A stretch of 64,000 bases of DNA from an uncultured Verrucomicrobiae bacterium. GTDB lineage: Bacteria > Verrucomicrobiota > Verrucomicrobiia > Limisphaerales > JAFGQR01. Under the pieces are notes generated by a model. That model was not told where the DNA came from and searched no databases. It saw only the letters and a program-made list of their open reading frames with translations. Numbering within the stretch: position 1 is the first letter of the stretch; each line of letters begins with the position of its first letter. The position numbers and the translations under genes were made by a program. Location of the stretch: positions 32,001-96,000 of the forward strand of contig CAWBHS010000059.1 of the NCBI GenBank assembly GCA_963788655.1. Reading direction: 5' to 3'. Of this stretch, positions 1-64,000 are shown one piece after another.

Positions 1-541
1 TGTCGTTCTCAGCTTGGTGAACGGACAGGGCGTGACTGAACATGGCGGCGCCTTCGACGTTCAGCGTGGCGTCATTGGCGACCATGCGACCGAACAGGGC
101 GATGTCAGCGGCATCCAATCGCGAGGCTTTGCGGCAAGCCTTTTTGGGGTCTTCGCCGCCGGCGACTGCGGTCGCGATTTGATCGATTTCGCCCGGTGAC
201 AAATAGACGGCGGTCGTGACTTGCTCGGGATTTTTGCTATCGGGCTTGGAAAACTTCTCCAAGATTTCCGTGGCCTTGGCGGTTGCGACTTTTTCGTCCA
301 AGCCTTTAGCTTTGAGTGCGGTGGTGAACGGCTCGAGCAGAATACGGCTGCGAATGCCGGCAAACAAAGGATCGGGCTCCAGTTCGCGGGCCAGCAGCCG
401 CACGGCGCGCTTCAAACACTGGCTGGACAGACGGGCCCGATTGACGCCGCCGAACACGGCGCTTTTGGGCGCGCCAACGTCGTCACGGTTCAAGCAGGAG
501 ACGGGGAAGGATTGGAGAATATGGAGTTCGATGAGTTTCAT
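1..541 (-). CDS. cas7e: Type I-E CRISPR Cas7 (Cse4/CasC), 3' end runs off window
   Basis: Manual translation from ATG at 541 gives MKLIELHILQSFPVSCLNRDDVGAPKSAVFGGVNRARLSSQCLKRA...DIALFGRMVA, with the hallmark Cas7e motifs LNRDD, RARLSSQ and ALFGRM. It is absent from the ORF track because there is no stop in the window. Confidence 0.95.
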   Translation of the reverse strand, partial: MKLIELHILQSFPVSCLNRDDVGAPKSAVFGGVNRARLSSQCLKRAVRLLARELEPDPLFAGIRSRILLEPFTTALKAKGLDEKVATAKATEILEKFSKPDSKNPEQVTTAVYLSPGEIDQIATAVAGGEDPKKACRKASRLDAADIALFGRMVANDATLNVEGAAMFSHALSVHQAEND

Positions 542-612
542 GCGATTGGTTGGTGGTTATTAGTTAGGTGTTGAGAGTTGAAACATGCGAGGGGGAGCGA
601 TAGCTTTTGCCC

Positions 613-819
613 ATGAGCACGGTAAAAGAAATCGAAGCTGCCATTGAAAAACTGCCCCGCCAAGAATTGTGGCAGTTGAAGGCGCATTTGGACTGCCGCT
701 GCGAAGCGGAATGGGACGCGCAAATTGAAGAGGATGCACGGCCGGACGGTCCGTTGGACAATCTAGCACAGGAAGCCATCGCTGAATTCAAGGCGGGCCG
801 CTGCACTCCGTTGCCGTGA
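613..819 (+). CDS. Putative antitoxin (small acidic protein paired with ParE/RelE-like toxin)
   Basis: MSTVKEIEAAIEKLP...EWDAQIEEDA...LDNLAQEAIAEFKAGRCTPL; its stop overlaps the GTG start of the next gene (GTGA). Confidence 0.75.
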   Translation: MSTVKEIEAAIEKLPRQELWQLKAHLDCRCEAEWDAQIEEDARPDGPLDNLAQEAIAEFKAGRCTPLP

Positions 820-1077
820 GGCACGCCACCACACCGGATTTCTGGAGGCACTATCGGTTGCTGCCGTCTAACATTCGGCGGTTGGCGCGCAAGAACTACC
901 GGCTGCTGCGGGAGAATCCCCAGCATCCGAGCCTGCACTTCAAGCCGGTAGGGCCGCATACCTGGTCGGCTCGTGTCGGAATTAAATATCGGGCGTTGGC
1001 GGCCCAGTCCGGGGCGAACTTCATCTGGTTTTGGATTGGGTACTCATGACGAATACGAGCGCTTAATCGGCGGCTGA
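816..1077 (+). CDS. ParE/RelE-like toxin (1-nt frameshift near 1040)
   Basis: Motifs FWRHYRLLP, NPQHPSLHFK, WSARVGIKYRALA and WFWIG. The family-typical tail THDEYERLI lies in the +1 frame and ends at TGA 1075-1077. Confidence 0.8.
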
Positions 1078-1719
1078 AAGCGGCGCCAACGCCAGCAGGC
1101 CGAAGCCGAACGACTTGGCGGAACCGATGCCGTGGGAAAACGCTTCGAGGAACTTGGCGCGGTCGGACACGGTCAACACGCCTTTGAATTCCATGCCCTG
1201 CAACACGCCGTGCATGGCTTTGGCCGCCGAACCGTTTCCCGGCTTGAAGAAGCGTTCCTTACGCGCCGGATGAATGCGCAGCTTGGCGGTGTCCACTTGG
1301 AAGCCCCCAGCGTCAGCTTTCCGCGCCAGCCAGGCTTCGAGGGCTTCACGCTGCGTCAGCGGCACGCGGACGCCATTCTTTTTGCGCGTGCCATCCGGAA
1401 GATCCACACGCAATTTGCGGGTCGGGTTCGCCCGCAACTGGAAGGCGTATTGGCGGTGATCAAAGAAATCCTCCGGGATCGACTTGGTTTCCCAGGTATC
1501 GGTCGGACACCAATCCGGTCGGGCCGGTGCGTCAGAGGACAACAGCAACAGTTGAAAGCCCCGGTCTTGCACATCCAGGCGCGTGAGAAAATCGCGAGGC
1601 GCATCGTCACGTCCAGGAAATGCTTCCCACACGGCTTGGTGCCAGCGGTAGGCGTCGCGCAGACCGCGTTTGAAGGCCAGTTCGTAATCGACAAAAGCGC
1701 GGGAGAGAAACTGCGTCAT
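1063..1719 (-). CDS. cas6e: Type I-E Cas6e (Cse3/CasE)
   Basis: YRWHQAVW, FQLRANPTR and the C-terminal G-loop GIGSAKSFGFGLL; the ATG overlaps the cas11 stop. Confidence 0.95.
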   Translation of the reverse strand: MTQFLSRAFVDYELAFKRGLRDAYRWHQAVWEAFPGRDDAPRDFLTRLDVQDRGFQLLLLSSDAPARPDWCPTDTWETKSIPEDFFDHRQYAFQLRANPTRKLRVDLPDGTRKKNGVRVPLTQREALEAWLARKADAGGFQVDTAKLRIHPARKERFFKPGNGSAAKAMHGVLQGMEFKGVLTVSDRAKFLEAFSHGIGSAKSFGFGLLALAPLSAAD

Positions 1720-2264
1720 GGCGCGACCTCCATTTCCGCAGTGGGCGTTGGCTCGCTCTCGGGCAGTGCGGGCGCGCTCCAATACTCTCTCGCCCATTCC
1801 ACCAGAACCCGTTTTGGATTCGACGCAAACGCGCTCAGGTCATCGAACAACCGGGCATAGTCAATGGCTTTGCCCGAAGCCTTGGCCATTTTGGCGAGGT
1901 GCATGATTTGGTTGCACAAGTCGGGCTGCGTTTCACAGGCGAGCAGACGCCGGAACCGGCGTTCAAACGCCTCTTCACGTCCTTGCGCCAGATGCCGGCA
2001 GGTAACGCCGAAGTTGCCGATTGGCTGATGCTCGGGATGCAGCGCGTATAGCGCGCCGACCGTTTGGTACACCAACCGAAGCTTGGGCTCGAAGGCAAGC
2101 GAGCCGGCCAACGCGCCCAAAGCCGGCCAGGCTTGTGATTCGGTGGTGGGACTCAGCGCCCGGCGCAGTTCCGCCAGGCGGCCGCGATCTTTTTTCTCGG
2201 TCAGCTTAAGCAGCCGTTCGACGAACGACTGGGCCAATGGTGATGGTTCGGATGTTTTTTTCAT
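1716..2264 (-). CDS. cas11: Type I-E Cas11 (Cse2/CasB)
   Basis: DRGRLAELRRAL, FERRFRRLL, IDYARLFDDL and WAREYW; located between cas8e and cas6e. Confidence 0.9.
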   Translation of the reverse strand: MKKTSEPSPLAQSFVERLLKLTEKKDRGRLAELRRALSPTTESQAWPALGALAGSLAFEPKLRLVYQTVGALYALHPEHQPIGNFGVTCRHLAQGREEAFERRFRRLLACETQPDLCNQIMHLAKMAKASGKAIDYARLFDDLSAFASNPKRVLVEWAREYWSAPALPESEPTPTAEMEVAP

Positions 2265-3689
2265 GTAGATTCCTTGGGGGGTTTTGGCGGACGAAGTTTG
2301 CGCAGTCCGACGGCAAAAGCTTGAATCTGGCGGGGTGTTTCCCGGGCACACGCATATTGATAGGCTTCATGAGCAGCCCGGCGAACCGAACGTGTCCAAT
2401 CGACATCGGCTTGCCAAAAGTCTTTACCCTCCAGCAGTGCGACATTCTGGATCACTGCCATGAGCTCGGGCCAGTGCTGGTCCAACGCGTTCCAGTAATG
2501 GCGTTCGGCCCGAGCTCGATCCGGCGGAGCTTTCAACACGGCGGCACAGTCGCTGACCGCTTTGCCCAAGCGGTCACGCCAGGCATTGGCCAATTCGACG
2601 CCCCGTTCGTAAATGGGCTGCCGGTCTTCTAAAAGCAGTTCGCGCGGCACGTCGTAAACCGCTTCCACCGTGTCTTCGTATTTACCTTTGCCGTCGGTCA
2701 CGAGCGCGCCGAGCCAGATCCGTTGGAAGGGCGCGGGGTCAGGTCGCTGGAGAGGCAGCGGCCGGTTGCCTTTCAAATGCTGCCGCGCTTCCACGACATG
2801 CTGCAAGTCCCGCCAGGGTTGCTTGTTCAAGTCCGCGCGCAGGAGGTAGCGTTCCTCTTTGTCCTTTTTGGAAATGGTGAGCACCGTTGCTGCCGCTTCG
2901 CGGTATTCCTCGAACATTGGATGCGAAATGCCAGGCTTGGCCATTTCAAAGAAGAGCCCGTTCTCGTTCAGCCAAATCTGTCGGGTGACCGGGACCAATC
3001 GTCCAAGGAAACTCAACGTGACATTGTGGACGAAGTCTTTGTCATCGAAATCGATGGGAGCTTCCCACACGGGACGGCCAAATCCCTGCGGAAAAACTCG
3101 GCCAGCGGTTTCACGGTCCACCCCGTTGGCGAGGATGCTGTGCAGCAGGCTGTCACCCACGAGCCACGTTTGGAGAAAATGGCGGTCAAGGCACGGTGAC
3201 TTGCCAGTGTAACCTGCGCCAATGCTGGCGGACATGTTTTGAAAACTCAGCAACGCCAGCGCAAACTCGGCAGGTTCCAAATGCCGCGCCCCGCCGCCTT
3301 CGTGGTCAAACAGGGTAGGATTGTTCCCGCTGGCGCGATGGAACAGCATTTTGCTGGCTTCGAACTCGGACATGGCAGTGGCGCGGCACTGCAAGAACCG
3401 CGGCCCCGAGCCGAACAGTTCGAAAGCCGAGCGCCATTTCTCAAGATATGCCGCCGCCGCTTGCGGCAATTTATCCGCAGCTTCGTCCCAGCCCCATTCA
3501 TCGGCGGGGCCGTCCAAGGCTCGCTTGTGCCACGCAGACGAGCAGACGCATCAAGGCTATGCGTTCGTGCGGACGCACGGCCAGGTCGGCAATCCGGTCG
3601 CCCTCGCGAAACACGTCAGCGAGACTGATCAGACGGTTGGTTCCGTCGCGATAGGTGACTGGGATCCAAAGATCAAAACCAAGATTCAT
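2261..3689 (-). CDS. cas8e: Type I-E Cas8e (Cse1/CasA), frameshift near 3500-3520
   Basis: The N-terminal ORF 3498-3689 (WIPV...SLADVF...ERIALMRLL) continues in ORF 2261-3517 (YLEKWRSAFELFG.GPRFLQ, SGNNPTLFDH). Confidence 0.9.
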
Positions 3690-6282
3690 CGTCTTCTTCT
3701 TTCCATGCAGGTTCAGTTGGTTTGGCCACCCGAGCGATTTTCACTCCGGTGCTGGTTTGGTATTCGAGCGCAAAAGCCGGATCGCTGGCGGGAATGGAGA
3801 TGGCGCCGTCGTCAGGGTCGAGCACCCCAAAGACTGCCGTGCCTTTGAAATGCAGGCGAAGCCAGTCAGGTTGCGCCTCGGTCCCTAAAGCCGAACGGAT
3901 GGCGTAGAGCGGTAGCCGCACCGAATTACGGTGAATGGCCGCTGCCACCGGGAATCGCCATTCAAATGAACTGGCGGCAAGCGATTCACCATTAAGGAAA
4001 CGAAGGGCAACGTCGCCGTGGTTGGTGGGTTCCGGCGCCGCCGTCAGCAGCAGCAGGTTGCCGCTGGGAAAATCGTCCCACCGCGTTTGCACGCCTTCCT
4101 CGTCGCGAAGTTGAATGTTTTCGAAGATGTTGGTTCGGCTTACCGCCTTGTTTCGCATGGCAGCAATTTGTTTGGCCAATTCGCGGCGAAATGAAATCCA
4201 GCCGGGTGGTTCATCGTTTTCATTTTGCTCCGCATACGTCGCCTCCAATAGCGCGCGTATGTCATTCGGCAGCTTTACCGCTTGCCGGTGCTGCCACACC
4301 TCGAGCGAACGCAGCAGCACATAAGGCGCATAAACGCGCGCCGACTTGCCCAAGGCTGCTTTGATGGTTTTGGCTTCAGCCGTGACCGGAAACTCTGGGC
4401 GCAGAATCCACACTTCCGGATGGCTGCGAGGACGTTGTTCCCGCGGATGCCGCCACAGTCTGCCCAGGCGTTGCAGCAGCATGTCCGTCGGCGCGAGGTC
4501 GGTAATCAACAAGTCGGCATCAATGTCCACGCTTTGTTCCACGACCTGCGTGGCCACGAGAACGCAGCCGCGCGGGCGAGCGGCATTACCCTTTCTCAGC
4601 GCTGCCATCCATTTCGTTTCCTGCTGCTCGCGTTGGAACTGAGGGAAACGGCTGTGCAACAATCCGATTTCCGGGCCACCTTCGCGCCGGGTTCCGTTCA
4701 ATTGCTCGTAAAGCGTCTGCGCTTCGGCGACAGTATTCTTGATTAACAGCACACAAGCCCCGGCCTCGGCGGCGGCGCAGATGGGTTCCAGCAGTTCCGC
4801 ATTCTCTTGCGGACGGCAAGAAACCTGAACGGTGCGATGTGAGTCTCTGGAGGTTTCCGCAGAATGTGATTCAACTTCTCCTCGTTCGTTCACCAGGCTG
4901 ACCAACGGGTAGGCATCCGTTGGCGACACGGATTTGGCACCGGCGAGCGCCAGCAGTTCCGTTCGTCGTTGAGCCGTGAGCGTGGCGGATAATATGATGA
5001 CTGTGCATCGCAAGGCCAGCAGCCGCTCAATCAGCCTATCCATGACCGAACCGGTGTAAGCATCGTAGGAATGAACCTCGTCGAGAATGACGACCTTGCC
5101 CGCCAAGCCAAACAATCGAACGGCCAGATATTTGGCTGCCACGGCTCCCAGCAGCGCCTGGTCAATGGTCCCGACTCCGTAGCGGGCCAGCAGTGCCTGT
5201 CGCGAAGACGCAAACCAGGAACGGCCTTGCTCAGCATGCTCATTGGCCTCGGCATCCGCTGCGGCCGGCAACAGCCGAATTTGCAAGTCTTGCTGGAGCC
5301 AGGAATTGGCGTGCGCCAGGGGATGGTCGGTTTCCTCGGCCAGCGCGTTGCGAAGGAAAGCCTCCACGCGCTCGTGGATGCGATTGCTCGTCAATTGCGT
5401 CGGCAGCGCGAAATACACGCCATGGTTTTGGCCGTTCGCAATCAACCGATAGGCAGCGGCCAAGGCGGCTTCCGTTTTTCCGCAACCCATCGGCGCTTCG
5501 ATTATGTAAAGGCCGGGTTGTCGGATGGTCTCCAGGCACACCTGCTGGAGCGAATTGGCCTCAAACCGCGGAGAATCGCCATCCGCAAAGAGTTCTCCGA
5601 ACTCCACTCCCAAACGCAATGCACCTTTGCCCCAGCGAATGGTCCGCAGCGCCGACTCGGCGAGCTTGGCGGATTTCTCCGGTGTGTAAGTCGTCCCGAG
5701 CGGGAAGAAGAATTCGTTGGATCCCAACCAATCGCTCACGGTGATCCACCCGGCTACCAGCAGCAATTGCTCGTCAGATTCGGGAGGCAACTCGGGCAAC
5801 GATCCGAATAGGCCCGTCAACCAAGTGAACAACTTTTCTCGCTCTGGTTGGAGCCCGGTTGCTTCGATTTCCTTCCGGCCAACAGGGCCTTGCCCCAGAA
5901 ACCGTCCGTGGTGACCGCCCACCGCCACGGCCCAATTTTGAATTTTGCCGCGAGGAAGCTTCCTGACGAAGAAGTTCTGGCTGACGGCGGCATGGTTGCT
6001 TTCCGAAAACTGCCAACCCGACGCAATCGCTTCCTCCGCCAGCCCATTTTCCACCAGCCAGTCCGGGCATTTGCGCAAGAACCCAACCGTGATTTTTCCT
6101 ATGTCGTGGCCGGCGGCAAGAATGGAGCATCCCGGCGGCAGTATCCGCCTTACAGATTCTGGCAAGCAGGAGCGTATCGCCTCCCCCACGCACCCCACAT
6201 TGAGACAGTGATCCTGCACGCTGAGGCCGGGCTTGCCGTCTGGCGTGGTTTTCGCCCAAAAATGAATTCCTTCCCAGTTCAT
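3673..6282 (-). CDS. cas3: Cas3 HD nuclease-SF2 helicase
   Basis: HDIGK, HHG, SDW, Walker A APMGCGKT, DEVH, SAT, LHSRF and QRLGRLWRH. Confidence 0.97.
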   Translation of the reverse strand: MNWEGIHFWAKTTPDGKPGLSVQDHCLNVGCVGEAIRSCLPESVRRILPPGCSILAAGHDIGKITVGFLRKCPDWLVENGLAEEAIASGWQFSESNHAAVSQNFFVRKLPRGKIQNWAVAVGGHHGRFLGQGPVGRKEIEATGLQPEREKLFTWLTGLFGSLPELPPESDEQLLLVAGWITVSDWLGSNEFFFPLGTTYTPEKSAKLAESALRTIRWGKGALRLGVEFGELFADGDSPRFEANSLQQVCLETIRQPGLYIIEAPMGCGKTEAALAAAYRLIANGQNHGVYFALPTQLTSNRIHERVEAFLRNALAEETDHPLAHANSWLQQDLQIRLLPAAADAEANEHAEQGRSWFASSRQALLARYGVGTIDQALLGAVAAKYLAVRLFGLAGKVVILDEVHSYDAYTGSVMDRLIERLLALRCTVIILSATLTAQRRTELLALAGAKSVSPTDAYPLVSLVNERGEVESHSAETSRDSHRTVQVSCRPQENAELLEPICAAAEAGACVLLIKNTVAEAQTLYEQLNGTRREGGPEIGLLHSRFPQFQREQQETKWMAALRKGNAARPRGCVLVATQVVEQSVDIDADLLITDLAPTDMLLQRLGRLWRHPREQRPRSHPEVWILRPEFPVTAEAKTIKAALGKSARVYAPYVLLRSLEVWQHRQAVKLPNDIRALLEATYAEQNENDEPPGWISFRRELAKQIAAMRNKAVSRTNIFENIQLRDEEGVQTRWDDFPSGNLLLLTAAPEPTNHGDVALRFLNGESLAASSFEWRFPVAAAIHRNSVRLPLYAIRSALGTEAQPDWLRLHFKGTAVFGVLDPDDGAISIPASDPAFALEYQTSTGVKIARVAKPTEPAWKEEDDESWF

Positions 6283-6435
6283 TGCTCCTGGATGAAGGGA
6301 AGGTTATGCCGGAGACCGCTTCCGGTTCAATATAAAAACCGGCAACGGGATTAGCGCCAGTTGGCGTCGCGTTAACAAGCCAACAACCGGCCCTGGTTTC
6401 CAACCGGTGCTCAAGCCATTCGAATGCTCCAGACT

Positions 6436-6880
6436 GGTTGGCGAGGCGTCAACCACTGCGCCCGGGGCGGGCGCGCTCCCTACTGGATTGTTGCTTTGTC
6501 CTCGACGAAATCGGGAGCAAGCTCCGGCACCGTTCACGCATTCGTCTCTGCGATTGGCGGCGGCTGACAGCGGCGCTTGCGGATGCCGCCAGCATGGAGT
6601 GCGTGCGGGGCTCCGCCGCTTTCGAACCTCACGTGCGAGCCGAGACCAACCGCCGCGTCCGATAACCTTGTCCCGTCGCTCTGGATGCGAAAGCGCCGGC
6701 AAGCCGGACGCACTCCAAACGCTGGCGCGATCTTGGCAAGGCCCCGAACTTCGCGAAGCGCTTGGAGTGCGTGGGGCTTGCTCCCGCTTTCGTTGTTGGC
6801 GAGGCGTCCTAAGTTCTGGACGGATCCGGAGTCGGCCAACGCCCAGCGGGCTAAAAGTCCGCGCTACCCCAAACCGCGAC
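6436..6880. repeat. Cluster of REP-like palindromic elements
   Basis: ggttggcgaggcgtcaacc...gcgcccggggcgggcgcgctccc at 6436-6480 (recurs in 11.8-12.6 kb and at 15791). aaagcgccggcaagccggacgcactccaaacgct at 6690, with an inverted copy at ~6758-6790 (recurs at 9630-9770 and 38995-39140). Confidence 0.8.
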
Positions 6881-7098
6881 GCATCCGAGCACGAAGCCTG
6901 GCGCAACGGAGCAGTGTTTCCGCCACCGATCTTCATCCACCCTTTCACTTCGTCATCCAGCATCCGGTATCGGGCATCCTTCGCCCCGTAACCTTATGCT
7001 TGAATTCGGACACCACCCGCGGATTAATCTCAATTCATGACCGCCGTGCATTGCCACCAATCGGAACTCATTCCGAATGCCTCAACCCAAGTGCAACC

Positions 7099-9585
7099 AT
7101 GAAACATCTCGTTCTCTGCTTCGCCGGACTGTTCAGCCTGGGCTTGCTCGCGTTTCCTTTGTTGGCTGCGGACGAAATCCCGGCCCATCGCGCCAAGCAG
7201 ATTTATGACGCCGCGCCGGCGAAAGCGCGCGTCGCTCCCCAACAAGCACGCCGGGTGCTCATCTGGATCACGCCGGTCCACCTGATGCCCAAAGACCCGC
7301 ACAAGGGCTATTGCATTCCTTACGGCACCTGCGCGATGGAGACGTTGGGCAAGAAGACCGGCGCCTTCGAACCGGTGGTCAGCGACGACCTCGCCATGTT
7401 CCTGCCGGAAACCATCCGCCAGTTCGACGCGATGGTGATGAACAACAGCTCCGGCTCCTGGATCACGCCCACTGATGACGACCTGGCCAAAGAGAGCTTT
7501 CGCCAACAGGGCGCCGACCAGGCCGCAGTGGAACAAGTGCTGCGGAAGAGCCTGTTGGATTATGTGCGGAACGGCGGCGGCATTGTGGCCTACCACTATG
7601 CCATCGGGGCCAACCGGCAATGGCCTGAGTTTCACGAACTGCTGGGCGGCACGTTCATCGGGCATCCGTGGAATGAGGAAGTGGGCGTCACCGTCGAAGA
7701 ACCGGACCATCCGCTGGTGGCCGCATTCGGGGGAAAAGATTTTCGGCTGGCCGACGAAATTTTCCATTTTGGCGATCCGTACAATCGCGCAAGGCAACGC
7801 GTGCTCCTGTCGCTTGATCCGGAGCGCACCAACATGGGCGTGAAATGGATCGATCGCACGGACAACGATTTCGCGTTGGCCTGGGTAAAGTCGTACGGCA
7901 AAGGCCGCGTTTTCTACACGTCGTTTGGCCATCGGACGGAACTCTATTGGAACCCGATGATTCTCCAGTTCTATCTCGACGCCATTCAATTTGCGACCGG
8001 CGACCTGCCCGCGCCCACGGCGCCGCGCCCGGGCCGTCCGATCAAGCGCGCACCGGGGCCGACGCCGCCGGAAATTCGGGCCGCGAAAATGAAGGCGAAA
8101 AACATCACCGAACCAACCACCGAGCAGCGGCAACTAATCGAAGCCGCCGCGCCCGCCACTGCGCCAGCGCGCCCGGCCAAGCCGCGAAGGGTTTTGGTGT
8201 GGGGCCACCGTTGGACGCACGAGCCCAATCCATTTGCCGAAGCCGCCTTGACCATCCTGGGCCAGAAAACCGGCGCCTTCGAAACCACGATCAGCGACGA
8301 TCCCCGGCTGTTGCTGGGCGACCGGTTGCCGCGATTTGATGCGCTGGTGATGAACAACCTGCACGAACGCGATCCGTGGTTGCCGGAGAATTTCACCACG
8401 CTTCCGACCGAACAACAAACGGCGGCGACGCAGTTCGATGCAGCGGTAAAGCAGAGCATTCTGGACTACGCGCGCAGCGGCAAAGGCATTGTGGGCCTGC
8501 ACGCCGCCATCGCCGCCTTGCCGGACTGGCCCGAATACGGCGAGATGATGGGTGCCTATTATGGTGGGCATCTGTTCGCGGAGGTGCCGATCAAACTCGA
8601 TGATCCGGCGCATCCGGTGAATGCCGGTTTCCGCGGTCAACCGTGGCGCATCAAGGACGAGATTTACATTCCCCGCGCGCCGTATTCGCGCCAGAACCTG
8701 CGCGTCTTGCAGAGTCTGGATTTAAGTCGAATGGCTGATCCGGGCAAGCGCGCGGACCAAGATTATCCGGTATCTTGGGTTCGGCAATTCGGCCAGGGGC
8801 GGGTCTTTTACACCACGCTTGGGCACGCCACCGAAACCTACGCGAATCCGCTGTTCCTCGAGCACCTGTTGGCCGGAATCCAATTCGCCATCGGTGACTT
8901 GCCGGGCGAAACGGCACCGTTGTCCGCCGGCAACCCGGACGCCGAACCCGGCTTCGTCCGCATCTTCAATGGTAAAGATTTAGGCGGATGGGACGGCGAC
9001 CGGGCGATATGGTCAGTTCGTAACGGAGCGATTACCGGTCAAACCACCGCCGAAGCGCGCGTCCGGGAAAACAACTTCCTCATTTGGCAGGGCGGGCAAC
9101 CGGCGGACTTTGAGTTGCGTCTCAAATTCAAGCTGGTTGGCGGCAATTCCGGCATTTACTTCCACTCGGAGAAACGCGCGCCGGGCGCCCAAGGCGAAGC
9201 GCTGGTGGGGCCGCAGGCTGACTTCTCCGCCGACCACCGTTGGACCGGCGTGCTCATGGAATACACCAAGCGCGATATCCTCGCCGAACGCGGCCAGCGG
9301 GTGGAGATTGACGCGCATGGCAAGAAACACATCATCGGCTCGGTGGGCGATCCGGCGGAATTGCTGAAGGCGGTCAAGGATGAAGCTTGGAATGATTACA
9401 CCGTTATCGTCCGCCAGGGATTGGTGAAGCTGCAAATCAACGGCGTCACCATGTGCGAAGTGACGGACAACGATCCACGCCGCACGCCCGCCGGTTACCT
9501 GGCGTTGCAAGTTCACGTCGGTCCGCCAATGACCGTTCAGTTCAAGGACATTCGGATCAAGCTGTTCTCAGAAAGTCGGCGCTGA
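7099..9585 (+). CDS. Secreted protein with two ThuA-like (glutamine amidotransferase fold) domains plus DUF1080 (3-keto-disaccharide hydrolase-like) domain
   Basis: Signal peptide MKHLVLCFAGLFSLGLLAFPLLA; repeated YGKGRVFYTSFGH / FGQGRVFYTTLGH; C-terminal IFNGKDLGGWDG...NSGI...WNDY...LQVH. Confidence 0.85.
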   Translation: MKHLVLCFAGLFSLGLLAFPLLAADEIPAHRAKQIYDAAPAKARVAPQQARRVLIWITPVHLMPKDPHKGYCIPYGTCAMETLGKKTGAFEPVVSDDLAMFLPETIRQFDAMVMNNSSGSWITPTDDDLAKESFRQQGADQAAVEQVLRKSLLDYVRNGGGIVAYHYAIGANRQWPEFHELLGGTFIGHPWNEEVGVTVEEPDHPLVAAFGGKDFRLADEIFHFGDPYNRARQRVLLSLDPERTNMGVKWIDRTDNDFALAWVKSYGKGRVFYTSFGHRTELYWNPMILQFYLDAIQFATGDLPAPTAPRPGRPIKRAPGPTPPEIRAAKMKAKNITEPTTEQRQLIEAAAPATAPARPAKPRRVLVWGHRWTHEPNPFAEAALTILGQKTGAFETTISDDPRLLLGDRLPRFDALVMNNLHERDPWLPENFTTLPTEQQTAATQFDAAVKQSILDYARSGKGIVGLHAAIAALPDWPEYGEMMGAYYGGHLFAEVPIKLDDPAHPVNAGFRGQPWRIKDEIYIPRAPYSRQNLRVLQSLDLSRMADPGKRADQDYPVSWVRQFGQGRVFYTTLGHATETYANPLFLEHLLAGIQFAIGDLPGETAPLSAGNPDAEPGFVRIFNGKDLGGWDGDRAIWSVRNGAITGQTTAEARVRENNFLIWQGGQPADFELRLKFKLVGGNSGIYFHSEKRAPGAQGEALVGPQADFSADHRWTGVLMEYTKRDILAERGQRVEIDAHGKKHIIGSVGDPAELLKAVKDEAWNDYTVIVRQGLVKLQINGVTMCEVTDNDPRRTPAGYLALQVHVGPPMTVQFKDIRIKLFSESRR

Positions 9586-9599
9586 TACTGGATGCCGGA

Positions 9600-9870
9600 T
9601 TCCGGATACCAAGATCCACCGCATGTCGCGCCAGCATTGGGAGTGCGTGGAGCTTGCTCCCGCTTTCGCATGGGGTGGGACGTGCAAAGACCGGAGCAGC
9701 GCACTCAAGAGTCTGATCGTTGTTTCCTTTCGAAAGCGCCGGCAAGCCGGTCGCACTCCAAACGCTGGCGCGACTGGCGGCAGGTTTGTCTTAACGTTAG
9801 GCGCTTGGCTTTGTTCAAACCCTCCGTTCCAAACTCCCGGCAAGATGCCGGCAGCACGCTGGCGCGACTG
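9600..9870. repeat. REP-like inverted pair plus ccggcaagatgccggcagcac element
   Basis: Same families as at 6690-6790 and 11648. Confidence 0.75.
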
Positions 9871-9909
9871 ACTGCCAGCCGTTCCCAAACCAGGCCAATC
9901 CCCGGCTGA

Positions 9910-10396
9910 TCATCCCCGGTTCAAGGTCCAGATCGCCGCGTTGAGGGCAGCGGCGAAGGTCACCCAACCGAGGTACGGCGCCATCAGCCAAGCGGCCAGA
10001 CCATCGATGCGTTCGAAGGCCCTGGTGGTGGCAACGATTGCCAACCATAGACACACCAATTCCGCAAACGCCCAGCCCGGCTGATGAAGCCCGAAGAACA
10101 GGAATGTCCACCCGGCATTCAACAACAATTGCAGGAGGAAGAGCCCGAGCGGACGCCACGCCGGCAGAAAGCCTTTGCGTCTCCAAACCCGCCAGGCGGC
10201 GATGGCCATCATCACGTAGAGGGCGGTCCACACGGGCGCAAAAATCCAGTTCGGTGGATTCCACGCCGGCTTGCGCAGTTGCGCGTACCCACTCCCCCGG
10301 CGGGAACAACGCGCCTCCCAGCGAGGCGGCGAAACAAAGCGCCAACCAGACCATCAGGCCAACGACATTCCGGGTGCGCCGCTTCGATTTACTCAC
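9910..10396 (-). CDS. tspO: TspO/MBR tryptophan-rich sensory protein (frameshift near 10290)
   Basis: PGEW..LRKPAWNPPNWIFAPVWTALY, QLLLNAGWTFLFFG and PYLGWVTFAAALN. Confidence 0.9.
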
Positions 10397-10578
10397 AATA
10401 GAACTTGGGAGGTCACGAGTTCACCATCGAACGCAGCCCGTCTGCTGCCGGCATCTGGGAGCGAGATTCAAAAGTCCTGAAGTTGGTAGCCACCGACGTA
10501 AGGAGGTGGATCTTTCAGGTGTTTGACGCGGGCATCTCCGCCTCTTCACGGCGGCGGCGACACTCACTCAACGAGCCC

Positions 10579-11463
10579 TCAGACATCACATATCCGCATC
10601 ATCTTATCCAAAGTCTCCAGCGGTTCGCGCGTGGGTGTGTATTCGTGCGCGAGGTAGCCTTGATAGCCCAGGTCCACGATGGCCGTGCAAATCCCCACGT
10701 AGTTCAGTTCCTGGGTGTCATCGAACTCATGGCGTCCGGGATTGCCCGCCGTGTGGAAGTGGCCAATGTATTGGATGTGGTTGCGGATGGTCCGGATGAC
10801 GTCGCCTTCCATGATCTGCATGTGATAAATGTCATACAACAGTTTCACCCGCGGCGAATTGACCCGCTTGCAGACTTCGACGCCCCAGGCCGTGGAATCG
10901 CACATGTAACCCGGATGATTGACTTTGCTGTTCAACAATTCCATGCAGATCGTCACCCCCAGGTCTTCCGCCTGCTGCTTGATGTTGTTTAAAAAGAGCA
11001 CGCTATTGTCCAGGCCCGCTTCGTCGGTAAGTCCCTTCCGGTCACCCGCCAACACAATCACATTGGGCGCGCCGGCATCCGCGGCGGCTTTCAGGAAATC
11101 CCGCATCTTGCGGTCAATGGACGCGTGGTTGTTCTGGTCGTTGATGCCCTGTTTGATGCCGCTGCCGCCGGGAACCATCGTCGGCACCAGGCCATACTTT
11201 TTGAGCACCGGAAACGTGTCCGGCCCTACCAGGTCAATTCCCTGGGCGCCCCATCGCGCCGCCTCGCGACACGTTCCCTCCAGATCCAGTTTGACCCCCC
11301 GAAAGACACCGCGACAGACGGCCTGCTTGAGCCGGCCTTTGCGGGTGACTTTTTCGGAAGCGGCCAGTCCGGTTGCAGGGCGGAGGGCGGCCAGGGCGCT
11401 GACGCCCGCAACGGTGGTTAAGAAATCCCGGCGATGAATTCGTGAAATTGTACTTGTTGCCAT
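10579..11463 (-). CDS. Tat-exported hydroxypyruvate isomerase-like TIM barrel protein
   Basis: Tat motif RRDFL; ELLNSKVNHPGY, LLYDIYHMQIMEGD and HFHTAGNPGRHE. Confidence 0.9.
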   Translation of the reverse strand: MATSTISRIHRRDFLTTVAGVSALAALRPATGLAASEKVTRKGRLKQAVCRGVFRGVKLDLEGTCREAARWGAQGIDLVGPDTFPVLKKYGLVPTMVPGGSGIKQGINDQNNHASIDRKMRDFLKAAADAGAPNVIVLAGDRKGLTDEAGLDNSVLFLNNIKQQAEDLGVTICMELLNSKVNHPGYMCDSTAWGVEVCKRVNSPRVKLLYDIYHMQIMEGDVIRTIRNHIQYIGHFHTAGNPGRHEFDDTQELNYVGICTAIVDLGYQGYLAHEYTPTREPLETLDKMMRICDV

Positions 11464-11647
11464 GTCTGGAGAATAGTGAGGCGAATTCCCCGGCGGCAAG
11501 TCTGCAAAATGGGTATTTGTCGAGGCATTGACAATGCGTCAGGATGCTTTGGCACGAAAGCCAACAATCTTCGTTGATGCGAGCGATTACCGACGACCGA
11601 AAATCGAAATATGGCCGCGTCCTCTCGTTCAAGACCCACGTTCCAAA

Positions 11648-12637
11648 CTGCCGGCAAGATGCCGGCAGCACATTGCGCAACGTGCTGCTGGCGTCCCGCC
11701 GGCAGAACCGAACACGAACTGTGGGTTAAAATTCCCGCCGCACCAGCAAGGCGTTGCAAAAAATGGAACCCCCCTCCCTATTCGATGAGTGGTTGGCGAG
11801 GCGCCAACCACAGCGCCCGGGGCGGGCGCGCTCCCCGAGGGGAATTGAAATGCGCTGGTTTGGTTCGGCAGCCCTTCCTGCAATCGATCTGCCGGCAAGA
11901 TGCCGGCAACACGCTGCGCAACGTGCTGCTGGCGTCCCGCCGGCAGAACCGAACACGAACTGTGGGTTAAATTTCCCGCAGCACCAGCAACGCGTTGCAA
12001 AAAATGGAACCCCCCTCCCTATTCGATGAGTGGTTGGCGAGGCGCCAACCACGGCGCCCGGGGCGGGCGCGCTCCCCGAGGGGAATTGAAATGCGCTGGT
12101 TTGGTTCGGCAGCCCTTCCTGCAATCGATCTGCCGGCAAGATGCCGGCAACACGCTGGCGCAACGTGCTGCTGGCGTCCCGCCGGCAGAACCGAACACGA
12201 ACTGTGGGTTAAAATTCCCGCAGCACCAGCAACGCGTTGCAAAAATGGAACCTCTCTCTCCTTTCCGATGAGTGGTTGGCGAGGCGCCAGCCACGGCGCC
12301 CGGGGCGGGCGCGCTCCCCGAGGGGAATTGAAATGCGCTGGTTTGGTTCGGTAGCCCTTCCTGCAATCGATCTGCCGGCAAGATGCCGGCAGCACGCTGC
12401 GCAACGTGCTGCTGGCGTCCCGCCGGCAGAACCGAACACGAACTGTGGGTTAAAATTCCCACAGCACCAGCAACGTGTTGCAAAAAATGGAATCCCCTCC
12501 TTATTCGTTGAGTGGTTGGCGAGGCGCCAGCCACAGCGCCCGGGGCGGGCGCGCTCCCCGAGGGGAATTGAAATGCGCTGGTTTGGTTCGGTAGCCCTTC
12601 CTGCATTCGATCTGCCGGCAAGATGCCGGCAGCACGC
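11648..12637. repeat. Tandem array of ~241-bp composite palindromic units (4 full copies + partial)
   Basis: Unit start ctgccggcaagatgccggca occurs at 11648, 11889, 12130, 12372 and 12612; units are nearly identical. Confidence 0.95.
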
Positions 12638-12644
12638 TAACATG

Positions 12645-13211
12645 TTAACGCGGAAAACCTTGTTTGATCACCGCGTCCATACCCACTTCCACGGGGGTTT
12701 GTCGTCCCAGGAATTCGAGCAGGACCATGACGCGCTGGCGACCAGGCATGACTTTGGTGATGACAGCTTCCAAACCTTGAAACGGATCGACCAGAACCTT
12801 CACCGTATCGCCGGGAACCATTTCGTCCGGGATCACGTGGAGTTCATTTTCTCCGAGCATCGCGCGCAGTTCTTCGAGAACCTGATCCGGAATGATGGGC
12901 CACTTGGTGCCGAAATGGACCACGGTTTTCACCCCCGGCGCATAGTTCACCCGCGCCAGCGACGTGTTGAAGTCAAACCGGGCGAACAGGTAGCCGGGAA
13001 ACATGGCTTCGGTGACCCACACCTTGCCCTGCCGCGTGGCGCGGCGAAAGCGGAGTCGCGGCACCAGCACTTCCACCGCTTCCATCTGCCGCAAGTGTTC
13101 GGCGGCAATGTGTTCGTGCTTCGGCTGCGACCGAAGGCAGAACCAGGCGATCAACGGCTTTGGATTCGCGGACTCAATTGAATTGTTGCCCGTATTGGGG
13201 GTCCATTCCAT
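12645..13211 (-). CDS. NusG/RfaH-family transcription antiterminator
   Basis: WFCLRSQPKHE, EAMFPGYLFARF and the KOW region DPFQGLEAVI...RVMVLLEFLGRQ. Confidence 0.9.
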   Translation of the reverse strand: MEWTPNTGNNSIESANPKPLIAWFCLRSQPKHEHIAAEHLRQMEAVEVLVPRLRFRRATRQGKVWVTEAMFPGYLFARFDFNTSLARVNYAPGVKTVVHFGTKWPIIPDQVLEELRAMLGENELHVIPDEMVPGDTVKVLVDPFQGLEAVITKVMPGRQRVMVLLEFLGRQTPVEVGMDAVIKQGFPR

Positions 13212-13414
13212 GTCCGGACTTTACGTAACCGGCTCCGCTCGTCCAATCTCAAACTGAAAATCTGTGCGTTCGAGTGGAGATCAATGATGAATTGTTTCGC
13301 CGGTTACGAGCGAGGAAGGACAATCCGGCTGAGGTCGCCGCGCCGGACCCAGTTCCGCCGCCGCGCGAGCCCTGCCTTGTCTTTCCGCGCAATTCGGGCA
13401 AGCTGCGGGCGTTG

Positions 13415-15109
13415 ATGACTTCCAAACACAAACGGCGGGCGCGCGGTCGTTACGCAGCGGTGCTCCTGGCCGGAGTGCTCTGGGCATTGTCGTTTCCCAA
13501 GCCCAGCATTGCCGGCTTTGCGTGGGTGGCGCCGGGCCTGATGTTGGCGGCGGCGTTGGGGACTGATGGCCGCTCCGCCTTTCGGCTGGGTTACTTGACG
13601 GGTTTGATTTATCACCTGATTTCCCTGTATTGGCTGCTGCTGATTCCCATTCAACTGGAACCCGGCACCAGTTGGCTGACGGGCCACCTTTACAAAATCG
13701 GTCCGGTCGTAGGCTGGCTGGCGTTGAGTGGATTCCTGGCACTATATCCAGGCAGTTGGGTCTGGCTGTGCTGGCGCCTTTATCCGGCCCATTTTGACAG
13801 CACAGGAACGGATACGACTCCATTGGTGGACCAATTTCTGCGCGCCGGACGGGTGCAACGCATGAGCTGGACAGTGGCTTGCGCGGCCCTGTGGGTGGCG
13901 TGGGAAATGATCCAGGCGCGCTTCCTGAGCGGATTTCCCTGGAACCTGCTCGGCGCCTCCCAATACCAAATGCTGCCCATCATCCAAATCGCTTCGATCA
14001 CGGGCGTGTATGGCGTGGCGTTCCTGATGGTCTGGTTTTCAGTGTCGCTGATCGGCGCCGGCGCGCTCATGTTGCGTCAACCGGTTCGCCGGGAAAGCTG
14101 GATGCTTGAACTGATGCTGCCCCTGCTGGGCGTGGCGGGCGTGGTGACCTTCGGCATGCACAAGCTGCGTGAGCCCCAACCGGCCGAAGGCAAGCTCACC
14201 GTGGCGCTCATTCAACCGAGCATCCCGCAGACGTTGATCTGGGAACCCGCGGCGGCTCAGGAACGGTTTCGCAAGGTGATCCAATTGTCGGAACAAGCCC
14301 TCACGAAGGGACATCCCGAACTGCTGGTGTGGCCGGAAGCCGCCGTGCCCGGCTTTGCGCGCTGGAGCACGAACGCCTATGACGCCATCACCAATCTCGT
14401 CCGCCAGCACGAGGTGTGGATGATCCTGGGCTCGGACGATGTGGCCCGCGCCGAACATCCGGAATCCAGCGAGGACTACGTGTATTTCAACAGCGCGTTC
14501 CTGGTTCGGCCGGACGGTGAGTTCGTGGCCGATTACCGGAAACGCAAGTTGGTGATCTTCGGCGAGTATGTGCCGCTGGGCCGCGTGCTGCCGTTCTTGA
14601 AGTATTTCACGCCGATCAGCGGCGGCTTCACGCCGGGCCAACGTCCGATTCCGTTTGTGCTGCCCGATCTCGGCGTCAGGACTTCGGTGTTGATTTGTTT
14701 TGAGGACGTGTTTCCGCAGCTCGTGCGGGAGTATGTGGATGACCAAACCGATTTCCTGATGAACCTGACCAACGACGGCTGGTTCGACGAGAGCGCCGCG
14801 CAATGGCAACACGCGGGCAGTGCCGCGCTCCGGGCCATCGAGAACGGTCTGCCGCTGGTGCGCTGCGCCAACAATGGACTGAGTTGTTGGGTCGATGCGT
14901 GCGGCCGCCTGCACGACGTCGATTTTCCAGGGACCAAAGACATTTACGGCGCCGGTTACAAACTGGTCACCGTGCCCACTCTGGCCGGCGCCAAACACGA
15001 CCTGACGATCTACACACGTTACGGCGATTGGTTCGGCTGGAGTTGCGTGGGACTGACGGGCGTCCTGTTGGCGAGCCATTGGGTCTCGCGCCGCCGCCAA
15101 CCGGCCTGA
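13415..15109 (+). CDS. lnt: Apolipoprotein N-acyltransferase
   Basis: GFPWNLLG, WPEAA, YRKRKLVIFGEYVP, ICFED, NLTNDGWF and RAIENG. Confidence 0.95.
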   Translation: MTSKHKRRARGRYAAVLLAGVLWALSFPKPSIAGFAWVAPGLMLAAALGTDGRSAFRLGYLTGLIYHLISLYWLLLIPIQLEPGTSWLTGHLYKIGPVVGWLALSGFLALYPGSWVWLCWRLYPAHFDSTGTDTTPLVDQFLRAGRVQRMSWTVACAALWVAWEMIQARFLSGFPWNLLGASQYQMLPIIQIASITGVYGVAFLMVWFSVSLIGAGALMLRQPVRRESWMLELMLPLLGVAGVVTFGMHKLREPQPAEGKLTVALIQPSIPQTLIWEPAAAQERFRKVIQLSEQALTKGHPELLVWPEAAVPGFARWSTNAYDAITNLVRQHEVWMILGSDDVARAEHPESSEDYVYFNSAFLVRPDGEFVADYRKRKLVIFGEYVPLGRVLPFLKYFTPISGGFTPGQRPIPFVLPDLGVRTSVLICFEDVFPQLVREYVDDQTDFLMNLTNDGWFDESAAQWQHAGSAALRAIENGLPLVRCANNGLSCWVDACGRLHDVDFPGTKDIYGAGYKLVTVPTLAGAKHDLTIYTRYGDWFGWSCVGLTGVLLASHWVSRRRQPA

Positions 15110-15329
15110 GCCGTATGTAGGCAGCTACTCCAACTGAATGGGTAGAGCTTAACCCGTATCCATGCAGTAGCCGGAGTAGTCACAAGACGATTCAGTAACG
15201 TAGGACCGGCTTAAACCGCAGCTCCGAGAACGCGCCCGAACCGAAAGGCAAGGCGGTGGCGATCACCTTCGACGGGCCGGTCCAGAGCTTTTACTCGACG
15301 CTGGCGGGACATTCACTCATTCCTTTCGA

Positions 15330-15840
15330 CGTGGCAGCCGAGGTAACGAGGCTCAAATCCCATGAGGAACGAATCAATTCCAGAGCCTCCTCACGTCGGC
15401 TGCTACTCTTCCGAGGGCGGGCGGCAAGTGCGGGCTGTTCCGGCACGAGTCCACGGAGGGGCGGGGCCGCTTGATCCTCTTCTTCCCCGATGAACATTCC
15501 AGCGCGGAGACGCGATACCACTTCGAAGAGTTGGTCTTGGCCCACGCCTGGCTGAGTCCTGGCAGGGACTTGCGAGAATGGCCCAGCGTTTCAACGCTGG
15601 GAATGAGGCGCAGTATGGAGCAGAGTCCCGAACGGGACGACAGAGAAGAGTGACTGGAAAACCCCGCCATTCTACTTCCCTCCCTGCCGGGACTCGCTTT
15701 GTGTTCAACGGCGGCCCCACCGTCGATCTGAAGCTGTTCCTGCCGAGGGCGCGAGCTGCGGGCATCTGAGATCTTCGGATTACTCGTATGTGGTTGGCGA
15801 GGCGCCTACCGCGGCGCCCGGGGCGGGCGCGCTCCCCTTC
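15330..15840. repeat. Cluster of REP-like palindromes
   Basis: Inverted pair gtggcagccgaggtaacgaggctc / gagcctcctcacgtcggctgctac (relative at ~10486-10560); cccagcgtttcaacgctggg; family-C element at 15791-15836. Confidence 0.65.
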
Positions 15841-15849
15841 TCGTCCGGG

Positions 15850-17938
15850 TTACGCCGATTGTGGCGCCGGTTGGAGAGCGGTGGGCGCTTCGCGTTTTTC
15901 GCCATCAGTGGGCGGGCCAGCGGACGCGCCACCTTGATACGGCTCCAGTTCTTCGCCCTGGCGCACCAAGCGGGCACTGTTGAAGATGACCATCAGCGAG
16001 CCGGTGTTTTGCAGCACAGCGGCCACGATGGGATTGATTTTGCCGAAGGCCGCCAAAGCCAAACCGCCAATAATGAAGGCCACGCCCAACAGGAAGTTCT
16101 GGTTGATCACCGAGCGGGTGCTGCGCGACAGCCGCACCAGGAACGGCAGGCGGCGCAGATCATTGTTCATCAGCGCGATGGTGGCGCTGTGAATGGCCAC
16201 TTCGCTGCCGGCGGCGCCCATCGCGATGCCGATGTCGCCGGCGGCCAACATGGGCGCGTCGTTCACGCCGTCGCCGACCACGGCCACCCGGTAGCCTTTC
16301 GACTTAGTGCGGTTGACAAAATCGACCTTGTTCTGCGGCAGGCATTCGCCCACGACTTCCTCGCAGCCGATCTCTTTCGCCACGCGGGTCGCCACCGGTT
16401 GACGGTCGCCGGACACCATGGCCACACGGCGGACACCGGCTTCTTTGAGCGCGGCCAGCGACTCACGCGCTTCGGAGCGCGTCTGATCCTGCAGGCCAAC
16501 CCAGCCGAGGCATTTGCCCTCACGCGCCACGAAGATCAGGCTGAAGCCTTCGGTTTCGTTCAGGTCCACCGACTTCAGGAAATCTTCGGTCACGTGATTG
16601 TCCTGCAGCCATTGCGCCCGGCCTACCAGGACCGGCGTGTCTTCCACGCTCGCCTGGATGCCGCGTCCGGCCGTTTCGGCAAAATCCTTCGGTTCAGCCA
16701 GCGGCACGCCCGCCTCGCCGGCCAGTTGAGCCAGCGCTTTGGCCGTGGGATGGTTGCTGTATTTTTCCGCGGAGGCGGCCACCCGCAGCAATTCGGCCGG
16801 CGCGACCCCTTCGGCGGGAGCCAGCCGGCTGACCGCCAATCGGCCAGTGGTGATCGTGCCGGTTTTATCGAACACAAACGCAGTTGATGCGCGCGGCAAA
16901 TTCAATGTCGCTGACGTTTTTGATCAAAATCCCCAAACGCGCCGCCGCGGAAAGCGCCGCCACCATGGCCGTGGGCGTCGCCAGAATGAACGCTCACGGA
17001 CAGGCGACAATGAGCACGGAGATCACGCGGTTGAGATCCTTGGTGAACGCCCACACCAACGCGCCCATCACCAGCACCATGGGCGTGTAATAGACCATGT
17101 ATTGGTCGATGATGCGCATGATCGGCAGCTTGGTTTTCTCGGCGGCGAGAATGAGTTCGCGCACGCGGCCCAACGTGGTTTCCTGGCCGGCGCGGCTGAC
17201 TTTGATTTCGAGCACGCCGGTAAGGTTCTGCGTGCCGGCAAAGACTTCGTCGCCGGGCTTCTTGTCCACCGGCAACGATTCGCCGGTGATGTTGGCCTGG
17301 TTGAACGAGCCTTGTCCGGTGACGATGACGCCGTCGGCGGCCACGTTGTCACCGGGGCGAATGCGGATCGTGTCGCCGACTGCCAGGTCTTTGGCGGCCA
17401 CTTCCTCTTCGCCGCTGGCGGTCAGGCGCCGGGCTTTGGTAGGCGTCAGTTTGATGAGCGATTCGATGGAGGCGCGCGCGCCTTCGGCGGTGCGGTTCTC
17501 GATGATCTCGCCGATCAACATGAGGAACGCCACCACGCCGGCGGTCTTGTAATCGCCGGAGGCAAACGCGGCGAGCACGGCGAGCCCCACCAGTTCGTTG
17601 ATGCTGACGATGCCGCGCTGGAGATCTTTGAGCGCCTTCAATACCACCGGGTAACCGAGGAGAATGGCGCCAATCATGGCGCTGGCGCCGGCGACCATGC
17701 TGCCTCCGTGAAACAGGCCTTTGAGATTGCTGGCTTGCTCGCCAAAACTCGGACCTTGCGGCAGCAGCCAGTCCGCAATGTAGGCGTTGATCACGAACAG
17801 CACGCCGATCAGCGTTTGTTTCAGGCGGATGGGCGCGTGTTTTTCGCCGCGGCCGCAAACCGAACAGGAGCCGTCCGGCCCGAGGTGATCATGAACATGC
17901 TCGGCGGCCGAGTGGGAGAGTGAGGTCGTGGTGGGCAT
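15850..17938 (-). CDS. P1B-type heavy-metal translocating ATPase (frameshifts near 16995 and 16890)
   Basis: TGES, ACP, DKTGT, NHP and GDGVNDAP; His/Cys-rich N-terminus. Confidence 0.92.
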
Positions 17939-18049
17939 ACGGATCAAAGGTTTTGGTGGGCGGAAGCGGTTCTTTCAACTCTGGATGACGACGTGCAGAG
18001 TTTGGCAGATACAGAAGTATTCGTGGCTCGCGAATTGGCGGACGGTTCC

Positions 18050-18230
18050 ATTCCCCTCTCCCTGGCCCTCTCCCTGGGGGAGAGGGGAACGCCGGCGGCA
18101 CGCTCAGGAAAATGGACCGCCCATTGGCCGGAGGCTGGTTGTCGTTTTTCGATCAGCTTCGAGACACCACCAATGCGCCGAATGATTCTCCCGCTCCCCC
18201 AGGGAGAGGGCTGGGGGGAGGGGGAAGGAG
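18050..18230. repeat. Pair of cccctctccc...gggagaggg REP-like palindromes
   Basis: cccctctccctggccctctccctgggggagagggga and the inverted ctcccccagggagagggctggggggagggg; a related copy lies inside intI-B at ~35397. Confidence 0.7.
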
Positions 18231-18355
18231 ATGTGCGCAAACCCGGAAGAAAGGATTCACCCAAGCGGCTGAAAAGTTCGAGCGACTTTAGACCGTTCAT
18301 CGGTTCAAGGCCCCGGCTTTCCCGAAAGCAATCGACCGGGTTGATTCGACAATCC

Positions 18356-19480
18356 CTAGTGTTCATGACCAGTCTCCACTTCGGCGGATTTGGGCTTGGG
18401 CGGTTCGCGATTGAGCAACAGCCGCAACTCGCGCGGCTTGCCGTCCAGCCGTTCCTGGATCATCATTTTCTCGGTCACGTTGGTGAACACCGCTTCCAGC
18501 CCCTGGGCATACAGCAAGTCCATGAAGAGCTGCGGATTCTTTCGGTATTCGGGTAACAGGTCGGTAAAGCGTTTGGCTTCGGCGGCGACTTGTTCGACCA
18601 TGCCTTTACGTTCGGCCTCCGCCGTGTTCACGCGGGCCTGGGAATCGGCTTTGGCTTGGCTCATCGTTTTCGTTTCGTACGAGCGGGCATCGCTCAGGGC
18701 GCTGCTCTTTTTGACTTCCGCGTCCAACACCCGCTCGAAATCCGCGGTCAATTGCCGCGGCGCAATGACCTCGGCGGACAACTGGTCCACGGCAATGTCG
18801 AGTTTCTGTTCGGCGATCAATTGGTCCAGCCGCTGAGTCACCTTTTCCCGGAACGGCGTGATGTCCCGCGTGACCTCGACCGTGCTCTGCACCGCGGCGA
18901 AATTCAGGGCGTTGTTCAGGGCGTTTTGCACCAGGTTCGAGGCGTTCGCCAATTCGAACACGTAACGCAAGCCCGGTTCGGCGATGCGATAACGCAATGT
19001 GGCCCGCGCATGAACGATGCTGCCATCGCCGGTCAGCACGTAGCCTTCGGTAATCGGGTTTAGCGTTCTGCCGGGAGGCGGTTCATTTTTCGCGGCTTCC
19101 ATGGCGGGGGTCGTGTCGTACCAGCCCACGGTCGAACTGAGGGTTTGCACTTCGCCCACTGGGATATGCACGACTTCATCTATCGGATAAGGAAACGCCC
19201 AATGCGGACCGGGTCCCAGCAAGGCGCTTTCGTCCGTGCCCACCGGTTTGCCAAAGCGGAGGATGATGGCCTTCTCCTGCGGCTGGACGGTGAAAAATCC
19301 GGAGCCCAGAAACACCACCACCAGCACCACCATCAGAATCTTGATGATGAAAAAACTGCTGCGCAACGCGTCCGACAGCGCCTGGGCCGACGAATCGTCC
19401 CGGCTCGCCGGGGGCAGCGATTCCGGCGCGGGCGCGGGCGACGCGGGCCGAGGTGACAATGGATCTTTGGGGTCGCTCAT
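18356..19480 (-). CDS. hflK: SPFH domain protein, HflK-like
   Basis: SGFFTVQPQEKAIILRFGK, PGPHWAFPYPIDEV and AEAKRFTDLLPEYRKNP. Confidence 0.85.
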   Translation of the reverse strand: MSDPKDPLSPRPASPAPAPESLPPASRDDSSAQALSDALRSSFFIIKILMVVLVVVFLGSGFFTVQPQEKAIILRFGKPVGTDESALLGPGPHWAFPYPIDEVVHIPVGEVQTLSSTVGWYDTTPAMEAAKNEPPPGRTLNPITEGYVLTGDGSIVHARATLRYRIAEPGLRYVFELANASNLVQNALNNALNFAAVQSTVEVTRDITPFREKVTQRLDQLIAEQKLDIAVDQLSAEVIAPRQLTADFERVLDAEVKKSSALSDARSYETKTMSQAKADSQARVNTAEAERKGMVEQVAAEAKRFTDLLPEYRKNPQLFMDLLYAQGLEAVFTNVTEKMMIQERLDGKPRELRLLLNREPPKPKSAEVETGHEH

Positions 19481-19482
19481 GG

Positions 19483-20448
19483 CTATTGGGCAATCGGTTT
19501 CACCGGCGTCGAGGCGGGTGGTGAATTGGACAGCGCGTTGGCGGTTGCCGGTGCGAGCGGACCTTTGAGCAGGTTCAACGGCGACGTCTGGGAGTCGAGG
19601 ATCAGCACCGCCTTGTCCTTGACGAACGATTCCAACGCGCGCAGTCGCAGGATGAAATTCGCCAGTTCGGGATCCTGTTTGTAAATTTCAAACGACTTGG
19701 CGGCCTCGCTTTCGCCTTGGGCACGAATGCGCGTGGCCTGGGCATCGGCATTGGCGAGCATCTTGGCGCTTTCGGCATCGGCGGCGGAGCGGATGTCGCT
19801 CGCCTGGCGTTCGCCTTCCGACTGGATTTTGCTGACCTGGAGTTGCCGTTCCTTGCGCATTTGCTCGAAGACCGATTCGGTGACGCTTTCGGGCAAGCCC
19901 AGCTTGCGAATGCCGAGGAAGTTCACCACGATACCGTAATTGTTGGTGCGCACGCCGCCCTGCACGCGGGCCAGCATTTCCTGTTCGATCTGGGTGAATT
20001 TGAGTGTTTTGACATCGGCGGAAACCAGGTCCGAAAACGGATGCTGCCCCACCACGCTGCTGAACGTGTTCCGCACCAAGTCGCCCAGGCTTTCTTCAGC
20101 GCGGGAAATCGAATCGCCAAACCGCGGGAAGAACAGTTTTGGCTCGCTGATTTGCCAGCCCACATACACGGAAACCAGCAGACTGTATTGGTCGGCGGTC
20201 AGTACTTGCTCGAACTTGCTCTCGAGGCTGTGCGTTCGTTGGTCGAATTTGTAAACCTTTTGGATCGGCCACGGCCATTTCAAATGGGGACCGGGACCGG
20301 CATCCCGCGTGGCTTTGCCAAAGGTCGTCACAATGGCCACCTGGCTCTTGCGCACTTGGAAGACGAAGAGCAGCAGCAGAAACACAATCATCAGCAGCAC
20401 GCCGACAACGATGGTTAAAGGATTTCGTTTCATAGCCTTGAAATTCAT
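19483..20448 (-). CDS. hflC: SPFH domain protein, HflC-like
   Basis: AIVTTFGK, PGPHLKWPWPIQKV, VFEQMRKER and IRAQGESEAA. Confidence 0.88.
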   Translation of the reverse strand: MNFKAMKRNPLTIVVGVLLMIVFLLLLFVFQVRKSQVAIVTTFGKATRDAGPGPHLKWPWPIQKVYKFDQRTHSLESKFEQVLTADQYSLLVSVYVGWQISEPKLFFPRFGDSISRAEESLGDLVRNTFSSVVGQHPFSDLVSADVKTLKFTQIEQEMLARVQGGVRTNNYGIVVNFLGIRKLGLPESVTESVFEQMRKERQLQVSKIQSEGERQASDIRSAADAESAKMLANADAQATRIRAQGESEAAKSFEIYKQDPELANFILRLRALESFVKDKAVLILDSQTSPLNLLKGPLAPATANALSNSPPASTPVKPIAQ

Positions 20449-22328
20449 TTCGATTTGATCGTCGGCAGCCCGACGCCCAGCAAGTCTTGCCGGATTTTTT
20501 CCTCGAGATCGAACTGGATGACGTCCGCGGTGTTGGTGGTGGCCAGGATGTATTTGCGGGCGTTACGGCTGCCCTCGACCAGGGTGTTGAGGTAGGACCG
20601 TTGGGAATAGACTTCCGGCGCGGCGCGATAGGCGGCGATCTGGTTGGTGTATAACACCACCCGCGCTTGCGCCGTCAACTCGGCGCGCACCTGGTCTGCC
20701 TGGGCGTCGTTGAGGCGACGCGTAACCTCCGCGCTGGCCTGGGCGTTGGTTTCGACCGCATGCGCCTGGGCCGCCAGGATGTTGCCGGTCCGTTTATGTT
20801 TCGCGCTTACCACTTCCTCGTAGGCCGAGGCGACCTTGACCGGAGGGTGGATGTCCTGGAGGCCGACGAAGATGATTTCGACGCCCAATTTCAGCGCGTT
20901 GGCCCGGGCCTGAATCCGCCGCCGCAATTCCTGCGAGGCGGCGAAGCGTTCGCGCGAGATGACTTCGTTGTAGTCGGCGTTGACCATGTAGTTCAACAAT
21001 TCCCGGACGCCCATGTCCTCGAGCAGTTGGTCCGGATTCGAGTAGCCGTAAGCCCACTCCACCAGGTTGGTGATCTGGTATTGCACCGGGATGCTGGCGG
21101 CCAGCAGTTTGACGGGCGGACTTTCCTTGCCGGTGGCGGAATTGGTGGTGGTGATTGGGGGTTCCCGGCTGGCGACCAGCAAGCGAAATTCTTCCTTCGT
21201 ATGGCTGACCGTCCAGAGCGTGACATCCGCGTGCTCGCCGCCTTCGTGTCCTTCAATGTGCTTATGTCCCACGGTGAACGTATGAATTTCGTCAGTGCGA
21301 TACCGATGGATCTGGTCGATGGGCCAGGGCAGTTTCAAATGGAATCCCGCTCTCAACAAGCCGGTGCCTACCGGCTGGCCAAAGCGTTCCCACAGGGCCT
21401 GTTCCCCGACTTCGATGAAGACGAAACAGGTCGAGGCAAACAACAGGGCAATCTGCGCCACCAGGAGCAAGGCCAGCCGTTGCTCGAGGAACTTGTAGAA
21501 CCACGTTTCCGAGACCTTGAACCCGAACTGGTAATCCAAGGCATGGGCCGCCGTGGTAAAAATTCCTTCCGGCCGGCTCAGCAAGCCCACCAGGCGGCTT
21601 TCGTAAATCAGGCGCTCGACCTTGCCTTTGACGCGCGGCCGGTAAATCTCGAGCACCAGCGTGACGGCCGTTTCCACGGCCAGCAACCCCAGCAGAATGC
21701 ACAAGGCGCGGGCGATCACGGCATCGACTCGCGGGAAACCGGTTTCGAAGAAGATGATCGTTACGACCACCAGCGCGATCAAATACGCGCTGAGCAACAA
21801 ATAGCTGGCACCGGGATTAAGCAGCCGATGGCTTTCGAAACGCGTCAGATTGGCGGCGTATTTCCCCAGAATGAACAGCACCAGGAACAGCAGGCCCAGA
21901 ATGGCCATGCCCACCAGCGGTTTCTCAATGCGAACCGCGACCGTTTTATCCAGCCAGTTCCAGTACCAAATCGCGCCGCCGATCTCGATCAGAAACAACA
22001 GCACGCTGAAGCCCGGAACAAAGAACTTTTCAAACTGTTCCCGCGAGCGCCGGGCGGGAAAAGCCTCCGCGGCCTGGGTGTTGAACAAGCCGGCGCTACC
22101 TCCGCTTCGGGTCACCTCGTCGAACTCCAATTTCTCGAGGCGTTCCTGTTCCTCCAACCGCATCTGGAACCAACTGACTGCCGCCACCAGCACCGCGAGC
22201 AGCAGGAAGACCGTGGCCACTTCGCCCGCCAGCACGTGACTGTACCGCGCCACGGCAAACTCCACCACACCGACGACCAGCAGCACCAGCAGATTGACCA
22301 GCCCGCTCTTTTGTATGTTCCGTTCCAT
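20445..22328 (-). CDS. Multi-pass membrane domain fused to HflK-like SPFH domain
   Basis: About 7 hydrophobic segments, then ERFGQP...GFHLKLPWPID...LQDIHPPVKVASAYEEVV. Confidence 0.8.
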   Translation of the reverse strand: MERNIQKSGLVNLLVLLVVGVVEFAVARYSHVLAGEVATVFLLLAVLVAAVSWFQMRLEEQERLEKLEFDEVTRSGGSAGLFNTQAAEAFPARRSREQFEKFFVPGFSVLLFLIEIGGAIWYWNWLDKTVAVRIEKPLVGMAILGLLFLVLFILGKYAANLTRFESHRLLNPGASYLLLSAYLIALVVVTIIFFETGFPRVDAVIARALCILLGLLAVETAVTLVLEIYRPRVKGKVERLIYESRLVGLLSRPEGIFTTAAHALDYQFGFKVSETWFYKFLEQRLALLLVAQIALLFASTCFVFIEVGEQALWERFGQPVGTGLLRAGFHLKLPWPIDQIHRYRTDEIHTFTVGHKHIEGHEGGEHADVTLWTVSHTKEEFRLLVASREPPITTTNSATGKESPPVKLLAASIPVQYQITNLVEWAYGYSNPDQLLEDMGVRELLNYMVNADYNEVISRERFAASQELRRRIQARANALKLGVEIIFVGLQDIHPPVKVASAYEEVVSAKHKRTGNILAAQAHAVETNAQASAEVTRRLNDAQADQVRAELTAQARVVLYTNQIAAYRAAPEVYSQRSYLNTLVEGSRNARKYILATTNTADVIQFDLEEKIRQDLLGVGLPTIKSK

Positions 22329-22341
22329 CGTTCGGTTCGTT

Positions 22342-23301
22342 TTAACTCAATTCCCGGTCCTCGAACAAGTACAACGCCACCGCGAGTGCCGCGCCCACGT
22401 AAGCCAGCACATAACCCAGCGCCACGGCCAGGTAGCTCCACGGAATCTTTTTGCCTTCCTCCAGCGCGTCCGCCACCCACATCAATTGCCAGTTGGGCAG
22501 CACCGCATACAACACCGACGCCCACACTTCACCGCTGTGGGCCCGGGCTTCGAAGAGATAGTCCGACATCAGGCCCAACAAAAAGAAGCCCGAGCAAACC
22601 GCCAGGGTGGAGATCAATTCCAACCGGGTTGAACACATCAACGCCAACGCCGCCAGCACCCAAACGGCAAACAGCACCAACACGCCCGCCGGCACCATCC
22701 GCCAATCGACGCTGTGCGCGAACGACTGCAATTTGCCTTCCTTGCTGAGGAACCCAATGATCACAAAGGCCACGCTAATTGTGCCCACCAAGCTGAACAC
22801 GGCGTCCGATACGAAGGGGCGCCGCAGAAAGAAATTGCTGAATCCGCCCATGCAGTATGCCAGCACCACGGCGCCGCAAAAAATCCCCAGGCCCAGCCAA
22901 TCCGTGTCGCCGTAGGCATCGTAGCCCATCCGGCTCGCCAGCAACGCGGCCAGCAGGTTGACGTACGACAGCACGGTCAACGCAGCCGCCACGCCAGCGT
23001 ATTTGGCCAGCAAAAACTGGGCGCGACTAACGGGCTTCGCCAGCACGGCCAACGCGGTGCCGGTACGGATTTCGCGTGCCAGGGCATTCGAGGCGCAGAG
23101 CACCGCTCCCAGCAATCCGGCCAAGAGCATGACCGCCAGGGCGCTCTCCTTCACCAGCTTGGGATCATCGCCAAAGCCGAAATAGGGTATGCTGGCCAAA
23201 AAAACGGCAAATATCGCGGAGACGGTCATTAGCAGCAAAAAAACGGGCTGCCGGACCAATTCCATAAATGCATTGGCCGCAATGGTAATAGATTGTCTCA
23301 T
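22342..23301 (-). CDS. ABC-2 type permease-like membrane protein
   Basis: IAANAFMELVRQP, REIRTGTALAVLAKPVSRAQFLLAKY and the C-terminal FEDREL. Confidence 0.85.
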   Translation of the reverse strand: MRQSITIAANAFMELVRQPVFLLLMTVSAIFAVFLASIPYFGFGDDPKLVKESALAVMLLAGLLGAVLCASNALAREIRTGTALAVLAKPVSRAQFLLAKYAGVAAALTVLSYVNLLAALLASRMGYDAYGDTDWLGLGIFCGAVVLAYCMGGFSNFFLRRPFVSDAVFSLVGTISVAFVIIGFLSKEGKLQSFAHSVDWRMVPAGVLVLFAVWVLAALALMCSTRLELISTLAVCSGFFLLGLMSDYLFEARAHSGEVWASVLYAVLPNWQLMWVADALEEGKKIPWSYLAVALGYVLAYVGAALAVALYLFEDRELS

Positions 23302-23439
23302 GCCGGACGCAATACGTCGAACTTACGCATAGGACTGGCCCTTGCCAATTTTATTCCCGAACGAAATGGATTAATCTTAGATAACCAACCGCAGCTTTTC
23401 GACCAACCTTCAGTAACCAAAGTGTAGTATGGGTATGGA

Positions 23440-24138
23440 TCCAAAAATTTGGCAATGTCGGCATGAATCATCCAATTGGTCGCCCCGCTTCAGACACTGG
23501 TCCCGCAGCCGACTCAATGCCTCGTGCGCGCTATGCCCGCGCCGGAAGCCATGCGAGAGCCCGTAGAACTGGGGTTCGTAGATCGCTTCCAGCAGGCTCG
23601 CCACCGCCCGTTGCACGATTTTGTCTTCCAGCACCAGGATCGCCGGCGCGCGCTGGCTGCCGTCACTCTTGGGAATCATCACCGGCCGGGCCGGTTGCGC
23701 CCGGTACTTCCGGGTCTGCAACCGTTGCCCCAGGTCGGCGATGCTACAACTACCTTCGTCCGTCCCGGTCGGTTCGCTTGCGGCTCCCTGCCGGTACCTT
23801 GGGTTGAGGCGCTCTGTTTCGTGTCCCGCCCGGCTCGCGCCGGGTTCAGCTCGTTGACCGTCCGCATCCAGCGGCCCACGCCAAGGTGGTGATGCTGCCG
23901 GTCACCCTGCTTCCGGCGGTTCTCCCCAAGGAGACGGGAGGTTCTCCCGAGTTCCCGGATTACCCCTTTAAGCATACGCCCCGATCTCAGACCCCGGATG
24001 GGTCCCGCCCCGCTGGCCTTAACGCGGACAGGACGGCTGCCTTCCTCTCGCTGCACGAGTCGGCTTTCGTTCCGGTTGCCCGGACTTCTTCTCTGACCAC
24101 CACGATACATTTTTCGGGATTCAATTTCGCCGACGCAC
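23440..24138 (-). mobile_element. Truncated group II intron remnant (5' RNA part plus RT N-terminal fragment)
   Basis: ORF 23410-23721 (YRAQPARPVMIPKSDGSQR...EDKIVQRAV..LLEAIYEP.F...SHGFRRGHSAHEAL) matches RT1-RT2. There is a GTGCG at 24138 and structured upstream sequence, but no YADD or domain V. Confidence 0.8.
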
Positions 24139-24180
24139 CCACTGGGTAATATTGGCGAATTTCAAGAGGTGTCACCCCTC

Positions 24181-24227
24181 TTCCAACGTTCCGAGCTTGT
24201 CTCGGCACGACCATCGACTGGTTGGGC
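24181..24227 (-). other. attC site (short, probably internally deleted)
   Basis: ttccaac...gttgggc directly after the stop of the 692-aa gene; R'' matches the cassette start core at 26342-26348. Confidence 0.6.
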
Positions 24228-24236
24228 GGTGTTGCC

Positions 24237-26315
24237 TCAACTGTGGGGAGGTGTCCACCGAAACATCATCACGTGGTTCAGACCGGCGTTTTCGAGGAAC
24301 AGGACATACTCACCGTTCTTGCGGAGGGTGACGTTCAGGGCGTTGTCCGAGTCAACGCAACCGCCGCTACCCTTGAAGCCGTTGATGTCCGGACGAATCG
24401 TGCCGACGTAGCCGCCGTCGTCCAACTGGTGGACGCGGATCAGTCCGTAGCCATAAGCGACGAAGAGGTATTCGCCGCGGGCCTGCATCGCCACCGGCGC
24501 GCCGCCGCCGTAGCCGGTGTCTGGAGTGTACGACTTATCATTGAGCGGCAGATTGATTTTCCAGTGCTTGATCCTCTTGGTCGGATCGGACCAATGATCG
24601 TAGCGGACCAGCACGTTGCACGCGTTCTCGTCCGTGCCGGGTGAACCGCCGACGATCATGAGGTCCTCACCCGGGACGTAGAATAGCCGCCGAAGCCGGT
24701 CGCCGGTGAACTCCGGCGGGTAATGGTAGGACACCTCGGAGGTCCGGCGATAGATGGGGTTGCCGCGCGGGTCAATCCCTTCGCAAGGGAGATGGAAGAT
24801 CGTCCCGTCTCCCGAGCATTGCCAGATGCCGGCCGCGGCATCCAGGTGCATGAAGCCCCAGCGGGGCTTGCGGTCCACTGCGGCGAACTCCACGGCGTCT
24901 GGCGCACCGTTGCCGTTCGCGTCGGTCCAGATGAAGGTTTCAGCGTCCTCGGGCCAGCGTTTGCCATTCCCAGGGCGCCAGGTGCTGGCACCCGCCACAT
25001 ACCCGCACGGCGCCGCCACACAGCCTTGCTCGCCGAACTTGTAGATCTCCAGGTTGCCGGTGCCCTGAGCGCCGCAGTAGAGGAAGAGATTGCCGCCGAT
25101 CCGCCGCACGCCATTGATCAGGCGATGGCTCGGACCGTGGAGGTCCGTCACCCGGCTATCACTGGGATACTTGAAGCGATCAACGCTCAGTCCAATCAGT
25201 GACTGCTCCTTACCAGGAGGCTTGTTCCAGTCCATGCTGAAGACGTTCTCCTTGGTGTAAACGAGGTTCTCATTGGCTGGGTCGGTACAGGCCGTATCCA
25301 ACCAGTTGCCCAGCCCGTAAACGTCCCAGAGGCGCTCTCCGGCTGGGGAATAGGCTTCGATCAGGGCGTTATACCAGGAGCCAAAGACACTGGCCACATA
25401 GAGATTGCCGGCCGCGTCGAAGCCGAGGCCGCGAATCCAATGGAACTTCTGGGGCTGGTATTTTCCCGGCTCGCCCGAAAAGATGCCGCCTTCCGTGCCA
25501 AAGGTGCCCACCTTCCTGGGCGTCCCCGCGACATCGTAAATCCAGATCTGGCTGTGCCGGTTCAACCCGCCCACCAGCAGTTGACCCTTCGGACCAAACG
25601 TCAGCGCACAGGGATTCTCGAAGTCGGTGATCTCCGGCCCGGGCTGACCCTGCTTGGAGAAGGAGATGATCTTCAGGCCGCCCCGATCGAACGGCTCCTT
25701 GCCGGGCTTGCCTTGAACGACCCAAATCTGACCGTTATCACCGACCGCGATCGGCCCTGGGCTCGGGGCGGCGAAGGAGCGAACCTCCTTCATCGTCGCC
25801 GTCTCCAGGACCCGGACTCTGCCTGCCTTGGAATCGCTGAGGTAAAGCTCGCCGCTGCGCAAGGCCAAGCCATGAATGCTGCCGCCGGTGCTCGGTGTGC
25901 GGTTGTAGGCTTCGTCCCCGAGGCGCGTGCGGAAGAGGCCGGCCCCGGTCCCGATGTAAACGTGGGCATCGTCCACCGCGACCGCGGATGCGCTGCTGCC
26001 AAAACCGCTGTCATAGTCGTACTTGGTGACGAACTTGCCGGCCTTATACGAGGCGACTCCGCCGTAGCCTTCAGCCACACCCGCGGAGAAAACCGTCCCC
26101 TCCGGCGTCACGGCAATAGCGATGGCGGTGACCGGCACCGATTGGTGCCCCTTCTGAGTGGCGAACGAGTTCATGAGCCAGGAATGGACGACGGTGCCAG
26201 GCAGGTCGCTCCCCGACAGGGTGTCTCCGGCTTGGACACGACTCAGGTCGAGCATGCACAGGCAGGCCAGCGCAAATTTATAGAAATGGTGTTTTCGCAC
26301 AAATATCCGGTTCAC
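24237..26315 (-). CDS. Large secreted NHL/beta-propeller protein (gene cassette)
   Basis: Signal peptide-like N-terminus, repeats such as AIAVTPEG, AVAVDD and GLGFDAAGNLYVA, and a WTDANGNG motif; bounded by att cores. Confidence 0.75.
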   Translation of the reverse strand: MNRIFVRKHHFYKFALACLCMLDLSRVQAGDTLSGSDLPGTVVHSWLMNSFATQKGHQSVPVTAIAIAVTPEGTVFSAGVAEGYGGVASYKAGKFVTKYDYDSGFGSSASAVAVDDAHVYIGTGAGLFRTRLGDEAYNRTPSTGGSIHGLALRSGELYLSDSKAGRVRVLETATMKEVRSFAAPSPGPIAVGDNGQIWVVQGKPGKEPFDRGGLKIISFSKQGQPGPEITDFENPCALTFGPKGQLLVGGLNRHSQIWIYDVAGTPRKVGTFGTEGGIFSGEPGKYQPQKFHWIRGLGFDAAGNLYVASVFGSWYNALIEAYSPAGERLWDVYGLGNWLDTACTDPANENLVYTKENVFSMDWNKPPGKEQSLIGLSVDRFKYPSDSRVTDLHGPSHRLINGVRRIGGNLFLYCGAQGTGNLEIYKFGEQGCVAAPCGYVAGASTWRPGNGKRWPEDAETFIWTDANGNGAPDAVEFAAVDRKPRWGFMHLDAAAGIWQCSGDGTIFHLPCEGIDPRGNPIYRRTSEVSYHYPPEFTGDRLRRLFYVPGEDLMIVGGSPGTDENACNVLVRYDHWSDPTKRIKHWKINLPLNDKSYTPDTGYGGGAPVAMQARGEYLFVAYGYGLIRVHQLDDGGYVGTIRPDINGFKGSGGCVDSDNALNVTLRKNGEYVLFLENAGLNHVMMFRWTPPHS

Positions 26316-26483
26316 TTTCGGTCGGAGGCAGCGTTTCCGCCGCCCAACGAATCAATATAGCCTATCCGCAGTTATTCACCGGAGGCCAGGCGCGCTCCGC
26401 GTTGCTCCGCCGCAGCCGCCGGTGAATAACTGCGCTGTCCGACATGATCACGATGATTCATACTTATTCGCATCCGTTGAATT

Positions 26484-26666
26484 GGTACCGTAGGGTATCC
26501 CGGTTTTCCCGCCTCCGTGGGCCAGGTCTGCGAACGACCAGTCGCCTGGACGACTTTGAGCTTTATCGACCGGCTCACGGGGCGGGCTTGCACCCTCTAA
26601 CGACTCCTCAGAGGGCGTTCACTGTTGCAGTGAGAACTCTCCTATATTGCCGTCGCTGGGTCAAGC
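26484..26666 (+). ncRNA. Putative IS110 bridge RNA (target- and donor-binding loops)
   Basis: Two long stems with internal loops. Loop sequences gcgaacga/ttgagctt match the attC target flanks, and cctcagag/ctatattg match the IS ends exactly (8/8 each). Confidence 0.75.
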
Positions 26667-26694
26667 CTGCGGGAAAACCACACCACCGAAAACC

Positions 26695-28032
26695 ATGAAT
26701 GATTCGACGATGAAGCACGATTATCCGTATGACCTGGTCATCGGCCTGGACCGCTCCGACGCCACGGCCGACCTGCACACCATTGACGTGCATACCAACG
26801 GCCGCACCAACCAAACCATCGCGACCAGCCCCGAAGCGCTCCATGACTGGCTGGCCCAATTGCGCCAGCAACATCCCCAAGGCCGGGTGGCGATCTGCCT
26901 GGAACAACCTGCCGCCAATCTGCTGGCCTTCCTGGAAAGCTATGCCTGGATCACCCTCTACGCCATCAACCCGATGACGTTGAAAAACTTCCGGGAAGCC
27001 TTCGTCACCAGTCGCGCCAAGGACGACACTCAGGATGCCTATTATTTAGCTGAACTACTCCTGACTCATCCCGACAAGCTGACCGTGTGGACGCCCGAGG
27101 ACAGCGCCACCCGCCACCTGCAACAAGCGGTCACGCACCGCCGCGCGGTGGTGGACGAACGCACCGAGTTGACCAACCGGCTGCAAGCCCTCTTAAAGGC
27201 TTATTTTCCGCAGGCGTTGACCCTTTGTGGCCAGGAACTGTGGCGGCCCATGGCCACCGATTTGCTCCTAAAATGGCCCACCTTGGCGGCGATCAAAAAA
27301 GTCAAACCAGCGACCCTCAAACAATTCTACCGCCAGCACAATTCCCACAGCGCTTCCCTGCTGGAGCAGCGGCTCCAATGCATTAGCCAGGCGATTCCGC
27401 TCACGGAGGAAACCGCCCTGGTGGAAACCTACGCCCTGCGCGTGCAATTGATCGGTCGCCAACTCCAATTGGTGGTCGCGGCCATTGCCACGTACGACCA
27501 GCAGATCCAGGCGCGGTTTATCGCCCACCCCGATTACGCGATCTTCAAGAACTTGCCCGGGGCGGGACCGGTGCTGGCGCCGCGGTTGTTGGCCACGATG
27601 GGCAGCGTGCGCGAGCGCTTTCCCACCGCCGTCAGCTTGCAGTGCTACAGCGGGATTGCGCCGGTGACCAAACAGAGCGGCAACACGCGGCACGTGCATC
27701 GGCGCTACCTCTGTCCGAAGTTTTGCCGGCAGAGCTTTCATGAGTTTGCGGGCAGCTCGATCCTGTTCAGTCGTTGGGCGGCGGCGTATTATTTGCAGCA
27801 GCGGGAAGCGGGCGCGAACCATCACACGGCGGTGCGGGCGCTGGCCTACAAATGGCAGCGGATCATCTGGCGGTGCTGGCAGCGCCAGGAGGTCTATGAG
27901 GAGGCGCGTTATGCCGAAGCCCTGCGGCGCCACGGCAGCCCGATCGTGGGATTGTTCGATCAGATTGAGTTAGGCAAAAATCCCTATACCAGCCGCAAGA
28001 AAAAGGCCGCCCAGCGGGCGAAGAAAAAATGA
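26695..28032 (+). CDS. IS110-family DEDD recombinase/transposase
   Basis: IGLD, CLEQ and KDDTQDA (RuvC-like DEDD); C-terminal LPGAGPVLA and YSGIAPVTKQSG, RALAYKW. Confidence 0.95.
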   Translation: MNDSTMKHDYPYDLVIGLDRSDATADLHTIDVHTNGRTNQTIATSPEALHDWLAQLRQQHPQGRVAICLEQPAANLLAFLESYAWITLYAINPMTLKNFREAFVTSRAKDDTQDAYYLAELLLTHPDKLTVWTPEDSATRHLQQAVTHRRAVVDERTELTNRLQALLKAYFPQALTLCGQELWRPMATDLLLKWPTLAAIKKVKPATLKQFYRQHNSHSASLLEQRLQCISQAIPLTEETALVETYALRVQLIGRQLQLVVAAIATYDQQIQARFIAHPDYAIFKNLPGAGPVLAPRLLATMGSVRERFPTAVSLQCYSGIAPVTKQSGNTRHVHRRYLCPKFCRQSFHEFAGSSILFSRWAAAYYLQQREAGANHHTAVRALAYKWQRIIWRCWQRQEVYEEARYAEALRRHGSPIVGLFDQIELGKNPYTSRKKKAAQRAKKK

Positions 28033-28061
28033 AAAACCCGTTGACCGTTCACCTCAGAGAT

Positions 28062-28149
28062 GAGCTCACCTATGACTGCCCCTCTACGACTCTCGAACTC
28101 GCGGAAGCGGCATCGCGGGGCAGTCATTAGGTGCAGCGCCTTGTTCGGC
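28062..28149 (-). other. attC site (split by IS110; its R' is at 26342-26348)
   Basis: Hairpin gctcacctatgactgcccc...ggggcagtcattaggtgcagc-gcctt-gttcggc with an extrahelical base in L''. Confidence 0.85.
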
Positions 28150-28299
28150 GATCCCGCGTCGTCCGTGGCTGCTCTCAAAGCAATACTCGATGACGTTCGT
28201 GCTGTCCCAGGACAACGAGATAATCATGGGAGATACCGCCTGCAAATATCTCGGTGATGACGTGTTACGGCACATCGTCGCAGCGGTGAACGCCTATTC

Positions 28300-28408
28300 G
28301 CCGAACGTGGAGGTCACCGACCGGCAGAAAACCAGAAAGGAAACGGATGCCAAACAAACATGAAACTGACACGCAGGCAGCCGGTTCGCGTGAACCGATT
28401 GGTTCGGT
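28300..28408 (-). other. attC site
   Basis: gccgaac..ggtcaccgaccggc...gccggttcgcgtgaacc..gttcggt; R'' matches the next core at 28592. Confidence 0.8.
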
Positions 28409-28591
28409 GATCCCGGCCCCGTGGGGTGGCATGGAATGGAAACATGCCTTGATGGCTCGAAACCTAATGTCATCCCGAAAATGGATATGCCGGACCGAGT
28501 GGGGGCGTGAATTTGTTATTGCGTTCAAAGAACCGGGTCCAATTGCGCTACTCTGCATTGAGGATCGGCTGTGGCCAGTTAAGCCGTATTC

Positions 28592-28687
28592 ACCGAACGC
28601 CAAGAGGACCGATGAGCGGCACCCCGAAAACGTTCGAACTGTAAACTGACGCGCTTGCCGCTCATTCGGTCGCTCGATTGGTTAGCT
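28592..28687 (-). other. attC site
   Basis: accgaac..gaggaccgatgagcggca...tgccgctcattcggtcgctc..gttagct; closely related to the attC at 32753. Confidence 0.85.
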
Positions 28688-28948
28688 GATCGCATTATAA
28701 AAGGCATAAATCATCCACAAGGTCAACATCCCAGCTATAGCACCTGCAATCTTGTCCGCACCAGACTTCCGGAATAAAGCCACCGCCGACATGGCCAAGC
28801 ATAGAAGCAAACTGATCGAACCCACCGCCCAGACGTAATGCGGAATCGGCCGACCATTTGCAGGAGTCAAAGCGGGAAGAAATACTCCAGCAAAAAGTGC
28901 CATAATGATCGCGCTGATTCCTCTCCAAGATGGGATGTAGGCCGCCAT
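28682..28948 (-). CDS. Small 3-TM membrane protein (gene cassette)
   Basis: 88-aa hydrophobic ORF whose stop lies in the attC R''. Confidence 0.7.
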   Translation of the reverse strand: MAAYIPSWRGISAIIMALFAGVFLPALTPANGRPIPHYVWAVGSISLLLCLAMSAVALFRKSGADKIAGAIAGMLTLWMIYAFYNAIS

Positions 28949-28958
28949 AATTCTTTAG

Positions 28959-29775
28959 ACCGGGTAGGCGTAGGCGGTCACCCGCCCACGCCCCCCTAAG
29001 AACCGGACTTGAAAGTTTCCCTTCATCACGGCTCAAGCCTCTCCAAGGCCACCCCGGATGCGGGGGACCCGCGTAACCAGGAGGCCGGTGACACCCAAAG
29101 GCGTCATGGACCTTCCCAATCCCACTTGGCAATACCGGTCGGCGGCCATATCGCGCTCGGCTCCTTTGGGCCGCAGCACCGAGAGGCACCAAGCGACGGG
29201 CGTCGCTCGTCCTATGCTTCTCTCGCTTGAAGGGGTTCCGCTGATTTTCTTGCCAGGAGACACCAGATCGACGTGGGCATATCCGGTCCATTACCGACCG
29301 GCCTTGGCTTGTTCGATCCTCTTCATGCTGCCTCCCCTGGGCCTGCCTTGCGGTCGGCTTGCCTGGATACTCTCCAGGCGGGAACTGGCAGCTTTTCCAT
29401 GTTCCGCATTCTCCACAGGATGGGTTAGGTCCACTCTCTACACCGGCGGTGCGCCATTCGCGTCGGGCTACGTTAGACAGCCCGAACCTGACCGCTGGCC
29501 TTGTTTTGGCCGGAGCCTTAAAACAGCCTCGTTTGGCTCGTTCCTCTGACGATGCTTGCAAGTGTTCACATGGGTTGACCCTACCATCCGATTCTAGCGC
29601 CGCACCCGGATTGAGGCTCCCAGGCTGGCTACATTGTCGGGAAGGCTTCACACCCTGGACAGTAGCCTTGCGGCCGCCCGTCCAACGCATGCTTCCCTGG
29701 AATACCTGCCGCGAAAGGCAGGACTGAGTCAGGTTGCCCATGCTCAGCAGTGATGAATGCGACTTCATGTCACAA
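28959..29775 (-). mobile_element. ORF-less group II intron inserted in attC core
   Basis: 5' ttgtgacatgaagtcgca; domain V gagccgtgatgaagggaaactttcaagtccggttc; domain VI ending ctacccggt; EBS1 CTAACG in a stem-loop at 29463-29485; no RT ORF. Confidence 0.88.
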
Positions 29776-29899
29776 CTAACGCCGAGATGACCGACAGCTT
29801 TGGGAGCGCCAGCCTCGACTGGAATTATCGGTTTCAAGTTTCATGGTCGATGTCCGCTGCGAGGCGGGTGGGCTGTTCGGTCAATCGACATGGTTGGAC
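29774..29899 (-). other. attC site (R' core interrupted by intron)
   Basis: ctaac..gatgaccgacagc...gctgttcggtcaatc..gttggac. Confidence 0.8.
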
Positions 29900-30402
29900 A
29901 TTTCATTTGTCCAGTCACTCTACCAAGAATGTCCTCACGTGGTAAAGCGCCCCAGTAGCGGCTGTCCAGTGCGTTTGTCGTATTGTCGCCCAGCAGGAAA
30001 TATGAGCCTGCCGGCACCCGATACGGATACGTAATGGAAGGCGAATGACGGGGTGCGATGTAGTGAATGCCAGATAAACGCGCAGGCGGCTCTTGCCGTT
30101 GTCCATCTATGTAAATGGCGTCGTCACGAAATTCCAGTTGCTCGTTTGGCAGGGCGATGACCCGCATTACCCAGAAATCCTGAGCGACTTTTCCCGGCGC
30201 AGGTGTGGGATGAAACACGATGACATCCCAGCGGCTGGGCGCAGCCCTCTGGTAGGCTGCCATGTCAGCTACGACGACTTCATTTGGCTGGATCGTCGGT
30301 GACATGGAGGTACTGCTCTGCCGAAAGCTCGCGCTGCGAGTCCGAACATCAGACGAGAGCCGATAGCAACAGCAGAATCGATGGAAAATAGATGCGTGTC
30401 AT
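29841..30402 (-). CDS. Signal peptidase I (S26)-like protein (gene cassette, frameshifted ends)
   Basis: SMSPTI, RWDVIVF, VMRVIALP and YFLLGDNTTNALDSRYWG. Confidence 0.85.
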
Positions 30403-30404
30403 GT

Positions 30405-30497
30405 GTCCAACGCTCCGGCTCACCGACGCCGGGCCAATGATGTCCGATTGTCAACCGAGACGCGATCCCGGCGTTCGGTGCAGCCGGCTTGTTGGAC
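30405..30497 (-). other. attC site
   Basis: gtccaac..gctcaccgacgccggg...cccggcgttcggtgcagc..gttggac; near-identical to the attC at 33387. Confidence 0.92.
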
Positions 30498-30501
30498 GCC
30501 T

Positions 30502-30913
30502 TCATTTCGTCTTCAAGTCCTTCGGTTCCACAACTTTGATGACAACGAAATACCGGTAAAACTTCCAGCCAGCCTGCGGCCGGGTCACTTCCCTACCTTC
30601 CTCTTTGGCGGCCTGCTCGACCGCTGGCGGCGTACCGATCATCCTTCCCATCTCGTACCCGCGAAAAATGCAGCGCGCGTTTTTGGGCAAGGAATCCACA
30701 TTGTCCACTGCAATATCGACCGGGCTATCCAGCTTCTTGCCATTGAGCATATCCACGCGCAAGGTGCGTCCTGCGTCACTTCGGTCCTTCTACCCGGACA
30801 CCTTGAATGGTCAGGTACGTGCCCAGCGGATGGCCGAGCCTGCCAGCGGGAATGTCTTGGGCATTCGCGAGGCTGACGCCGAAGACCAGTAAGAATAGAA
30901 GTGCGGTCTTCAT
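30502..30913 (-). CDS. Secreted hypothetical protein (gene cassette, frameshift ~30775)
   Basis: MKTALLFLLVFGVSLANAQDIPAGRLGHPLGTYLTIQG joins ORF 30502-30762. Confidence 0.65.
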
Positions 30914-30922
30914 TGTTCTTTC

Positions 30923-31048
30923 GTCCAACGCTGCGCCTCACCTACTGCCGCCGGGGAGGCAGGTGGAGCGCAAACATAATAATGAAATTCTCCCAAGCTG
31001 CCGAGCGGAAAGCGCGGGCGGCGGTTAGGTGCAGGCGCCTGGTTCGGC
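30923..31048 (-). other. attC site
   Basis: gtccaac..cctcacctactgccgcc...ggcggcggttaggtgcagg..gttcggc. Confidence 0.88.
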
Positions 31049-31051
31049 ATT

Positions 31052-31414
31052 CTATTGCAGCAGCGCCTCATCGAAATGGAATGGGCAGTAGGCTGACCCC
31101 ACGAGCGCCAGCTCTGAACAACCAGCGCGCTTACAGCTCTCGGGTCCTCGGTCGTTTGAGCGAGGTGGCACGGCGTTCGACCTGATCTTCTGTGCGACCA
31201 GCCACTTCCTTAACTCCGCCAATATTCGGTGCTGGGCGTCTCTGGGAATCTCTGCACCCGACGCCCACGAACGGAGATCCAACGGAGCTACCAGCACATC
31301 GTATTCTGGTGAACCAGACATTTCCCAGTTGATGTCGGTAACATTCTGGCCATCACTGCAACGGATGCTCCCGGCCCGACCACGGGCATTCATTGTAAAG
31401 CTGTAGCTATTCAT
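31052..31414 (-). CDS. Hypothetical protein, possibly immunity-like (gene cassette)
   Basis: 120-aa ORF between att cores with C-terminal CxxxxC...CxxH; resembles the cassette 33496-33801 pattern. Confidence 0.65.
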   Translation of the reverse strand: MNSYSFTMNARGRAGSIRCSDGQNVTDINWEMSGSPEYDVLVAPLDLRSWASGAEIPRDAQHRILAELRKWLVAQKIRSNAVPPRSNDRGPESCKRAGCSELALVGSAYCPFHFDEALLQ

Positions 31415-31435
31415 TGGGCAGGCCTGCCAACTTTT

Positions 31436-31561
31436 GCCGAACGCCAAGCGTGAGCGACCGCCGCTGAGGAGCACGGTGGTAAGCAAACGGCCCGTCCGAA
31501 TTCCCGCCCGGCATCGAGCGGACAGGCGGGGCGGCGGTTCGTCTCCACGCGCTGGTTGGGC
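31436..31561 (-). other. attC site
   Basis: gccgaac..gcgtgagcgaccgccgc...gcggcggttcgtctccacgc..gttgggc. Confidence 0.85.
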
Positions 31562-31571
31562 GCTTTGCTCA

Positions 31572-32018
31572 TTTAAATGCTTGGATGTTCTCAGCCACGA
31601 ATCGATGCAAAATCGGTTCCAAGTCGAGATTGCTACAGTTCGTCATCGAGCTTATCGAGGGCTCCTCTTTGCTCCGGCGTCAGGTTTCTCCGATCGCCAT
31701 GTATTCATCCAAATCCTCCGGTGGCTCGCCGTTAGGAAACACTCTCATTGCTTCCTTAAGAATTTCGGCATGGCGAGTCGCGCCGACGCCAACCAATCCT
31801 GCATAAGCATCTTGGAGCGGGACTGCTGCCGCATTGCCGAACCATCCCGCAAGCCCATTAATGCTCACGTTACGACGGAAATCGTAAGCGCACCAAAAAT
31901 GAAACTCCGCATCGCTTTCAACACAAGGCATTGCGTCGAGAGCGTTCATTAATACAAGCAAAGCGCTATCGCTGTCCGGTTCCTGCAATATCTTGTCGAT
32001 GTCGTATGGTTTCGGCAT
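31572..32018 (-). pseudogene. DUF4375/DMP19-like protein (gene cassette, frameshifted 3' part)
   Basis: NVSINGLAGWFGN...AYAGLVGVGATRHAEILKEAMRVFP.G.PP pattern; acidic tail in a shifted frame. Confidence 0.65.
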
Positions 32019-32049
32019 CGGCCTTTCGCTTGTCCTTGAGTGCTGATCG

Positions 32050-32150
32050 CCCAACGCCGGACTGACTAATCGGCGATGGGCGAGCACGTCAGGAACCAAC
32101 TCGAGCCAGCAGTCAATTTCATGCTCGCGTAATGCTCCTGATTTTTGGCA
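32050..32150 (-). other. Degenerate attC site
   Basis: R' gcccaac matches the R'' at 31555; the distal half is poorly conserved. Confidence 0.5.
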
Positions 32151-32696
32151 TCATCCAGGGTGCATGCAATGCGCGGTTGCTCCCGTCTTGGTCGGCGATA
32201 TCCGGAGAGGCGCCAGCTTCCAACAGCGCTCGAACCATGTCCGCATGCCCCCTGTAGATGGCATGGCACAAAGCCGTCCCATGTCCAAAAACACAATCAC
32301 GTTTACTCCGGCGGCCAACGCCCGCTGCAAGAAGAGAGCAACCTTTCCGGTGCGCGCTGCCGAGCTACAGGTCCTTCTCTCCTGCAGGACCTTCTCAGCC
32401 TGCCGGCATGTGCCCCCCCTCGCTTGAGTAGCAAAACCATTTTCCTCATTACTTAAAGGTCTCGCGCAAAATCTCTAGGGTTCAACTTCGGCATTGGCGG
32501 GGTTGAGTTCAGCGCCCTCCTCGACGAGACACTCGACCGCTTCCGTATCGCGGCGCATAACAGCGTCCATCAGTGGCGTATGACCATCCGCATTCACAAG
32601 GTTCGGGTCGGCACCATCTGATATAGCTGCTTTAATATCGGCGACAACGCCTCGCCGCAATGCAGCGGCAAGTCGGCTTTAGCGGATTGGTTCATA
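32150..32696 (-). pseudogene. Ankyrin-repeat protein remnant (gene cassette)
   Basis: GADPNLVNADGHTPLMDAV...VECLVEEGAELN and a later GATALH fragment; multiple stops and frameshifts. Confidence 0.7.
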
Positions 32697-32752
32697 AAAG
32701 GCTATGGCTTGGTCGGATCTCTTGGAGTAACCTTTGATGCAGGCATATTAAT

Positions 32753-32843
32753 GCCCAACGCCAAGGACCGATGAGCGGCACCCAAACCGCCTGAATTTCA
32801 AACTGACGTGCTTGCCGCTCATTCGGTCACTGATTGGCTCGAC
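32753..32843 (-). other. attC site (R'' mutated gttcgac>gctcgac)
   Basis: gcccaac..ggaccgatgagcggca...tgccgctcattcggtc; paralog of the attC at 28592. Confidence 0.8.
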
Positions 32844-32844
32844 A

Positions 32845-33358
32845 TTTCGTCATTTTCTATTGCGATACCTGCTCCCAATTCCAACTCCCGACAACCAATC
32901 GCATCGTCTCGCCGTTGCACGTCACCACCACGGGCGGTCCGAGGCGGTAAAGGCCGTTCGCATGATCGTAATTCAAACCGATGCCAAGTCTGCGCCACGC
33001 TCGATCTCAAAAGGATAGCAGGCGTTGAGCGTCAGTGCCTCTAGGCCGACCGTAAAGTGTATTACAGTGGCAGAGAGCATCGTACCGCAGAAAGCATGGA
33101 GGCTCCAACATCACTGTGCCCTCGCGGGACTTGCCTGTGCTGCTGGAACCGTCCGACGCTGCCTCCGGCCCCTTGTTCCCATCGCAACTCTATCATACTT
33201 CGGCTGTTCGCGCTTCAATCTTCAGGTTTAGTACGCGACAGCCAGGGGCGTTTACGACTTCCACCACCGTAAGGCGAAATGAGTCCTCCGGGGGAGGTTG
33301 TGCGGCGTGTAAGCTGAAGGCAATGTGCAAGAATGCTGCAACTGGATATGATCTTCAT
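32845..33358 (-). pseudogene. Disrupted secreted hypothetical protein (gene cassette)
   Basis: Signal-peptide-like start MKIISSCSILA followed by broken frames between two attCs. Confidence 0.45.
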
Positions 33359-33386
33359 AGCTATAAATGCAATACGTAACGTGCTT

Positions 33387-33479
33387 GTCGAACGTCCCGG
33401 CTCACCGACGCCGGGCCAACGGTGTCCGATAGTCAACTGAGACGCGATCCCGGCGTTCGGTGCAGCCGGTTTGTTCGGC
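33387..33479 (-). other. attC site (first cassette)
   Basis: gtcgaac..gctcaccgacgccggg...cccggcgttcggtgcagc..gttcggc; R'' matches the attI core. Confidence 0.92.
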
Positions 33480-33495
33480 ATCCTGTTTGGTGCTG

Positions 33496-33801
33496 CTACT
33501 GGCATAGCTCGTAGGTGATGCCGAGGAAATCCAAGGAAGCCGTGATCCGCTTGACGATCTGCTCTCGCTCGTCGTCCCCAATCAACTGGCCCTCATGTGG
33601 CGAATCCCAGTGCTTCGGAAAATAGCGGCCAGTGGAAATGGCGCGGTTCACTCTCCCCAGAAGCATCTCCGCGTAGATGGCGATTTGCCTCGGTTGGCCG
33701 TCCGCGAGGTGTTCAATGTAAACCAGATCGTCACGTCCGCGAAACGTAACCTCGAAGCCATTCGTATTCACCGCGTGTGAGTTGCCCTTTCGCTTGAACA
33801 T
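33496..33801 (-). CDS. Imm74-like immunity protein (first cassette)
   Basis: GFEVTFRGRDDLVY...AEML...KHWDSPHEGQLIGDDEREQIVKRITASL resembles the Imm74 pattern as recalled. Confidence 0.6.
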   Translation of the reverse strand: MFKRKGNSHAVNTNGFEVTFRGRDDLVYIEHLADGQPRQIAIYAEMLLGRVNRAISTGRYFPKHWDSPHEGQLIGDDEREQIVKRITASLDFLGITYELCQ

Positions 33802-33820
33802 ACCGGTCTGTGCCTCATGT

Positions 33821-33925
33821 CGCCGAACGCTGTTTAGGCGTACCAACGGGTGAAATAACAGAATTAGGCAGAAAAAAGTTGCCTTTTACCGTGATAGGCA
33901 GAAAATTAGCATCCATAACAGAGCA
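33821..33925 (-). promoter_or_regulatory. attI site and intI/cassette promoter region
   Basis: Core gccgaac at 33822-33828 without an attC hairpin; direct repeats taggcagaaaa at 33865 and 33895; AT-rich; lies between intI and the first cassette. Confidence 0.75.
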
Positions 33926-33941
33926 AGGAAAGGACAAGCTG

Positions 33942-35027
33942 ATGACCATGTCAAATCAAAATGACGATAATGGGGAGAAATTTTCAGCCGCTTCCGGGGA
34001 TTCCCAGCGCCACCGTCCTACGGGCAAAGCGGCCCATGGCACGCCCCCGCCTTGGGTGCGCCGGCTGTTTGCCGCCCGGGGCCTGGTGCTGCAGGAGCGC
34101 CAGCTTTATTGGTATGGCGTTCATTGGGAACGGTAACGGAGGTATTTGGAATGGGTGGGGCGATTTCTGGCCTGGCGTGGGGCAGGGTCGCTGGCCGAAG
34201 TGGAGACGCTGGATATTCGGCGTTACCTGGAGACCCTGGCGGTGGAGCGAAGGGTGAGCGCCAGCACGCAAAACCAAGCCTTCAGCGCGCTGCTCTATTT
34301 TTTCGAACAAGGGTTGCACCGGCCCTTGGGGGACTTGAAAGGGACGCTACGGGCCGCCCCCAACCGGCGGCTGTTTGTGGTGCTCAGCCGGGAGGAAGTC
34401 ACGCGTTTGCTGGCGGCGCTGGCGGGGACTTTTAACCTGATGGCGCGACTGCTCTACGGTACGGGCATGCGACTGATGGAATGCTGCCGGCTGCGCGTCA
34501 AAGACATCGACTTCGAACGCGGGCAAATCGTGATCCACGAGGGCAAGGGAAACAAAGACCGGGTGGTGATGTTGCCACAGAAGCTGGCCAGTCCGCTCGA
34601 ACAACACTTGGCGCGGGTCAAGTTGTTGTTTGATGCGGATCGGCGGGCGGGCCTGCCTGGGGTTTATCTGCCGGGCGCGCTGGAGGCGAAATACCCCAAC
34701 GCGGGCAAGGAATGGATCTGGTACTGGGTGTTTCCCGCCAAAAACCTCAGTGTGGATCCGCGGAGCCAAGTGCGTCGCCGTCATCATGTCCATGAGAATG
34801 GATTGCAAAAGGCCGTTCAGAGTGCGAAACGCCTGGCAGGAATCCCCAAGCGGATTGGCTGTCATACCTTAAGGCATTGTTTTGCCACCCATTTGCTGGA
34901 GGCGGGAGCCGATATCCGAACCGTGCAAGAGTTGCTGGGGCATGAGAGCGTGGAAACCACGATGATTTATTTGCACCTGATGCAGAAACCGGGGTACGGC
35001 GTGCGCAGCCCGTTGGATCAGGAGTAG
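33942..35027 (+). CDS. intI: Integron integrase IntI-A (in-frame TAA at 34134-34136; catalytic part 34146-35027 intact)
   Basis: [18 protein letters not shown], the IntI-specific patch [23 protein letters not shown]...[14 protein letters not shown] and LLGH..VETTMIY. Confidence 0.92.
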
Positions 35028-35904
35028 CAAGAGCGCGGAATGGTGCGCCGGGCTTACGGAATGGCAACCGTTTCGGTTTATCCGGCGACGATGGGACGGC
35101 CAATTCCGAACGCCAATGGCCACCATTCACTTCCCCGATTAAGCCGAGCGGTTGGCTGCCGCCGACTTCCCCGAATGCCATAAATGCAGTTTCGCCATTA
35201 CCCTCCGCTGGCACCTCAACTTCTGCCGCCGGGGCCGGGGCGAGGTCACTCATGACTCGGCCCGCGACTTCATCGCCTGGGCCCAGGCCCACAAACAGCC
35301 CGAACCCTGGCAACTGGAAAGCTGGCGCGAGGCCATTCGCTGGTTTTTCCGCGCCGCCAAGGCCGCTCAGGATCGAGCCAGTTCGACGGCGTCGGCCCCC
35401 TCACCCCAGCCCTCTCCCCCGGTGGGGGCGAGGGAGCCGGAGGCTTCAGAAGCCACCCCAACTTCGGCGGTGCCCGCCTGGAAAACGGCCTTTCTGACCG
35501 TCCTCCGGCGCCGGCACTATTCGTATCGGACCGAGCAGAGTTACCTGGTTTGGCTGGAACGCTTTGCGCGGTTTTGCCAGACCGAAGACCTGGAACATCG
35601 GGGGACCGAGGACATCAAAGCGTTTCTGGATGCCCTGGCGCTGGACCAGCGATTGAGTGCCAGCAGTCAACGACAGGCGTTGAACGCAGTGGTGTTTTTG
35701 TTGCGCGAGGTCTTCGGCCAGGAACTGGGAGATTTTTCTGATTACCGTCGCTCGCGCTTGCGGCCGCGCGCCCGGACCTGGCTCACCCGCAACGAAATGG
35801 AAAAGCTGCTCGAGCAATTGGAGGGCGAAGGGGATTGGGCCTTGATGACGCGTGTGGCCTTCGGCGGGGGCTTGCGGCTGACGGAGTTGCTGCGCTTGCG
35901 GGTT

Positions 35905-36188
35905 CACCCCGTGAGATAACCGATCATGTCAACCTATTGCTACGTGTATGTTCTGCGTTCAGCCAAGGACGGTCAGTTTTACGTCGGCCTGACCAGAGAC
36001 CTACGAGCGCGGCTTCAAGCGCACAACCACGGACAGGTTCCCTCCACCAAAAGGCGCGCCCCGCTGGAACTGGTGTATTGGGAGGGTTGCCTCAACGAAG
36101 GCGATGCGGCCCAGCGCGAGAAATACCTGAAGAGCGCGTGGGGGAAGCGCTACATCAAGAATCGTTTGAAACAATATCTCACGGGGTA
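35905..36188 (+). mobile_element. 284-bp inverted-repeat-bounded insertion carrying a GIY-YIG gene
   Basis: Perfect 13-bp IR accccgtgagata (35906-18) / tatctcacggggt (36175-87); removal restores cgg gtt aag gac = RVKD. Confidence 0.9.
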
Positions 36189-36189
36189 A
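35926..36189 (+). CDS. Stand-alone GIY-YIG nuclease (UPF0213/SLX1-like)
   Basis: [26 protein letters not shown]...STK...PLELVYWE...A..RE..LK. Confidence 0.92.
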
Positions 36190-36869
36190 AGGACGTGGAT
36201 TTGGAGCAGGAAATCACCACCGTGCGCGCGGGCAAAGGCGACCGGGATCGACTGGTGCCGCTGGCCCATGTAACGGTGGACGCGTTGCGGACGCACTTGG
36301 CGGTCATTCGTCAGCTTTACGAGGCGGACCGCCGCAAACAGGTGGCCGGGGTGTGGTTGCCCGAGAGCTTGGCCCGCAAATATCCCAATGCCGGCAAGGA
36401 ATGGCCGTGGTTCTGGCTCTGGCCCGATGACCATTTGAGCACCGATCCGCGCAGTGGACTGAAGCGGCGGCATCACCTCTCGGACCGGCTGTACCAGATG
36501 CGCATCAAGGAGGCAGCGCAGCAGGCGGGATTGAACAAGCGGGTGACGCCGCACGTGCTGCGGCATTCCTTTGCCTCCCAATTGCTGGACCGGGGCACCG
36601 ACATTCGAACGCTGCAAGAGTTGCTCGGGCACAAGAGCGTGGAAACCACGATGATTTACACCCACCCGATGCGCAAGCCGGGCCTGGGCGTGCGCAGCCC
36701 GCTGGATCAGGAGGAAGAGGGTTGAGGGTTGTTGGTTGAGCGTTGAGGGACCAGCCCGCCGATAAAGTGACAGCTTGAAACTCGACCGAGCGTTCGTTCG
36801 GACCGGACCATGCGCGCTTCGCCAGCGACGGTTCGATGGAAACTTCTGCCTGTGGGGCGATGGCGTGCG

Positions 36870-37216
36870 CCCTTTACGTGGAACGGGATGGCGCCTTTGT
36901 GCTCGATGTGGACGGCGCCGTCGAAAAGGCCCGGCTCAATGAGTTCCGCCAGAGCAATGTGGCCCTCCTGAAAGAGCGCGATGACCTCAAGCAGCGTTTC
37001 GCGGGGATTGACCCGGAGGAAGTCCGCAAGTTGGCCGAGGAAAAGCGTCAGTTGGAAGCCCAGCAATTGAAGGTCGGCGAGACCGAGAAAGTGATCGAAG
37101 GCCGGCTCAAGACGGTGAAGACGGATTTCGACCAGCAACTGGCCGCCCTAAGCCGTATCAATTCGATTCAACCACCAATGGACACGAATCAACACGAATG
37201 CAGACCGAAGCTTTGA
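36870..37216 (+). pseudogene. Fragment resembling a phage capsid scaffold/coiled-coil protein
   Basis: LYVERDGAFVLDVDGAVEKARLNEFRQSNVALLKE...FAGIDPEEVRKL; no good start, and truncated. Confidence 0.45.
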
Positions 37217-37325
37217 TCGCGGGCCGAATGAAAACGAATGGTCACCAAACAGTAACTCTCACCGTAATGCACCAAAAGCTCTGTTTTTCCAGCGATTCGT
37301 GTCGATTCGTGTGCATTCGTGGTTC
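37170..37325. repeat. Inverted pair of acacgaat-type repeats
   Basis: aaccaccaatggacacgaatcaacacgaat ... attcgtgtcgattcgtgtgcattcgtggtt. Confidence 0.75.
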
Positions 37326-37469
37326 TTTCCCACATAGATCCAGATCGGTTTGAAGCCAACTTGAGGAACGGGCGTAACCAGCTCCGCCATTGACCTTCGG
37401 TGGTGGTTTTCCTACTGTCTCCCCGAAAACGAAAACGAAACGACCTCCCGAAACGAGAAAGGAATCAAG

Positions 37470-38636
37470 ATGAACGAACAATCTTTTGGGGAAAATGTGG
37501 TGGAATGGCTCAAGGTTCACGGAGTTGGCCTCTTGGTGATTATCGTTGCCACGCTCATCATTCTCAAAATCGCGGCGGTGCTGAACCGCAAGTTGTTTGC
37601 GCTGCTGTTCAAAGGCCGCGAAGACCCGGAATCACAGAAACTGGCGCAGACCTCGGTGACCGTGGTTCACCGGATTCTGATGATCGTCATCATCGCGGTG
37701 GCCGTGGTTCTGATCCTCGGTCAAATCGGAGTGAATACCAGTCTGATCTACGGGATGGTGCTGGGCTGGTTCTTGAGCAATGGCCTGGGCATTGCGATTA
37801 TTGTAGGGCTCGCTTTCGTGGCCCTGAAAGCCATCAGCATTCTCTCGGATCGGCTGACCGCGCTATTACACCGCGACAAGGACGACTTGGAGGCGAAAAA
37901 AAGAGCCCATACCTTGAGCGCCATTATTCGCTGGATATTGCGCACCGCTATTTTGATCATCGCCGCCATCATGATCCTGGGCAATCTGGGTGTGCAAATC
38001 GGGCCCATCATTGCCGCCGCCGGGGTGGTCGGCTTGGCCGTGGGCTTTGGCGCGCAGAACCTCGTGCAAGATGTCATCAGCGGTTTCTTCATTTTGCTGG
38101 AAGACCAGGTGCGGGTGGGCGACGTGGTGCAACTCGATGGCCGGGGTGGATTGGTCGAGCGTATCACCTTGCGGATGATCGTTCTCCGCGACCTGGCGGG
38201 CAACGTCCACTACGTGCGCAACGGCAAGATCGATGTCATCACCAACATGACCAAGGAATACTCGCGTTACGTCTTCGACATCGGCGTCGCCTACCGCGAG
38301 GATACCGACGAAGTGGTGGAAGTAATCAAGCAAGTGGATGAAGATCTCCGCCAGGATCCCGCTTTCAAGAGCGACATTCTGCAACCGATCGAAATCCTGG
38401 GCGTGGACCAGTTCGCCGACTCGGCGGTCATCATCAAGGCCCGCACCACCACCAAGCCCATTCAGCAATGGCGCATCGGTCGGGAATTCAACCGACGGCT
38501 CAAGAAGAAATTCGACGAAGTGGGCATCGAAATTCCGTTCCCGCACGTCACGTTGTACCCGGGCAAAGAAAAGAGCGGCAGTTCGCCAACCCTCCGCCTC
38601 GAGATGCAGGATGGCGAGAAGCCAGCGGCTTCCTAA
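37470..38636 (+). CDS. mscS: Small-conductance mechanosensitive channel
   Basis: AAAGVVGLAVGFGAQNLVQDVISGFFILLEDQVRVGD and GIEIPFP. Confidence 0.95.
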   Translation: MNEQSFGENVVEWLKVHGVGLLVIIVATLIILKIAAVLNRKLFALLFKGREDPESQKLAQTSVTVVHRILMIVIIAVAVVLILGQIGVNTSLIYGMVLGWFLSNGLGIAIIVGLAFVALKAISILSDRLTALLHRDKDDLEAKKRAHTLSAIIRWILRTAILIIAAIMILGNLGVQIGPIIAAAGVVGLAVGFGAQNLVQDVISGFFILLEDQVRVGDVVQLDGRGGLVERITLRMIVLRDLAGNVHYVRNGKIDVITNMTKEYSRYVFDIGVAYREDTDEVVEVIKQVDEDLRQDPAFKSDILQPIEILGVDQFADSAVIIKARTTTKPIQQWRIGREFNRRLKKKFDEVGIEIPFPHVTLYPGKEKSGSSPTLRLEMQDGEKPAAS

Positions 38637-38667
38637 ACTGCAACCCAGTGTTGTGCGGTGCCGTTAC

Positions 38668-39142
38668 AGCGTGCTGTTGGCGTCCCGCCGACAGAATCGA
38701 ATGTCGCCGGCACGTCCGAAGGCCCATTTCCGTCGGGAGCGCCTACTTGGGTCCGCTCTGCCGGCAAGATGCCGGCAGCACGCTGGGGCAACGTGCTGTT
38801 GGCGTCCCGCCGGCAGAAACGAAAGCCCGAGGCCCCGGCGAACCGAGGCCGACTTCCGCGGCGCCTGGTGCGCTCGACGTTGCTTGCAATTCGTGGCGTC
38901 CTCTTCCGTTCGGTTTGCCGGCAAGATGCCGGCAACACGTTGGGGCTGGCGCCGAATCGTGGGTGCCCGTTTGGGAAAGGCGGTCAATGAGTCGCGCCAG
39001 CGTTTGGAGTGCGCGGAGCTTGCTCCCGCTTTCCTTTGGCGCCGGGGGACCGCAAAGAACCGAGTCGTGCGTCAGAAATTTGTTCCCTTGTTTCCAGCCG
39101 AAAACGCCGGCAAGCCGGGCGCACTCCAAACGCTTCGCGACG
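38668..39142. repeat. REP-like cluster (two alternating family-B pairs plus a family-A pair)
   Basis: gtgctgttggcgtcccgccg / tgccggcaagatgccggca repeated twice; gcgtttggagtgcgcggagcttgctcccgcttt and the inverse at ~39102. Confidence 0.8.
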
Positions 39143-39294
39143 TTCGGAAGTCATCGGCGATTCGCGCACTGGTTGGACATCGTTTACCATCAGGGCCGCC
39201 ATGACCGCGCACCAACGGGTGACCTCAATTCGAACGCGCAGTTTCCGTTCGGCGTGGTATTGCCTGCCGCGTTGTAATTGGGCAATAGTCGGGC

Positions 39295-40584
39295 ATGTCT
39301 GAATCCAAATTGGACTTTGCAGTGACGCGCTTGGGCGAAGCCCGATTTTCTTCGCCCATGAAATTTGTCGAGTTTGCCGACGAACGCCGACGGGTGCTTT
39401 GCAGCGCCGACCTGGAAGAAATCAAAGCCGACCTGGACCAAGACTGCGAACCGCCGGCCTTCGAATTAGCGGGTCCTCGCGAACGCATCTTCTTTGATCC
39501 GGCGCAGGTCAAGTGCGGGATTGTGACGTGCGGGGGGCTCTGTCCGGGATTGAATGATGTGATCCGCGCGATTGTTCTGAGCCTGTATTTTCACTACGGC
39601 GTCCGAACGATTTACGGATTCCGTTACGGCTACGAAGGGCTCATTTCCCGTTACGGCCATCGGCCACTCGCGCTGGATCCGGAGGTCGTGGACCACATCG
39701 GTGACAAGGGCGGCACCATCCTGGGATCGTCGCGGGGCGACCAAAACGCCGCCGAAATGGTGACCAACCTCAAGCAGATGGGCGTGAGCATCCTCTTCAC
39801 CATCGGTGGCGACGGCACGCAGCGCGGCGCGAATGCCATTGCCACCGAAGCGTTGCGACGGGGGCTTGACCTGGCGGTGGTCGGCATTCCCAAGACCATT
39901 GATAACGACATTTCCTTTGTCCAAAACTCGTTCGGTTTTTACACGGCGGCCGCGGAGGCGGGTCGGGTGGTTACCACGGCGCACAACGAAGCCAAAGGGG
40001 CGCGCAACGGCGTGGGCCTGGTGAAACTGATGGGGCGCGAATCCGGTTTCATTGCCGCCTATTCGGCGCTGGCCTCCAGCGAAGTGAATTTCTGCCTGGT
40101 CCCCGAAGTGCCGTTCACCCTCGAGGCCTTCCTGACGGCGCTCAAAATCCGACTGGAACAGCGCGGCCACGCCGTGGTTGTGGCGGCGGAAGGCGCCGGC
40201 CAGGAATTGTTGCCGACCGCGACGGAACGCGATGCTTCGGGCAACCGTCGGCCGGGTGACATTGGCATTTTTCTGCGCGACCGGATCAAGGCTCACTTCA
40301 AGCAAATGGGGATGGAGATGAATTTGAAATACATTGATCCCAGCTACACCATCCGCGGCATTCCGGCCAACGCGTACGATTCGGCGTTCTGCCTGATGCT
40401 GGGCCAGAACGCCGTGCATGCGGGCATGGCCGGATGCACTAACATGATCGTAGGCAACTGGCGCGATGAATACACGCACGTGCCGATTCCGCTCGCCACG
40501 GCCCAACGCAAGAAGATCAATCCGCGGGGCTGGATGTGGAGCAACGTGCTGGCCTGCACCGGCCAACCCCGGGACATGCGTTGA
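39295..40584 (+). CDS. pfkA: ATP-dependent 6-phosphofructokinase
   Basis: TCGGLCPGLN, GGDGT, PKTIDND, KLMGRESG and YIDPSY. Confidence 0.95.
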   Translation: MSESKLDFAVTRLGEARFSSPMKFVEFADERRRVLCSADLEEIKADLDQDCEPPAFELAGPRERIFFDPAQVKCGIVTCGGLCPGLNDVIRAIVLSLYFHYGVRTIYGFRYGYEGLISRYGHRPLALDPEVVDHIGDKGGTILGSSRGDQNAAEMVTNLKQMGVSILFTIGGDGTQRGANAIATEALRRGLDLAVVGIPKTIDNDISFVQNSFGFYTAAAEAGRVVTTAHNEAKGARNGVGLVKLMGRESGFIAAYSALASSEVNFCLVPEVPFTLEAFLTALKIRLEQRGHAVVVAAEGAGQELLPTATERDASGNRRPGDIGIFLRDRIKAHFKQMGMEMNLKYIDPSYTIRGIPANAYDSAFCLMLGQNAVHAGMAGCTNMIVGNWRDEYTHVPIPLATAQRKKINPRGWMWSNVLACTGQPRDMR

Positions 40585-40704
40585 AAGGCGGGACCACGAT
40601 CCGTCCGCGAACAATCCGACCCGATGAAACTCACTTCCACCAAGAGCCACGTTATATTTAGGCGTCTGAATCTGTTCGAATCGCAAAGACGTTTTGGGCA
40701 ACTC

Positions 40705-40790
40705 TGTTTCACCGCAAAGGCACGAAGAGCGCAAAGAGTCTCACCAACTCCCACCATCCTTTGTGCTCTCGGTGCCTTTGCGGTGAAACA
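40705..40790. repeat. Inverted repeat pair (caccgcaaaggcac family)
   Basis: tgtttcaccgcaaaggcac ... gtgcctttgcggtgaaaca. Confidence 0.75.
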
Positions 40791-40900
40791 AGCCACCCAT
40801 TCCAAAGGGGGCTCACGTCCTTGGGTAGTTTTTCAGCTAAACAACCAGGACTCCACCAATAACCACGCAAGAGTTCATTCACCCACACCGTTTTGATCCT

Positions 40901-42460
40901 ATGGCCCACACCATCTTAAAAATCGGCAGCCTCGTTTTGCTCGGTTGGCTGTTGACCCTGGCACTTCCGTTGCGCGCGGCTTCGGCGACAGACCACGGCG
41001 CCAGTGTCAGCTCGGACACCACCTTTCCTCCGTCCTTGGAAAGCTACGGCGACGCGAACGTGGGCAGCTTATGGGAGGTATTGAAGCACCGCGTTGAGAA
41101 AGAACCGTTCAACCTCTGGGCCACTTTGCTCTTTCTGGCGGCGATCGTTCACACTTTCTTCACGCACAAGTTTCGCCATCTCTCCCACGTGCTCGAAGAC
41201 CGCAACAAGGAGCGCATCCGCCAAACCGGCCGAACCGCGGAAGCCAAACCCTACGTGGACGCCAAGGACGACGTGAGTATTCCGGCGCGCATCTTTCACT
41301 TCCTGGGCGAAGTGGAAGCAGTGTTCGGGATTTGGGTGGTTCCGCTGCTGGTGTTGATGTATCTGCGGGTGGGCGTCGGCCCGGCCAAGGATTACCTCGC
41401 GCACAAAGTCAATTACCAGGAACCGATCTTCGTGGTGGTCATCATGGCGATTGCCGGCACCCGGCCCATTCTGCGGCTGGCAGAAAAGTGCCTGCGACTG
41501 TTTGCCCGGGTGGGCAACGGAACGCCCGCCGCGTGGTGGCTGTCCATTCTCACGTTGGGCCCGTTGCTGGGTTCGTTCATCACCGAGCCCGCGGCCATGA
41601 CCATTGCCGCATTGCTGCTCGCCAAGCAGTTTTATGTCCTCAAGCCGCGGCCTCGTTTTGCATACGCAACGCTGGGCTTGCTCTTCGTCAACATCTCGGT
41701 GGGCGGCACCCTCACACATTTCGCCGCGCCGCCGGTGTTGATGGTGGCCAATTCGTGGAAGTGGGACACGGCGTTCATGTTCACGCATTTTGGCTGGATT
41801 GCGGTCATTGGCATCCTCATTTCCAACGCGCTTTACTTCTTCATATTTCGCAAAGACTTTGCCCGGCTGAATCCGGTGGGCGCCGATGAGAACGATGTGA
41901 AACATTGGAACGAACGGGACGAGCCGATCCCGCTCTGGGTGACCTTAACCCACGTGTTCTTCATGGCCATGGCGGTGATAAACGCTCACTACACGCCCCT
42001 GCTGATCGGTTGGTTCCTGTTCTTCATCGCCTTTTACGAAGTCACCGAGGATTACCAGGCGCATTTCCAGTTGCGCTCGCCAGTCCTGGTGGGCTTCTTC
42101 CTGGCGGGATTGGTGATTCACGGCGGATTGCAGCAATGGTGGATCGCGCCCGTGCTGGGACGCTTGAGCGAACTGCCACTTATGCTCAGCGCCATTGGCC
42201 TAACTGCGTTCAATGACAACGCGGCCATCACCTACCTGAGCACCCTCGTGCCGAACTTGTCGGAAGGCATGAAATACGCCGTGGTCGCCGGCGCGGTTAC
42301 GGGCGGGGGGCTGACAGTCATCGCCAATGCTCCCAATCCGGCTGGCCAATCCATCCTCAACCGACACTTCCCCGACGGCATTTCGCCGCTGGGTTTGCTC
42401 CTTGGTGCGCTGGCGCCCACTGCCATCATAACCCTATGCTTCATCCTGCTGGGCGGCTAG
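40901..42460 (+). CDS. Putative Na+/H+ antiporter (DUF1504 family)
   Basis: HFLGEVEAVFG, GSFITEPAAMT, FAAPPVLMV, DNAAITYL and GGGLTVIANAPNPAG. Confidence 0.88.
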   Translation: MAHTILKIGSLVLLGWLLTLALPLRAASATDHGASVSSDTTFPPSLESYGDANVGSLWEVLKHRVEKEPFNLWATLLFLAAIVHTFFTHKFRHLSHVLEDRNKERIRQTGRTAEAKPYVDAKDDVSIPARIFHFLGEVEAVFGIWVVPLLVLMYLRVGVGPAKDYLAHKVNYQEPIFVVVIMAIAGTRPILRLAEKCLRLFARVGNGTPAAWWLSILTLGPLLGSFITEPAAMTIAALLLAKQFYVLKPRPRFAYATLGLLFVNISVGGTLTHFAAPPVLMVANSWKWDTAFMFTHFGWIAVIGILISNALYFFIFRKDFARLNPVGADENDVKHWNERDEPIPLWVTLTHVFFMAMAVINAHYTPLLIGWFLFFIAFYEVTEDYQAHFQLRSPVLVGFFLAGLVIHGGLQQWWIAPVLGRLSELPLMLSAIGLTAFNDNAAITYLSTLVPNLSEGMKYAVVAGAVTGGGLTVIANAPNPAGQSILNRHFPDGISPLGLLLGALAPTAIITLCFILLGG

Positions 42461-42691
42461 CGGTTGGGAGCTTGGAGCTCTTTGGCCCTCCGTTGGATTT
42501 GGGGCGAGCGGGAATGCCGAAGGGCAGCATCGTTTGCGCAGGTTCAGCCTCTGGGTCGCGACTCAGATGGGCCATTTATATCGAGGACCAGAGGGCAAAT
42601 ATTCAAGAAACTCAATTCGCCCTTGCCCCTCAAGATTTTCCGCGGCCCGACCAGTAAAGTTGCACGAAGGTCGCTCCGCCCACCCGGCTGC

Positions 42692-44641
42692 TTAAGCCGC
42701 TTCGGAGCTGATCTTCTTCGCGGTTTGCGGATCGCCACCGTCCAAACGGGTGCGGACGGTTTGCGCCAACACTTGCGGCCGGTAAGGCTTCTGGATGAAG
42801 TTCACCCCTTCGATCAACTCTTCCTCTGTCGCCCCCACGAGGTCCGCACTGTAACCGCTGGTGAAGATAACTTTCAGCTTCGGATTCTTGACGCGCAGCT
42901 TTTCAACCAGTTGGCAGCCGGTCAGGCCTTCCGGCATGACAACGTCGGTGACCAACAGATCCACTTTGCCGTCCAGTTCCTCCCAGACTTCCAGGGCATG
43001 CATGCCGTTGTTGGCGGTCACAATCCGGTAGCCGTAACGTTCGAGAATGCTTTGCACCAACGCCAGCAGACCGGGCTCATCCTCGACCAACAGGATTTTT
43101 TCCTTCCCGCCCACTTGAGTGAATGGTGCGGGTTTGGCCGATGGCGTCTCGGTTTCGGCAGCAACGTCGGTCGCCGGGAGAAAGATTTTGAAGGTCGTCC
43201 CCTGACCCGGCTGGCTGACCACTTCGATCCAGCCCTTGTGCTGCTGGACAATACCATAGGCGGTAGCCAATCCGAGGCCGGAACCCTTGCCAACGTCCTT
43301 GGTTGTAAAGAACGGTTCAAAGATTCGGTTCACCGCGCTTGGCTCCAGTCCGCGCCCGGTGTCGGCCACGGACAAACACGCGAAATTGCCAACCCGCGCC
43401 TCTGGTTTCAGGCGAACGTAGTGGGCATCGACCGCGAAAGCCGAAGTATGGACTGTGACCTGCCCGCCCTTGGGCATGGCATCGCGGGCATTCATCACCA
43501 GGTTCATGATGATCTGCTCGAGCATGCCGGTGTCGGCTTGGATCAAGGGCACGTCGCCCGAGAAATCGAAGCGCAAGGCGATGTCCTCGCCCAGGGTGCG
43601 CAAGAGCATGTTGGACATGCCGTGGATCACCAGGTTGAGATCGAGGGTGTTCGGTTTGATGACTTGTTTGCGGCTGAACGTCAACAGTTGGCGGGTGAGG
43701 TTGGCGCCCCGTTCGGCCGCGGTGGTGATTTGCTTCAAGGAGGTCAAACTACTGGGCTCCATCGTGGGCTCGGTTTGCAGCAGGCTGGTATGCCCCTGAA
43801 TCACACACAGGAGATTGTTGAAGTCGTGCGCAAATCCGGCGGCCAGCTTGGTGATGGCCTCCAGTTTCTGGGCTTGGCGCGCGTGGATTTCCCGGTTGGA
43901 CCGTTCCGTCAAATCGTAGCACGTCCACAAGACGCACTCCCGTCCGGCGAAGGTCACGACTTCCGCCGAGGCGGCCACGGTCAGCAGTTCCCCCGCCGAT
44001 GAACTTAAGGTGCATTCGACGTCCCGGACGGACCGTTGGTCGCGGACCAACTCCCACCAACTGTCGCGCGCATGGGTATCCGGCCACAATTTCAAATTCA
44101 AATCACTCTGCTCAATGACCTGCCCGCGTTCCCAGCCGATCAAGTTCAGAAAGCTCTCGTTGGCCTCGAGGCAACGCAATTCGTTCAAGGTGCAAATGCA
44201 GTGCGCCGCCGGGGACGCCGCAAACGCCCGCGCCCACTCGGAGGCGGCCTGGTGACCGGCGTCGTGCTTGGCTTGTGCCGACTGTTCGTTGGCCTGGGAA
44301 TTCGCCAGCTCCTCGCTCCTCCGGTTGAATTCGGCGGCCAGCTCGGCCACATCATCGTCCCCGGCGACCGGCACCGGATGGCTCCAATCTCCGGTTTCCC
44401 GTTGGTGGCGGATCGCCCGCAACAGGCAGCCGGTCCGCGCCAGCGCCAGCTCATTCAACAGCAGGATGGCCGTCAGCAGCAACCCACCGCCGCCAACCAG
44501 CAACCGGGACCATGTCCCCGCCGGTTGCGCGCCCGGCGCCGCTGTCGAACCGCCGAACTGGGCGAAAGCCACATAGAGCAATCCAGCCAAAGTGACGAGG
44601 GCCACCCCGGTCACACATGTAAGCCTCGTACTTGAAGTCAT
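42692..44641 (-). CDS. Hybrid sensor histidine kinase (HAMP-PAS-HisKA-HATPase-REC)
   Basis: AHDFNNLL, NLVMNARDAM, FFTTK..GKGSGLGL and the REC motifs LLVEDE/TDVVMP/KPY. Confidence 0.95.
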   Translation of the reverse strand: MTSSTRLTCVTGVALVTLAGLLYVAFAQFGGSTAAPGAQPAGTWSRLLVGGGGLLLTAILLLNELALARTGCLLRAIRHQRETGDWSHPVPVAGDDDVAELAAEFNRRSEELANSQANEQSAQAKHDAGHQAASEWARAFAASPAAHCICTLNELRCLEANESFLNLIGWERGQVIEQSDLNLKLWPDTHARDSWWELVRDQRSVRDVECTLSSSAGELLTVAASAEVVTFAGRECVLWTCYDLTERSNREIHARQAQKLEAITKLAAGFAHDFNNLLCVIQGHTSLLQTEPTMEPSSLTSLKQITTAAERGANLTRQLLTFSRKQVIKPNTLDLNLVIHGMSNMLLRTLGEDIALRFDFSGDVPLIQADTGMLEQIIMNLVMNARDAMPKGGQVTVHTSAFAVDAHYVRLKPEARVGNFACLSVADTGRGLEPSAVNRIFEPFFTTKDVGKGSGLGLATAYGIVQQHKGWIEVVSQPGQGTTFKIFLPATDVAAETETPSAKPAPFTQVGGKEKILLVEDEPGLLALVQSILERYGYRIVTANNGMHALEVWEELDGKVDLLVTDVVMPEGLTGCQLVEKLRVKNPKLKVIFTSGYSADLVGATEEELIEGVNFIQKPYRPQVLAQTVRTRLDGGDPQTAKKISSEAA

Positions 44642-45002
44642 GGCATAATTCTTCCAAAGCCCGGAGCGCCACAAGGGCTAGTTGGTTGGCGGTTCCGTGC
44701 AGAGTTTAACCCGTTAATCCCCGACTCCAAAGGAAGTGCGGCTGCATCTCCCGGTGGAAGTCTTGATTATATGTCGGCGCCGCCGGGAATTCCTGAAGAC
44801 CTTGTTTGGCAGGCGAATTGGCGCGGGTGAGCCTTGGCCGACAGCCCCAAGCAATCCGGGTCGAAACCGCTCACGGTTGGCAAAAGCAGATTGCCACGTG
44901 GCCGCGAAGCAGCTATTTGTCTCGAAACGTTTTGATAACTCCGATGCTCTTCGCCGTCCAACTGCCTGACGCGCACGACTTACGTTGAATTGATTTACGC
45001 CT

Positions 45003-45506
45003 ATGACCTCATCGCAATTATTTGCCGCCATGCCGCCGACACTGGCGACGGAAATTCTGGAATTTGCCTTTGCCAACGACAAGCAGCTTTACCGGACCAC
45101 CCTGAACGCCGTGGCGCAAGCCCGCCGGGTGCGGCCCGTGTTCCTCGAGCGTCAACCGCGCGTCGAACGCTTTGCCAACATGGCCACCAGCTTGAGCCGT
45201 TCCCCGCTGATTCTGGCCGCTAACAGCCTGATTAGCACCTGGTTGCTCAAGAAACATGAGTCCATCCTGATCACCTTCCTGGATGCCCTCAAGATTCCGC
45301 ACGAAAAAGGGGTGGTGGAAGAATTGCCGTCCTCGGTGGACGACGAGGCCTTGAAAGCGGCGGTCAACCTACTGGTGGTCAAGTTCCCCGCGCAAATCGT
45401 GGCCATTTATCTGCACGCCTTCAACGAGATGAATGAAGCGCACTGGCCGAATCTCGAAACCATGCTTCAGGACGATTCGCGCCTCCAAATCCACCGCGAT
45501 CGGTAA
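45003..45506 (+). CDS. Conserved hypothetical protein
   Basis: 167-aa ORF with good coding character (FLDALKIPHEKGVVEELP). Confidence 0.75.
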   Translation: MTSSQLFAAMPPTLATEILEFAFANDKQLYRTTLNAVAQARRVRPVFLERQPRVERFANMATSLSRSPLILAANSLISTWLLKKHESILITFLDALKIPHEKGVVEELPSSVDDEALKAAVNLLVVKFPAQIVAIYLHAFNEMNEAHWPNLETMLQDDSRLQIHRDR

Positions 45507-45763
45507 GGCCGAAGTAATGCCCAAGGACCAGAGAATGACCAAAGACCACGCTCTGGTCAGACGGCCGCGGCTCGTTCAAGTTTGAATTGGGTTTGGGGGA
45601 TTGGGTGTTCTTCCCGCACACTGTGGCTAACTCCGGGGATTTAGCGCTTCAGTCCTTCAACCCGAATAACACCTCCCTGCGCACGATATGCCGATTGCCG
45701 GCAAGCCAGGATGTGCAGGATGTTGTCCAAGATGGCATCAAGCCGTTTGCCCACCTTCGCCGC

Positions 45764-46069
45764 TCAGGCTCCCGGTCGCTTGTATTGCGGTATCTTGAGC
45801 GTCTCACCATCCCGGAGCGCTGATTGGTGCGCCACGAATTGGCACACTCCGTAACCGACAATACCGACGTGGACTTTGCGTTCCGAGAACGGCTGCCAGG
45901 GCCGCCGCTCGGCCGGCAAATCAGCCCCTTCCGTTTTACCGGCGAAGCCACCGACCAACAACGCGCCCAACGAACCGGCGCCGAACGTTCCCAGGAAATC
46001 ACGCCGCGGGATGGATGGTTGAGATGGGGAGGATTGCTCTCCGTTCAGGAATGGATTTGACCTGTTCAT
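45764..46069 (-). pseudogene. Gfo/Idh/MocA oxidoreductase with large internal deletion
   Basis: Tat signal RRDFL and Rossmann start KVHVGIVGYGVC are fused directly to the C-terminal-like AHQSALRDGETLKIPQY. Confidence 0.7.
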
Positions 46070-46136
46070 ACCGCGCAATATGGGCGCGGTGCGGGCGGAT
46101 GAAAAGGAATAACCAGGGGGCGCCGCTCGGGCGCAG

Positions 46137-49100
46137 TCATTGAAACGTCAGTTCGCCCCAATGCTGCGGTTCCAGTTTCAGCTCGAACACGGCATCATCC
46201 ACGATGCCGGTGTGCTGGTTGTTCCAGTAGTTGCGCAACCGGGTGCGCTGGCCGGCGGGATCGCCGTACGTCACTCCAAAGTCGCCATGCAGACGCATCC
46301 CATCAGTCGGTTGCACATCCAGCAGCGATAGCGGAACCGCCGCCTCCACCAGATAGCTGTTCCGGCGCAAAGTGACTTTGATTTGGACTTCGGACAACAC
46401 CTCCACCCTGTCCACGATGTATTCCTTGACCACACCGGAGCTGAATGTTTTCGGATGCTTGATCTTGGCGATTGGACGATAAAAGACTGCCGTGGGCGCG
46501 CCTTTGAAATTGCCGATGGAAAGCCGCAGATCGCCCAACCCGGCTTGGTCCCGTTTTGGATCGGCATGGGCGTCCGTGCCGAGTTGGAAGTCCACGGTGT
46601 CGCCGCTCAAATAGAGGTTCTCCGGCGTTTGGGCGCCATTGATCCACGGTGTCTGGTCGTGAACGTCCCAGGCCAGATAAAGCGTCTGGTTATCCCACGC
46701 GGTGACGCTGCGAACGGCGGTATCGTCGGTCTTTTGGTAGCGGACGATTTCCGCGCCTTGGAAATCCCGGTCAAGATTTCCAGTGAACTTCGGCGTGAGC
46801 TTCTTCACGGCAAGCCGCCGCGTACCGACGGTCGTCTGCAACTGCTGTTCGCGAAGAGTCCGTGCCTTTTCCACGTCTGCGGCAGTAACTGTGATCGATC
46901 TTTCGCGCGAGGAGCCGGCATCTGATTGAGCGAGTTTCCGCACCGTCTCCAAGCCCGTGACCTCCAAGTTCCAAAACGCTGTCTTACCGGCCTGCACATA
47001 CAGTTTGCCATCCGGACCTTGGGCAATGCTGCCGCCAAAATCTTCGCCCCCCATGCCCGGCGGACAATGCGTCATGTCCGCGCCCGGCACCGCTCGCTCC
47101 GGCCACTTCACCTTCATCGGATCGCCCTCGAAGAGGCGGGTCAGATAGAAACCGTCTTCGGTCAGGAGGTGCCATTCCCCGACGTTGGTGGGAATGACCC
47201 ACACATTACCAATGGGCTTGGGCAACTGCGCCGTGCCGCACGGACCGTACGAACCGCGAATCATACCGACTGTGGGCGGGCAGGCATTGTGCGAGCCGTG
47301 AACGCCGTTGAAGTTGTCCGGATAGGTCCAGCGAATCTGCCCGCTCGCGATGTCGGCGCACGTGAACAAGGTGTGCGTTTCTCCATAGGCACCACCGCGC
47401 AGCACAAAGCGTCCATCGGCGGAGCCCATTCCACTGATGGGCATTTTCACCGGCTTCGCCAAATCGTACTTCGGCGCGCCACAGGCCGTGAAGCCGATGG
47501 CCTTGAATTGGTTCGCGCCGCTGTAGAGCGTGAGGTCCGGAGCCAGGTTCATATACCAACTGCTGAACCGCAGTTCGCCGTCCGTGCCGGAGATTTCTTC
47601 GGGCTGGCGTTGGCCGTCGCCATTGGCATCGGACCAAACCATCGTGTGCGCCGCCTTGCCGGTTTGGCCATGACCGGTCGTGCCGAACTCTTCGCCGGCT
47701 TTGTCCGTGTAAAAGATCGTCGTGCGCAACCGGTAATCCGCGTCGCCGAGGCGCTCGTAGATGTTCAACGGCCCGGTGTTGAACGCCCAGTTGCCCGCCA
47801 CCGCGAGATAGAGTCGTCCGTTTGCGCCCCGCGCAAAGCGCGAGTTTTCCATACCATTGCGGGTGATGACGGTCGTGCAGTGGGCGCGACCGGTTTGCGG
47901 GTCAAGCCGCCATTCGCAACCCTGGCCAACCATCACGTTCGGATCGGCCGGACAGATCGCACCACCCAGGGCACCGTAACTGGAAGGGCCGAAGAACTCC
48001 TTCACCAATTGGCCGGTTTGGGTGTCCCATACGCTGATGCGTTTCGGCGTGCCGTCGGCCTCCGCGACCCAAAGCTTGCCCTCCGCGTCGATGTCCATGC
48101 GGTTAAGGAACCGCATCCCGTCGGACTGCCAGAGGCCAAGCAATTGACGGCCTCCCGCCCGGCCAATGGTGAGGACGGTTTCCTGGCCTTGCTTGACGAC
48201 AACCTGGTTTTCGGGATCACGTTTGCCAAGGTAAACGCGACCATCTTTGATCAGCAGTTGCGGGGAGTTTTTCGCATTCTTGCCATAAGGCAATTGGTGG
48301 TTTTGGACGAGTTTGCCGGACGCCGGGTCCAATTCCATTAACACTTCCGCGACGTGGAATGCCAACCACAGCTTGCCGTGGTTGAAGAACATTTCGTCCG
48401 CTTTTTCAGGTTTCGTCGTGGCATCGGCCGGCCACAGATTCTTGATCTTCAAATCGGCGCTGTCGGTTCCATCCCATTTCAAGTAGCTGCCATCTTTGGC
48501 GCTGAGCTTGTAGAGGTTCGCGCCTTCCGCGTCCTTGCCGACATTGCCGCCGAGCACGTACAGCACGCCGGCGTCAGCGGCCAACGCCTTCACGCCGGCC
48601 ATGCCACCGCGATTGTTGCTCCACTGGACGCGGCCCTGGAGATCGCAAGCCAGCACGGACTTGCCGGCTTCGGCGCCGTTCCAACCGAGATAGACCTGCC
48701 GGTCGTCCGCGGTCACGGCCACGGGCACGCCATGGTCGCCGCCCCAATTGCCTTTGCCGTCGGGGCTGTCCCACGGTGACTGCCCGCCGTTGCACGCCCA
48801 ACCGCGTAATTTCAGGCCGATGCCGGTATGCACCAACGCACTCCACGTGTACTGGCCGGGCGGCACTGGTTCGCCGGGGCGCGTCCATGACCACGTGGTC
48901 AGGCCGTCCCATTTCACTTCGTGTTGGCCTTGGGTGAAGAACGCACAGTTGAGTAACTGCCGGACTACCTGGCCGTCGGCGTTTCTTAGGTTCAAGGAAA
49001 GGTAACCGTCGAAGGGCATGTTGAAGGGGATCGGGATGAAGCCAGGAAGTTCCTCCGTCTGCCTCAACCCGGACCAATCGACGACCAGTGTGTCTCCTGC

Positions 49101-49902
49101 GCTGTGAACCGGAAACTCGCGCGCGTCGGCCAGTCGAACGGGCTGCGGCACCACGTTGCGGCGGGCTTCCAACGTTGCCGTGCCCCAGCAACGACTTGCC
49201 ATGAACGTAAACACGCGATCCGGGGTGATCCCGGGCTTGAAAATGTCTTTGACCGAAAGGCGGCCCTTCGCGCCGATGGTGAAATTCGGCTCGATGGTCA
49301 GCGTGAAGGCATCGCCGGCCTTGAGCGGTTGGCCGTCGCGCGTGAGCAGTTTCCAGGGCAACGCGATTTCTTGAACATACCCTTTCCCATTCGCATCGAC
49401 GGTGAAGGCCTGCTGTGCGCCGCCTGTTTTCTTGGCGTCTTCGATCACGCCTTCCTTGAAATCGCGACCCTGCTCGAGCTTGATCACATCCGCCCCGTCA
49501 CGCCCTTTCCAACAGGTAAAATGCTGGCCACGTTCCTGCGGCGTGCCGGGCGCGGTGAGGGTGCGTACCTTGCAGACAGTCACCGGCGAAACCGTAATCG
49601 GCAATGGTCTGGCCGGGATTGTTCAGTGGTGTTTCGTCAATGAAATGGGCCAGGAGGTAAAGATTCTCCGCGTCATACATCGCGTGAAACCACAAGGCGA
49701 ATCGCGCACGCTGGTTCTGGACGTCGTCACAAGTGAAGATGCCGCCCGACAGATCCCAATCGTTCGCGTTGCCATCGATGGTCATGTTGCCCGGCGTCGG
49801 CAACACCCGGAGGCCAAGGTTTTCAGTGGGCGTCGCCCGGGCATAAGTCGCAAAGGACAGGCTGACGGACAAAGAGGAGAGTATGAGCAAATGTCGGTGC
49901 AT
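46137..49902 (-). CDS. Large secreted protein (CBM9-like, FlgD-Ig-like and beta-propeller domains), frameshift ~49570
   Basis: Signal MHRHLLILSSLS..., IDGNANDW, VVRQLL..WDG, WGGDHG, WSDANGDG and C-terminal WDNQTLYLAWDV.D.TP. Confidence 0.8.
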
Positions 49903-50057
49903 AAACTGGTGCAACTTGTTTTGCCAGAACAGGCGTGTTTTCGCAGCAGGAAAGTGCAGGAGATCGCGACTGCGTGGCCAGTCACCTTGGTATAGGTGCC
50001 GCTTTTCCCCGAAACCTTTTGTCGTCACTGGTTATTTTTAGGCTATATTCGAAACCG

Positions 50058-51449
50058 ATGAAGCGATGGCACCAAAATTGGGTTCGGTGGTTGACCGGGG
50101 CGTTACTGGTGGTGGTGGGTATGGGCGCGACGGTGCTGCCGGCAACCGGGGATACTTTGAATTGGCGCAAAGCTCAAAACCGCGTCAATGCGGACATTTC
50201 TTCCTGGGATCTCAATCGATTGCTGGCCGAATTGGCGGCTGCGACGGACTGGCAAATCTTCGTAGAACCGGACGCCCGGCGCACCGTTTCCACCAAATTC
50301 AGCGACCGCACCACCGGCGAGGCGTTGCGCCTGTTGTTGGGCGATCTGAATTTTGCGCTGGTGCCGCAAACCAACGGCGCGGCCCGGTTGTATGTATTCC
50401 GCACCTCCCCCCAGGAAGCCACCCGCCAGATCCATCCGCATTCCCGGGCCAAACCCATTCCCAACGAACTCATCGTGACGCTCAAACCGGGCGCCGATAT
50501 TGACGAACTGGCCCGTTTGTTGGGCGCGAAAGTCAGCGGGCGCGTCGATAAACTGAATTTGTACCGGTTGGAATTCAAAGATGCCGCGGCGATGGCCGCC
50601 GCCCGCGACTACCTCAAGCAAAGCGACGATGTGGCGTCGGTCGATTTCAATTTCCCCCTCAAGCCCCAACCGTTGCCGGAACAACTGGCCTACAGTTCCT
50701 TTCCCCCGTTGAACCTCAAGCCGAACGTCACCAGCGACGGCAAACACATCGTGGTGGGCTTGATCGATACGGCTCTGGATGTCAAAGACAGTCCCTACGC
50801 GGATCTGTTGTTGCCAAGCATTTCGGTCGCCGGCGAGAGCCCTGCGTCCACCACCAGCACCGCGCTGACGCACGGCGATTCCATGACCCAAACCCTGTTG
50901 CGCGGTCTATCGGGGCTGGCCGATGGCAGCGAGGGCACACAAGTGCGCATCCAGCCGGTGGATGTCTATGGCAGCAGTGCTGCCACCACCAGCTTTCAAG
51001 TGGCCGAGGGCGTCTATGCCGCGATCAATTCCGGAGCCACGATCATCAACCTGAGCCTGGGCAGCGACGGCCCGATGGATTATCTGCACCAGATCATCCA
51101 GGACGCGCACCAACAGGGAGTGCTGTTCTTTGCCGCCGCGGGCAACGAACCCACAACCACGCCCTCCTTTCCGGCGGCGTATCCCGAAGTGATTGCGGTC
51201 ACCGCCGGCACGAGCAGCGGGGATATTGCTCCGTATGCGAACCGGGGTGATTTTGTCGATGCCATCGCCCCCGGCTCGATGATTGTCAAAGACAACCAGG
51301 GCGCCATGTTTCTGGTGTCGGGCACTTCAGTTTCCACGGCGTATGCGGCCGGAATGGCGGCGGGCTTGACGGAACGCAGCGGTGCCAGTCCGCAGAATGT
51401 CGAGGCTTCGATCCGCCTGAACCTGGCCCCCAAGAGCCTCGCCAAGTGA
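50058..51449 (+). CDS. S8 subtilisin-like peptidase with N-terminal extension
   Basis: VGLIDT (D), THG (H), INLSLG, AAAGN and SGTS (S). Confidence 0.88.
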   Translation: MKRWHQNWVRWLTGALLVVVGMGATVLPATGDTLNWRKAQNRVNADISSWDLNRLLAELAAATDWQIFVEPDARRTVSTKFSDRTTGEALRLLLGDLNFALVPQTNGAARLYVFRTSPQEATRQIHPHSRAKPIPNELIVTLKPGADIDELARLLGAKVSGRVDKLNLYRLEFKDAAAMAAARDYLKQSDDVASVDFNFPLKPQPLPEQLAYSSFPPLNLKPNVTSDGKHIVVGLIDTALDVKDSPYADLLLPSISVAGESPASTTSTALTHGDSMTQTLLRGLSGLADGSEGTQVRIQPVDVYGSSAATTSFQVAEGVYAAINSGATIINLSLGSDGPMDYLHQIIQDAHQQGVLFFAAAGNEPTTTPSFPAAYPEVIAVTAGTSSGDIAPYANRGDFVDAIAPGSMIVKDNQGAMFLVSGTSVSTAYAAGMAAGLTERSGASPQNVEASIRLNLAPKSLAK

Positions 51450-51491
51450 TTTGCGGCTTGAACCCGCCGCCGGCTCGTCTAAGCTGTTTTC

Positions 51492-52328
51492 GTGGTATCC
51501 CTGACGGACCGCAATGCTTTCGCCGTGGCCGTAGTCTTCTATGGCCTGAGCACGTTGTACTCGGTTTTCCTGTGGCGGAAAGGCTTTCGCCATCATAACC
51601 GGGTGACCTATCTTTTGCTCGCGGGCGGTTTCTGCTTTCACACCCTGGCCCTGCTCAAGCGCGGCTTCTCGCTCAGCCGGTGCCCGGTTACGAACCTCTA
51701 CGAAGCCACGACGTTTGTCGCCTGGACCATCGTCGCCGCCTACATTGCCACCGGTTGGTGGTCGCGGTTGCGGTTCCTGGGCGCATTCGCTTCCCCGGTG
51801 CTCCTCGCCATGGGCGTGTTTGCGTTGTTCCCGGATTTGGATAAGCACGGGCCGACGCCGCAGTTCAACCATGGACTCTTGAGCCTGCACGCTTCGCTCG
51901 TGTTGCTGTCCTACGGGGCCTTCGGCTTGAGTTGCGTGGCCGGCTTGATGTACCTGACCCAGGAACACAATTTGAAGTACAACAAACTTCGGGCGCTGGC
52001 GTCCCTGCTGCCGCCGATTCAACGCCTGGAAATGGTAATGAGCCGGTTACTGGTGGTGGGTATGATTCTACTAACCGCCGGCTTGGCGATCTCGCCGCTG
52101 CTGCTCGAGGAACTCGCGGCCCAACAGCCGGCAAGAGGTTTGTTTATCACGGACGCCAAGGTGATTTGGTCGGGCTTGATTTGGCTTTTTTACCTGGCCT
52201 TGCTGATTATGCGCTGGCGTTACGCGCGGGGAGGACGCCGGCTGGCCTGGGGTGTGGTCGGCACGTTTGGATTTATTTTGCTGACCTTCTGGGGCACGCA
52301 CCTCCTGTCCACGATCCATAATTCATGA
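51492..52328 (+). CDS. ccsA: Cytochrome c assembly protein CcsA/HemX-like
   Basis: CPVTNLYE, LHASL..LSYGAF and YLTQEHNLK; upstream of hemA. Confidence 0.85.
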   Translation: MVSLTDRNAFAVAVVFYGLSTLYSVFLWRKGFRHHNRVTYLLLAGGFCFHTLALLKRGFSLSRCPVTNLYEATTFVAWTIVAAYIATGWWSRLRFLGAFASPVLLAMGVFALFPDLDKHGPTPQFNHGLLSLHASLVLLSYGAFGLSCVAGLMYLTQEHNLKYNKLRALASLLPPIQRLEMVMSRLLVVGMILLTAGLAISPLLLEELAAQQPARGLFITDAKVIWSGLIWLFYLALLIMRWRYARGGRRLAWGVVGTFGFILLTFWGTHLLSTIHNS

Positions 52329-52335
52329 AACGGCT

Positions 52336-53394
52336 ATGGCCCTGCTCGTCATTGGTCTGAACCATCGCACCGCGCCGGTCACGCTGCGCGAGCAGTTCGC
52401 CATTGCCGAGGCGCGCGTGCCGGCCACCGCGCAACTGTTGCGCCAGGAAAACATTGCGGACGAGATTGTTATCCTATCCACCTGTAATCGCGTCGAGTTT
52501 TACATTTCCACTTCGCTCGAACCACGACAAGCGTTCGAGGAATTGCAGGCCTTCCTGGTGCATTGCGCCGGCTACCGGGATCCGCTCACGGACGAAATCT
52601 ACCGCTGGTCAGAGCCCCAAAGCATCGAACACTTGTTCAAGGTGGCCTGCGGTATGGACTCGATGGTGTTGGGCGAAACCGAGATTTTGGGCCAGTTGAA
52701 AAAAGCTTACGACCTGGCCCTGCACCACAGTCATACGGGCCGGGTATTAAACAAGGCCTTCCAAAAAGCATTCAACGTCGCCAAGCACGTGCGCACCCAC
52801 ACCAACATCCAGCGGGGCAGTATTTCGGTGGCATCGGTGGCGGTCGAACTGGCGGAAAAGATCTTCAACAAACTGGCCGAGCACCAGGTCATGGTCATCG
52901 GCGCCGGCGACACCAGCGAGAAGGCCGCGCGCGCCTTGCTGTCCCGCGGCGCCCGAAGTGTCGTCGTGGCCAACCGATCCTTCGAGCGCGCCCTTGCGCT
53001 GGCCACCGAGCTGGGCGGACGAGCGGTGCGCTTTGACGATTGGGAGGCCGAGTTTGAACAAATCGACATTGCCATCAGCAGCACCTCCGCGCCGCATTAC
53101 GTATTGACGCCCGCCGTGCTGGAGCCACTGATGAAAGCGCGCCGGCATCGGCCGTTGCTGCTCGTTGACATCGCGGTGCCGCGGGATATCGATCCGGCCG
53201 TGAACTTTATTGACGACATCTATCTTTACAACATTGACGATCTGCAGGCCATTGCGGCGGACTCCCTCAAACGGCGCCAGGCAGAAATCGCGCAATGCGA
53301 GGCAATCATCCGCGAAAAAGCGCGTGGTTTGATCAAATCCCACCAACCGCCCACCATTCCTCCCGCGACCACTCCAGCATTCGGACACGAATAA
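52336..53394 (+). CDS. hemA: Glutamyl-tRNA reductase
   Basis: GLNHRTAP, STCNRVE, GETEILGQ and DIAVPRD. Confidence 0.97.
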   Translation: MALLVIGLNHRTAPVTLREQFAIAEARVPATAQLLRQENIADEIVILSTCNRVEFYISTSLEPRQAFEELQAFLVHCAGYRDPLTDEIYRWSEPQSIEHLFKVACGMDSMVLGETEILGQLKKAYDLALHHSHTGRVLNKAFQKAFNVAKHVRTHTNIQRGSISVASVAVELAEKIFNKLAEHQVMVIGAGDTSEKAARALLSRGARSVVVANRSFERALALATELGGRAVRFDDWEAEFEQIDIAISSTSAPHYVLTPAVLEPLMKARRHRPLLLVDIAVPRDIDPAVNFIDDIYLYNIDDLQAIAADSLKRRQAEIAQCEAIIREKARGLIKSHQPPTIPPATTPAFGHE

Positions 53395-53396
53395 CC

Positions 53397-54362
53397 ATGC
53401 CTGAAGACAAACACACCATTCGCATCGCCACTCGTGGGAGCGCCTTGGCCTTGGCCCAAGCCCGCTTGGTTATGGCGCAGTGCCAGGAAGCCTTTCCGGA
53501 ATTGTCGTTCGAATTGAACATCATCAAAACCACCGGCGACAAAGCCCTCGGAGCTTCCCTGGCAAACCCGGAGTTGCCCAAAGGATTGTTCACCAAAGAA
53601 CTCGAAGTGGCGCTCTTGAAGGGTGAAGCTGATCTGGCCGTGCATAGTTTGAAGGATCTGCCCACGGACCTGCCCGCAGGTTTGAAGCTGGGCGCCGTTA
53701 GTTCCCGCGAGGATGTGCGGGATGTCCTCATCTATCACACCGACGCCCTCGGCCCACTGACCACCTTGAGTGACCTGCCCGATGGCACCGTCGTGGCGAC
53801 CAGCAGCACCCGGCGCAGCGCCCAATTGCTCGAACACCGACCCGGTTTGAAAGTGATCCCCATTCGCGGCAACGTCGGTACCCGCTTGCGCAAGGTGGTG
53901 GAACAACCCGACTTGAGCGCCACCATTCTCGCCGCCGCTGGTCTGTCGCGGCTCGGCATCCACATCCAACCCGATGGGCAACTGACCGGTGAAGGCGTGC
54001 CCGCCGGCCTCCGGGCGATTCGCTTGGAACCGGAAGAGATGCTGCCGTGTGTCGGCCAGGCGGCTTTGGGGTTGGAAGTGCGCGAAAGAGACGAACGCAT
54101 CACCCCGCTATGTGACAAGTTAAACGATCCAGATACCTTTAGCTGCGTCACGGCAGAACGCGCATTTTTGCAGGCAATGGGCGGCGGATGCCATCTGGCC
54201 GTGGCTGCCTACGGCCAAATCCAATCCGGGCAACTTTACGTGCGGGCCGTATCCTTTCTTCAAGGTGCTCCCCGGCGAGGCGAAGGCAACAGTTCACCCG
54301 AAGCCGCAAGCGAACTGGGCCAGCGCCTGGCCAGGGAGCTTTTGGCAGGTCCAGCTTCCTGA
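53397..54362 (+). CDS. hemC: Hydroxymethylbilane synthase
   Basis: ATRGSALALAQ, GLFTKELE, VHSLKD, RGNVGTRL and GGGC. Confidence 0.97.
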   Translation: MPEDKHTIRIATRGSALALAQARLVMAQCQEAFPELSFELNIIKTTGDKALGASLANPELPKGLFTKELEVALLKGEADLAVHSLKDLPTDLPAGLKLGAVSSREDVRDVLIYHTDALGPLTTLSDLPDGTVVATSSTRRSAQLLEHRPGLKVIPIRGNVGTRLRKVVEQPDLSATILAAAGLSRLGIHIQPDGQLTGEGVPAGLRAIRLEPEEMLPCVGQAALGLEVRERDERITPLCDKLNDPDTFSCVTAERAFLQAMGGGCHLAVAAYGQIQSGQLYVRAVSFLQGAPRRGEGNSSPEAASELGQRLARELLAGPAS

Positions 54363-54521
54363 ATTCTTCTTTCGCACGGAAATGATCGGCCGCTCGAGAT
54401 GCCACTTTCAAGATTGCGTTTCCAGTTCCCCCGGAGGAAGAAAATATTCGACCTGACGGCGAGAGCGTGTACGAATCGGTATCGCTATGGTAACTTGTTT
54501 GGCAAAGGAAACGTGGTCTGA

Positions 54522-56054
54522 ATGAAAGCAAAGGGCATAGTCTATTTGGTGGGGGCAGGTCCGGGCGACGCCGGACTCCTCACACTCCGGGGGGCTGAAT
54601 TGCTCGGCCGGGCCAACGTCGTGGTGTATGACGTATTGGTCAATCCCGCCTTGCTTCGCCTGGCACCGCCGTCCGCAGAACTGATCTGCCGCGGAAAATC
54701 AGCCAGCGACAAAGCGTTGTCGCAGGCGGACATGAACACCCTGATGGTAGCCCGCGCCAAGGCCGGGCAATGTGTCGTCCGTTTGAAGGGTGGCGATCCC
54801 TACATCTTCGGACGCGGCGGCGAAGAAGCTGAAGAACTGGCCGCCGCCGGCATCGGGTTCGAAGTGGTGCCCGGAGTTTCTTCCATCGTTGCCGGCCCGA
54901 ACTATGCGGGGGTGCCTTTGACCCACCGGGATTATTGTTCAAGTTTCACCGTGTTGACCGGCCATGGGAATCCGGAAGCGGGCGCGACCAAGCTGGAGTT
55001 GGATCAGATTGCCAACCTCCCCGGCACCAAAGTCGTGCTCATGGGGATGAAGCGTATGCGCGAATGGACCGCCAGTCTGGTTGAGCACGGCATGCCGGCC
55101 GCTACTCGCGTGGCGGTGGTGCAATGGGCCACGACCGGCCAGCAACAGTCGGTCGAAGGCACCCTGGCGACCATCGCTGAGCAGGTTGCGCAACGCGGCC
55201 TCACCCCACCGGCGCTGACGATCATCGGCGACGTCGTCAAACTGCGTCCGAAACTGAACTGGTTCGAACATCGTCCCCTCTTCGGGCAACGGTGTGTGAT
55301 CACCCGAGCCCGGCACCAGTGCGAGACTCTGGCTCGGCAACTCACTGAACTGGGGGCGGACGTGTTGGAAATTGCCTGCTTGAAAATCGTGGCTCCGAAG
55401 GACAAACAACCGCTGGCGGACGCGCTGCTCACGCTGGGAGAATACGATTGGATTGTGTTCACCAGCGTCAACGGCGTGAACGCTTTCTTTGACTATTTCT
55501 TCAAGGCGTTCGAAGACGTCCGCGATTTGGGCGCCGTACGGATCGCGGCCGTCGGCCCAGGCACCGCCGCGCGCTTGCGGGAATTGCACCTCAAAGTGGA
55601 CGTGATGCCCAAGGAGGCGTTGGGGGTGCGGATTGCCAAGGCGCTGAACGAATTTGAAAGCATTGAGAACTTGAAAATCATGCTGGCGCGCGCCGAGACC
55701 GCGAATTCGGATTTGCCCGCCGCCCTCAACGAAAGGCGGGCGATCGTGGATGACGTCCCCTGTTACCAGACGGTGCCGGAAACCGAAGACCGCACCGGGG
55801 CAGGCGCCCGCCTGCTGGCCGAGGGCGCTCAATGGATCACCTTCACGAGCGGCTCGACGGTGGACCATTTCCATGCCCGGTTTGACCTGCCCAAATTGCT
55901 CGCCCAATTTCCCGAGTTGAAACTGGCTTCGATTGGACCGGAAACCAGCAAGGTGTTGGGCAAATTGGGATTAAAGCCCACCGTCGAAGCCCGCGAACAC
56001 ACGATGGACGGTTTGGTCAAGGGCATCAGGGCGCACGTCAAGTCAAGAGCGTGA
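54522..56054 (+). CDS. cobA/hemD: Uroporphyrinogen-III C-methyltransferase / synthase fusion
   Basis: LVGAGPGD and RLKGGDP.IFGRGGEE; HemD motifs FTSVNGV and FTSGSTV. Confidence 0.95.
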   Translation: MKAKGIVYLVGAGPGDAGLLTLRGAELLGRANVVVYDVLVNPALLRLAPPSAELICRGKSASDKALSQADMNTLMVARAKAGQCVVRLKGGDPYIFGRGGEEAEELAAAGIGFEVVPGVSSIVAGPNYAGVPLTHRDYCSSFTVLTGHGNPEAGATKLELDQIANLPGTKVVLMGMKRMREWTASLVEHGMPAATRVAVVQWATTGQQQSVEGTLATIAEQVAQRGLTPPALTIIGDVVKLRPKLNWFEHRPLFGQRCVITRARHQCETLARQLTELGADVLEIACLKIVAPKDKQPLADALLTLGEYDWIVFTSVNGVNAFFDYFFKAFEDVRDLGAVRIAAVGPGTAARLRELHLKVDVMPKEALGVRIAKALNEFESIENLKIMLARAETANSDLPAALNERRAIVDDVPCYQTVPETEDRTGAGARLLAEGAQWITFTSGSTVDHFHARFDLPKLLAQFPELKLASIGPETSKVLGKLGLKPTVEAREHTMDGLVKGIRAHVKSRA

Positions 56055-56076
56055 GATGAGCGGACGGCGCAACCCG

Positions 56077-56634
56077 TCATTGCTGGCAGAACCGTTCCAG
56101 CAGCAACTCAAATTCCAACGCCTGAATCGCCTTCAGAAGTCGCACGCGCGCATCGCCGGCAGGCCGGCCGGAGGCGACGTTGCAGGCGGTTACAAAGGCG
56201 TGCGGATCCCATTGGCCGGCAGGCAATAATTGCGAACCCAGCATAGTGTCGTTGTGCGACTGGAGCAGCGCAGCCACCCGATTAGCAAGTTCGGGATAGC
56301 ACGGATGCGTTCCGACCCGGCGAAACCAGTATTTGGAGTTCCAGTAATCCGGTTCGCGCCGGTGCATGAGGCCATGCACATAGCTTCCGTCGGCGTTGTC
56401 AATGCCCTGGGAGATTTTGTGGGACGCATCCAAAAGATCGTGCCACAACAGGACGGTGGCACGAATCAGATCGCCCTTGAGGTTGGACACGGCGTGCGTT
56501 GCCAAGGTCGCTTCGAGTTGCGGCTTCAAGACATCCAACGGCTGCGCGCCATCACGCGGACCCGGGCCCAAGTCGGCCGGGTTCGCCGTCGCCATCAATC
56601 CCTGAACTTGCTGAAGCAAGTTTGTCTCGCCCAT
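56077..56634 (-). CDS. Conserved hypothetical protein
   Basis: MGETNLL...LWHD.LDASHKISQ...HGLMHRREPDYWNSKYWFRRVGTHP. Confidence 0.8.
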   Translation of the reverse strand: MGETNLLQQVQGLMATANPADLGPGPRDGAQPLDVLKPQLEATLATHAVSNLKGDLIRATVLLWHDLLDASHKISQGIDNADGSYVHGLMHRREPDYWNSKYWFRRVGTHPCYPELANRVAALLQSHNDTMLGSQLLPAGQWDPHAFVTACNVASGRPAGDARVRLLKAIQALEFELLLERFCQQ

Positions 56635-56686
56635 GTCGGAACTATAATTCCCTACCGAGCGCAGGCCAGCACAAAACTGGGGCTGG

Positions 56687-58168
56687 TCAGACCGTGTACG
56701 TGCTGGAAGCCGTGGTGCCGCCGTGGCCGGTCCAGTTGGTGTGGAAGAACTGGCCGCGCGGCTTGTCCACGCGCTCGTAGGTGTGCGCGCCGAAGTAATC
56801 GCGCTGGGCCTGGAGCAGGTTGGCCGGCAGCACGTTCGCTGCGGTAGCCGTCGTAGAACGCCAGCGCGGTGCTGAACGCCGGCACCGGAATGCCCTTCTT
56901 GACGGCCGATGGCCACCACGTTGCGCCAGCGCTTTCTGGCAGCTCTTGATCTGCCTTCTGGAAGAATCGGATCGAGCAGCAGGTTGGCCAGTTTGGGTTC
57001 TTGTCGAAGGCTTCCTTGATCTTGCCGAGGAAGCGCGCTGCGGATGATGCAGCCGCCGCGCCACATGAGCGCGATGCCGCCGTAGTTCAGGTTCCAGCTC
57101 GTATTCCTGCGCCGCCGCGCGCATGAGCATGTAGCCCTGCGCGTAGCTGATGATCTTCGAGGCGTAGAGCGCGTCGCGGATGTCGTCGATGAACGCCTTT
57201 CTTCGCGGTCGCCGGCGACTTGATGGCTGGGCGCGGGCCTTTCAGTTTCTTGGCGGCCTCCACGCGCTCTTCTTTCAGCGCGGAGAGGCAGCGGCGAATA
57301 GACCGCCTCGGCGATCAGCGTGATCGGGAATGCCCAGGTCCTGCGATGATATGCACCGTCCATTTGCCGGTGCCTTTCTGGCCGGCGGTGTCGAGGATCT
57401 TGTCCACGAGCGGCTGCGCCGTCGGCGTCCTTGTAGGCGAGGATGTCGCGGGTGATCTCGATGAGGTAGGAGTCCAGTTCGCCCTTGTTCCACTCGGCGA
57501 AGACCTGCGTGCATCTCGTCGGCGCGTCATGCCGAGGCCGTTCTTCATAGATGTTGTAGGCTTCGCAGATGAGCTGCATGTCGCCGTACTCGATGCCGTT
57601 GTGGACCATCTTCACGTAGTGGCCGGCGCCGCTTTCGCCCACCCAGTCGCAGCAGGGCGATGCCGTCCTCGACCTTGGCGGCGATGGCCTGGAAGATGTC
57701 CTTCACGTGCGGCCACGCGGCCGGGCGAGCCGCCGGGCATGATGCACGGGCCGTGGCGCGCGCCTTCCTCGCCGCCGGACACGCCGGTGCCGATGTAGAG
57801 CAGGCCCTTGCTCTCGACATATTTGGTGCGGCGGATGGTGTCTTCGAAGAGCGAATTGCCGCCGTCGATGATGATGTCGCCCGGTTCGAGGTGCGGCAGG
57901 AGGTGTTCGATGAATTCGTCCACCGGCTTGCCGGCCTTGACCATGAGCATGACGCGGCGCGGGCGTCTTCAGCAGGCCGACCATTTCCTCGATGGAGTGC
58001 GCGCCGATGACGTTGGTGCCCTTGGCTTCGTTGGCGAGGAAATCGTCCACCTTGGAGACGGTGCGGTTGAAGGCCACGACGGTGAAGCCGTGGTCGTTCA
58101 TGTTCAGAATGAGGTTCTGGCCCATGACGGCCAGGCCGATCAATGCGATGTCAGCTTGTAGGTTCCAT
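56687..58168 (-). CDS. gnd: 6-phosphogluconate dehydrogenase (many frameshifts)
   Basis: [44 protein letters not shown] and [14 protein letters not shown], spread across frames. Confidence 0.95.
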
Positions 58169-58386
58169 GTTGTTTTCAGGTCAAAAGTTAAAGCAAGCCG
58201 CCACGATACCGAAGCAGATTGAGCTTGCCAGCAGAAATTTCGCAAGAAACCGTGGAAAATGACCGGTGAGCAAGGTCCGAGGACCAGAGACTCATCGCAG
58301 TAAAGCCCCGGTGTTGAACTGAATAAAGTCACGGTTGAAAGCCGCGCGATGCTTATTCCACTGCGCGTTCAAGAGGAGACTTCAAG

Positions 58387-58455
58387 CGGAGCACGGACAT
58401 TCCGGTTCGCTCGGTAGAAAAGGGCCGCACCAGCAGGCAGGAATGTCCGCGCTCC
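58387..58455. repeat. REP-like inverted repeat
   Basis: ggagcacggacattcc ... ggaatgtccgcgctcc. Confidence 0.7.
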
Positions 58456-58550
58456 AGTTCAAACCCGCTTTAGTCTCAACTTGAAAGCAAAATGGAATTA
58501 AGAGTTCAACCGGAGCGCAAGCCCGCGTCCATGGAACACTCCCTCTTCGA

Positions 58551-59600
58551 TTATTCGCGCTCGAGTGGCGGACGGAAGCCGTGCTTTTTTCCCGAGGCCA
58601 GGCACGCGCTGAGCGATTTCATGCCCGCGGTGCAAGTAGGGTCGGACAGTGACATAGCGGCAGCACAAACACCGATTTCCAGGCAACGGGCCAGTTCCCA
58701 GCCTTCGTGCAAACCCAGCAGCACGCCGGCACAAAAGGCGTCGCCGGCCCCTGCAGTTCCCGCCACCTTTTTTTCAGGCAGCTTCACCGAGGATTGCCAG
58801 ACATCTTCGCCTTTGCGGGTCCGGGCGAAGCCGCCTTCCGGAAAGTGAATGACCACCAGTTCCTGCACCCCTTGCTGGAGCAGGGCGCCGGCGGCGTGGC
58901 GCAAACTGACGGTGTCCAATTCGCCGTTGGGCTGGCGGATTTTGAAGCCGGTGGTGTTGCCGGCCTCGATTTCGTTCAGGATGCAATAGTCCACGTGCTT
59001 GAGCGCGGGCACTACGATCTTGGCGAAGCGGTTGCTGTCCTCGCTCACCACGTCCACACTGGTCTTGAGGCCGGCGGCCTGGGCCGCGGCGAGCAACCGG
59101 GCGGCTTTGGTGCCGAATTTGCCGTCCGCGCCGTCCAGCGAGTCCAAGAGGAGCAAATAGCCGAGGTGGAAAATCCGGGCTTTGGTTTTACCAAAATCCA
59201 AATCCTGCCCATCCCACAAGGCGTTGGCGCCCCGGTAATGGAAAAAAGTGCGCCGGCCGTTGCCGGTTTCGGTCATGACATCGGTGTAAGAGGTGTCAGC
59301 TTTGGGGGTGGTCCGAAGATGGCGGGTGTCAATCTGGTGGTCGCGGCAATCCTTCAAGATGACTTCGCCCAGCGGATCCTTGCCCACGAGGCCGGCGGCA
59401 TACAGCGGCAGTTCCGCCCCCATTTTGGCCAAATCAATCAAAACATTGTACGCTGCCCCGCCGGTGCCCTGATGTTGGCTGAGAATGTTGGCAAGCTGTT
59501 CGCGTTGCGGATACACGTCAATGAGCTTGACCTGGTCGATGATCCAATTGCCGCCGGCCAGCACGCCGCGGCGGTCTATTTTGTTTTTTTTGACTGGCAT
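58551..59600 (-). CDS. PfkB-family carbohydrate kinase
   Basis: GGAAYN, GLVGKD..G, NEIEA and GAGDAF. Confidence 0.92.
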   Translation of the reverse strand: MPVKKNKIDRRGVLAGGNWIIDQVKLIDVYPQREQLANILSQHQGTGGAAYNVLIDLAKMGAELPLYAAGLVGKDPLGEVILKDCRDHQIDTRHLRTTPKADTSYTDVMTETGNGRRTFFHYRGANALWDGQDLDFGKTKARIFHLGYLLLLDSLDGADGKFGTKAARLLAAAQAAGLKTSVDVVSEDSNRFAKIVVPALKHVDYCILNEIEAGNTTGFKIRQPNGELDTVSLRHAAGALLQQGVQELVVIHFPEGGFARTRKGEDVWQSSVKLPEKKVAGTAGAGDAFCAGVLLGLHEGWELARCLEIGVCAAAMSLSDPTCTAGMKSLSACLASGKKHGFRPPLERE

Positions 59601-59862
59601 AGGGTGATGAGCATTCTGTTTTTGGGCGCAATCCACGTTACGGCCGGGTAATCAACTGGAATTGCCAGTTACCCGGATAGTGAATCGAAGGCGAGGGGCT
59701 TCTGGCAAGCCGAAAAAACGGGTCGGAGAGGAACCAGCGAAATGGCGGAGTCCCAAAGCCGAAATCCCAAGGGTTGCGGGTTTGGGGTGAAAACCAAACA
59801 GAGGGCTTGAATTCCAGACCCGCTTACTTTCTCTTTTCAAATGCTCGGTTTCAAAGTAAACA

Positions 59863-61651
59863 ATGCTCATGCCGAAAGCAGCGCGCGCAGGTGAACGCAT
59901 CCTTCGGGGCATACCGGTTTCTCCCGGCGTGTGCCGCGGGAAGCTGCTGGTGTTGCCCGATCCGCAGGACACCACCATCCCCCAGCTCCACCTGGAAGAG
60001 GAGGAATTGACCCCGCAAATCCAGCGTTTCGAACATGCCTTGATCGAAACCCGCCGTCAGATTCACGAGATTCAGCGCCAAGTCAGCGAAAACCTGGGGC
60101 TCAAAGACGCCAGCATTTTCGAAGCGCACGTCCTCGGTACTGGAAGATCCCATTTTGCTCGATGAAATCAGCCGCATGGTCACCGAGGAGAAGATCAATG
60201 TGGAATTTGCGGTCCAGCGATTTGCCGAAAAATACATCGCCACTCTCAGCGCCAGTGATGACCAGTACTTGCGTGAGCGGGCCGCAGATTTGCGGGATGT
60301 CGCGGCCCGGCTGCTGAACAACCTGCTCGGCCGGGCGGAGGAAGCTGATCTCCGTCACCTGCCCGAACCGTGCATTATCATCAGCCACGATCTCACCCCG
60401 TCTCGTACGGCATTGCTCGACAAGAAGATGGTAATCGGTTTCGGCACGGATATCGGCAGCCGAACCTCGCACACCGCCATCATGGCCCGCTCATTGGGCA
60501 TTCCCGCGGTGGTCGGTCTGCAAAATGCCCGCCACGAACTGGTCACCGGCGAATACGCGCTGCTGGACGGCTACAACGGCCAGATCATCATCAATCCCAC
60601 CGACCAGACGTTGTTCGAATACGGCCAGTTGGTCCGCAAACAAGTTACGCTCCAGGAAAAGCTGCTGGAATCGCGCGACCAACCGGCGATCACGCTCGAT
60701 GGCGTGCGTGTGATGCTGTTGGCCAACGTCGAGCAACCCAGCGACACCGAAGCAGTCTTCGCCAGCGGGGCGGAGGGGGTGGGGCTGTTCCGCACTGAAT
60801 TCATGTTCATCAACCGGAACTCGCTGCCCACCGAGGAAGAGCAATACCTGGCTTACCGTCAGGTGGCCGCGGCGCTGAATCCCCGGCCGGTGGTGATTCG
60901 CACGCTGGATCTGGGCGGCGACAAGTTCCTCTCCCAACTCGGTGTGCCGACGGAAATGAATCCGTTTTTGGGGTGGCGCGCCATTCGGTTTTGCCTGGAA
61001 CATCGCGAGCTGTTTCGCAGCCAGTTGCGGGCGATCCTCCGCGCCAGTGCCGAGGGCAACGTCAAAATGATGTACCCGATGATTTCGGGGCTGGAGGAAT
61101 TGAACCGGGCCAATGCGTTCGTCGAGGAATACCAAGAGGAATTGCGCAAACAGAACATCCCGTTCAACGAACACCTCGAAACCGGGGCTATGATCGAAAT
61201 TCCTTCCGCGGCCCTGGCGGCGGAGTCACTCGGCAAACGGATCAAATTTTTCAGCATCGGCACCAACGATTTGATCCAATATTCCCTGGCAGTGGATCGT
61301 TTGAACGAAAAAATCGCCCACCTCTACGAACCAACGCATCCCGCCATCTTGCGGCTCATCAAGATGACGGCCGAAGCGGGGCAGAAGCTGGGAATCCCGG
61401 TCGCTGTCTGCGGCGAAATGGCCGGCGACCCGGTGATGGTTCCCCTGTTGCTCGGCTTGGGCGTTAATGAGTTGAGTGTGGCCCCGCTCAATGTGCCTCA
61501 AATCAAACATTTGATTCGACGGCTCAAGTTGAGCGACGTCCGGGAATTGACCGAAAGTGCCCTGAACTGTGATTCCGGGAACGAGATCCTGGCCCGGTTC
61601 GAAGCCTACACCCGCCGAATCGCCCCGGCGCTGTTTGAATCCCAGAATTAA
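59863..61651 (+). CDS. ptsI: PTS enzyme I (frameshift near 60138)
   Basis: GIPVSPG, IFEAH, TSHTAIMAR, GLFRTEF, NPFLGWRAIR, SIGTNDL and CGEMAG. Confidence 0.95.
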
Positions 61652-61668
61652 ATGGTTAAATTGCCTAC

Positions 61669-62430
61669 ATGAAAGTTGTTATTCTTGCGGCCGGGTACGC
61701 CACCCGCCTGTATCCGCTGACGCTCACCCGGGCCAAACCACTGCTCCCGGTGGCCGGCAAGCCGATGATCGACCATGTGCTGGACAACTTGGCCCCCATC
61801 GGTGGTTTGGACCGCATTTACATCGTGACCAACGCGAAGTTCGCCGACCAATTCCAGGCCTGGGCGGATGATTACCGGGCGCACAAAGCGAAGTTGGATT
61901 TTACCATCGTCAATGACGGCTCCACCGATGACAGCAACAAGCTGGGGGCCATTGGCGATCTGCACCTGGTGCTGACCCGCGAGAACCTTGATGACGACCT
62001 GCTGGTGGTGGCCGGAGACAACCTGTTCAGCCAGAGCCTCGAGGCCTTCGGTCGTTTCTGCCGTGAAAAACAGGCACCGGTGTTGGCGGTTTACGACGTC
62101 GGCAACCTCGAACAAATCAAGAAATTCAACGCGATCACCATCAATCAGGAGGGCAGCATCGAATTTTTCGAGGAAAAACCGCCGCAGCCGAAAAGCACCT
62201 TGACGGGCATCGCCCTCTATTTTTACCCGCGCTCGATGTTGCCGCTGATTCGCCAGTATGTGACCGAAGGCAACAATCCCGATCAACCCGGTCGGCTGGT
62301 CCAGTGGCTCTACCCGCGGGTGCCGGTTTACACGTGGCGGGTGCCGGGGCTCTGGTTCGACATCGGTGGCAAAGAGTCGCTCGAAGAAGCCAACCGCGTC
62401 TTTGGGGCGTCAACCGCTCCTCAGAGATAG
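61669..62430 (+). CDS. Sugar-phosphate nucleotidyltransferase family protein
   Basis: ILAAGYATRLYPLT...KPLL, FEEKP and WFDIG. Confidence 0.92.
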   Translation: MKVVILAAGYATRLYPLTLTRAKPLLPVAGKPMIDHVLDNLAPIGGLDRIYIVTNAKFADQFQAWADDYRAHKAKLDFTIVNDGSTDDSNKLGAIGDLHLVLTRENLDDDLLVVAGDNLFSQSLEAFGRFCREKQAPVLAVYDVGNLEQIKKFNAITINQEGSIEFFEEKPPQPKSTLTGIALYFYPRSMLPLIRQYVTEGNNPDQPGRLVQWLYPRVPVYTWRVPGLWFDIGGKESLEEANRVFGASTAPQR

Positions 62431-62434
62431 ACCC

Positions 62435-62803
62435 ATGGACTGGATTGGTATCGCGATCGTCCTGGCGTTCATTGTTGCGGTAATTGCTTGGAAGCTGGCC
62501 GGCCAAATCAGCGTTGAACGCGCTCAATCCTGCCTGGAACAGGGAGCTAAGGTGATCGATGTGCGCAACCCGTCGGAATACCGCGCAGGCCACTTGCCGG
62601 GCACGATCAATATTCCGTTGAGTGACCTGCGCGAACAAATCGCCGCGCAGGCACCGAACAAAGAGCAGGTGTTGCTGCTTCATTGCGCCAGCGGTGGCCG
62701 CAGTGGCATGGGGGCGCGGCTTCTGAAACAGGCCGGCTACGCCAATGCGTTCAATCTCGGCTCTTATGGTCGAGCGCAGAAGATTATGCACCGCGCGTTG
62801 TGA
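62435..62803 (+). CDS. Rhodanese-like protein
   Basis: IDVR..EY..GHLPG.INIP and CASGGRS. Confidence 0.92.
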   Translation: MDWIGIAIVLAFIVAVIAWKLAGQISVERAQSCLEQGAKVIDVRNPSEYRAGHLPGTINIPLSDLREQIAAQAPNKEQVLLLHCASGGRSGMGARLLKQAGYANAFNLGSYGRAQKIMHRAL

Positions 62804-62969
62804 TATGTGACTTGGGCACGATTGGGGAACGGCGATCGTTACCGCCACGTTCCTCCGCACTGCTGCGGGCCGCAAATAACCTGACCCAGTGCTTGCATTT
62901 CGCGCGGGGCCGCCTCATTCTTAGCCTGCGAATTCTTCGTGACCCACAGAACCGCGTCACTTTGGATAC

Positions 62970-64000
62970 ATGAGTAATCAAGCGCCAGACGACAGCATAT
63001 TTAATCTCGAGCAGCACTTTTTGCCGGCTTGGGCCAAACAATCACCCGATGAAAACCGTTTCGCCAACTATGAGGGCGAAACGGAACGACGGGGTGACCG
63101 ACGACGGGACCGAGGTGACCGACGGGATCGCCCCGCTGAACGTCGTGACCGGCCGGCTGGCCGCGGGCCAGGGCCTTCGCAAGGTCCGCGTCGCCGAGAC
63201 CAACGAGGCCGCGATAATCGAGGCCCGGACGACCGGAGACGGGACGGGCCACGGCCACCGCGGCAGGATCGCCCCGCCCCGCAACCGGTGCCACTGCCGG
63301 AAATCAATGTGGCGTTCGTGCCCGATGACAAGGGCGTGGACTCGCTGGCCAAGCAAATCAAAATGACCGGCCGCGCGTATCCGCTCTTCGACATTGCCCA
63401 CATGATCCTGTCCAAACCGGAGCGGCACTCGGTAACGTTCAGCGTTTGCAAGAACGCGGAGGGCAATCCGATCAATCCGTTGTATCTGTGCGCGCTGGAT
63501 GAAACGTTGTGGTTGTCGGCGGAAACGGCCATGCAGCACCTGTTGGAGAAGCATTTCACCACGTTCTATCAACCGGAACGGACGCAGGTGGAGCCTCCCA
63601 AAGGCACCTACACGTTTGTGGCCCAGTGCGGGATGAGCGGCGTGATTTTGGGTCCACCCAACCATCACGATTATCAAAACCAGCTTCGGAAACTGCATGC
63701 GGAACGGTTTTCCCGCATGCCGTTCGACACCTTCAAAGCGCGCGTCAAAATCGTGCGCGAGGAAACGGTGGTCAAAAAATGGATCGACGATCAAAGCTAC
63801 AAGACCCATTACCTTTGTCTCAACATGCCGGAACCGCTCCGGTTGGAAACCCGGGAAGAAGCGGAACAACATTTTCGCGAAACGCACCTGCCAAACCTGG
63901 TGCAGTTGGTGGAAACCTTCCGCATGAGCGGTGTTGCCAGTCGCAATATTCGCGAACTTGGGCTGCGGCGCCTGGTGCGCCAAGTTTGGGAAGACCAACG
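62970..64000 (+). CDS. Conserved hypothetical protein, partial (runs off window)
   Basis: Open frame from ATG 62970: MSNQAPDDSIFNLEQHFLPAWA..., an R/G/D/P-rich linker, GRAYPLFDIA and GPPNHHDYQ; no stop before 64000. Confidence 0.75.
   Translation, partial: MSNQAPDDSIFNLEQHFLPAWAKQSPDENRFANYEGETERRGDRRRDRGDRRDRPAERRDRPAGRGPGPSQGPRRRDQRGRDNRGPDDRRRDGPRPPRQDRPAPQPVPLPEINVAFVPDDKGVDSLAKQIKMTGRAYPLFDIAHMILSKPERHSVTFSVCKNAEGNPINPLYLCALDETLWLSAETAMQHLLEKHFTTFYQPERTQVEPPKGTYTFVAQCGMSGVILGPPNHHDYQNQLRKLHAERFSRMPFDTFKARVKIVREETVVKKWIDDQSYKTHYLCLNMPEPLRLETREEAEQHFRETHLPNLVQLVETFRMSGVASRNIRELGLRRLVRQVWEDQ

Follow-up and report, generated by a model that had tools for sequence, protein, structure and literature searches.

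The 64,000-nt stretch of DNA analyzed here (the window) carries an intact IS110-family insertion sequence with a predicted bridge RNA aimed at one end of an integron attC site. Very probably it is an ISEsa2-related IS110 element that has entered the L'-R' spacer of attC in an orientation antisense to the cassettes, and that combines an IS621-like recombinase with a bridge RNA. The element belongs to a large, apparently undescribed group of such elements in Verrucomicrobiota; our comparison set comprised 43 related loci, 34 of them from Verrucomicrobiota MAGs. The mechanism as such is already known, and what is new is the target, the clade and a well-resolved natural data set rather than the principle. 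The features are listed below, the candidate guides being designated LTG and RTG (left and right, target loop) and LDG and RDG (left and right, donor loop).

26342..26355, + strand: left piece of attC, with R-box GCCCAAC at 26342-48 (R' on the attC bottom strand), spacer GAATC and predicted target core AA at 26354-55
26356..28063, + strand: insertion sequence, 1708 bp, with revised ends TATAGCC ... CCTCAGAGATGA, based on sister copies, invariant ends and the empty paralogous site of L035
26356..26368, + strand: left end, with right-donor sequence TATAG at 26356-60, which is also part of a -10-like TATAGC at 26356-61, and left subterminal repeat AGCCTATCCG at 26359-68
26367..26434, + strand: 5' hairpin with a 16-bp stem, cgcagttattcaccgg / ccggtgaataactgcg
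26507..26586, + strand: predicted target-binding stem-loop, with LTG GCGAACGACC plus AG at 26530-41, RTG UUGAGC at 26556-61, core-binding UU at 26562-63 and handshake-like UAU at 26564-66
26587..26666, + strand: predicted donor-binding stem-loop, with LDG CCUCAGAG at 26606-13, RDG CUAUA at 26642-46, core-binding UU at 26647-48 and handshake-like G at 26649
26695..28032, + strand: recombinase gene, 445 aa, with a DEDD (RuvC-like) domain and a Tnp domain, the catalytic Ser lying in GIAPVTKQSG
28041..28063, + strand: right end, with -35-like TTGACC at 28041-46, right subterminal repeat CCGTTCACCT at 28045-54, left-donor sequence CCTCAGAGAT at 28052-61 and predicted donor core GA at 28062-63
28064..28150, + strand: remainder of attC, with right target GCTCAC (L' side), an imperfect palindrome whose distal arm carries 2 extra bases, GGTGCAGC, GCCTT as spacer and GTTCGGC at 28144-50
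28594..33479, + strand: remainder of the cassette array, with attC-like sites at ~28594-28690, 30405-30497, 30924-31048, ~31430-31560, ~32755-32845 and ~33387-33479; the cassette genes are on the - strand
34146..35027, + strand: integron integrase gene intI (TIGR02249, 391.4 bits, cutoff 265; PF00589, PF13495)

The protein encoded by the element matched the Pfam models PF01548 (DEDD_Tnp_IS110; 92.2 bits, cutoff 29) and PF02371 (Transposase_20; 55.9 bits, cutoff 21.3) as well as the NCBIfam IS110 model NF033542 (163.3 bits, cutoff 140), and 4,325 homologous proteins were found at an E value of 0.001 or lower among the candidates scored. A phmmer search of the window protein against PDB sequences gave no match, and a profile of the family was needed, which matched IS621 (8wt6) with an E value of 1.1e-10 and also aligned to ISCro4 (9t56). 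The profile alignment sets D19, E70, D111, D114 and S328 opposite the D/E/D/D/S residues of IS621, within the motifs iGlD, clEqp, akdDakDa and tkqSG versus IGID, CIEAT, KTDTVDA and YESG; none of D19, E70, D114 and S328 varies among 26 relatives, and D111 is nearly invariant. According to PMC11187229, transposases of the IS110 subgroup have 395 to 455 aa and the motif G--P----SG, those of IS1111 have 330 to 350 aa and GL-P----S(t)G, and the IS110 group is further distinguished by a longer non-coding region upstream of tnp. The window element agrees with the IS110 side in protein length, in motif and in layout, with 339 nt of non-coding sequence 5' of tnp (26356-26694) versus 31 nt 3' of it (28033-28063), as the initial annotation had proposed. 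Its domains, its catalytic residues and a two-loop RNA complementary to both target and donor are those of the IS110 family.

An attC site consists of two R-boxes, RYYYAAC and GTTRRRY, which enclose an imperfect palindrome; one arm of the palindrome contains extrahelical bases, and these bases mark the R''-L'' arm. The site interrupted by the element has the boxes and the palindrome, lies in an array next to an integrase gene and belongs to a chromosomal integron. One of its boxes is GCCCAAC and the other is GTTCGGC, in which the fourth base, C, departs from R; its arms pair over 19 nt, the proximal arm starting at 28064 and the distal arm containing two extra bases. Because it is the distal arm that holds the extra bases, and because intI is situated to the right on the + strand, the + strand is the bottom strand of attC and the element is antisense to the cassettes, and the insertion sits in the other arm, R'-L', where it had been placed at the outset. 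Sites were scanned for by motif plus stem, together with alignment of the arms, and the attC-like sites beyond those at 30405 and 33387 were read by eye. The core of the empty attCs at 30405 and 33387 is CG.

Almost all of the relatives occupy the same position, which the initial annotation had suggested examining in homologous copies. The left junction follows AACG by 3 to 7 nt in 30 of 34 cases, the four junctions away from AACG being those of L009, L016, L019 and L027, and 29 of 36 right flanks open an attC-type inverted repeat. Among these 29, the distal arm has more extra bases in 25 and the proximal arm in 1, and GTT follows in 22. In L012, L032 and L039, as in the window, the tnp strand also encodes an IntI homologue farther downstream.

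The ends of the element are best defined by comparison with its relatives. The initial annotation had delimited it as 26353-28061, with a duplicated AT core and with guides that flank this core without covering it, and all of the strings on which it relied are in place, both at the junctions (gcccaacgaAT at 26342-52, caatatag at 26353-60, cctcagag at 28052-59, AT at 28060-61 followed by gagctcacc) and in the loops (gcgaacga at 26530-37, ttgagctt at 26556-63, cctcagag at 26606-13, ctatattg at 26642-49). AT indeed stands at both junctions of the window copy; the only other copy ending in ...CAGAGAT, that of L025, also has AT soon after AACG on the left; and deletion of 26353-28061 leaves a 6-nt R-L spacer, equal to that of the empty attCs in the window. 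Across the relatives, however, AT is unlikely to be the core: GT stands at this place in 36 of 39 right junctions and GG in one, and neither demands a counterpart on the left. The supposed left end CAA varies between sister copies (GAA/CAG in L001/L006; CAA/AGA in L004/L005), and such copies within one genome diverge right up to the 2 nt before TATAG, which contradicts a boundary at 26353. The right junctions, on the other hand, are invariant through ...CAGAG(G/A/G)TGA in 39 of 39, so that GA after AT or GT never changes, while the next bases vary and covary with RTG. In addition, an empty paralogous attC of L035 reads GATCCAAA, ending in CCAAA, directly followed by GCTGAGC, with no bases in between. 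Taken together, the sister-copy differences, the invariant right junctions and the empty L035 site define the element as 26356-28063. The empty site revised in this way (GAATCAA) resembles the natural spacer GAACCAA of L002, and no second copy of the empty site reconstructed initially was found in the 64-kb window at up to 3 mismatches. We therefore regard an element bounded by a duplicated AT as very unlikely.

With the revised ends, the cores as read from the sequence are AA (26354-55), derived from the target, on the left and GA (28062-63), derived from the donor, on the right. The left core varies across 33 relatives (AA in 21, GA in 9, AG in 2 and TA in 1), and the right core is GA at all 39 junctions. 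In IS621 the core lies inside the guides, the top strand is cleaved 3' of the core, and handshake guides take part (PMC11208160, PMC11208158); these rules predict just such an asymmetry, with a variable left core and a constant GA on the right. In the revised register the UU of RTG, the UU of RDG and the AG of LTG cover the core, contrary to the earlier view that the guides leave it out. Moreover, the 2 to 3 nt located 3' of each core-binding UU fit handshake guides of the IS621 type, AU with (G/A)T of the right end and G with the last C of the left target.

The non-coding region upstream of the gene is strongly structured. Folding of 26480-26680 gave two stem-loops with internal loops at a minimum free energy of -90.7 kcal/mol, compared with a mean of -70.99 (standard deviation, 4.24) for 200 shuffled sequences, none of which folded as well (z = -4.65). 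When 29 sequences were compared in a consensus structure, both partners had changed in 15 of the 39 stem pairs; shuffles gave 3.2 +/- 1.3 such pairs, with none of 500 reaching 15, and slid controls gave 2 to 5. The two stem-loops are those described in the initial annotation. The 5' hairpin, which is probably the 5' stem-loop of the predicted bridge RNA transcript, shows compensatory changes at 9 of its 17 consensus pairs (alignment A4, 29 sequences). A 5' stem-loop is also a feature of IS621-type RNAs (PMC11208160). The covariance model of the family (R1) matched the window at 26500-26672 with 164.6 bits; it found no second copy in the 64 kb, and it did not detect the ISEsa2 RNA in L044. A search of 26000-28400 against Rfam returned no family at an E value of 1 or lower.

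Of the two internal loops, the first corresponds to the target and the second to the ends of the element itself, an assignment already made in the initial annotation. In the donor loop, the guides of the window copy match the ends 8/8 on both sides, with the right end (CCTCAGAG) and the left end (TATAG) read as they would be across a circle junction. The string that had been described as an exact reverse complement of the left end does match 8/8, but it is really composed of the right-donor sequence TATAG, the core and one handshake base that pairs with the target. With both strands counted, the 64-kb window contains CCTCAGAG three times against an expectation of 1.45, and CAATATAG twice against 0.31; in each case, one of the copies is at an end of the element and another within the internal loop common to both; judged by these occurrence rates, the coincidence of both matches is far beyond chance. 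Two relatives show compensatory changes of RDG and the left end, CGAUAU with TATCG in L025 and CCAUAU with TATGG in L027. The right end, the candidate partner of LDG, never varies; in most relatives LDG has one extra nucleotide (CUC-N-AGAGG vs CTCAGAGG).

In the target loop, the LTG side (CGAACGACC-AG) corresponds in sense to the conserved end of attC that contains the R-box (YYNAACG-NCC-RA), and the RTG side (UUGAGC-UU) base-pairs with the L-box strand next to it (RA-GCTCAR). The guide-target covariation that the initial annotation had called for was found for RTG and the right target (RT): across 28 loci they form 134 Watson-Crick pairs, compared with a permutation mean of 118.2, the observed value being reached by none of 20,000 permutations, and for the 15 unique pairs the count is 70 versus 59.0 (5 of 20,000 permutations). 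The RTG variants GAGCU, GAGUU, GACCU and CACU adjoin GCTCA, ACTGA, GGTCA and AGTGA, respectively. By class, TGACC stands beside GGTCA in 3 of 3 loci, TCACT beside AGTGA in the single case and TGAGT beside ACTGA in 3 of 4; L008 has the RTG GAGC beside ACTGA, with only 3 of 6 pairs. The tnp tree, built from 18 of 33 rows (13 were left out for in-frame stops in tnp and 2 for too-short matches), neither joins nor separates the guide variant classes and is poorly supported, with 2 of 14 inner branches well supported. For LTG and the left target (LT) covariation is weak (49 identities versus 42.6; 232 of 20,000 permutations) and loses significance if only unique pairs are counted (4265 of 20,000) or if the comparison is anchored at the core (2445 of 20,000), the latter test including two flanks (L008 and L017; both ACC after AACG) that were mis-parsed by the regular expression. 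The spacer is 1 to 2 nt longer than the guide in 11 of 30 attC-type left flanks, that of the window included.

The matches in both loops suggest a guiding function, and the preference for attC could alternatively be attributed to a protein that recognizes the attC structure or the attC type of the host, with the 5' structure acting as a mere leader or regulator and its likeness to the target due to shared ancestry or chance. Such an explanation would be in keeping with (i) the high conservation of the target, which makes most of the guide-target identity uninformative, (ii) the weak covariation of LTG and (iii) the resemblance, in our own reading, of RTG to the attC arm that naturally pairs with L'. 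It is nevertheless hard to reconcile with the site-by-site covariation of RTG and RT in four distinct guide classes or with the joint changes of RDG and the left end in L025 and L027. The two-loop architecture, the order of the loops and the strand rules are, furthermore, those of IS621, for which guiding was shown experimentally (PMC11208160), and ISEsa2, with a different target, carries GAGCGAGA in the equivalent loop, which by eye equals its own left flank plus core. We therefore consider this alternative scarcely credible, and guiding by the bridge RNA is the reading followed below.

A separate question is whether the window copy is a stranded relic that is no longer mobile, which would be compatible with an RNA-guided family and which we consider rather unlikely. 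Its left subterminal repeat AGCCTATCCG is degenerate with respect to the family consensus AGGTnATCCG and matches the reverse complement of CCGTTCACCT at ~5/10 positions, versus 9/10 for the 10-bp consensus pair AGGTcATCCG / CGGATtACCT, an IS1111-like trait; in the IS110 group such repeats are lacking, or else short and imperfect. The element is present as a single copy in the 64 kb, it fits its own site imperfectly (LTG, 6/8; RTG, 5/6), and 15 of 33 relatives were kept out of the tree, 13 of them for the in-frame stops mentioned above. Against this, the 445-aa open reading frame is intact with all catalytic residues, the stems of the RNA are intact and its score against the family model is the one given above, and the 8/8 fit of both donor guides indicates that ends and guides have stayed matched despite ~35% protein divergence from relatives.

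Elements of the IS110 family pass through a circular intermediate with a junction promoter, and their RNA is bound by the recombinase. From the anatomy of the window element we infer transcription, circle formation and catalysis along the same lines: (i) the element would excise as a circle; (ii) the circle junction, now predicted as CCTCAGAGAT-GA-TATAGCC in place of the junction proposed earlier, would rebuild a promoter in which TTGACC, found at 28041-46 as had been noted, is followed after 17 nt by TG-n-TATAGC; (iii) bridge RNA and recombinase would then be made; and (iv) their complex would recombine the junction with another attC in which an RA core adjoins GCTCA. A promoter scan of the integrated window copy gave no sigma-70-like site, and a search of 44 loci for a circle or tandem junction (CCTCAGAG, 2 to 9 nt, then TATNGG) returned none. 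More broadly, and with about even odds in our estimation, a Verrucomicrobiota-wide lineage of bridge-RNA recombinases may have specialized on the L'-R' end of attC independently of the IS1111-attC group, using U-rich, wobble-tolerant guides suited to degenerate, structure-defined sites and tolerating a GA versus AA mismatch of the cores. Because it joins an IS110 layout (5' RNA and long transposase) to an IS1111-like 10-bp subterminal repeat, this lineage may sit between the two groups.

Within the literature cited here, the IS1111-attC group comprises the only insertion sequences described as specific for attC, a site also occupied by group IIC-attC introns. The present elements would add a second, unrelated and apparently abundant lineage that, within environmental chromosomal integrons, targets attC at its opposite end, and two lineages at attC suggest that the site is a recurrent safe harbor for RNA-guided elements. 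Insertion would part the R' crossover box from the rest of attC, so the elements may freeze cassettes; if the lineage is as proposed, this split would immobilize cassettes in chromosomal integrons. For the engineering of bridge recombinases, the family offers natural G-U wobble guides that cover a degenerate set of sites, natural cases of recombination between unequal cores and handshake-type positions far from IS621.

Compared with known systems, the family shares with IS621 (Durrant 2024; Hiraizumi 2024) a DEDD plus Ser recombinase whose profile matches 8wt6; an RNA located 5' of the gene, with a 5' stem-loop followed by the target loop and then the donor loop; left guides with top-strand sense and antisense right guides; RTG and RDG that cover a 2-nt core with handshake-fitting positions next to it; and a right end with a -35 and a left end with a -10, which together would make a junction promoter. 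IS621 differs in length (328 aa in chain 8wt6_A versus 445 aa), the similarity being at the profile level only, and in its 177-nt RNA versus a non-coding end of ~339 nt in the window. Unlike IS621, the window family has an RA core that may differ between donor (GA) and target (AA), U-rich guides that need G-U wobbles, an LDG that ends short of the core and does not extend to positions 6-7, a 10-bp subterminal repeat and an integron attC as its target.

The closest named relative is ISEsa2, with 38.5 to 39% amino acid identity over 91% of the protein (plasmid records); its group includes ISCfr13, ISCps4 and ISCps5, names assigned by ISfinder according to the supplements of PMC11187229 and PMC11208160. 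By eye, ISEsa2 has the same donor design, with left end TATAGTCATTCG, right end CGAATGTCTCAGGGCGTGA, a subterminal repeat and a GA core, and its 5' non-coding end in L044 measures ~240 nt (from TATAG at ~636 to the coding sequence at 871). It differs in that its RNA escaped the covariance model of the window family and in that the copy examined is not in attC, ISEsa2 residing on Enterobacterales plasmids rather than in Verrucomicrobiota integrons. Group IIC-attC introns, retroelements with a ribozyme and a reverse transcriptase and without a DEDD recombinase, are a further comparison. Like the window family, they are mobile elements found at attC in antisense orientation to the cassettes (PMC3001079), but they insert near the 5' end of attC.

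The IS1111-attC elements (ISPa21, ISPst6, ISKpn4 and ISPa25) are likewise members of the IS110 family and attC specific; they insert antisense to cassette transcription (PMC3001079), and an RNA encoded in their non-coding region acts as their guide (PMC11187229). Their seekRNA, however, is encoded 3' of tnp, where the window element has only its short non-coding end, IS1111-type transposases have 330 to 350 aa and subterminal repeats of 11 to 13 bp (PMC11187229), and insertion takes place near the 5' end of attC (PMC3001079) rather than at the 3' (L'-R') end. We rejected membership of the window element in this group on account of its 5' RNA, its insertion next to R', its 445-aa protein and ISEsa2 as its best named relative, even though the antisense orientation does match. 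Given that ISEsa2 is only ~15 to 17% identical to ISPst6, ISKpn4 and ISPa21 (identity matrix), together with these other differences, the targeting of attC by the two groups looks convergent.

The IS110-family element interrupts an attC site of a chromosomal integron, whose features, with those of the element, are:

26342-48, R-box GCCCAAC of the interrupted attC
26367-26434, conserved long 5' hairpin just inside the left end of the element
26695-28032, recombinase ORF (tnp), 445 aa (P0001)
24237-26315, minus strand, gene for a 692-aa NHL-repeat protein, starting 27 nt beyond the R-box
29841-30305, minus strand, S26 peptidase cassette gene
34146-35027, plus strand, integron integrase gene intI (TIGR02249, 391.4 bits; cutoff, 265)
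35152-35919 and 35835-36725, plus strand, split intI-like ORFs (TIGR02249, 112 and 224 bits, both below the 265-bit cutoff)

An array of attC-like sites extends to the left of intI, its cassette genes being encoded on the minus strand. In the interrupted site, the proximal arm begins at 28064; GCCTT-GTTCGGC comes after the distal arm, which has two extra bases. In attC, the arm with extrahelical bases is R''-L''; from their place in the distal arm here, and from the divergent orientation of intI and the cassettes, it follows that the plus strand is the bottom strand of attC and that the element sits in the L'-R' spacer, antisense to the cassettes. This bears out the R'-L' arm location proposed by the initial annotation. 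The element may occupy the last attC of the array, as attC scans of the window found no more such sites leftward of the NHL-repeat gene. The split ORFs, directly downstream of intI, overlap, span the N- and C-terminal halves of TIGR02249, and form a second integron-integrase-like gene (35152-36725, plus strand) that is probably a frameshifted tandem copy of intI. The attC-like sites at 28594-28690 and 32755-32845 form a second sequence class (..AACGCCAAG..GACCGATGAGCGGCA...TGCCGCTCATTCGGTC..), almost identical to one another and unlike the GCTCACC/GGTGCAGC class occupied by the element.

P0001 is matched by the Pfam families DEDD_Tnp_IS110 (92.2 bits) and Transposase_20 (55.9 bits) and by NCBIfam NF033542, 'IS110 family RNA-guided transposase' (163.3 bits; cutoff, 140). 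As a single-sequence query it had no match in the PDB; a profile of 26 relatives matched the structures of the IS621 transposase (8wt6; E = 1.1e-10) and ISCro4 (9t56; E = 1.1e-11), with D19, E70, D111, D114, and S328 of P0001 opposite the IS621 catalytic residues. Of 8,000 candidates scored in a protein search, 4,325 reached E <= 0.001; the top 120 have 59-74% identity and lie mostly on 1.4-4 kb contigs. A genome scan gave 43 loci (prefix L; 43-75% identity), 34 of them from Verrucomicrobiota by record title. In-frame stops fall within the tblastn extent of tnp in 13 of 33 relatives (L006, L008, L015, L017, L019, L025, L026, L028, L030, L032, L035, L036, and L039), several from one MAG series; such copies may have decayed, or the stops may be errors of long-read assembly.

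The relatives redefine the ends of the element. The sequence strings named in the initial annotation are all where it placed them, but its AT core and its extent of 26353-28061 are not borne out. Five pairs of sister copies, each from one genome (L004/L005, L001/L006, L012/L013, L014/L021, and L019/L036), are alike from TATAGG inward and differ at the 2 nt ahead of it, while right junctions are constant through CAGAG-xT/G-GA in 39/39 copies (GTGA in 36, ATGA in the window and L025, GGGA in one) and variable directly beyond. Empty attCs occur in the same orientation (e.g., GCCTAAC-GACCAA-GCTCAGC and GCCTAAC-GTCCAGA-GCTCAGG), and in L035 an empty site at 7539 (GATCCAAA|GCTGAGC) is of the same type as the occupied one (GATCCAAA|TATAGG...GGTGA|GCTGAGC). 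The sister copies, the constant right junctions, and the empty L035 site together delimit a predicted element TATAG...GTGA, at 26356-28063 in the window, with a putative 2-nt core at either junction. On the left, the core is AA in 21, GA in 9, AG in 2, and TA in 1 of 33 copies, and on the right it is GA in 39/39. In IS621, the top strand is cleaved 3' of the core (PMC11208158), so that left target, target core, and left end would follow one another at the left junction, and right end, donor core, and right target at the right one; by this analogy, the asymmetry of the cores in the clade is as predicted. At the core position, the other GCTCACC-type attCs in the window (30405 and 33387) carry CG, which may be why they stand empty.

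The whole clade inserts at one attC position and in one orientation, as follows from the junctions, the inverted repeats, and the IntI strands: (i) AACG plus 3-7 nt precedes the element at 30 of 34 left junctions (exceptions, L009, L016, L019, and L027); (ii) among the 36 of 39 right flanks long enough to be scored (at least 90 nt; three were too short), 29 have an inverted repeat starting within 3 nt of the junction, with more extra bases in the distal arm in 25/29 and in the proximal arm in 1/29, and 22 are followed by GTT; and (iii) in L012, L032, and L039, close IntI homologues are encoded downstream, in the orientation of tnp. The check for a common attC position suggested earlier was thus positive. 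In L025 (3600-3660), a tandem duplication covers the initial ~19 nt of the left end, and in L009 (620-680) a sequence identical to the 5' hairpin of the element itself stands ahead of the left end. This may be an artefact of assembly or the result of insertion into another copy.

The 5' non-coding regions of 32 loci are alignable with that of the window. Positions 26480-26680 fold into two stem-loops with large internal loops (MFE, -90.7 kcal/mol; z = -4.65; 0/200 shuffles as stable), and Rfam holds no family matching the element region. In an alignment of 29 sequences, the consensus has 39 pairs with 97.3% of cells paired, and 15 pairs change on both sides, versus 3.2 +/- 1.3 in shuffles (0/500 reach 15) and 2-5 in slid controls; a covariance model built from it has one match for the window RNA (26500-26672, 164.6 bits). 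The 5' hairpin, absent from the initial annotation, shows compensatory changes in 9/17 pairs across 29 relatives; possible roles include stabilising the transcript, serving as a protein site, and acting as the 5' stem-loop of the RNA, such as also begins IS621-type RNAs (PMC11208160). In L014 (3753-3958), a 32-nt insertion forming a small hairpin (CCGCC...GGCGG) lies on the 3' side of the target-binding loop, right before the right target guide (RTG).

In the register set by these ends, all guides but one would take in the core. The RTG, 5'-UUGAGC, is complementary to GCTCA(R/C), the next UU to core AA (or GA via wobble), and the following (U)AU to (G/A)T at right-end positions 6-7, like the target-loop handshake guide of IS621, which pairs with donor positions 6-7 (PMC11208158). 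The right donor guide (RDG), 5'-CUAUA, is complementary to TATAG and its UU to the core; the next G is complementary to the left target's last C, in handshake-like fashion. This register explains the exact complement to 'caatatag', formerly taken as the left end: the match stands, but the stretch comprises right donor, target core, and one target base. The left target guide (LTG), C[U/G]AACG[A/U]CC+AG, has the same sense as left target plus core (AG versus AA/GA/AG, one wobble). The left donor guide (LDG) of the window matches CCTCAGAG at 8/8; in most relatives it is CUC-N-AGAGG against invariant CTCAGAGG and stops before the core. The earlier interpretation holds in substance but needs a shift of register, with RA rather than AT as the core and with RTG, RDG, and LTG, thought to flank the core only, reaching it.

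Guides and targets also covary, as the initial annotation had proposed to check. Over 28 loci, RTG and right target form 134 Watson-Crick pairs against a permutation mean of 118.2 (0/20,000 reach 134), and over 15 unique pairs, 70 against 59.0 (5/20,000).

RTG variants and adjoining right targets
TGAGC: GCTCA, 16; ACTGA, GCTCG, GCTGA, and GCTTA, 1 each
TGAGT: ACTGA, 3; GCTGA, 1
TGACC: GGTCA, 3
TCACT: AGTGA, 1

RDG and right donor change jointly in L025 (CGAUAU with TATCG) and L027 (CCAUAU with TATGG). LTGs with A after AACG face target A in 12, C in 3, and T in 2 cases, and those with U face T in 5, A in 3, and C in 2; 3-nt identity is 49 versus 42.6 (232/20,000 permutations), counts in which L008 and L017 were mis-parsed, and significance is lost when only unique pairs are counted or when the comparison is anchored at the core. 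Since the right end does not vary, LDG covariation is uninformative. A Tnp tree (18 rows) gave no resolution, and hence no count of how often guides changed independently.

Among named elements, ISEsa2 is the closest relative (38.5-39% aa identity over 91%), itself only ~15-17% identical to ISPst6, ISKpn4, and ISPa21; a search of plasmid records matched 1,314, all below 60% identity. By eye, the ISEsa2 copy L044 shows the layout of the window clade, with left end TATAGTCATTCG, right end ...CGAATGTCTCAGGGCGTGA, and core GA, and its loop sequence GAGCGAGA equals its own left flank plus core. Given this common donor-end design, the RA-core/TATAG donor module seems ancestral to a wider clade. ISEsa2 in L044 adjoins nickel-resistance genes on a Klebsiella plasmid, with TATAG... 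/ ...GTGA ends and a subterminal repeat (630-860 and 2110-2140). Durrant et al. assign their cluster 'ISCfr13;ISCps4;ISCps5;ISEsa2' to 'Multiple Phyla'.

By the criteria drawn from PMC11187229, the window element is of the IS110 type (upstream non-coding region, 445 aa, G--P----SG). A 10-bp subterminal repeat of the clade (AGGTnATCCG / CGGATTACCT; degenerate in the window copy) is an IS1111-like trait and departs from that type. Membership in the IS1111-attC group was rejected, as those elements have a 3' seekRNA (PMC11187229) and insert near the attC 5' end, antisense (PMC3001079). Full-text literature searches turned up attC targeting for the IS1111 group only and no account of an IS110-type (5'-RNA) attC-targeting element, although the supplementary tables of Durrant et al. 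may already contain the clade. Judged from sequence, the element would work by the bridge-RNA mechanism already known; the apparent novelty lies in the end of attC that is targeted, in the clade, and in how broad that clade is.

Follow-up and report, generated by a model that had tools for sequence, protein, structure and literature searches.

Group II introns found in integrons are usually described as members of the group IIC-attC class, lying antisense to the cassettes and blocking transcription of the array. In a 64-kb stretch of DNA from an uncultured Verrucomicrobiae bacterium (the window, by which the whole stretch analysed is meant), a group II intron lies within an attC site in the same sense as the cassettes. 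The locus thus raises the question of what class of intron this is, how it read its site, and whether its place in the array reflects more than one past event or a coincidence.

An intron within the R' core of a cassette array

The surrounding region is an integron array, as judged by its integrase gene, the cassettes that diverge from it and the agreement between successive attC ends. To the left of the integrase genes, the minus strand bears small ORFs in alternation with imperfect palindromes of the attC type, seven attC sites in all. The features needed here are the following.

34146..35027, plus strand: integron integrase gene, divergent from the cassettes (Pfam; TIGR02249, 391.4 bits against a cutoff of 265)
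33479-33387, 31543-31436, 31048-30923, 30497-30405, 29899-29776, 28687-28592 and 28408-28300, minus strand: attC sites (scan, folds, reading)
29776..29899, minus strand: attC of the upstream, signal-peptidase-like cassette, from R'' GTCCAAC to R' GTTAG (scan, folds)
28959..29775, minus strand: ORF-less group II intron, 817 nt (Rfam, alignment with nine homologous introns, exon pairings, cassette rule)
28682..28948, minus strand: 88-aa ORF of the cassette that has the intron at its 5' end, with no family match (Pfam, NCBIfam)
28592..28687, minus strand: attC of the intron-bearing cassette, from R'' AGCTAAC to R' GTTCGGT (read from the sequence)

In a cassette array, each cassette begins with the last six letters of the preceding R', which are hence the complement of its own R''. 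Read from the sequence, this rule holds at five of five consecutive junctions, at one of them only with the intron removed. Taking the intron out of the sequence joins the exons as GTTAG|CT, the complement of the R'' (AGCTAAC, 28687-28681) of the next attC, as the preliminary description had proposed; the last two nucleotides of the interrupted R' (CT) lie past the intron at 28958-28957, and the R'' of the same attC complements the tail TTGGAC of the preceding R'. Since the extra unpaired bases fall on the R''/L'' half, the minus strand is the attC top strand, and the intron therefore occupies the top strand in sense orientation. The earlier claim of a sense insertion is borne out by the layout as a whole, the integrase being on the plus strand, opposite to the cassette ORFs, the attC top strands and the intron, which share the minus strand.

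The insertion falls 4 nt past the G|TT integrase crossover, splitting the R' core, and 10 nt before the ATG (28948) of the 88-aa ORF, a spacing that had also been given before; because it lies downstream of the crossover, the intron belongs to the 88-aa cassette. Among the sites of the array, GTTAG is present only in the intron-bearing attC, so that a second homing site is absent nearby. No promoter-like sites were detected by a promoter scan of 28500-30000, and GC skew over the window was of mixed sign, from which the replication strand could not be inferred.

Several neighbouring features may be recorded alongside. The cassette upstream of the intron (29841-30305, minus strand) encodes a protein of 154 aa that resembles signal peptidase I (Peptidase_S26, 97.7 bits; TIGR02227, 93.8 bits), and the 3' end of its ORF overlaps its own attC. 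Directly upstream of the intact integrase gene, a second integron-integrase gene (35152-36725, plus strand) is broken into halves in two overlapping frames (TIGR02249, 112 and 224 bits) and is probably a pseudogene. An IS110-family transposase gene (26647-28032, plus strand; NF033542, 163 bits) lies where the array ends, on the side away from the integrase.

The intron itself runs on the minus strand from 29775 to 28959, beginning 5'-UUGUGAC and ending CCCGGU-3'. Two Rfam families matched above their gathering thresholds, namely group-II-D1D4-7 at 29723-29598 (minus strand; 63.2 bits, cutoff 34) and the domain V/VI family RF00029 at 29036-28959 (minus strand; 49.6 bits, cutoff 40), and the Rfam search of the 64-kb window returned no further intron-family match and no second copy. 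A tblastn search with the reverse transcriptases (RTs) of five related introns found no RT on the intron's own strand, the sole match lying on the opposite strand (29269-29394, E 9.5), and a 380-aa frame that spans the intron had no Pfam match. An 817-nt intron with domains V and VI and no RT, as first described, is thus upheld. Its boundaries are fixed by the cassette rule together with the EBS1-IBS1 pairing (6/6), the candidate EBS2-IBS2 pairing (5/5) and the EBS3 column (9/9) set out below; of the interval 28959..29780 given previously, the end at 28959 stands, and the end at 29780 is to be moved, as it takes in the final 5 nt of the 5' exon.

A IIB1-like ribozyme and its reading of the site

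Membership of group II is plain from the domain V/VI consensus, the AGC triad, the GAAA loop and the bulged A of domain VI, all of which are present. The parts of the ribozyme and the exon segments with which it pairs, all on the minus strand, are listed below.

29776..29781: IBS1 (CGUUAG), the 6 nt with which the 5' exon ends and which include the GTT of the attC R' core; perfect complement of EBS1
29463..29485: domain I hairpin whose loop holds EBS1 (CUAACG, 29476-29471); stem with compensatory changes among 10 introns
29783..29787: candidate IBS2 (UCUCG), exon positions -12 to -8, in the attC L' arm; pairs with CGAGG
29527..29531: candidate EBS2, the CGAGG of the 29539-29513 hairpin loop, 3 nt past the helix 5' branch
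28958: IBS3 (C), the first nucleotide of the 3' exon; complement of EBS3
29438: EBS3 (G), column 634 of the ten-intron alignment (alignment A1)
29035..29265: domain IV remnant of 231 nt with no ORF, the former start-codon region reading AUAGGAC
29000..29034: domain V of 35 nt; AGC triad, GAAA loop, and in the lower helix a single additional U on the 5' side
28962..28996: domain VI; its bulged A, at 28965 and 7 nt from the 3' end, is taken as the branch site by its position only

The guides account for the site. The preliminary description had seen a hairpin at 29463-29485 displaying the complement of the exon end CGTTAG, and the six pairs between that end and the loop are all formed; the stem of this hairpin corresponds to alignment columns 391-397 with 601-607. 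Column 634 is complementary to exon position +1 in nine of the nine introns tested, the runner-up among the 1041 columns reaching only 6/9. The candidate EBS2 forms five of five pairs with IBS2, one of them G-U, and lends modest support, as the estimated chance of such a match is about 0.09; its position agrees with the description of IIB1 introns in the portion of PMC8643678 consulted. In sum, EBS1 reads cGTTAG of the R' core, the candidate EBS2 reads part of the L' arm and EBS3 reads the C that follows the cut, so that the targeting of the top-strand R' core by base pairing, as had been suggested, holds for the site at 29776. The additional Watson-Crick pair EBS2a-IBS2a could not be formed, A standing opposite A in our own reading against the account in PMC8643678; in that account, as far as the cited part goes, the pair carries no statistical signal among organellar ORF-less introns.

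These features place the intron with the IIB1 (chloroplast-like) introns. Its layout is that of IIB1, with a 6-bp EBS1, a 5-bp candidate EBS2 located 3 nt past the helix and an EBS3 that pairs with exon position +1, and the group-II-D1D4-7 family that it matches is matched also by two RT-bearing plasmid introns (L001, 125.5 bits; L002, 67.8 bits). Further evidence comes from the proteins of its relatives: the RTs of introns L008 and L064a scored 543 and 568 bits against PDB 6ME0, compared with 109-144 bits against IIA (LtrA) and IIC RTs. According to the sections of the two papers drawn upon, 6ME0 is the Th.e.I3 IIB1 intron of T. elongatus (PMC8643678), and EcI5, the closest relative of the T. 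elongatus intron, is a CL/IIB1 intron (PMC2882425). EcI5 and other bacterial CL1/IIB1 introns are described in PMC8643678, in the part available, as having the same 6-bp EBS1, 5-bp EBS2 at 3 nt past the helix and EBS3 in domain I, and the 5' region of the D1D4-7 type that they share with the window intron is seen in L001 and L002. They differ from the intron in the window by their GUGCG...AY termini, by an RT that usually has an endonuclease domain, by their double-stranded DNA targets and by the EBS2a-IBS2a pair. The IIB-like character first proposed is accordingly confirmed by the AGC triad, the 6-bp EBS1, the candidate EBS2, the covarying EBS3 and the Rfam family shared with RT-bearing introns.

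That the intron might instead be an ordinary group IIC-attC intron which has lost its ORF is suggested by its location in an integron attC site, where S.ma.I2 and its relatives are likewise found. As described in the consulted parts of PMC7923331 and PMC3001079, however, IIC-attC introns insert antisense into the bottom strand at R'' (TTGT/T), recognise it with a 3-4 bp EBS1 and the attC hairpin without an EBS2, carry a CGC triad and encode class C RTs. The present intron is in the top strand, in sense, at R' and not R'', with an AGC triad, a 6-bp EBS1, an EBS2-type pairing and no RT; its domains I-III extend over about 510 nt and match the Rfam D1D4-7 family, and the RTs of its relatives score far higher against the IIB1 RT than against IIC RTs. 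With triad, strand, EBS1 length and Rfam family all different, the IIC-attC identity is ruled out for all practical purposes.

The ribozyme has kept most of its fold. The RNAalifold consensus for domains I-III of the ten introns comprises 129 pairs, 96 of them with compensatory changes; in the window intron, 105 are formed, 4 are broken and 20 are absent by deletion, that is, 105 of the 109 alignable pairs are intact, and the RT-bearing relatives have 3-10 broken pairs. Degradation beyond folding, which the preliminary description had allowed for, is therefore not what was found. The 20 absent pairs are due to the deletion of two peripheral hairpins, of domain I and domain III respectively. 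The basal stems of domain IV are common to three other ORF-less introns (34 consensus pairs, 21 compensatory). Domain V departs from the 34 nt expected of IIB1 introns, being 35 nt long against 34 nt in eight of eight relatives.

Its termini, UUGUG...GU, likewise depart from the general GUGYG...AY. The first and the penultimate nucleotides of group II introns interact with each other, and the ORF-less TeI3 introns have canonical termini. A first U is combined with a ...GY end in six of six introns (that of the window, L008, L015, L041, the short copy of L064 and L073), and a first G or A with an ...AY end in six of six (L001, L002, three copies at L064 and one at L004). As the two positions covary in all twelve, the unusual termini look compensated. 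Judged from the sequence, present activity is nevertheless doubtful on account of the 35-nt domain V, the two deleted hairpins and the A-A opposition at EBS2a-IBS2a, with the U...GU termini as a further reservation.

Relatives, precedents and a probable recurrence at attC sites

The intron was called non-autonomous from the start, and this agrees with its lack of an RT and with the search of the 64-kb window, in which no full-length RT was found. A 103-aa ORF at 23410-23721 (minus strand) holds a partial RT domain (RVT_1, 25.1 bits, below the cutoff of 29.6) with 30% identity to residues 103-211 of the RT of intron L073 (E 1.7e-4). This ORF may be a remnant of an intron-encoded protein; no ribozyme was detected beside it.

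Relatives were sought among plasmids and genome contigs. A blastn search with the whole intron against 72,556 plasmids returned 343 records that matched domains V/VI only (at most 11% of the query), none of the 343 covering 80% or more of the intron, so that the plasmid set holds no close relative. Genome contigs were scanned with a pattern for 5' ends that begin with U (U1), which makes the sample a pattern-biased one; it gave at least 117 matches, most of the 117 listed being chance matches (about 550 such matches are estimated for the whole collection), and nhmmer confirmed 25 of those listed as U1 introns (E < 1e-8). Among the matches listed, GTT occurs in the last 7 exon nucleotides in 11 of the 25 confirmed introns and in 7 of the 92 others (Fisher p 6.5e-5), counts that are not fully independent because some loci share a genome (L020 with L034, L004 with L064).

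At other loci, attC sites were called by a crude, looser scan with many false positives and by reading by eye, rather than by IntegronFinder. A strict test, which demanded that AAC and GTT be paired in the minimum-energy fold, was dropped because it missed obvious sites. Among the matches listed, the scan placed attC-like hairpins flush with the intron at six junctions in four loci (two at L004, two at L064, one each at L015 and L008), and reading by eye added L041 and L069; at L013, L020, L034, L089, L094 and L098 no convincing attC-like hairpin was seen. The N-terminal half of an integron integrase lies on the opposite strand at L015 (TIGR02249, 208 bits, below the cutoff of 265; profile positions 1-143 of 315), in the same layout as in the window. 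Taken together, these results give statistical support to a recurrent association of related introns with attC sites, within a pattern-biased sample and with a home-made attC test.

At least three relatives are ORF-less as well: L015 (894 nt, from a Blastocatellia MAG), L041 (860 nt, from an Anaerolineales MAG) and the short intron of L064 (825 nt, from a Desulfatiglandales MAG). Each aligns with the window intron end to end at 55-67% identity, and each has AAC in its EBS1 loop in register with the GTT of its own exon. A single deletion event shared by the ORF-less copies was considered and dropped; the motifs that they share in domain IV are the paired strands of its basal stems and so mark no common breakpoint. 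The search for RT-encoding relatives that had been called for was also productive (L001, L002, L008, L064a and L004), and RT-bearing copies that begin with G (G1) at L004 and L064 sit at attC R' as well. These G1 copies have GCGAAC as their EBS1, which complements GTTCGC at the L004 copy exactly; the two L064 sites read GTTGGC.

Two of these loci have oddities of their own. At L064 (1550-6825, plus strand, and 9154-11718), two RT-bearing group II introns and the 825-nt ORF-less U1 intron directly adjoin one another, head to tail. The first of the three stands at an attC R' (GTTGGC|), and the locus has a fourth copy, at a different attC, whose first nucleotide is A (AUGCGAC). At L008, the EBS1 hairpin region of a full-length U1 intron is interrupted by about 190 nt (approximately 6395-6590, plus strand; columns 400-592 of alignment A1), an insertion that is absent from the nine other aligned introns, and the EBS1-IBS1 match of this intron is only 4/6.

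The association does not follow descent in any simple manner. Mapped on a tree built from the first 300 nt, the label for a GTT exon requires 8 changes, a number as low being reached in 190 of 500 shuffles; on this sequence tree the GTT-exon introns do not form one clade, and no clean attC-targeting lineage emerges. The rows nearest to the window intron among the matches listed (L047, L087 and L113, nearest by 5' sequence, with 68% identity at most) do not follow GTT, so that the outcome named beforehand as a refutation, relatives inserted away from attC sites, is seen in part. L047, the closest on the tree among the matches listed, carries an RT ORF, yet domain V is missing within 6 kb, and its hairpin at the EBS1 position holds no complement of the last six exon nucleotides.

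The same arrangement was published in 2021, and UHB.I2, a IIB1/CL1 intron reported by Sonbol and Siam from a cassette array on a soda-lake metagenome contig (PMC7923331), is the closest precedent. In the sections of that paper used here, UHB.I2 is likewise in cassette orientation, directly after an attC, with a IIB-type structure and the termini 5'-UUGCG...GU-3', as against UUGUG...GU in the window. It carries an En-minus RT ORF, which the window intron does not; its authors, in the same sections, report no conserved exon sequence and do not tie EBS1 to the R' core, the comparison being made here by description only. No description of ORF-less or IIB introns that read the attC R' core was found in the literature beyond the available part of PMC7923331.

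A parallel for the loss of the ORF is offered by the ORF-less TeI3 introns of Thermosynechococcus elongatus (Mohr et al. 2010, PMC2882425). As presented in the portion of that paper cited, these are IIB1 introns that lost their ORF by deletion in domain IV, have kept good EBS/IBS pairings, as has the window intron, and use the RT of related introns for both splicing and mobility. They have spread within one genome at non-integron sites, whereas the ORF-less relatives of the window type occur in several phyla and at attC sites, with no driver RT seen.

Competing readings and their bearing on integrons

The reading that we favour, and regard as probable, is that a non-autonomous IIB1-type intron reverse-spliced into the top, coding-sense strand of the attC, its site being read by the guides. 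Being in sense orientation, it would be transcribed with the array and, if still active, could splice out to leave GGCGUUAG|CUAAAGAAUUAUG; its movement would rely on trans-mobilisation, and excision of the 88-aa cassette by the integrase would carry the intron along.

Whether any of this still happens is the point of a less favourable reading, which we consider doubtful but well worth keeping in view, by which the intron is a dead relic of one past retrohoming event and now serves as an 817-nt structured spacer, possibly with polar consequences for the 88-aa ORF. The irregular domain V, the two lost hairpins, the lack of a second copy in the window, the lack of a promoter-like site in 28500-30000 and the want of any RT but the fragment of about 100 aa would all fit such a relic. 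Against a relic, all three exon pairings are intact (that of EBS2 being a candidate), the four broken pairs are no more than RT-bearing relatives have, and the pair between U1 and the penultimate G, the AGC triad, the GAAA loop with a receptor-like motif and the bulged A of domain VI have been retained. A different objection concerns the site rather than the ribozyme: IIB introns retarget through changes in EBS1 and EBS2, and the attC location could be coincidental, with no preference for integrons. The scatter of GTT-exon introns on the tree, with the nearest relatives elsewhere, the 14 of 25 listed U1 introns that are not at GTT and the offset of 0 to 3 nt between GTT and the insertion point speak for coincidence. 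Yet attC sites make up a minute share of any genome, and at least six junctions in four loci adjoin an attC-like hairpin, including those of RT-bearing G1 copies whose EBS1 exactly complements the L004 site; the enrichment of GTT among the listed exons and the report of UHB.I2 in the same arrangement (PMC7923331, in the part cited) point the same way, and a mere coincidence appears improbable.

Under the favoured reading of guided insertion into the top strand, the window intron would belong to a loose set of related introns whose termini are U...G-pyrimidine; several of these introns lack an ORF, and the set is met with repeatedly at attC R' in distant phyla. A broader proposal, which is tentative and rather unlikely to hold in full, would see in this set a second association of introns with integrons, distinct from IIC-attC, in which IIB1 introns with non-canonical but compensated U...G-pyrimidine termini read the GTT of R' by EBS1, insert into the top strand just past the crossover, ride with the downstream cassette and splice out, and in which ORF-less derivatives of about 820-890 nt with a conserved stub of domain IV may persist and spread across phyla as passengers of cassettes.

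An intron of the IIB type that lies in sense and recognises the attC core through base pairing could be spliced from the polycistronic transcript of the array. As the integrase crossover is left intact and the intron would move with its cassette, the relationship between the two mobile systems would be of a different kind. Four alignable ORF-less copies are at hand from distant phyla, three of them beside attC sites among the matches listed, and these small natural ribozymes lend themselves to tests of trans-mobilisation and of the targeting of single-stranded hairpins.

Follow-up and report, generated by a model that had tools for sequence, protein, structure and literature searches.

The closest known system to the element described here is that of the Ssn nucleases with their hairpin repeats (Chenal et al., Nat Commun 2025, PMC11893778). 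That paper describes single-domain GIY-YIG proteins of ~94 aa (CDD cd10448) which bind hairpin repeats on either side of the genes that encode them and cleave single-stranded DNA upstream of the repeats, a stem formed by two half-oligonucleotides being sufficient. The resemblance of the arrangement NTS-ssnA-NTS to an insertion sequence is remarked upon in the same text, and domestication is proposed.

The element that we have analysed is similar in several respects. Here and in SsnA of Neisseria meningitidis with its NTS/SRM repeats (PMC11893778), the protein is a single GIY-YIG domain of ~90 aa, inverted repeats able to form hairpins are tied to the gene and also occur, sparsely in our case, as gene-less copies elsewhere in the genome, and the sequence of the repeat follows the lineage of the nuclease. 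The differences lie in layout and in number. In our element the two arms of a single putative hairpin enclose the gene, which would form the loop; the element splits genes, and its stop codon is completed by the target; and a handful of copies is found per genome, against the hundreds given for Ssn. Filled and empty sites, deletion derivatives and tandems are documented below and are absent from PMC11893778, which likewise describes neither a single hairpin that encloses a gene nor insertions that split genes.

The window (the whole 64-kb stretch of DNA that was analysed) carries at positions 35904–36187 one copy of a widespread family of ~280-bp GIY-YIG elements with complementary ends of 13–16 nt. 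The features of the locus are as follows, with the evidence for each in brackets.

34146–35027, + strand: intact paralogous integron-type integrase, directly upstream of the split one (TIGR02249, 391 bits against a cut-off of 265)
35152–35903, + strand: N-terminal part of the split integron-type integrase (PF13495, E = 3.9e-24; TIGR02249 positions 8–140; ORF list)
35903–35918, + strand: left arm, TTCACCCCGTGAGATA (inverted-repeat search; 16-mer kept in 76 of 86 relatives)
35904–36187, + strand: mobile unit according to the best boundary model, TCACCCC...CACGGGGT, 284 bp (host-frame continuity; tandem junctions)
35926–36189, + strand: gene of the single-domain GIY-YIG nuclease, 87 aa (PF01541; fold model; conserved residues; dN/dS)
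36175–36190, + strand: right arm, TATCTCACGGGGTAAA, overlapping the last codons (YLTG) and the stop (inverted-repeat search)
36188–36725, + strand: C-terminal portion of the interrupted integrase, holding the catalytic domain from KDVD on (PF00589 positions 47–168, E = 7.7e-26; TIGR02249 positions 141–314)

The inverted-repeat search agrees with the perfect 13-bp repeats, 15/16 when extended, of the first-pass annotation: the two 16-nt arms (35903–35918 and 36175–36190) are 94% complementary (15/16), have a perfect core of 13 nt and are spaced 256 nt apart. The intact 87-aa GIY-YIG reading frame noted there, with its stop in the right repeat, is borne out by the PF01541 match and by the TAA at 36187–36189, which lies inside the right arm and, under the best boundary model, is made up of T from the element and AA from the target. 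On the other side, the N-terminal integrase half does end in the left repeat as had been claimed. Its reading frame (35152–35919) extends through the left arm to a TAA at 35917–35919, at the end of the arm and six bases ahead of the nuclease ATG; two of the three incoming frames are closed by this arm (TGA and TAA).

The break in the integrase is exact, since the two halves match TIGR02249 at positions 8–140 and 141–314. The N-terminal part covers the SAM-like domain (PF13495) and reaches into the beginning of the catalytic domain, and no start codon is available to the C-terminal part at the junction. The frames of the halves differ by 2, and removal of 284 bp therefore joins ...LRLRV to KDVD..., so that the proposed restoration of the LRLRV|KDVD frame on excision stands; the intact integrase at 34146–35027 has the corresponding motif, RLRVKDID, unsplit. 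The insertion point, T|AAA, falls within the Val-Lys codons, between the second and third base of the Val codon. The integrase gene that hosts the element is broken.

Within the element the GIY-YIG gene is the only ORF, with no transposase or intein, and no target-site duplication or direct repeat is present at its ends. An Rfam search of 35300–36800 found no intron or ribozyme, the sole match being a chance one to sR36 (E = 0.18) outside the element. In this the ORF list, Pfam, Rfam and the comparison of flanks all concur with the earlier statement that transposase, intron, intein and target duplication are missing.

The DNA of the window element is single-copy within its own genome. Sequence data support the insertion in its filled state, as public contigs bridge both junctions: the left is crossed identically by one contig (35880–36030) and the right by two (36063–36262 and 36078–36291), with 4 differences each. 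These are independent Logan assemblies of three soil-metagenome runs from one study, which may include the source sample; small parts of the 64-kb stretch (shares of 0.07–0.10) occur, as contigs, in these three runs only, and no RNA run was among the data sets listed. No empty-site joint was found in the public contigs of the three runs, in which rare variants are invisible, and its absence is therefore uninformative on excision. The only close paralogue of the split integrase, on contig C49 (88–90% nucleotide identity), has an in-frame stop at the same site: it reads T-CAGGT-AGGAC against the T-AA-AGGAC expected of an exact empty site, that is, 3 extra nt and a TAG. This was considered as a footprint of excision and dropped, being underivable from the ends of the element. 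A same-genus genome (G001) gave only partial matches to the window locus, at 70–84%.

A scan with one genome per species returned 197 relatives, from which the best 80 loci were kept, at 63–90% identity. These best 80 of the 197 span at least nine phyla: Verrucomicrobiota (47), Ignavibacteriota (8), Bacteroidota (7), Acidobacteriota (6, plus one Acidoferrum), KSB1 (3), Planctomycetota (2), Chloroflexota (2), Chlorobiota (1) and Cloacimonadota (1), with 2 unplaced. The tblastn hits in the best 80 loci, together with the window copy and a second locus of the same genome (L003), make up 86 relatives. Both 16-mers, with at most 4 mismatches, were found at 76 of these, one end at 7 and neither at 3; among the relatives with missing ends are L003, whose arms differ, and loci truncated where a contig stops. 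Because the same two 16-mers bound 76 of 86 related nuclease genes, chance is ruled out as the source of the inverted repeat at the level of the family. The first-pass annotation had described a minimal mobile-type element of no named class, and this description holds: many copies with the same repeat occur across phyla, and further repeat-bounded copies, both with and without the nuclease as cargo, were found in large numbers.

The consensus ends are TTYACCCCGTGAGATA and TATCTCACGGGGTRAA, beyond which the flanks are variable. Positions 4–16, the core of the arms, are nearly invariant and are paired in at least 70 of the 76 copies. With synonymous saturation reached in 2385 of 2485 copy pairs, this near-invariance indicates that the arms are kept beyond the needs of coding. 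A compensated base pair occurs in the arms at 9 loci, stem position 3 is a C.A mismatch in 44/76 copies, and 1–2 core positions are unpaired in 22/76.

The L003 copy, on contig C60, has a 60%-identical nuclease and its own, different ends, which are again complementary. It splits a four-helix-bundle (23S_rRNA_IVP) gene, the halves of which match positions 7–44 and 48–103, and each half alone scores below the cut-off of the 23S_rRNA_IVP family. The arms of L003-related copies were scored at 77 metagenome loci; L003 and these relatives have arms of several forms (GCCTGTGAAATA/TATTTCACAGGC, ACCCTGTTAAATA/..., CCCCGTTAGAAATTTTTT/...), which differ from each other yet are complementary between left and right in each. 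Such co-change would also be explained by identical inverted binding sites for a protein, and we treat the hairpin pairing as putative. The terminal stem is predicted in both the minimum-energy and the centroid DNA folds of both strands; the total folding energy does not surpass that of shuffled sequence (z = 0.04 and −1.28). The number of copies per genome is 1–4 in the 5 genomes checked.

The conserved block of the family is 288 bp (TT...AA). At several independent sites within genes (the window copy, L023, L025, L050, L081, L065, L088, L024, L078 and others) a continuous host frame is obtained only by taking out 284 bp; four of the six bases in TTY/RAA are therefore host bases. In the best model the boundaries are T|TYACCCC...GGGGT|RAA, the unit TYACCCC...GGGGT having entered a T|RAA site. 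Such an insertion regenerates T|RAA on its right side, which accounts for the tandems described below. The extent first given to the window copy, 35905..36188, has the correct length of 284 bp; a unit of this length can equally be placed at 35904–36187, and it is this placement that the tandem copies favour. The stop codon consists of T plus RA, giving TAA in 54/74 and TGA in 16/74 copies. The T|RAA junction is conserved, and the left flank is weakly patterned, with G at −3 in 37/74 and R at −1 in 61/74 copies. At two intergenic sites empty alleles can be set beside filled ones, and in neither is the empty allele simply the filled allele minus 284 bp: GAAT-C-ATG is found against GAAT[...]AAATG at the MTHFR site, and GCGTTTGAG... 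against GCGT[...]AAAGCT at the 2-Hacid_dh site. These filled and empty pairs carry extra small changes, and the cut positions within TTY/RAA are therefore a model rather than a fact. Reading of the target by pairing of element base 2 (Y) with flank position +1 (R) was considered and rejected: all four combinations occur, with C and A the dominant one.

The nuclease scores 58.7 bits with PF01541 (GIY-YIG), for which the cut-off is 22.6 (E = 7e-16). The AlphaFold model of the 87-aa protein (pLDDT 94.7) has strands at residues 5–12, 18–23 and 47–55 together with helices. Its closest fold matches are the UPF0213 protein BH0048 and the nuclease domains of Slx1 (probability 1.00), the entries 1zg2 and 1ywl being UPF0213; 1zg2 (BH0048) is matched by sequence too (E = 1.8e-4). 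UvrC and I-TevI are lower-scoring fold matches, with a TMq of 0.62–0.69 for Slx1/UPF0213 against 0.50 for I-TevI, and no Ssn entry came out of searching the PDB by sequence or by fold. Residues Y8, G21, R29, R64 and E65 are invariant in 36 sequences, with Y19 and H33 conserved in 90% or more; Y8, G21, R29, E65, Y19 and H33 are the putative catalytic residues. The protein is a single domain of 87 aa without a separate DNA-binding domain. The reading frame is intact in 71/76 copies of the family, the other 5 having one in-frame stop, and the median dN/dS is 0.13 (98 unsaturated pairs). Judged from these sequences, the nuclease is under strong purifying selection and is maintained. A profile-free search of 1.84 billion cluster representatives gave 7477 relatives at E ≤ 1e-3 and 991 at E ≤ 1e-10, mostly of 85–130 aa, and a tblastn search of 72,556 plasmid records with the nuclease gave no plasmid-borne relative at 1e-5.

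Signs of mobility are of several kinds. ORF-less mini-hairpins of ~40–100 nt with the same ends lie beside or away from full copies at 12 loci at least. Minis or tandems are seen at L017, L019, L020, L044, L041/45, L057, L059, L085, L089 and L090, and in the genome of the window itself such derivatives number five, with minis on contigs C2, C65/C66, C93 and C109; the arms have 10 + 10 matches in this 9-Mb genome against 2 + 2 for a reversed-pattern control. The mini at L019 has retained both the opening and the closing codons of the ORF and is therefore an internal deletion, and the one on C2 is directly in front of a Y1_Tnp (RAYT-like) match at C2:9973. Head-to-tail tandems with the junction GGGGT|TCACCCC are present at L019, L020, L044, L085 and L090.

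Occupied and unoccupied states of the same site were also observed. The MTHFR site, which immediately precedes the start codon, carries the element in 3 of the 61 genomes of a single family; among 13 loci inspected 8 were empty and 2 filled, and 3 were not located. In the same genome set, the site at the 3' end of 2-Hacid_dh (2-hydroxyacid dehydrogenase) is found with full copies, with deletion derivatives or empty. The two sites are independent, in that G059 is empty at MTHFR and filled at 2-Hacid_dh and G097 shows the reverse.

The window copy, at site 46|47 of PF00589, is 90% identical to L017, at site 156, and is grouped with L024 (SAM_4 position 67) in a nuclease tree of 87 columns, most forks of which are unsupported. 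The MTHFR, PNP and 2-Hacid copies, from related Verrucomicrobiota and with intact ORFs, cluster in the same tree. No near-identical copies were found at different sites of one genome. The duplicated copies (L019/L020, L041/L045, L085/L090) occupy duplicated hosts, and since duplicates lie only in such hosts, recent movement is not supported. The combination of 90%-identical nucleases at different integrase sites with arms-only copies means that end-directed transposition fits better than classical homing. That the family is mobile, now or formerly, is well supported by these comparisons of sequence.

Pfam was run on the two longest open stretches, on either strand, at each junction (236 stretches at 73 loci) and gave a match at 63 of the 73 loci. 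Integron-type recombinase genes (SAM_4 and/or Phage_integrase) host 42 of the 73. Their junctions fall at 10 or more positions, namely 46|47, 58–59, 139, 146, 156 and 163 of PF00589, ~15, 26–30 and 66–67 of PF13495, and the linker. Site 46|47 of PF00589 is occupied in 10 loci (the window copy, L022, L023, L025, L050, L063, L065, L081 and L019/L020), as is site 156. The 21 other loci are in or beside genes for MTHFR, FtsY/SRP54, 2-Hacid_dh, GNAT, PNP_UDP_1, an alpha/beta hydrolase, an AlbA_2-HATPase_c_4 protein, a sulfotransferase, ORF6N and YhcG.

The neighbouring gene lies on the strand of the nuclease at 61 of 63 loci, the exceptions, L085 and L090, being duplicates of each other. Counted per site class, in a grouping of our own and with related genomes not independent, ~19 classes are co-oriented and 1 is antisense. 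Because GC-rich DNA contains spurious antisense frames, which distorted an orientation test on open frames, Pfam on the flanks was used in its place. The ATG follows the left arm by 4–8 nt in 46 of 70 copies, and two of the three incoming frames are closed ahead of it in 48 of 70. Such a distance leaves no room for a promoter in most copies. The element is thus probably dependent on the transcript of the host gene, which fits both the near-constant co-orientation and the stops of the left arm just ahead of the ATG.

As an explanation of the whole, we think it on balance probable that the self-encoded nuclease cuts the foot of the hairpin and that the unit re-enters at T|RAA. In single-stranded DNA both ends would pair to give one hairpin with the gene in its loop. 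The nuclease, which appears to be a relative of the Slx1/UPF0213 branch and, going by the published description, most like the Ssn single-strand nucleases, would make two cuts at the foot of the stem, a 5' one at T|T and a 3' one at T|R, separated by two base pairs. Once released, the unit would be re-inserted at T|RAA, the site donating the last two bases of the nuclease stop, and its transcription would probably proceed via the transcript of the host gene. GIY-YIG enzymes hydrolyse DNA and, to our knowledge, none joins it, so that the nuclease alone cannot complete transposition. As the element has no candidate joining enzyme, sealing would have to be provided by some host function. It is from the precedent of Ssn and from the anatomy of the element that we infer cutting of the folded ends by the nuclease and their rejoining.

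We suggest tentatively that this may be a new class of prokaryotic DNA transposon, having a GIY-YIG nuclease as its sole protein and a whole-element hairpin, cut at the foot and re-entering at T|RAA with a borrowed stop, the window lineage preferring the genes of hairpin-processing recombinases (integron-type integrases, RAYT). If the nuclease drives movement, the element, at ~284 bp, would be the smallest autonomous type of DNA transposon known in bacteria and the first transposon to use a GIY-YIG enzyme, and a natural role would be given to the Ssn single-strand nucleases. If the transposon reading is true, we would be seeing mobile elements in conflict over one niche of single-stranded DNA. 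Matched pairs of nuclease and hairpin with varied arms would supply sequence-specific cutters of single-stranded DNA. With 7477 cluster representatives at E ≤ 1e-3 the family is a large one; it occurs in many uncultivated phyla, breaks genes silently there and therefore matters for the annotation of MAGs.

The recurrence of sites could be accounted for by homing, in which the nuclease would cut an unoccupied paralogous or orthologous site and repair would copy the element from a filled one, multi-copy families that travel horizontally (integron-type integrases, four-helix-bundle and RAYT genes) serving as both template and target. One codon position is filled in many diverged integrases (46|47 in 10 loci, 156 in ten), one site of 23S_rRNA_IVP-type genes is repeatedly occupied by the L003 lineage, 42 of 73 loci are in one gene family, and insertion sites lie in conserved catalytic motifs, which are typical sites of homing endonuclease genes. 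Homing, however, has no need of terminal repeats and leaves the arms-only minis and the head-to-tail tandems unexplained; 90%-identical nucleases are found at three different positions in integrase genes as well as in unrelated intergenic places, with exactly the same ends throughout, and the 87-aa protein has no separate DNA-binding domain. We regard it as unlikely. The same 42 of 73 loci within integron-type recombinase genes could instead reflect mobilisation in trans, the hairpin being cut and joined by a host recombinase (integron-type tyrosine or RAYT/IS200-like HUH) and the nuclease having an accessory function, for example in cutting competitors or empty sites. Enzymes of both types have folded single strands as their substrates and are capable of joining DNA, a mini of the window's own genome lies directly ahead of the Y1_Tnp match at C2:9973, and 4 of 5 genomes with the element also have Y1_Tnp genes. 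It is nevertheless a distinctly improbable explanation: the ends of the element carry no attC R-box (GTTRRRY), G042 (an incomplete MAG of 2.4 Mb) has no Y1_Tnp match, insertion destroys the supposed helper gene, and the arms co-vary with the lineage of the nuclease, which makes the nuclease the likely reader of the arms.

We give very little credence to the remaining alternative, that the element is a resident, non-mobile host system of the Ssn type or a reversible switch for the integrase at the DNA or RNA level. A resident system would agree with the inheritance of intergenic copies with intact ORFs among related Verrucomicrobiota (the MTHFR, PNP and 2-Hacid groups), and SsnA of Neisseria modulates transformation according to PMC11893778; but many different genes are split by insertions, and copy numbers are far under the hundreds of repeats given there for Neisseria. 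An on/off switch of the integrase had been raised in the first-pass annotation, and both integrase halves are still open in the window. The suggestion was not sustained: the excised form is absent from the public data, which are contigs only, neither ribozyme nor intron was found, and the closest integrase paralogue (C49) is itself broken by a stop at the same site.

Cutting of the hairpin foot by the element's own nuclease, the reading that we prefer, can be set against the named classes of mobile DNA. With IS200/IS605 and REP/RAYT the element has in common its putative hairpin DNA signals, the lack of target duplication, a strong orientation bias and gene-less hairpin derivatives. Insertion may also be beside a short specific sequence, as in these systems, the weakly patterned left flank here tending to resemble the 3' end of the element (G-N-R-T| against GGGT|). 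Unlike IS200/IS605, it has no HUH/Y1 transposase (TnpA), its sole protein being a hydrolytic GIY-YIG nuclease, and one putative hairpin is formed from both ends, where IS200/IS605 has a subterminal hairpin at each end. Intron-borne and free-standing homing genes such as those of I-TevI and the Seg proteins of phage T4, which we take to be GIY-YIG homing endonucleases, share with it the catalytic domain, selfish behaviour and recurrent sites in conserved motifs. They lack, however, the defined terminal repeats and ORF-less derivatives of our element, which for its part has no intron, intein or DNA-binding domain, an ORF separate from the host frame and bounded by stops, and a nuclease fold nearer to Slx1/UPF0213 than to I-TevI.

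The Slx1/UPF0213 (URI) proteins are the best matches to the nuclease in both fold and sequence. We know of no UPF0213 protein that is enclosed by repeats. Slx1 is structure-specific and cuts branched and stem-loop DNA according to the titles of PDB entries, and differs in having a RING/zinc domain and a partner, Slx4. In contrast to classical IS and MITEs, there is neither a transposase ORF nor a target-site duplication. The R''/R' boxes of attC have the consensus RYYYAAC ... GTTRRRY; the element, with ends TTYACCCC / GGGGTRAA and a repeat that is terminal on both sides, has no attC boxes. Integron cassette, group I/II intron and intein are thus ruled out by the ends and by Rfam. Translational bypass was rejected as well, 284 nt being far over the bypass gaps known to us. 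Among CC-licensed papers in PMC and bioRxiv, with subscription journals outside the scope, no description of such an element as mobile was found. The arrangement described here and that of Ssn are linked by one relative of the family (L051), in which a 72%-identical nuclease gene lies between two complete mini-hairpins, the hairpin-gene-hairpin layout of the Ssn type.

The split integrase has its closest paralogue, 88–90% identical in nucleotide sequence, on another contig of the same genome (C49).

C49, locus L007 2019–2030, minus strand: stop-bearing codon site in the paralogue

At the exact codon that holds the element in the window copy, the paralogue carries three additional bases and an in-frame TAG, reading cgc gtc agg tag gac rather than the expected cgc gtc aag gac. 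This difference could be the scar of an excision or could have arisen by chance.

Derivatives of the element that have lost the ORF and keep the arms (mini-hairpins) are found elsewhere in the same genome.

C2, 9886–9980 (locus L107 1499–1600): mini-hairpin of 95 nt
C93, 8146–8242, and C109, 59952–60049: two minis in homologous host sequences

A RAYT-like (Y1_Tnp) gene carries the C2 mini after its codon 13, where the host codons (..GAIY..) resemble the element's own arm and thereby blur the left junction. Those on C93 and C109 occupy the same position in their two host sequences; they share the same arms, and their loop sequences are unrelated.

The right end of the element lies 2 bases before the start codon of MTHFR (GGGGTAA ATG) in five Verrucomicrobiota genomes, so that the nuclease stop and the start of the next gene are almost in contact.

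Loci L026, L030, L034, L035 and L040: right junction near the MTHFR start

Several further features were located in and around the integrase pair and around the four-helix-bundle gene that is split on contig C60 (locus L003).

Window 35395–35440: recurring stretch of ~45 nt in the integrase N-terminal region, encoding ..SPQPSPPVGAREP..
Window 37173–37311 and 38667–39134: inverted and direct repeats downstream of the pair
Window 33496–33846, minus strand: ORF upstream of the pair with a weak match to the Imm74 immunity protein
L003 1200–1330 and 1925–2060: repeat runs bracketing the split four-helix-bundle gene

Copies of the N-terminal stretch (80–95% identity) occur at dozens of places in this and related genomes, and the stretch has the look of a short dispersed repeat inserted in frame into the integrase. 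The downstream repeats comprise inverted repeats with 18-nt arms 103 nt apart and 29–35-nt arms 61–66 nt apart, together with direct repeats of 51–54 nt, and have no sequence kinship to the element arms. The Imm74 match is just above the cut-off (E 1.2e-6, 29 bits against 27.1). On both sides of the split four-helix-bundle gene, the runs are made up of TTCAGCG-like tandem repeats with a 7-nt unit and of GTCCTCC-like units.
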